A program made the translations under genes and the position numbers. A stretch of 10,115 nucleotides of DNA. It comes from a virus (Duplodnaviria > Heunggongvirae > Uroviricota > Caudoviricetes). Under the pieces are notes generated by a model. The model was not told the origin of the DNA and made no database searches. It saw nothing but the letters and a program-made list of their open reading frames with translations. Of the stretch, positions 1 to 10,115 are shown in pieces (positions within the stretch are counted from its first letter, which is position 1; every line of letters begins with the position of its first letter). The stretch lies in the IMG/VR virus record IMGVR_UViG_3300046779_001955, positions 1 to 10,115 of that record. The stretch is one strand, 5' to 3'.

Positions 1-116
1 TGTTCTACCAGCAGCATGGTGCGCTGTTCGTAGGTCAAAGCCGCATGCCAAGCCTTGTTGAGCTCAGGGTCAGCCTGTATGGCTTTGAACGCACGAGTTT
101 TGATTGTTTCTGGCAT
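1..116 (-). CDS. Hypothetical protein, N-terminal part only (MPETIKTRAFKAIQADPELNKAWHAALTYEQRTMLLVE...), runs off the left edge
   Basis: ATG at 116 preceded by AAGGTG SD-like sequence and promoter P1; frame open to position 1. Not in the ORF track because it is truncated. Confidence 0.8.
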   Translation of the reverse strand, partial: MPETIKTRAFKAIQADPELNKAWHAALTYEQRTMLLVE

Positions 117-133
117 TGTTTGCACCTTGCTGT

Positions 134-175
134 TTACTATACCCATATTATAGCAAACGGGGTATTTTTGGTCAA
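134..175 (-). repeat. Promoter-cassette repeat copy 1 (42 bp core)
   Basis: 39/42 identical to 2360-2401 and 38/42 identical to 929-970. Confidence 0.9.
147..175 (-). promoter_or_regulatory. Sigma70-type promoter P1
   Basis: Minus strand TTGACC-17 nt-TATAAT with extended -10 TGn (TTTGC TATAAT). Confidence 0.9.
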
Positions 176-516
176 GCCGCTTTTAATTTCTTAGCCAGCA
201 ACTTTGGTGTCATACCTTTGGCAACCATCATCCAGCCCATTGTGTCTGCTAGATCAACTTCTACAATTTCAAACTCAATGCCAAGATTCTTCATTACTTT
301 GTTGACAGATTGTAAAGCATTGACAATGCCGGCTTCACAGGCTTGGTATTCGCTTTGAGTCGCATCAATAAATTCTTCATCGAACAATATACCTTCTACT
401 GCTGATTGAAAACCATAAGCCCCGTCAAGTATCAACGATTTGTTAATTTTTTTTATTTTTGCGTCTGGCAACTCTTGGCATACAGCTTCTAAATCAAACG
501 TTTTTAATGGCTTCAT
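172..516 (-). CDS. Hypothetical protein (114 aa)
   Basis: ATG with AAGGAG 8 nt upstream, directly behind P2; TGA stop lies inside the -35 box of P1. Confidence 0.85.
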   Translation of the reverse strand: MKPLKTFDLEAVCQELPDAKIKKINKSLILDGAYGFQSAVEGILFDEEFIDATQSEYQACEAGIVNALQSVNKVMKNLGIEFEIVEVDLADTMGWMMVAKGMTPKLLAKKLKAA

Positions 517-523
517 TTGTTTG

Positions 524-580
524 GCTCCTTATTAGTTACTATACCAATATTATAGCAAATGGAGAATTTTTGGTCTACCA
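524..580 (-). repeat. Promoter+RBS cassette repeat copy 2 (57 bp)
   Basis: 56/57 identical to 917-973. Confidence 0.95.
549..577 (-). promoter_or_regulatory. Sigma70-type promoter P2
   Basis: TAGACC-17 nt-TATAAT with extended -10 TGn, followed by leader and AAGGAG. Confidence 0.85.
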
Positions 581-910
581 TTATTTTTTTGGGATACGGT
601 AGGAAATTCCCTGTGGTGTTGCAACTTTAGCAATACCTTGGGATTCGTAATCTGCTTCCAGTAAGCGAAGACTTGTTAGATCTTTAACACGAGGACTATC
701 TATTTTAATTGAAATGAACTTTTCGCGGGGATTAATGTAAAAACTCTTAGAAGAATAGCAAAGTTCTAGTGCCAGTTTCATACGCTCTGCTCTGGTTCGT
801 TCGGCATTGGTGTAATGGCTCCACATAGCCGCTGCCCGCATACGAGCGTCACGTGCAGCAGCATAGGCATAGTAACCAGCAGATCGAAACTCTAGTTCTT
901 TTTCCTTCAT
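581..910 (-). CDS. Hypothetical protein (109 aa)
   Basis: ATG with AAGGAG 7 nt upstream, behind P3. Confidence 0.85.
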   Translation of the reverse strand: MKEKELEFRSAGYYAYAAARDARMRAAAMWSHYTNAERTRAERMKLALELCYSSKSFYINPREKFISIKIDSPRVKDLTSLRLLEADYESQGIAKVATPQGISYRIPKK

Positions 911-916
911 TTTGCC

Positions 917-973
917 GCTCCTTATTAGTTACTATACCCATATTATAGCAAATGGAGAATTTTTGGTCTACCA
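917..973 (-). repeat. Promoter+RBS cassette repeat copy 3 (57 bp)
   Basis: 56/57 identical to 524-580. Confidence 0.95.
942..970 (-). promoter_or_regulatory. Sigma70-type promoter P3
   Basis: TAGACC-17 nt-TATAAT with extended -10 TGn. Confidence 0.85.
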
Positions 974-982
974 ATTTCTGAT

Positions 983-1005
983 GTTGCAAAAAAGCAACTG
1001 TTGCT
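983..1005. promoter_or_regulatory. GTTGC-N6-GCAAC inverted repeat plus third GTTGC unit (operator or weak terminator)
   Basis: gttgc aaaaaa gcaac t gttgct. On the minus strand AGCAA-CAG-TTGCT is followed by TTTTT right after the 1008 stop. Confidence 0.4.
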
Positions 1006-1007
1006 GA

Positions 1008-1406
1008 TTAAACAACCATGCCAAGCTTGCGCAGTTCAACAACGAATGTTGGTCTTATATCTGGATTGACTTCAAGAATTTCGCTGCCACCGTTTTCTAG
1101 CCTGTCGGCAATGTCCTTGGCATCTCGGAGTCCGAGATTTCTTCGATCATAAGTGCGTATGCATCTGATCAGAGCAACTTTGCCGGGTACAGGTCCTAGA
1201 TAAGGATTCTTGACTGTGAATTTGTCCAGCCGATAGTTGCCTGTGAGCATGGCCATGAACACTGCACCCTTGAGCTCAGGATCTATAGTTGCAGCAATTG
1301 TAGACCATAGTTCCTGCCCTTTTTCGGCACCGTAGATGTCGGCTACAGTTTGCATGAAAACAATACTGGCATCGACGAGTGCATGGCGATGTTGTTCAGG
1401 TATCAT
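1008..1406 (-). CDS. Protein with C-terminal ribosomal bL12 (L7/L12) CTD-like domain (132 aa)
   Basis: KVALIRCIRTYDRRNLGLRDAKDIAD...ELRKLGMVV aligns by eye with E. coli L7/L12 CTD [24 protein letters not shown]...ALEEAGAEV; TAATG coupling to the upstream gene. Confidence 0.7.
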   Translation of the reverse strand: MIPEQHRHALVDASIVFMQTVADIYGAEKGQELWSTIAATIDPELKGAVFMAMLTGNYRLDKFTVKNPYLGPVPGKVALIRCIRTYDRRNLGLRDAKDIADRLENGGSEILEVNPDIRPTFVVELRKLGMVV

Positions 1407-1822
1407 TAGAAATTTAGATTAAATTTGCCGTTGGAAATTTCCAGCAACATTGAATAACGACATCTGCGGTGCCAGTCAATAGCCGGCAATCTATGATCAT
1501 ACAAATCAACCAAATGCTCTTTTTCTATCTTCGTCTTTAGACTTTTTACACGCCAGCGCCCGCCTACTCGATAAAAATTGTAAGCTCCTGAAGCCATTTT
1601 AAGTTTAAAACGATTGTCAAGATCACGTGGTTGATCTTGGCCAATTGGCAGACAGTTAAAGCTCTGAACGATCATCATGTTAGAAGTTCGGCTTTTTCTA
1701 TCAGCGTCACGCTTCATTTTGGCACCAATGGCCATGATGTCAGCACCACTCAAGCCCATTAACTGTGCATAGTTAATAAACTGTTCGACCTGCGGCATCT
1801 TGTCTGCACTAAATCGTTTCAT
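1406..1822 (-). CDS. Hypothetical protein (138 aa)
   Basis: ORF coupled at both ends (ATGA with 1819-1944, TAATG with 1008-1406); no SD of its own. Confidence 0.8.
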   Translation of the reverse strand: MKRFSADKMPQVEQFINYAQLMGLSGADIMAIGAKMKRDADRKSRTSNMMIVQSFNCLPIGQDQPRDLDNRFKLKMASGAYNFYRVGGRWRVKSLKTKIEKEHLVDLYDHRLPAIDWHRRCRYSMLLEISNGKFNLNF

Positions 1823-1944
1823 ACAAAAATTTTATAAAGAAAACTACCAATCAGACACCCCAGCAAACCCGGGAATCCCCAGATCCGCCAGAGTATCAAG
1901 GACATGATAGCTTGAAATAATAACCAAGTTTCAGTTACTATCAT
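1819..1944 (-). CDS. Small hydrophobic membrane protein, 41 aa (MIVTETWLLFQAIMSLILWRIWGFPGLLGCLIGSFLYKIFV)
   Basis: Fills the apparent gap exactly: TAATG overlap with the upstream stop (1944-1946) and ATGA overlap with the downstream start (1822). Below the ORF-track length cut-off. Confidence 0.7.
   Translation of the reverse strand: MIVTETWLLFQAIMSLILWRIWGFPGLLGCLIGSFLYKIFV
1841..1913 (-). other. Long RNA stem-loop (20-bp upper helix 1854-1897, GAUU loop, internal loop, 9-bp lower helix)
   Basis: GAUACUCUGGCGGAUCUGGG-GAUU-CCCGGGUUUGCUGGGGUGUC pairs at all 20 positions (12 Watson-Crick, 8 G-U); AAGCUAUCA (1913-1905) pairs with UGGUAGUUU (1849-1841). Confidence 0.65.
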
Positions 1945-2342
1945 TATGCTGCTTTTTTGGGATAAAAGCGATCACCGACCTTGGCTTCTTTTTGTGCAAA
2001 CCACAAACGCACAAACTCCTCAGGATCTTGTCCTTTGCGTGGTGCGTCACCAACACGACGAGTCTTGGCCACCGGGGTAGCAATTTTTGCAGTCTTTGCA
2101 ACCTTTGTGGATTTGGCAGGTTTAGCAAGTGCCGCAGCACGACGCCAACTGGCAGTAATGCCTTGAGCAGTAAGATAATCAATAGCAGCTTCTTTACCCA
2201 TTGCCATGGGCAACTCAATCATATTAATGTCTGTTGCGCCAAGTTTGGCAAGCACCGCAGCACGACCTGCGTCATTTGCAAATTTGTAAACAGTTGCACC
2301 ATCAACAACACAGGTACCAGCAAAAGTAAAAGTTTTAGACAT
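1944..2342 (-). CDS. Hypothetical protein with Ala/Lys-rich basic linker (132 aa)
   Basis: Start moved from 2372 to ATG 2342, because 2372 lies at the -10/+1 of P4 whereas AAGGAG sits 6 nt before 2342. Confidence 0.85.
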   Translation of the reverse strand: MSKTFTFAGTCVVDGATVYKFANDAGRAAVLAKLGATDINMIELPMAMGKEAAIDYLTAQGITASWRRAAALAKPAKSTKVAKTAKIATPVAKTRRVGDAPRKGQDPEEFVRLWFAQKEAKVGDRFYPKKAA

Positions 2343-2348
2343 CTTTGA

Positions 2349-2401
2349 CTCCTTGTTAGTTACAATACCCATATTATAGCAAACGGGGTTTTATTGGTCA
2401 A
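2349..2401 (-). repeat. Promoter+RBS cassette repeat copy 4
   Basis: Core 2360-2401 is 39/42 identical to 134-175; the leader/SD part resembles copies 2 and 3. Confidence 0.9.
2373..2401 (-). promoter_or_regulatory. Sigma70-type promoter P4
   Basis: TTGACC-17 nt-TATAAT with extended -10 TGn. Confidence 0.9.
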
Positions 2402-2422
2402 CCCATTTTGCAGTGTTGCTTA

Positions 2423-2632
2423 TTAAGCAACTTTTCCTTCGTAACGTGCAACTACATACCAGTCTGGTGCAGAAGCCTTGTTGTTATTTTTGTAATTATA
2501 GTCTCGAGCGTACTGTTCAGCTTCGGTTTCATTGTCAAAGTACTTGGTATCAAAATGGCGTTGTCCCCAACCACGCTCGTACTCTGTTAATACAACTTTG
2601 TAAACATTTTGGGTAAATTTAACTTCGGGCAT
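2423..2632 (-). CDS. Hypothetical protein (69 aa, MPEVKFTQNVYKVVLTEYERGWGQR...)
   Basis: ATG 2632 has AAGGAG 6 nt upstream; preferred over the TTG at 2659. Confidence 0.85.
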   Translation of the reverse strand: MPEVKFTQNVYKVVLTEYERGWGQRHFDTKYFDNETEAEQYARDYNYKNNNKASAPDWYVVARYEGKVA

Positions 2633-2633
2633 G

Positions 2634-2699
2634 TTATTCTCCTTTGGGGCGAGAAACAATCCAAATAATAATTGCTAAAACAATAACAAACCAAAACAT
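2634..2699 (-). CDS. Single-pass membrane micropeptide, 21 aa (MFWFVIVLAIIIWIVSRPKGE)
   Basis: Perfect AGGAGG 5 nt before the ATG, first ORF behind P5, stop 1 nt before the next ATG. Confidence 0.75.
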   Translation of the reverse strand: MFWFVIVLAIIIWIVSRPKGE

Positions 2700-2728
2700 T
2701 TCAACCTCCTATCAATCACTACAATTAC

Positions 2729-2757
2729 AGTATAAGCGATTGAGAATAATTGGTCAA
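2729..2757 (-). promoter_or_regulatory. Sigma70-type promoter P5
   Basis: TTGACC-17 nt-TATACT; shares the TTGACCAA start of the cassette but is otherwise diverged. Confidence 0.8.
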
Positions 2758-2770
2758 TGTTGCTTTTTTA

Positions 2771-3100
2771 TTAAGAATAGTCAAATTGCGTAAGATCGTA
2801 ATTTTCCCAACGTTCCCGATCTAGGAGATAGGCAGTTAGTGCAGCATCACGTAGATAAAGATAACAATAATTTTGATCATCAATCCAAAATCCCCAAGGT
2901 GTGGATTCACAGTGTGCATTGATACGGCTAAGTCTTTTGTCAAAACCAGGTCCAAACTTTTCAGTAAAGTATTTGAACATTTCGTAGTATAATCTTTGCT
3001 GAGTGTATGTTGCTGCATACCATGTTTCGATTCGATGACTAAATTCATAGTGCAGTGCATGTTTAGCAGTGAGTTTTACTAGTCTAAGATTGGGTTTCAT
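2771..3100 (-). CDS. Hypothetical protein (109 aa), aromatic-rich
   Basis: ATGA overlap with the 193-aa gene; third gene of the P6 unit. Confidence 0.8.
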   Translation of the reverse strand: MKPNLRLVKLTAKHALHYEFSHRIETWYAATYTQQRLYYEMFKYFTEKFGPGFDKRLSRINAHCESTPWGFWIDDQNYCYLYLRDAALTAYLLDRERWENYDLTQFDYS

Positions 3101-3678
3101 ATATTAAAATAATCTAGATGTGTTTGAAAATTCCAGGTAGCAACATCAACTGGATCCTTGCGAAGAGTGATAAAATTAATATGAGACAAGCACTGATATC
3201 TGCGCCAGAACCAGTGAGGATCTGGGGTTGTTGATGTCAACTTGTTTTGATTTAATATTGCGTTATCCTCATTTTTAATTAAGCACATAGGGGCATGCAA
3301 TGCTGCCATGACCGGGATACGCTGTTGTATTACTCCAGCCACTAGGTAACGTACTGGTATCACATGTTCAATGGTAAGTCCGTGTCCGGTCTTTTCAAGC
3401 ACAGTGAACGGAATACTGGCATCACGATAGTGCAGTTGTAGTCTATACTCGTAAGTGTATTCTTGAAACCTGCGTATGGCCTGTTCTATGTCGTCACGTA
3501 TGAGTCTAGCGGACTGATCTAGAATTTCAATTTTATCGTAGTCATCAAGGCAGCGTTGTATTTTGTTCAAGGCCCAATTTTCTGTTGCCTTATAGGCCGC
3601 GCCATCTCTTCCCACTCTGCCATAGTGGGGGGCCACTAGCCCCCCAACTAGATCTTCATTTAGTTGAATTGTTGACAT
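3097..3678 (-). CDS. Putative HNH/His-Me finger-like nuclease (193 aa; DUF1524/GmrD-like motif pattern)
   Basis: LTIEHVIP (E104-H105) followed by MCLIKNEDNAILN and a PxxxWxxRY-like tail; TAATG coupling to the upstream gene. CDS is secure; function is motif-based. Confidence 0.55.
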   Translation of the reverse strand: MSTIQLNEDLVGGLVAPHYGRVGRDGAAYKATENWALNKIQRCLDDYDKIEILDQSARLIRDDIEQAIRRFQEYTYEYRLQLHYRDASIPFTVLEKTGHGLTIEHVIPVRYLVAGVIQQRIPVMAALHAPMCLIKNEDNAILNQNKLTSTTPDPHWFWRRYQCLSHINFITLRKDPVDVATWNFQTHLDYFNI

Positions 3679-4892
3679 TAGAACAAGTCCTCAACAGCAG
3701 GTCTGAAACGAGTGTCAATGCTCAATCGCGGCATACGCATAGGTTTGCCTGATGCGTCTTGCCAACGATATTTGAGTTGGAACCAGAAAAATGTAGCGCC
3801 TTGTGGAACATCTTTGTTGAGACGAATATTTGGTTTCTCGTTTTCGTCCCAGTTGGCATGATAATCGTTGTGCCAGTTTGTGTAAGCTACACCAACCTGT
3901 GACCAAAATGCGCCGCTTTCATCAAAGTCGCCGCGAAATAGTTGCCAGTTTAGATCTGCAAGGCTCCTTATTTCCTCTTCGGTATATTCTATGCCACTGG
4001 AACGTGCCATAGTAAAGAACTTTTGCAGTATGGGAAATTCCTTGGTGTTGACTGCTCGCGGTTGATACGTAAGAATCTGATCTACGTAGATACAGATATC
4101 TTTGAGTACGTCTTTGGGTGTTTTAAACACATCCTTGACACGAGTAAAAGCACCAGGTTGTGTATGATCACCAAACTTACTGTCGGTAAAAAACAGTTGA
4201 TATTCATCAAACAGATCTTGTTTTTCAGCAACATCTTTCCACTCTTGCAGTTCCACACCGTCAAGTTTTACGGCATAAACCATTTGTGAAGTCAAATCGT
4301 AACCATCCATTCCCAGTTTGTTTAAAGGACCGTTGTTAGCAATGAATGTCATGCGCCCATCGCTTCGATTGGGCATGTTATAACGCACTGTGGGAAACTT
4401 TACCTTGTCCATATCTTCTTTGAAGATCATGTGAGTAATAATCCACAATGCTATAGCAGTGTGTTGACCATCCCAACTAGCATAATAGGTATGGCTTTGA
4501 TCCCAATGCTCAGGCACATCAACAGGATTCAACGGATATACCTGAATTGGCATCACCTGATAGATCAGAAAATTTTCAATGATGTTTAGTACGTGGTCTA
4601 TATTCAACACTCGTTGAATGGTGGTATCCAAGCACAACCAGGAACCAGGCAAGGGCACTGCCTCGCAAATGGTCCAGTTTGGCGAGAACCAGCTGGTATA
4701 TTCCGGATGAAGTTTTTGGAATCGACTGATGACATAATTCAGTCGAGAATTAACGCTGTTTCTTACATCAATGGGCAAACTTGCCAAGGATTGATTCCAA
4801 CGGTCTTTGAGAGTGACCATGTTGGACTTGTTGACTTTGTAACGCTGATTTACTGCGTCGGCGTAGATACGAGGTGTGGTTGCTTTTGTCAT
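3678..4892 (-). CDS. ParB/Srx-superfamily DGQHR-like domain protein (404 aa; DndB/DUF262-type motifs)
   Basis: IQR (Q93-R94), WDGQHT (D141-T145) and FIANN (F183-N187) in the canonical order. Start at ATG 4892 with GGAG 6 nt upstream; the 4967 start lies at the predicted +1. Confidence 0.7.
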   Translation of the reverse strand: MTKATTPRIYADAVNQRYKVNKSNMVTLKDRWNQSLASLPIDVRNSVNSRLNYVISRFQKLHPEYTSWFSPNWTICEAVPLPGSWLCLDTTIQRVLNIDHVLNIIENFLIYQVMPIQVYPLNPVDVPEHWDQSHTYYASWDGQHTAIALWIITHMIFKEDMDKVKFPTVRYNMPNRSDGRMTFIANNGPLNKLGMDGYDLTSQMVYAVKLDGVELQEWKDVAEKQDLFDEYQLFFTDSKFGDHTQPGAFTRVKDVFKTPKDVLKDICIYVDQILTYQPRAVNTKEFPILQKFFTMARSSGIEYTEEEIRSLADLNWQLFRGDFDESGAFWSQVGVAYTNWHNDYHANWDENEKPNIRLNKDVPQGATFFWFQLKYRWQDASGKPMRMPRLSIDTRFRPAVEDLF

Positions 4893-4949
4893 ACTAATCT
4901 CCAAATTGTACGTGGTAGCGTTTAAAATACGGTACCGCCGGGTTAAAAT

Positions 4950-4968
4950 AGTGACTCCCATAGTCACT
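4950..4968. promoter_or_regulatory. Inverted repeat AGTGACT-N5-AGTCACT at the predicted transcription start of P6 (operator or 5' stabilising hairpin)
   Basis: Perfect 7-bp arms (4950-4956 / 4962-4968), starting 7 nt downstream of the -10 hexamer. Confidence 0.5.
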
Positions 4969-4974
4969 GGTGCT

Positions 4975-5003
4975 ACTATAAATTAATGTTTTGATTTTGT
5001 CAA
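4975..5003 (-). promoter_or_regulatory. Sigma70-type promoter P6
   Basis: TTGACA-17 nt-TATAGT, embedded in the 3' end of 4983-5249. Confidence 0.8.
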
Positions 5004-5249
5004 CTGGTAATTTTTCCATTTCTGTTGCTGGATCAACAACATTTGTTGATGCTGCGCTGGATGTGTCCGCCAGTACAAACGGTATAACCGACTGGATCCA
5101 CCACGACGCCAGGAAATTTTATGTCCAAGATTGCACCAGCGTCGAAATCTAAAACGCCGCTGATCTGGATCATCGCAAAAGCCCGGGCATGGCGAGTAAT
5201 CTTGCTTTTTATCTCGCCACTGTCGCCAGAAAAACTTTTTAGCCCACAT
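4983..5249 (-). CDS. Hypothetical protein (88 aa, Trp/Arg-rich)
   Basis: Fills the gap on the coding strand and overlaps the methyltransferase stop by 11 nt; no strong SD. Confidence 0.6.
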   Translation of the reverse strand: MWAKKFFWRQWRDKKQDYSPCPGFCDDPDQRRFRFRRWCNLGHKISWRRGGSSRLYRLYWRTHPAQHQQMLLIQQQKWKNYQLTKSKH

Positions 5250-5982
5250 AGGTTACTCTCACTGCTACCTGTTGGTGTCTACTTACACGACCAATATATT
5301 CATATTGTACATTGTAGTTTTTGGTAAAATCATGCCATGCTGCAAATTCATCTTGCTGCCAACCTGGATAGTTCATGTATTCATCAAATATAATTACAGT
5401 GCCTGGTACAATGTTTTTGTGTAATTCTCTCAATACTGTGTCAGTGCTAGAGTATAAGTCGCAGTCAATGTGCAACAACATGATTGGTGCATCAGCATAT
5501 CTAAGTTTCCAATTTTTAACAGTTTCGTCAAACCAACCAACATAGAGTAGACAATTATCTGCTACTTTAGGCAAGCTCTGACGTTTAAAAAACCCTTTGG
5601 GCATACGGCTTGTCCAATCTTCTGGTAAGCCATTAAAACTATCAAAACCATGTATAGGCTTAGTTGGCAATAATCGTGCAAAATGATTTAGTGTGCGGCC
5701 TGTAGCAACACCGAACTCCATGACCACTGCATGATGCGCCATTTCACGTGCAAGTTGAGTATTGACTACCCACTCATGCAAATCATAGTCGCATGCAAAG
5801 TTTGGTACAGTACGCATATGTTGGTCAACATACCTAGCTGACTCTTCGGACGCTAGACGTATAGCAGTGAAGTCGGTGTCAATGACATCTGTGTATTGTC
5901 CGACAAGATGTCGTTGTAGCCATGAAGGCTGCGGATACCGCCACCATTGTCGGATGCGGTCAAGTGTTCGATGTAGATTCAT
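5239..5982 (-). CDS. Class I SAM-dependent methyltransferase, TylF/MycF/NovP-like (247 aa)
   Basis: MEFGVATGRT, GFDSFNGLPEDW, VGWFDET, LHIDCDLYSST and IIFDEY motifs typical of TylF-type O-methyltransferases. Confidence 0.85.
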   Translation of the reverse strand: MNLHRTLDRIRQWWRYPQPSWLQRHLVGQYTDVIDTDFTAIRLASEESARYVDQHMRTVPNFACDYDLHEWVVNTQLAREMAHHAVVMEFGVATGRTLNHFARLLPTKPIHGFDSFNGLPEDWTSRMPKGFFKRQSLPKVADNCLLYVGWFDETVKNWKLRYADAPIMLLHIDCDLYSSTDTVLRELHKNIVPGTVIIFDEYMNYPGWQQDEFAAWHDFTKNYNVQYEYIGRVSRHQQVAVRVTYVG

Positions 5983-6236
5983 AATTTGCCTTCGTTGTCA
6001 AGCAGTCTATTCAATACTGCCTGCGCTACTATAGCAGAAGTTACAGGTTGATGCGACACCCACTCTTTCAAAAGATGCTCAATTGAGTCGTCAGCACTTT
6101 GTCCGGCTCTAATAACAATGGGTTGATTGTTGCGTACTACTATTGCAGCCACAGGCTTTTGATCAATCATAAGCATCTTGACATTGTTATCAAACAATAT
6201 TTCTACTTGTCGGTTGTCAATTTTGTTCCACTTCAT
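5979..6236 (-). CDS. Hypothetical protein (85 aa)
   Basis: ATGA overlap with the methyltransferase; starts 1 nt after the upstream stop. Confidence 0.8.
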   Translation of the reverse strand: MKWNKIDNRQVEILFDNNVKMLMIDQKPVAAIVVRNNQPIVIRAGQSADDSIEHLLKEWVSHQPVTSAIVAQAVLNRLLDNEGKL

Positions 6237-6237
6237 G

Positions 6238-6516
6238 TTATGTCCATTTCAATACAAATGCTAGTTGATCTCGCTCGCTGTCAAAATAAAAAATATACCT
6301 GCCAGGATGACCAAAGCTGGCCATGTCAACAATTTGCCAGCGCCATTCACTCTGCAGTTCACTGCGACACCATGCCAACACAGTGTCTATTGTTCCCATG
6401 GGTTTGGTTATTTCTTTGGCGTGCGGAAATCCACGCGGTTCTTCATCACCAAATACCCAAAGATTTCTATGACTTTCTGATATAGTAGTTATGGATGTAT
6501 TTGTCACACAGATCAA
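6238..6516 (-). CDS. Hypothetical protein with C-terminal YIFYFDSERDQLAFVLKW motif (start uncertain)
   Basis: 3' end is clear; the TTG start at 6516 overlaps the upstream gene by 50 nt, so the true start may be downstream. Confidence 0.7.
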   Translation of the reverse strand: MICVTNTSITTISESHRNLWVFGDEEPRGFPHAKEITKPMGTIDTVLAWCRSELQSEWRWQIVDMASFGHPGRYIFYFDSERDQLAFVLKWT

Positions 6517-6718
6517 TGTCTTTTATTTTTACATAGGACAAGAGAAAATCAGTAATACCAAACTTTTGGCAGAAGCTTTCACCATAAGATTCCCCTTGTA
6601 ATGCTTGGAATATATATTGTCGTTTCCAAGACTGAAATTGTTTTTCACTAATCTTTACTTCACTTTGGGGTTTGATTTCCGTACGATATTGATCCAGTAT
6701 TTGCGAAAAAACCTTCAT
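6467..6718 (-). CDS. Hypothetical protein (83 aa)
   Basis: 4-nt start/stop overlap with the upstream gene. Confidence 0.8.
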   Translation of the reverse strand: MKVFSQILDQYRTEIKPQSEVKISEKQFQSWKRQYIFQALQGESYGESFCQKFGITDFLLSYVKIKDIDLCDKYIHNYYIRKS

Positions 6719-7059
6719 CCGATGGTCCTTATAAAGCCCACAAAATAAACTCCTAGCAGAGTAGCATTAACCACAATCAAACTCCATTCACGCCAAAGTA
6801 TAGCTGTTATTAACCAACTGGCGCTACCTAAGTTTAAGAACCAAATATGGTACGGACGAAGATCAAGACTTACGCATACCGCAGCCACTAGCATGATCAC
6901 AGTACTAATCCACTTTGACCATGAGGTAATAATGTCATGCCGTTGTTGGAACCAATCTTTGATTCGTTGCCGGCGTGTTGCAGGATCGTCGCTCAAAAAC
7001 TCCGGAGCGCAATTAGATAATCCTGCTACTCTGGCCCAAAAATTTTCATAATCATTCAT
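6715..7059 (-). CDS. Small membrane protein with three C-terminal TM helices, PnuC/SemiSWEET-half-like (114 aa)
   Basis: KWISTVIMLVAAVCVSL, YHIWFLNLGSASWLITAILW and WSLIVVNATLLGVYFVGF segments; ATG 7059 overlaps the upstream stop (ATGAATGA). Confidence 0.6.
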   Translation of the reverse strand: MNDYENFWARVAGLSNCAPEFLSDDPATRRQRIKDWFQQRHDIITSWSKWISTVIMLVAAVCVSLDLRPYHIWFLNLGSASWLITAILWREWSLIVVNATLLGVYFVGFIRTIG

Positions 7060-7291
7060 TGTTTTTTCTTCGATATTTAAGTACAAACCAAGCTGCGGTA
7101 GCAGGATCTTTGAAAGAAAATATTACCTTGGGAGGAAATTCAACTTCATCGCCAACATCAAACCAATTTTCCAGTTTTTTGGGTATGTATTTCCAGGTGT
7201 AGTGTTGGTCAACATAGTAACCTAAGACTCTAAGTTCTCTAACAATATCCAACGCCCTGTGTGGATTACAAGGTGTCAGGTCTATGTCCAT
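7052..7291 (-). CDS. Hypothetical protein (79 aa) with C-terminal VIFSFKDPATAAWFVLKY motif
   Basis: Overlaps both neighbours by 8-10 nt. Confidence 0.8.
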   Translation of the reverse strand: MDIDLTPCNPHRALDIVRELRVLGYYVDQHYTWKYIPKKLENWFDVGDEVEFPPKVIFSFKDPATAAWFVLKYRRKNNE

Positions 7292-8112
7292 AAGCTTCTA
7301 CGAATTTTTATTAGACGAATCATCATCTCCTCATCTTCCGCTTCGTAAGCTTCTTCTAGTTCTCGCATCTTGTTGTGCATGGGAGTTGTGTCAATTCGGT
7401 CATCGCTGTCGTCGTCAAGAATATCCAACACACTACCCCCGGCTTGACGTTTACTTTCGCAGAACGCACTCCATCCTGATGCTTCCATAGGGTCTACACG
7501 CTTGGGACGCTCAACAGTCCACCATGTATACAGAGCTAGAATTTCTGCTGCACTGTGCGCTTGATGTGTTAGTTCGCCGTAACTAGGATCATTTTCGTCG
7601 GTATAATTCTTGTTGTCACAGGTCATTTGCCAAGCAAGATTATCCAATCCTGATTGTGGACAACGCCAAGTGCGCCAGCGGAACCAACCTGTTGAATAAA
7701 ACGGTGCATTGTACTTGGCACGTTCGTCTTGGTTGCTCCATGCAATGTTCCACCATGCCAGTTCTATTTCAACAAAGTCAACAAGTTCGTTAAACAGACA
7801 TGGAAGAAAACGGTCGCCAACATCACACCAGTCGCCAGGGCGAATGTCACGTGGATGAGCGGTAAGAGCATGAGTTTTAGTGACCCAACGATTGTTGATA
7901 TAGTATTTGAGACCATATAGTTTGTCTGGTATGTAGTAAAAAAATCGTTGTAAGTAATCCAATCCTTCCTCAGCTAGCCAATAACGGATCGGATGCTTTT
8001 CTTGTGCTTCTTTACGCCACACTTTCCAACCTGAATGTGTGAGGGCACTGGGGCTAGGTGTACCACGTAGCCAGTCAGCAAAAGGTCCAATTGTCCAATA
8101 ATGATTACGCAT
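7282..8112 (-). CDS. Hypothetical Trp-rich protein (276 aa)
   Basis: Long ORF starting immediately after the upstream stop; no catalytic motif recognised. Confidence 0.85.
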   Translation of the reverse strand: MRNHYWTIGPFADWLRGTPSPSALTHSGWKVWRKEAQEKHPIRYWLAEEGLDYLQRFFYYIPDKLYGLKYYINNRWVTKTHALTAHPRDIRPGDWCDVGDRFLPCLFNELVDFVEIELAWWNIAWSNQDERAKYNAPFYSTGWFRWRTWRCPQSGLDNLAWQMTCDNKNYTDENDPSYGELTHQAHSAAEILALYTWWTVERPKRVDPMEASGWSAFCESKRQAGGSVLDILDDDSDDRIDTTPMHNKMRELEEAYEAEDEEMMIRLIKIRRSLWT

Positions 8113-8331
8113 TTAACCCTCTATGTGTGCAACAATGGTTGCTTTGGTAATTACGATACCGTCTTTATACATAATTTGATTTTTGAATTCAGACAAAGCA
8201 CTTTCTTTGTCGTAACTCCCAACATAAGGCATCTTGGCATCGCCGGTAACTACTTTACCGTTGCGGTCAACTCCTTCGAATTCAATGCGAATTCGTCCTC
8301 GACCAAACAGTCCTTTAATCCAATCAATCAT
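8113..8331 (-). CDS. Hypothetical protein (72 aa, MIDWIKGLFGRGRIRIEF...)
   Basis: ATG 8331 overlaps the YccA stop (ATGATTGA); preferred over 8364. Confidence 0.75.
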   Translation of the reverse strand: MIDWIKGLFGRGRIRIEFEGVDRNGKVVTGDAKMPYVGSYDKESALSEFKNQIMYKDGIVITKATIVAHIEG

Positions 8332-8995
8332 TTTTGTCGCCAAACAGTTGAAGTAAATTAACAAATATATTAATAAAATCTAAATATAAGGTCAATGCCC
8401 CAACGATTTCGGCACGTCCGGTTTCATCGTAAACAATTTCTTCTCGAATCTGTTGTGTGTCGTATGCTGTCAATGCCAGGAAGATTAAGATAGCCACGGC
8501 ACTGATAATCATCTGCATCACAGATGAGCCAATGAAAATGTTAATGATGCTGACAATGATTATAGCGATTAGCGCAACCATACACCACTTGCCAATGGAG
8601 TCCAAACTACGCTTGGTAAAGTATCCATAAAAACTCATGGTACCAAACAACACTGCTGCACCACCAAATGCCGACGCAATTGATCCCATCTTGTACACTA
8701 CAAAGATCGAAGCCAGACTTAGGCCAATTACAGCAGCAAAGGCATGTAGAAATATCTGTGCCATGGGTCTGGATATTGATTCAATTATCGCACCAAGTCC
8801 CAGAGCCATGATAATTGGAGCAAACAATATGATCCACTTTAACGGAGTGGCAAAGAACAAATGCATCAAGGCCGGACTTTGGCTTACTAAAAAACTTATC
8901 ACCATGCTGTTGACAACAGCCAGAGCCATGTTTAGATAAACTCTGGCCATAGATTCATTGACTTCGGCTGCGGACTTTACTGTCGCTGCAAACAT
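8324..8995 (-). CDS. yccA: Bax inhibitor-1/YccA (TMBIM) family membrane protein (223 aa)
   Basis: Seven hydrophobic segments, YGYFTKRSL, LTAYDTQQI and GALTLYLDFINIFVNLL motifs; AGGAGG SD. Confidence 0.92.
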   Translation of the reverse strand: MFAATVKSAAEVNESMARVYLNMALAVVNSMVISFLVSQSPALMHLFFATPLKWIILFAPIIMALGLGAIIESISRPMAQIFLHAFAAVIGLSLASIFVVYKMGSIASAFGGAAVLFGTMSFYGYFTKRSLDSIGKWCMVALIAIIIVSIINIFIGSSVMQMIISAVAILIFLALTAYDTQQIREEIVYDETGRAEIVGALTLYLDFINIFVNLLQLFGDKND

Positions 8996-9016
8996 GTTAC
9001 CTCCTGAAAATAAAAA

Positions 9017-9268
9017 TTACTGTTTTGAATCGATGCAATACCCACCTTTGAACTTATAAACTCCACTGTCAAAGCTCATACGCTCGTAGATTTCGTTGTT
9101 AAAACACTTAAAGGGATCTTTGTAGTTAGAGAAATAACTATAACCCGCATAACCGATACTGCCAAATACTGCGACCAAGATGACGAGAATAATAACACCC
9201 TTGAGATTGGACATTACATTCGGAAGCACCCCTAGAATTTGGGGCAACATTTTGAGGAAGTCTTTCAT
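9017..9268 (-). CDS. Single-pass membrane protein (83 aa) with C-terminal Cys pair
   Basis: GVIILVILVAVFGSIGYAGYSYF TM segment; 4-nt overlap with the upstream stop. Confidence 0.75.
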   Translation of the reverse strand: MKDFLKMLPQILGVLPNVMSNLKGVIILVILVAVFGSIGYAGYSYFSNYKDPFKCFNNEIYERMSFDSGVYKFKGGYCIDSKQ

Positions 9269-10115
9269 ATGTCAACATATTTAACCTCAAAATTGTCAGC
9301 TCGGTCTTCGTACCCATCGTAACCACGAGGATTGCAAATAACTCGAGTGGTACCAATCATGTAGTCAAAATCCTCGTGTGTATGTCCATGTGTCCACAGC
9401 TTAATTTCTCTCCGATCCAAAATAAAATCATCTAGGTTGGTGCTGTATGCACCATTCATAACAACTTCATTTTTATAACGTGGATGAGTTGATGCCTTGC
9501 TGGGAGCATGATGTCCCACCACAACTACTGGAACATCAGGACGCAGAGCCAATGCCGCATCTAAATTACGGCGAAACTTATAGTGTTCTTCAACAGCATC
9601 AGCGGGTATAAAGTTGCTGGGACGTTGTATCATCTTGTGAATGGTTTTGCCAGGATTTTCTGGATCTGGCAAGCTGGTCTGATATTCCAACATGTTGTTG
9701 GAATTTTTCACGCAATTAAAATCATTCATCATGGTACGAATCATGGCCATTGTAGCACGATCCTCGCCATTCATGTCTGTCCACAATGTGCCGCCAAAGA
9801 ACATGACATCGTTGATGATAACCCACTCGTTGTCAAGGAAGTGGAAGTTATTAAACGCACCAAACGTGCCGCGAATAATGTTGGCAGTTTCAGCAAAGTC
9901 ACCGTGATAGTGTTCATGATTGCCCATGATAAACACCACATGCGGAAATTCTTCAATACAGCCGCGGATGAAATTAAAAATTCTATCGGCACGAGCTTTT
10001 TGGCCGCTGGTAGCAGCAACCAACTGCGCACTTTCATCGTAGAGCCAAGATTTCAAATCCGAAGCCACAAAGATATCACCGCCAAGTATTAAAACATCGG
10101 CGTTGTTGGTATTTG
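9265..10115 (-). CDS. Calcineurin-like metallophosphoesterase, N-terminus beyond the window
   Basis: Frame is open to the right edge (NTNNADVLILGGDIFVASDL...); motifs GD, GNHEHY, GGTLWTD, GHHAP and HGHTH. Confidence 0.9.
   Translation of the reverse strand, partial: NTNNADVLILGGDIFVASDLKSWLYDESAQLVAATSGQKARADRIFNFIRGCIEEFPHVVFIMGNHEHYHGDFAETANIIRGTFGAFNNFHFLDNEWVIINDVMFFGGTLWTDMNGEDRATMAMIRTMMNDFNCVKNSNNMLEYQTSLPDPENPGKTIHKMIQRPSNFIPADAVEEHYKFRRNLDAALALRPDVPVVVVGHHAPSKASTHPRYKNEVVMNGAYSTNLDDFILDRREIKLWTHGHTHEDFDYMIGTTRVICNPRGYDGYEDRADNFEVKYVDI

What the first reader, a model, noticed from the sequence alone, without database searches (positions are those of the whole stretch)
3097..4892. Coupled DGQH(T) ParB/Srx-fold protein + EHxxP HNH-like nuclease: candidate split GmrSD/SspE/Dnd-like system in a phage-like genome
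Seen: two genes joined by TAATG, behind their own promoter P6 and followed by a coupled 109-aa gene. The first has the QR / DGQHx / FxxxN triad; the second has EHVIP...CLIxxxDNxxLN. Known: the triad defines DndB/DGQHR and DUF262 domains, and DUF262 plus an HNH (DUF1524) domain is the architecture of modification-dependent GmrSD and phosphorothioate-linked SspE nucleases. Inference: a two-component nucleotide- or modification-sensing nuclease used for host DNA degradation or exclusion of competing phages. The ~215-aa C-terminal half of the large protein matches nothing I recognise and could be a novel specificity domain.
Basis: partly seen in the sequence, partly recalled or inferred. Interest (0 to 1): 0.8.

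Follow-up and report, generated by a model that had tools for sequence, protein, structure and literature searches.

The report
Phage ParB-fold plus nuclease gene pair
An uncultured freshwater jumbo phage carries a small early-expressed cassette, a nucleotide-binding ParB-fold protein coupled to a likely DNA-cutting partner, that recurs in well over a hundred viral contigs but in no cultured phage or curated family, and probably acts as a two-part nuclease in conflicts with the host or rival phages.

Summary
On the minus strand a 404-aa gene (3678-4892) overlaps a 193-aa gene (3097-3678) by TAATG, behind a near-consensus sigma70-type promoter.

- **Large protein:** a confident ParB/Srx-fold model with invariant QR, WDGQHT and RxxFxxxN motifs. 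Its whole length is closest in shape to viral DUF6551 proteins.
- **Small protein:** invariant E-H-V-I-P and a D/H/N position on a predicted beta-beta-alpha unit. Its nuclease identity is probable but not proven.
- **Pairing:** neither protein matches Pfam, PHROGs, PADLOC or NCBIfam. The pair is nearly obligate in about 85 viral loci. One clade of the large protein carries the EHVIP partner and the sister clade carries a canonical zinc HNH at the same coupled position.
- **Cassette behaviour:** promoter plus both genes is a clean 1.87-kb indel between two related contigs. Natural variants are almost all synonymous.

Not supported:
- membership of GmrSD or DndB;
- modification sensing;
- a role for the 109-aa gene or the neighbouring methyltransferase;
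- a novel C-terminal half.

Best reading is a GmrS/GmrD-like, NTP-gated two-subunit nuclease used early in infection. This scan already reported the HNH-type pair on other DNA (e1-1852595).

The parts
4975..5003 (-). Sigma70-type (early-type) promoter of the cassette: TTGACA-17 nt-TATAGT
   Evidence: Best consensus match in 2600-5400, 11 of 12. A TTGACx-N16-18-TAnnnT site lies within about 125 nt upstream of the ParB-like gene in 71 of 85 related loci.
4893..4974 (-). 5' leader with GGAG ribosome-binding site
   Evidence: Sequence read directly. The fold is not better than shuffles, z = -0.56. Three independent runs carry a 1-nt insertion at 4944, so the region is non-coding.
3678..4892 (-). 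404-aa ParB/Srx-fold protein (P0001), DUF6551-like, invariant QR / WDGQHT / RxxFxxxN
   Evidence: Translation. 44 homologues in metagenomes. Invariant motifs. AF2 model pLDDT 90.6. Variants mostly synonymous.
4308..4664 (-). ParB/Srx core domain (residues 77-195) with the predicted NTP pocket
3681..4307 (-). C-terminal helical half (residues 196-404), shared with viral DUF6551-type proteins
3097..3678 (-). 193-aa EHVIP protein (P0002), probable His-Me-finger nuclease subunit, translationally coupled (TAATG)
   Evidence: Translation. 67 representative homologues. AF2 pLDDT 94.4. All 13 listed natural variants are synonymous. It lies immediately downstream of the ParB-like gene in the EHVIP clade.
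3196..3432 (-). Predicted catalytic core of P0002 (residues 83-161): H83-Y84, beta strand ending E104-H105, P108, N/H128, P130, beta 131-135, helix with D/H/N139, R160-Y161
   Evidence: Column statistics on 43 sequences. DSSP of the model. AFDB cluster named 'HNH endonuclease', E 7e-4. Atlas GmrSD_C clusters, TM 0.37 over residues 60-189.
2771..3100 (-). 109-aa orphan ORF (P0003), ATGA-coupled; probably co-transcribed but not part of the conserved system
   Evidence: No relative in any of about 160 related loci. No family hit. No Atlas neighbour. The next promoter-like site lies downstream of it at 2757-2729.

Best explanation
The cassette is an accessory, early-expressed, two-subunit nuclease of uncultured T4-related jumbo phages. 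The 404-aa subunit is a ParB/Srx-fold nucleotide-binding protein of the DUF6551 type. The proposal is that it binds an NTP and DNA and licenses or targets the 193-aa subunit, a divergent His-Me-finger (HNH-like) endonuclease whose general base would be H105 and whose metal ligand would be position 139.

The pair would work like GmrS/GmrD, the two-gene form of GmrSD, without belonging to that family. It would be used at the onset of infection against non-self DNA, either the host chromosome or co-infecting phages and mobile elements.

Shown here:
- the fold of the large subunit and conservation of its pocket motifs;
- translational coupling and near-obligate pairing;
- replacement of the partner by a canonical HNH in the sister clade;
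- a sigma70-type promoter;
- gain or loss of the cassette as a unit;
- purifying selection on both genes.

Inferred only: nuclease activity, physical complex, NTP gating, and the target.
For: 1. Large subunit. The AF2 model has pLDDT 90.6. The best solved-structure matches are exclusively ParB/Srx proteins over residues 77-195. The full length resembles viral DUF6551/ParB_N clusters. T91, R94, W140-DGQHT-145, R180, F183 and N187 are invariant. DUF6551-type phage proteins and a DndB-like protein bind CTP, ATP or GTP in vitro (PMC12704722).

2. Pairing. In 85 loci the gene immediately downstream is the EHVIP family in 25 and a PF01844 HNH in about 56. The rest are truncated loci or two loci with an insertion. 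A start codon lies within -9 to +10 nt of the upstream stop in 63 of 65 non-redundant loci.

3. Partner swap. The ParB-like tree splits 100/99 into an EHVIP-partner clade and an HNH-partner clade. Flanking genes are otherwise highly variable, with 34 upstream and 32 downstream clusters among 57 HNH-clade loci.

4. Small subunit. E104 is 42/43, H105, P108 and P130 are 43/43, and position 139 is D27/H11/N4/E1. They sit on a predicted strand, strand, helix unit. Supporting hits are an AFDB 'HNH endonuclease' cluster at E 7e-4 and two GmrSD_C clusters in the Atlas shape search. The (I/L/V)(E/D)H(I/L/V)xP motif defined for GmrD is present (PMC4619093).

5. Early promoter in the window and in 71 of 85 loci.

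6. Accessory cassette. L120 and L121 are about 80% identical on both sides. They differ by a 1,873-nt versus 12-nt indel that holds exactly the promoter, the ParB-like gene and the EHVIP gene.

7. Natural variants are synonymous in 20 of 23 listed sites of the two genes, with no indels.
Against: - No curated family, solved structure or profile-profile comparison links the small protein to HNH nucleases at the sequence level. Its structural matches have TM below 0.5.
- The arginine that contacts phosphates in Srx (FGGCHR) and is conserved in DGQHR/DGQQR is an invariant threonine here, so NTP binding or hydrolysis may differ or be lost.
- One contig fragment (L117) has the EHVIP gene, with intact motifs, but no ParB-like gene next to it.
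- No self-protecting DNA modification genes were found in three near-complete relatives. How the phage would spare its own DNA is therefore unexplained.
Confidence: 0.5

Rival explanations
1. A selfish, free-standing two-gene homing endonuclease cassette of T4-like phages. The ParB-fold protein supplies DNA binding and target choice. The small nuclease cuts cassette-less relatives during co-infection and so spreads the cassette (marker exclusion). This overlaps with the best explanation in chemistry and differs in purpose.
For: - There is a clean presence/absence indel of promoter plus both genes between about 80% identical contigs.
- The cassette has its own promoter.
- Flanks are very variable in the HNH clade.
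- Close relatives carrying the same upstream methyltransferase lack the pair (L116, L119, L120).
- The HNH partner is small (about 150 aa) and has no obvious DNA-binding module of its own.
Against: - Known free-standing homing endonucleases are single proteins. A 400-aa partner with invariant nucleotide-pocket residues is not expected.
- The pair shows deep, orderly co-divergence with one partner switch.
- In the EHVIP clade it sits at one fixed site in 17 of 23 loci.
- A sigma70-type early promoter is not typical of T4 homing genes; this last point rests on my own knowledge.
Confidence: 0.2
2. A DNA-modification or regulatory accessory in the manner of DndB or DpdB. The ParB-fold protein would be an NTP-dependent DNA-binding regulator or helper of a modification pathway, perhaps linked to the adjacent TylF-like methyltransferase and the phage's sugar-tailoring genes. 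The small protein would be a non-catalytic or nicking partner.
For: - The DGQH motif and QR/FxxxN triad resemble DGQHR/DndB. Two of 26 members give weak PF14072 hits, E 0.03.
- A TylF/Methyltransf_24 gene lies directly upstream in 21 loci.
- Earlier notes report sugar-tailoring cassettes elsewhere in this genome.
Against: - The methyltransferase association is confined to one clade and it persists without the pair.
- No TGT/DpdA and no Dam, N6/N4 or C5 methyltransferase in three near-complete relatives.
- No dnd or ssp genes are in the window.
- The sister clade's partner is an unambiguous HNH nuclease.
Confidence: 0.1
3. A genome-maintenance device. A ParB-like NTP-dependent DNA clamp with a nuclease would be used for replication, recombination, concatemer processing or packaging of the very large genome.
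For: - The closest solved folds are CTP-dependent clamps (ParB, Noc, KorB).
- The canonical HNH partner's only matches in cultured phages are the terminase-associated HNH genes of mycobacteriophages, over the HNH core only.
Against: - The pair is dispensable. Close relatives lack it.
- It sits among small early accessory genes and is not near structural or packaging genes.
- It has an early-type promoter.
- No ParA or repeat array was seen in the window.
Confidence: 0.1
4. The small protein is not a nuclease. The pair would be a ParB-fold NTP switch with an adaptor or inhibitor, for example an anti-defence or host-takeover factor that binds a host protein or nucleic acid without cutting.
For: - No sequence-level link of the EHVIP family to any nuclease.
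- A large part of the protein is a helical hairpin typical of interaction modules.
Against: - The invariant E-H, N/H and D/H/N pattern sits on a strand-strand-helix unit.
- It is positionally equivalent to a true HNH.
- It has GmrSD_C and HNH structural leads.
Confidence: 0.1

Closest known systems
GmrS/GmrD, the two-gene form of the GmrSD type IV restriction enzyme (DUF262 PF03235 + DUF1524 PF07510; E. coli CT596; PMC4619093)
   Same: - A ParB/Srx-fold protein with QR, DGQ-x-x and FxxxN motifs is encoded next to a small nuclease.
- That nuclease carries an (I/L/V)(E/D)H(I/L/V)xP motif.
- The two parts co-evolve.
- The genes are an accessory, mobile-looking conflict module.
   Different: - Neither protein reaches any Pfam, NCBIfam or PADLOC model of the family.
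- The motif is DGQHT, not DGQQR.
- The LGNLxLLxxxN and NxxFxxKK motifs of GmrD are absent.
- It is encoded by lytic-type jumbo phages behind an early promoter, not in bacterial defence islands.
- No evidence of modification dependence.
- No fused form was found, which is weak evidence.
DUF6551 (PF20188) phage ParB-CTPase-fold proteins (survey in PMC12704722)
   Same: - Best whole-length structural likeness: TM 0.73-0.76 by hit over residues 78-393, core and C-terminal helices together.
- They are viral.
- Members bind CTP or ATP in vitro.
   Different: - Sequence match is marginal, E 0.063 in 2 of 26 members.
- The present family is longer at the N-terminus.
- It is defined by obligate coupling to a nuclease gene.
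- DUF6551 has no known function.
DndB / DGQHR-domain proteins (PF14072, TIGR03187) and DpdB
   Same: - ParB/Srx fold.
- QR, DGQH and FxxxN triad.
- NTP-responsive DNA-binding proteins of DNA-modification systems.
   Different: - The terminal arginine is replaced by an invariant threonine.
- HMM hits are below threshold.
- No dnd or dpd partner genes. TGT is absent from relatives.
- The partner is nuclease-like.
ParB-CTPase fold fused to HNH (PF02195 + PF01844) in bacteria, noted in PMC12704722
   Same: It combines a ParB-fold nucleotide-binding module with an HNH nuclease.
   Different: - Those are single polypeptides with a canonical ParB_N domain, found in bacteria, and are uncharacterised.
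- Here there are two genes.
- The ParB-like domain is not detected by PF02195.
- The family is viral.

Membership tests
ParB/Srx fold superfamily | The characteristic alpha/beta core as seen in ParB, Noc, KorB, sulfiredoxin, SerK and SbnI | tested here: met
- The Foldseek PDB top 40 are all ParB/Noc/KorB/Srx, best E 0.02.
- AFDB and Atlas hits are ParB/Sulfiredoxin, ParB_N and DUF6551.
ParB/Srx fold superfamily | Phosphate-binding signature at the strand-to-helix junction (GERRxR, FGGCHR, DGQ[QH]R) including the arginine | tested here: inconclusive
   WDGQHT is invariant and sits at strand 137-141 / helix 143-156. The arginine position is an invariant threonine. Nucleotide binding was not measured.
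DGQHR domain / DndB (PF14072, TIGR03187) | Match to the family model above its threshold | tested here: not met
   There is no Pfam or NCBIfam hit for P0001 at E <= 1. Only 2 of 26 family members hit PF14072, best E 0.03.
DGQHR domain / DndB (PF14072, TIGR03187) | QR pair, nearly invariant DGQHR pentapeptide, FxxxN (as listed in PMC4619093) | tested here: not met
   QR (93-94) and FxxxN (183-187) are present and conserved. The pentapeptide is DGQHT in all 26 sequences.
GmrSD type IV restriction enzyme | N-terminal part matches DUF262 / GmrSD_N (PF03235) with (I/V)(I/V)DGQQRLTT | tested here: not met
   There is no PF03235 hit for any of 26 members at E <= 1. The motif is WDGQHTAIA. The only lead is one Atlas look-alike cluster with PF03235 on 51% of members.
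GmrSD type IV restriction enzyme | Nuclease part matches DUF1524 / GmrSD_C (PF07510) | tested here: not met
   There is no PF07510 hit for any of 43 members at E <= 1. The shape search gives two GmrSD_C clusters at TM 0.37 only.
GmrSD type IV restriction enzyme | GmrD motifs (I/L/V)(E/D)H(I/L/V)xPQ, L(G/A)NLxLLxxxN, NxxFxxKK | tested here: inconclusive
   - The first motif is met without the Q: [FIV]-E-H-[VLM]-[ILV]-P, essentially invariant.
- The second is only loosely paralleled by A-L-N-x-P-T-C-x-L-S-K-x-x-[DHN].
- The third is absent.
GmrSD type IV restriction enzyme | Cleavage that depends on modified (glucosyl-hmC or similar) DNA and NTP hydrolysis | not testable with these tools
   This needs biochemistry. 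Relatives lack recognisable DNA-modification genes, which bears only on self-protection.
DUF6551 (PF20188) | Match to the family model above its threshold | tested here: not met
   There is no hit for P0001. Two of 26 members hit at best E 0.063.
DUF6551 (PF20188) | Same overall architecture (ParB-like core plus C-terminal helical domain) | tested here: met
   The Atlas shape search finds viral clusters carrying PF20188 with TM 0.51-0.57 by query and 0.73-0.76 by hit. They have 243-262 aligned residues at rmsd 3.0-3.8.
HNH / His-Me finger nucleases (for the 193-aa protein) | Match to an HNH-clan model or to a solved His-Me finger structure | tested here: inconclusive
   - No Pfam hit. One of 43 members hits HNH_4 at E 0.11.
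- PDB searches are swamped by the helical hairpin.
- An AFDB cluster named 'HNH endonuclease' scores E 7e-4, TM 0.42/0.45.
- hhalign against the canonical HNH partner family finds nothing.
HNH / His-Me finger nucleases (for the 193-aa protein) | Beta-beta-alpha unit with an invariant His at the end of strand 1, a structural Asn, and a His/Asn/Asp metal ligand on the helix | tested here: met
   - Predicted strand 101-105 ends in E104-H105 (43/43).
- Position 128 is N in 29 and H in 6 of 43.
- Strand 131-135 is followed by helix 136-144 with position 139 as D27/H11/N4/E1.
- This rests on a predicted model, not a solved one.

The most novel reading that the evidence does not exclude
A phage-only class of NTP-gated two-subunit nucleases, in which a ParB-type nucleotide switch of the DUF6551 kind loads on DNA and arms an exchangeable His-Me nuclease. 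Jumbo phages would carry it as a portable early-gene cassette, as an offensive weapon against host or rival-phage DNA or as a new kind of two-protein homing element. It would give the first function to the DUF6551-type phage ParB-fold proteins.
Probability: 0.3. Interest if true: 0.75.

Novelty: new variant of a known kind. Interest (0 to 1): 0.6.

Why it matters
ParB-fold nucleotide switches are now known to reach far beyond chromosome segregation. The phage branches such as DUF6551 still have no assigned function.

This family gives a concrete, testable hypothesis: an NTP-binding ParB-fold subunit controlling a nuclease.

- It is abundant in uncultured large phages. At least 200 of 233 candidate stretches in IMG/VR encode a relative, and Atlas clusters of the partner reach 1,371 members.
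- It is absent from 50,697 deposited phage genomes and from Pfam, PHROGs, PADLOC and NCBIfam.
- The natural swap between two unrelated-looking nuclease partners is a ready-made experiment on how the switch couples to its effector.
- If the enzyme is specific for certain DNA states, it could explain host takeover or inter-phage exclusion in jumbo phages and might become a tool enzyme.

Tried and rejected
- **Family libraries.** Pfam, PHROGs, PADLOC and NCBIfam scans of the three proteins gave nothing meaningful.
- **PDB by sequence.** Profile searches against PDB sequences gave only spurious helical or RegB hits.
- **Cultured phages.** Megablast of the window and tblastn of P0001, P0032, P0047 and P0111 found no match. 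A control with the canonical HNH worked.
- **Fused forms.** A search for longer forms found none, which is weak evidence.
- **Complex prediction.** Complex prediction on the two alignments gave no verdict, score 0.20 under the 0.32 mark. This is evidence neither way.
- **Small protein, solved structures.** PDB and BFVD Foldseek and both VIA runs were dominated by the 26-79 helical hairpin and gave no informative solved match.
- **Small protein versus HNH.** hhalign of the EHVIP family against the HNH partner family, whole or cores only, showed no similarity.
- **Expression.** No RNA holder is listed among sequencing runs.
- **RNA elements.** Rfam found nothing in the window. The 5' leader fold is no better than shuffles.
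- **Rejected as parts of the system.** The 109-aa gene, the TylF-like methyltransferase and the 88-aa ORF 4983-5249 do not belong to it.
Full report
**What is there**

The window is the first 10 kb of an 86-kb IMG/VR viral contig that CheckV rates 25% complete. Earlier notes of this scan describe the genome as an uncultured T4-related jumbo phage. All real genes run on the minus strand.

- a 404-aa ORF from ATG 4892, with GGAG upstream, to TAA 3678;
- a 193-aa ORF (3097-3678) whose ATG overlaps that stop as TAATG;
- a 109-aa ORF (2771-3100) overlapping as ATGA.

The best sigma70-like site in the region, TTGACA-17-TATAGT, lies at 5003-4975. A second site at 2757-2729 follows the 109-aa ORF. The three ORFs therefore look like one transcription unit.

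**Are the genes real?**

Near-identical DNA occurs in metagenomes of at least ten further studies from freshwater, soil, groundwater and estuary. Contigs from four of these runs were laid on the region. They show substitutions but no indels inside the two ORFs. All 13 listed variants in the 193-aa gene are synonymous, and 7 of 10 in the 404-aa gene are.

A 1-nt insertion at 4944 in three runs rules out the longer GTG-4967 start. The region 5004-5238, including an 88-aa ORF, carries dense substitutions and small indels and has no homologue. It is probably non-coding.

**The large protein**

No curated library recognises it. It has 44 metagenomic homologues down to 25% identity. T91, R94, W140-D-G-Q-H-T145, R180, F183 and N187 are invariant.

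The AlphaFold model built on that alignment is confident, pLDDT 90.6.
- **ESM Atlas by shape.** The nearest named clusters are viral DUF6551/ParB_N proteins. They align over nearly the whole length, TM 0.73-0.76 by hit. The C-terminal helical half is therefore shared with that family and is not new.
- **Motif placement.** The DGQHT motif sits where Srx has FGGCHR and GmrS has DGQQR (PMC4619093). The arginine is an invariant threonine.
- **Published biochemistry.** Phage DUF6551-type proteins and a DndB-like protein bind CTP, ATP or GTP (PMC12704722).

**The small protein**

Word-based search found two relatives. An exhaustive HMMER search found 67 representatives. The model is confident, pLDDT 94.4. 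It has a long helical hairpin (26-79) and then strand 101-105, two short helices, strand 131-135 and helix 136-144.

Conservation fits a His-Me finger:
- E104 is 42/43 and H105 is 43/43, at the end of the first strand;
- P108 and P130 are 43/43;
- position 128 is N in 29 and H in 6;
- position 139 on the helix is D27/H11/N4/E1.

Direct support is weak. It consists of an AFDB cluster named HNH endonuclease at E 7e-4 and two GmrSD_C clusters at TM 0.37.

PDB searches were swamped by the hairpin. No sequence or profile method links the family to HNH. I rate the nuclease identity at about 70%.

**Comparative genomics, the strongest evidence**

A scan of IMG/VR gave 200 confirmed relatives of the large protein, of which 80 loci were kept.

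- **Pairing.** In these loci plus four assembly loci, the gene immediately downstream on the same strand is the EHVIP family in 25 and a canonical zinc HNH (PF01844, E 3.5e-9) in about 56. The exceptions are truncated loci and two loci with an insertion.
- **Coupling.** A start codon lies within -9 to +10 nt of the upstream stop in 63 of 65 non-redundant loci.
- **Partner swap.** A maximum-likelihood tree of the large protein splits 100/99 into an EHVIP-partner clade and an HNH-partner clade. That is one ancient partner displacement.
- **Flanks.** Flanking genes are otherwise highly variable.
- **Promoter.** A sigma70-type promoter precedes the pair in 71 of 85 loci.

**What does not belong**

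The TylF-like methyltransferase upstream (5239-5982) accompanies only the EHVIP clade. In a second scan seeded on it, several relatives keep it without the pair.

The clearest case is L120 against L121. They are about 80% identical on both sides. They differ by 12 nt versus 1,873 nt, holding exactly the promoter, the ParB-like gene and the EHVIP gene. The cassette is therefore an accessory unit that is gained or lost whole.

One contig fragment (L117) has an intact EHVIP gene without the large gene beside it. The 109-aa ORF has no relative anywhere.

**Mechanism**

The most economical reading is a two-subunit enzyme. A ParB-fold nucleotide-binding subunit would license or target a small His-Me nuclease, expressed from a host-type early promoter, acting on non-self DNA.

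This works like GmrS/GmrD, but membership of GmrSD, DndB or DUF6551 fails at the model level.

Modification sensing is not supported. Three 97-100% complete relatives lack TGT/DpdA and Dam, N6/N4 and C5 methyltransferases, and only one has a ThyA-type gene. How the phage spares its own DNA remains open.

The main rival is a two-protein homing or exclusion cassette. The indel, the promoter and the variable flanks all fit it. Other rivals are a DndB-like regulatory role, genome maintenance and a non-nuclease partner.

**Novelty**

No paper in the library describes the pair. No deposited phage genome carries it (with a working control).

This scan has met the same family on other DNA. A follow-up, e1-1852595, reached a similar reading for the HNH-type pair. 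Several first-reader notes flag both types.

New here are:
- the clade-wise partner swap;
- the cassette indel;
- the DUF6551 kinship of the whole large protein;
- the promoter tally;
- the population-level evidence of purifying selection.

I class it as a new variant of a known kind, namely a ParB-fold protein plus His-Me nuclease system.

Noticed in passing
window 5239-5982 (-): A 247-aa TylF / Methyltransf_24 class I methyltransferase (PF05711, E 3.9e-10) lies directly upstream. It is conserved at 43-75% identity in many viral contigs. It is a sugar O-methyltransferase-type enzyme of unknown target in a phage that also carries sugar-tailoring cassettes. It persists where the ParB-nuclease cassette is absent.
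   Followed up: partly
window 4983-5249 (-): An 88-aa Arg/Trp-rich ORF lies in the unusually long (346 nt) gap between the methyltransferase and the cassette. It has no homologue in related loci. Independent metagenome strains carry dense substitutions and 1-nt indels here, so it is probably non-coding spacer DNA. Relatives have only about 100 nt at this position.
   Followed up: partly
window 8324-8995 (-): A 223-aa Bax1-I (BI-1/YccA-type) membrane protein, PF01027 E 1.5e-50, is encoded by the phage. One related locus (L019) also has it.
   Followed up: no
window 9265-10113 (-): A calcineurin-like metallophosphoesterase (PF00149) runs off the window end. It is conserved 3.4-5.6 kb upstream of the cassette in eight related loci (seen in 11 in all).
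   Followed up: no
window 1944-2372 (-): A 142-aa protein with a Lys/Ala-rich tail (AKPAKSTKVAKTAKIATPVAKT). Relatives lie within about 0.5-4.7 kb of the cassette in 17 loci of both the EHVIP and HNH clades. It could be a DNA-binding protein, and the link to the cassette is untested.
   Followed up: no
L117:5818-6393: An EHVIP-family gene with all conserved residues sits directly after the methyltransferase with no ParB-like gene. The 42.5-kb contig (12% complete) has no ParB-like gene either. It is the only solo case seen.
   Followed up: partly
L087-L089, L110, L112, L123, L127, L130 (between the two cassette genes); L092, L097, L112, L131 (between methyltransferase and cassette): Insertions of 0.35-1.8 kb split the otherwise overlapping gene pair or separate it from the upstream gene. 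This suggests that the junctions are hot spots for small-gene insertion.
   Followed up: no
window 4948-4968 (-): A perfect 7-bp hairpin (AGUGACU-AUGGG-AGUCACU) lies at the predicted 5' end of the cassette transcript. The leader as a whole folds no better than shuffles (z = -0.56).
   Followed up: partly
L004 (340-kb contig) and L002: Relatives carry unusual auxiliary genes near the cassette. L004 has SufB/D and a SufC-like ABC ATPase, Hsp20, ClpS and sugar C-methyltransferase/epimerase genes. L002 has rubrerythrin, DUF3501 and a c-type cytochrome.
   Followed up: no
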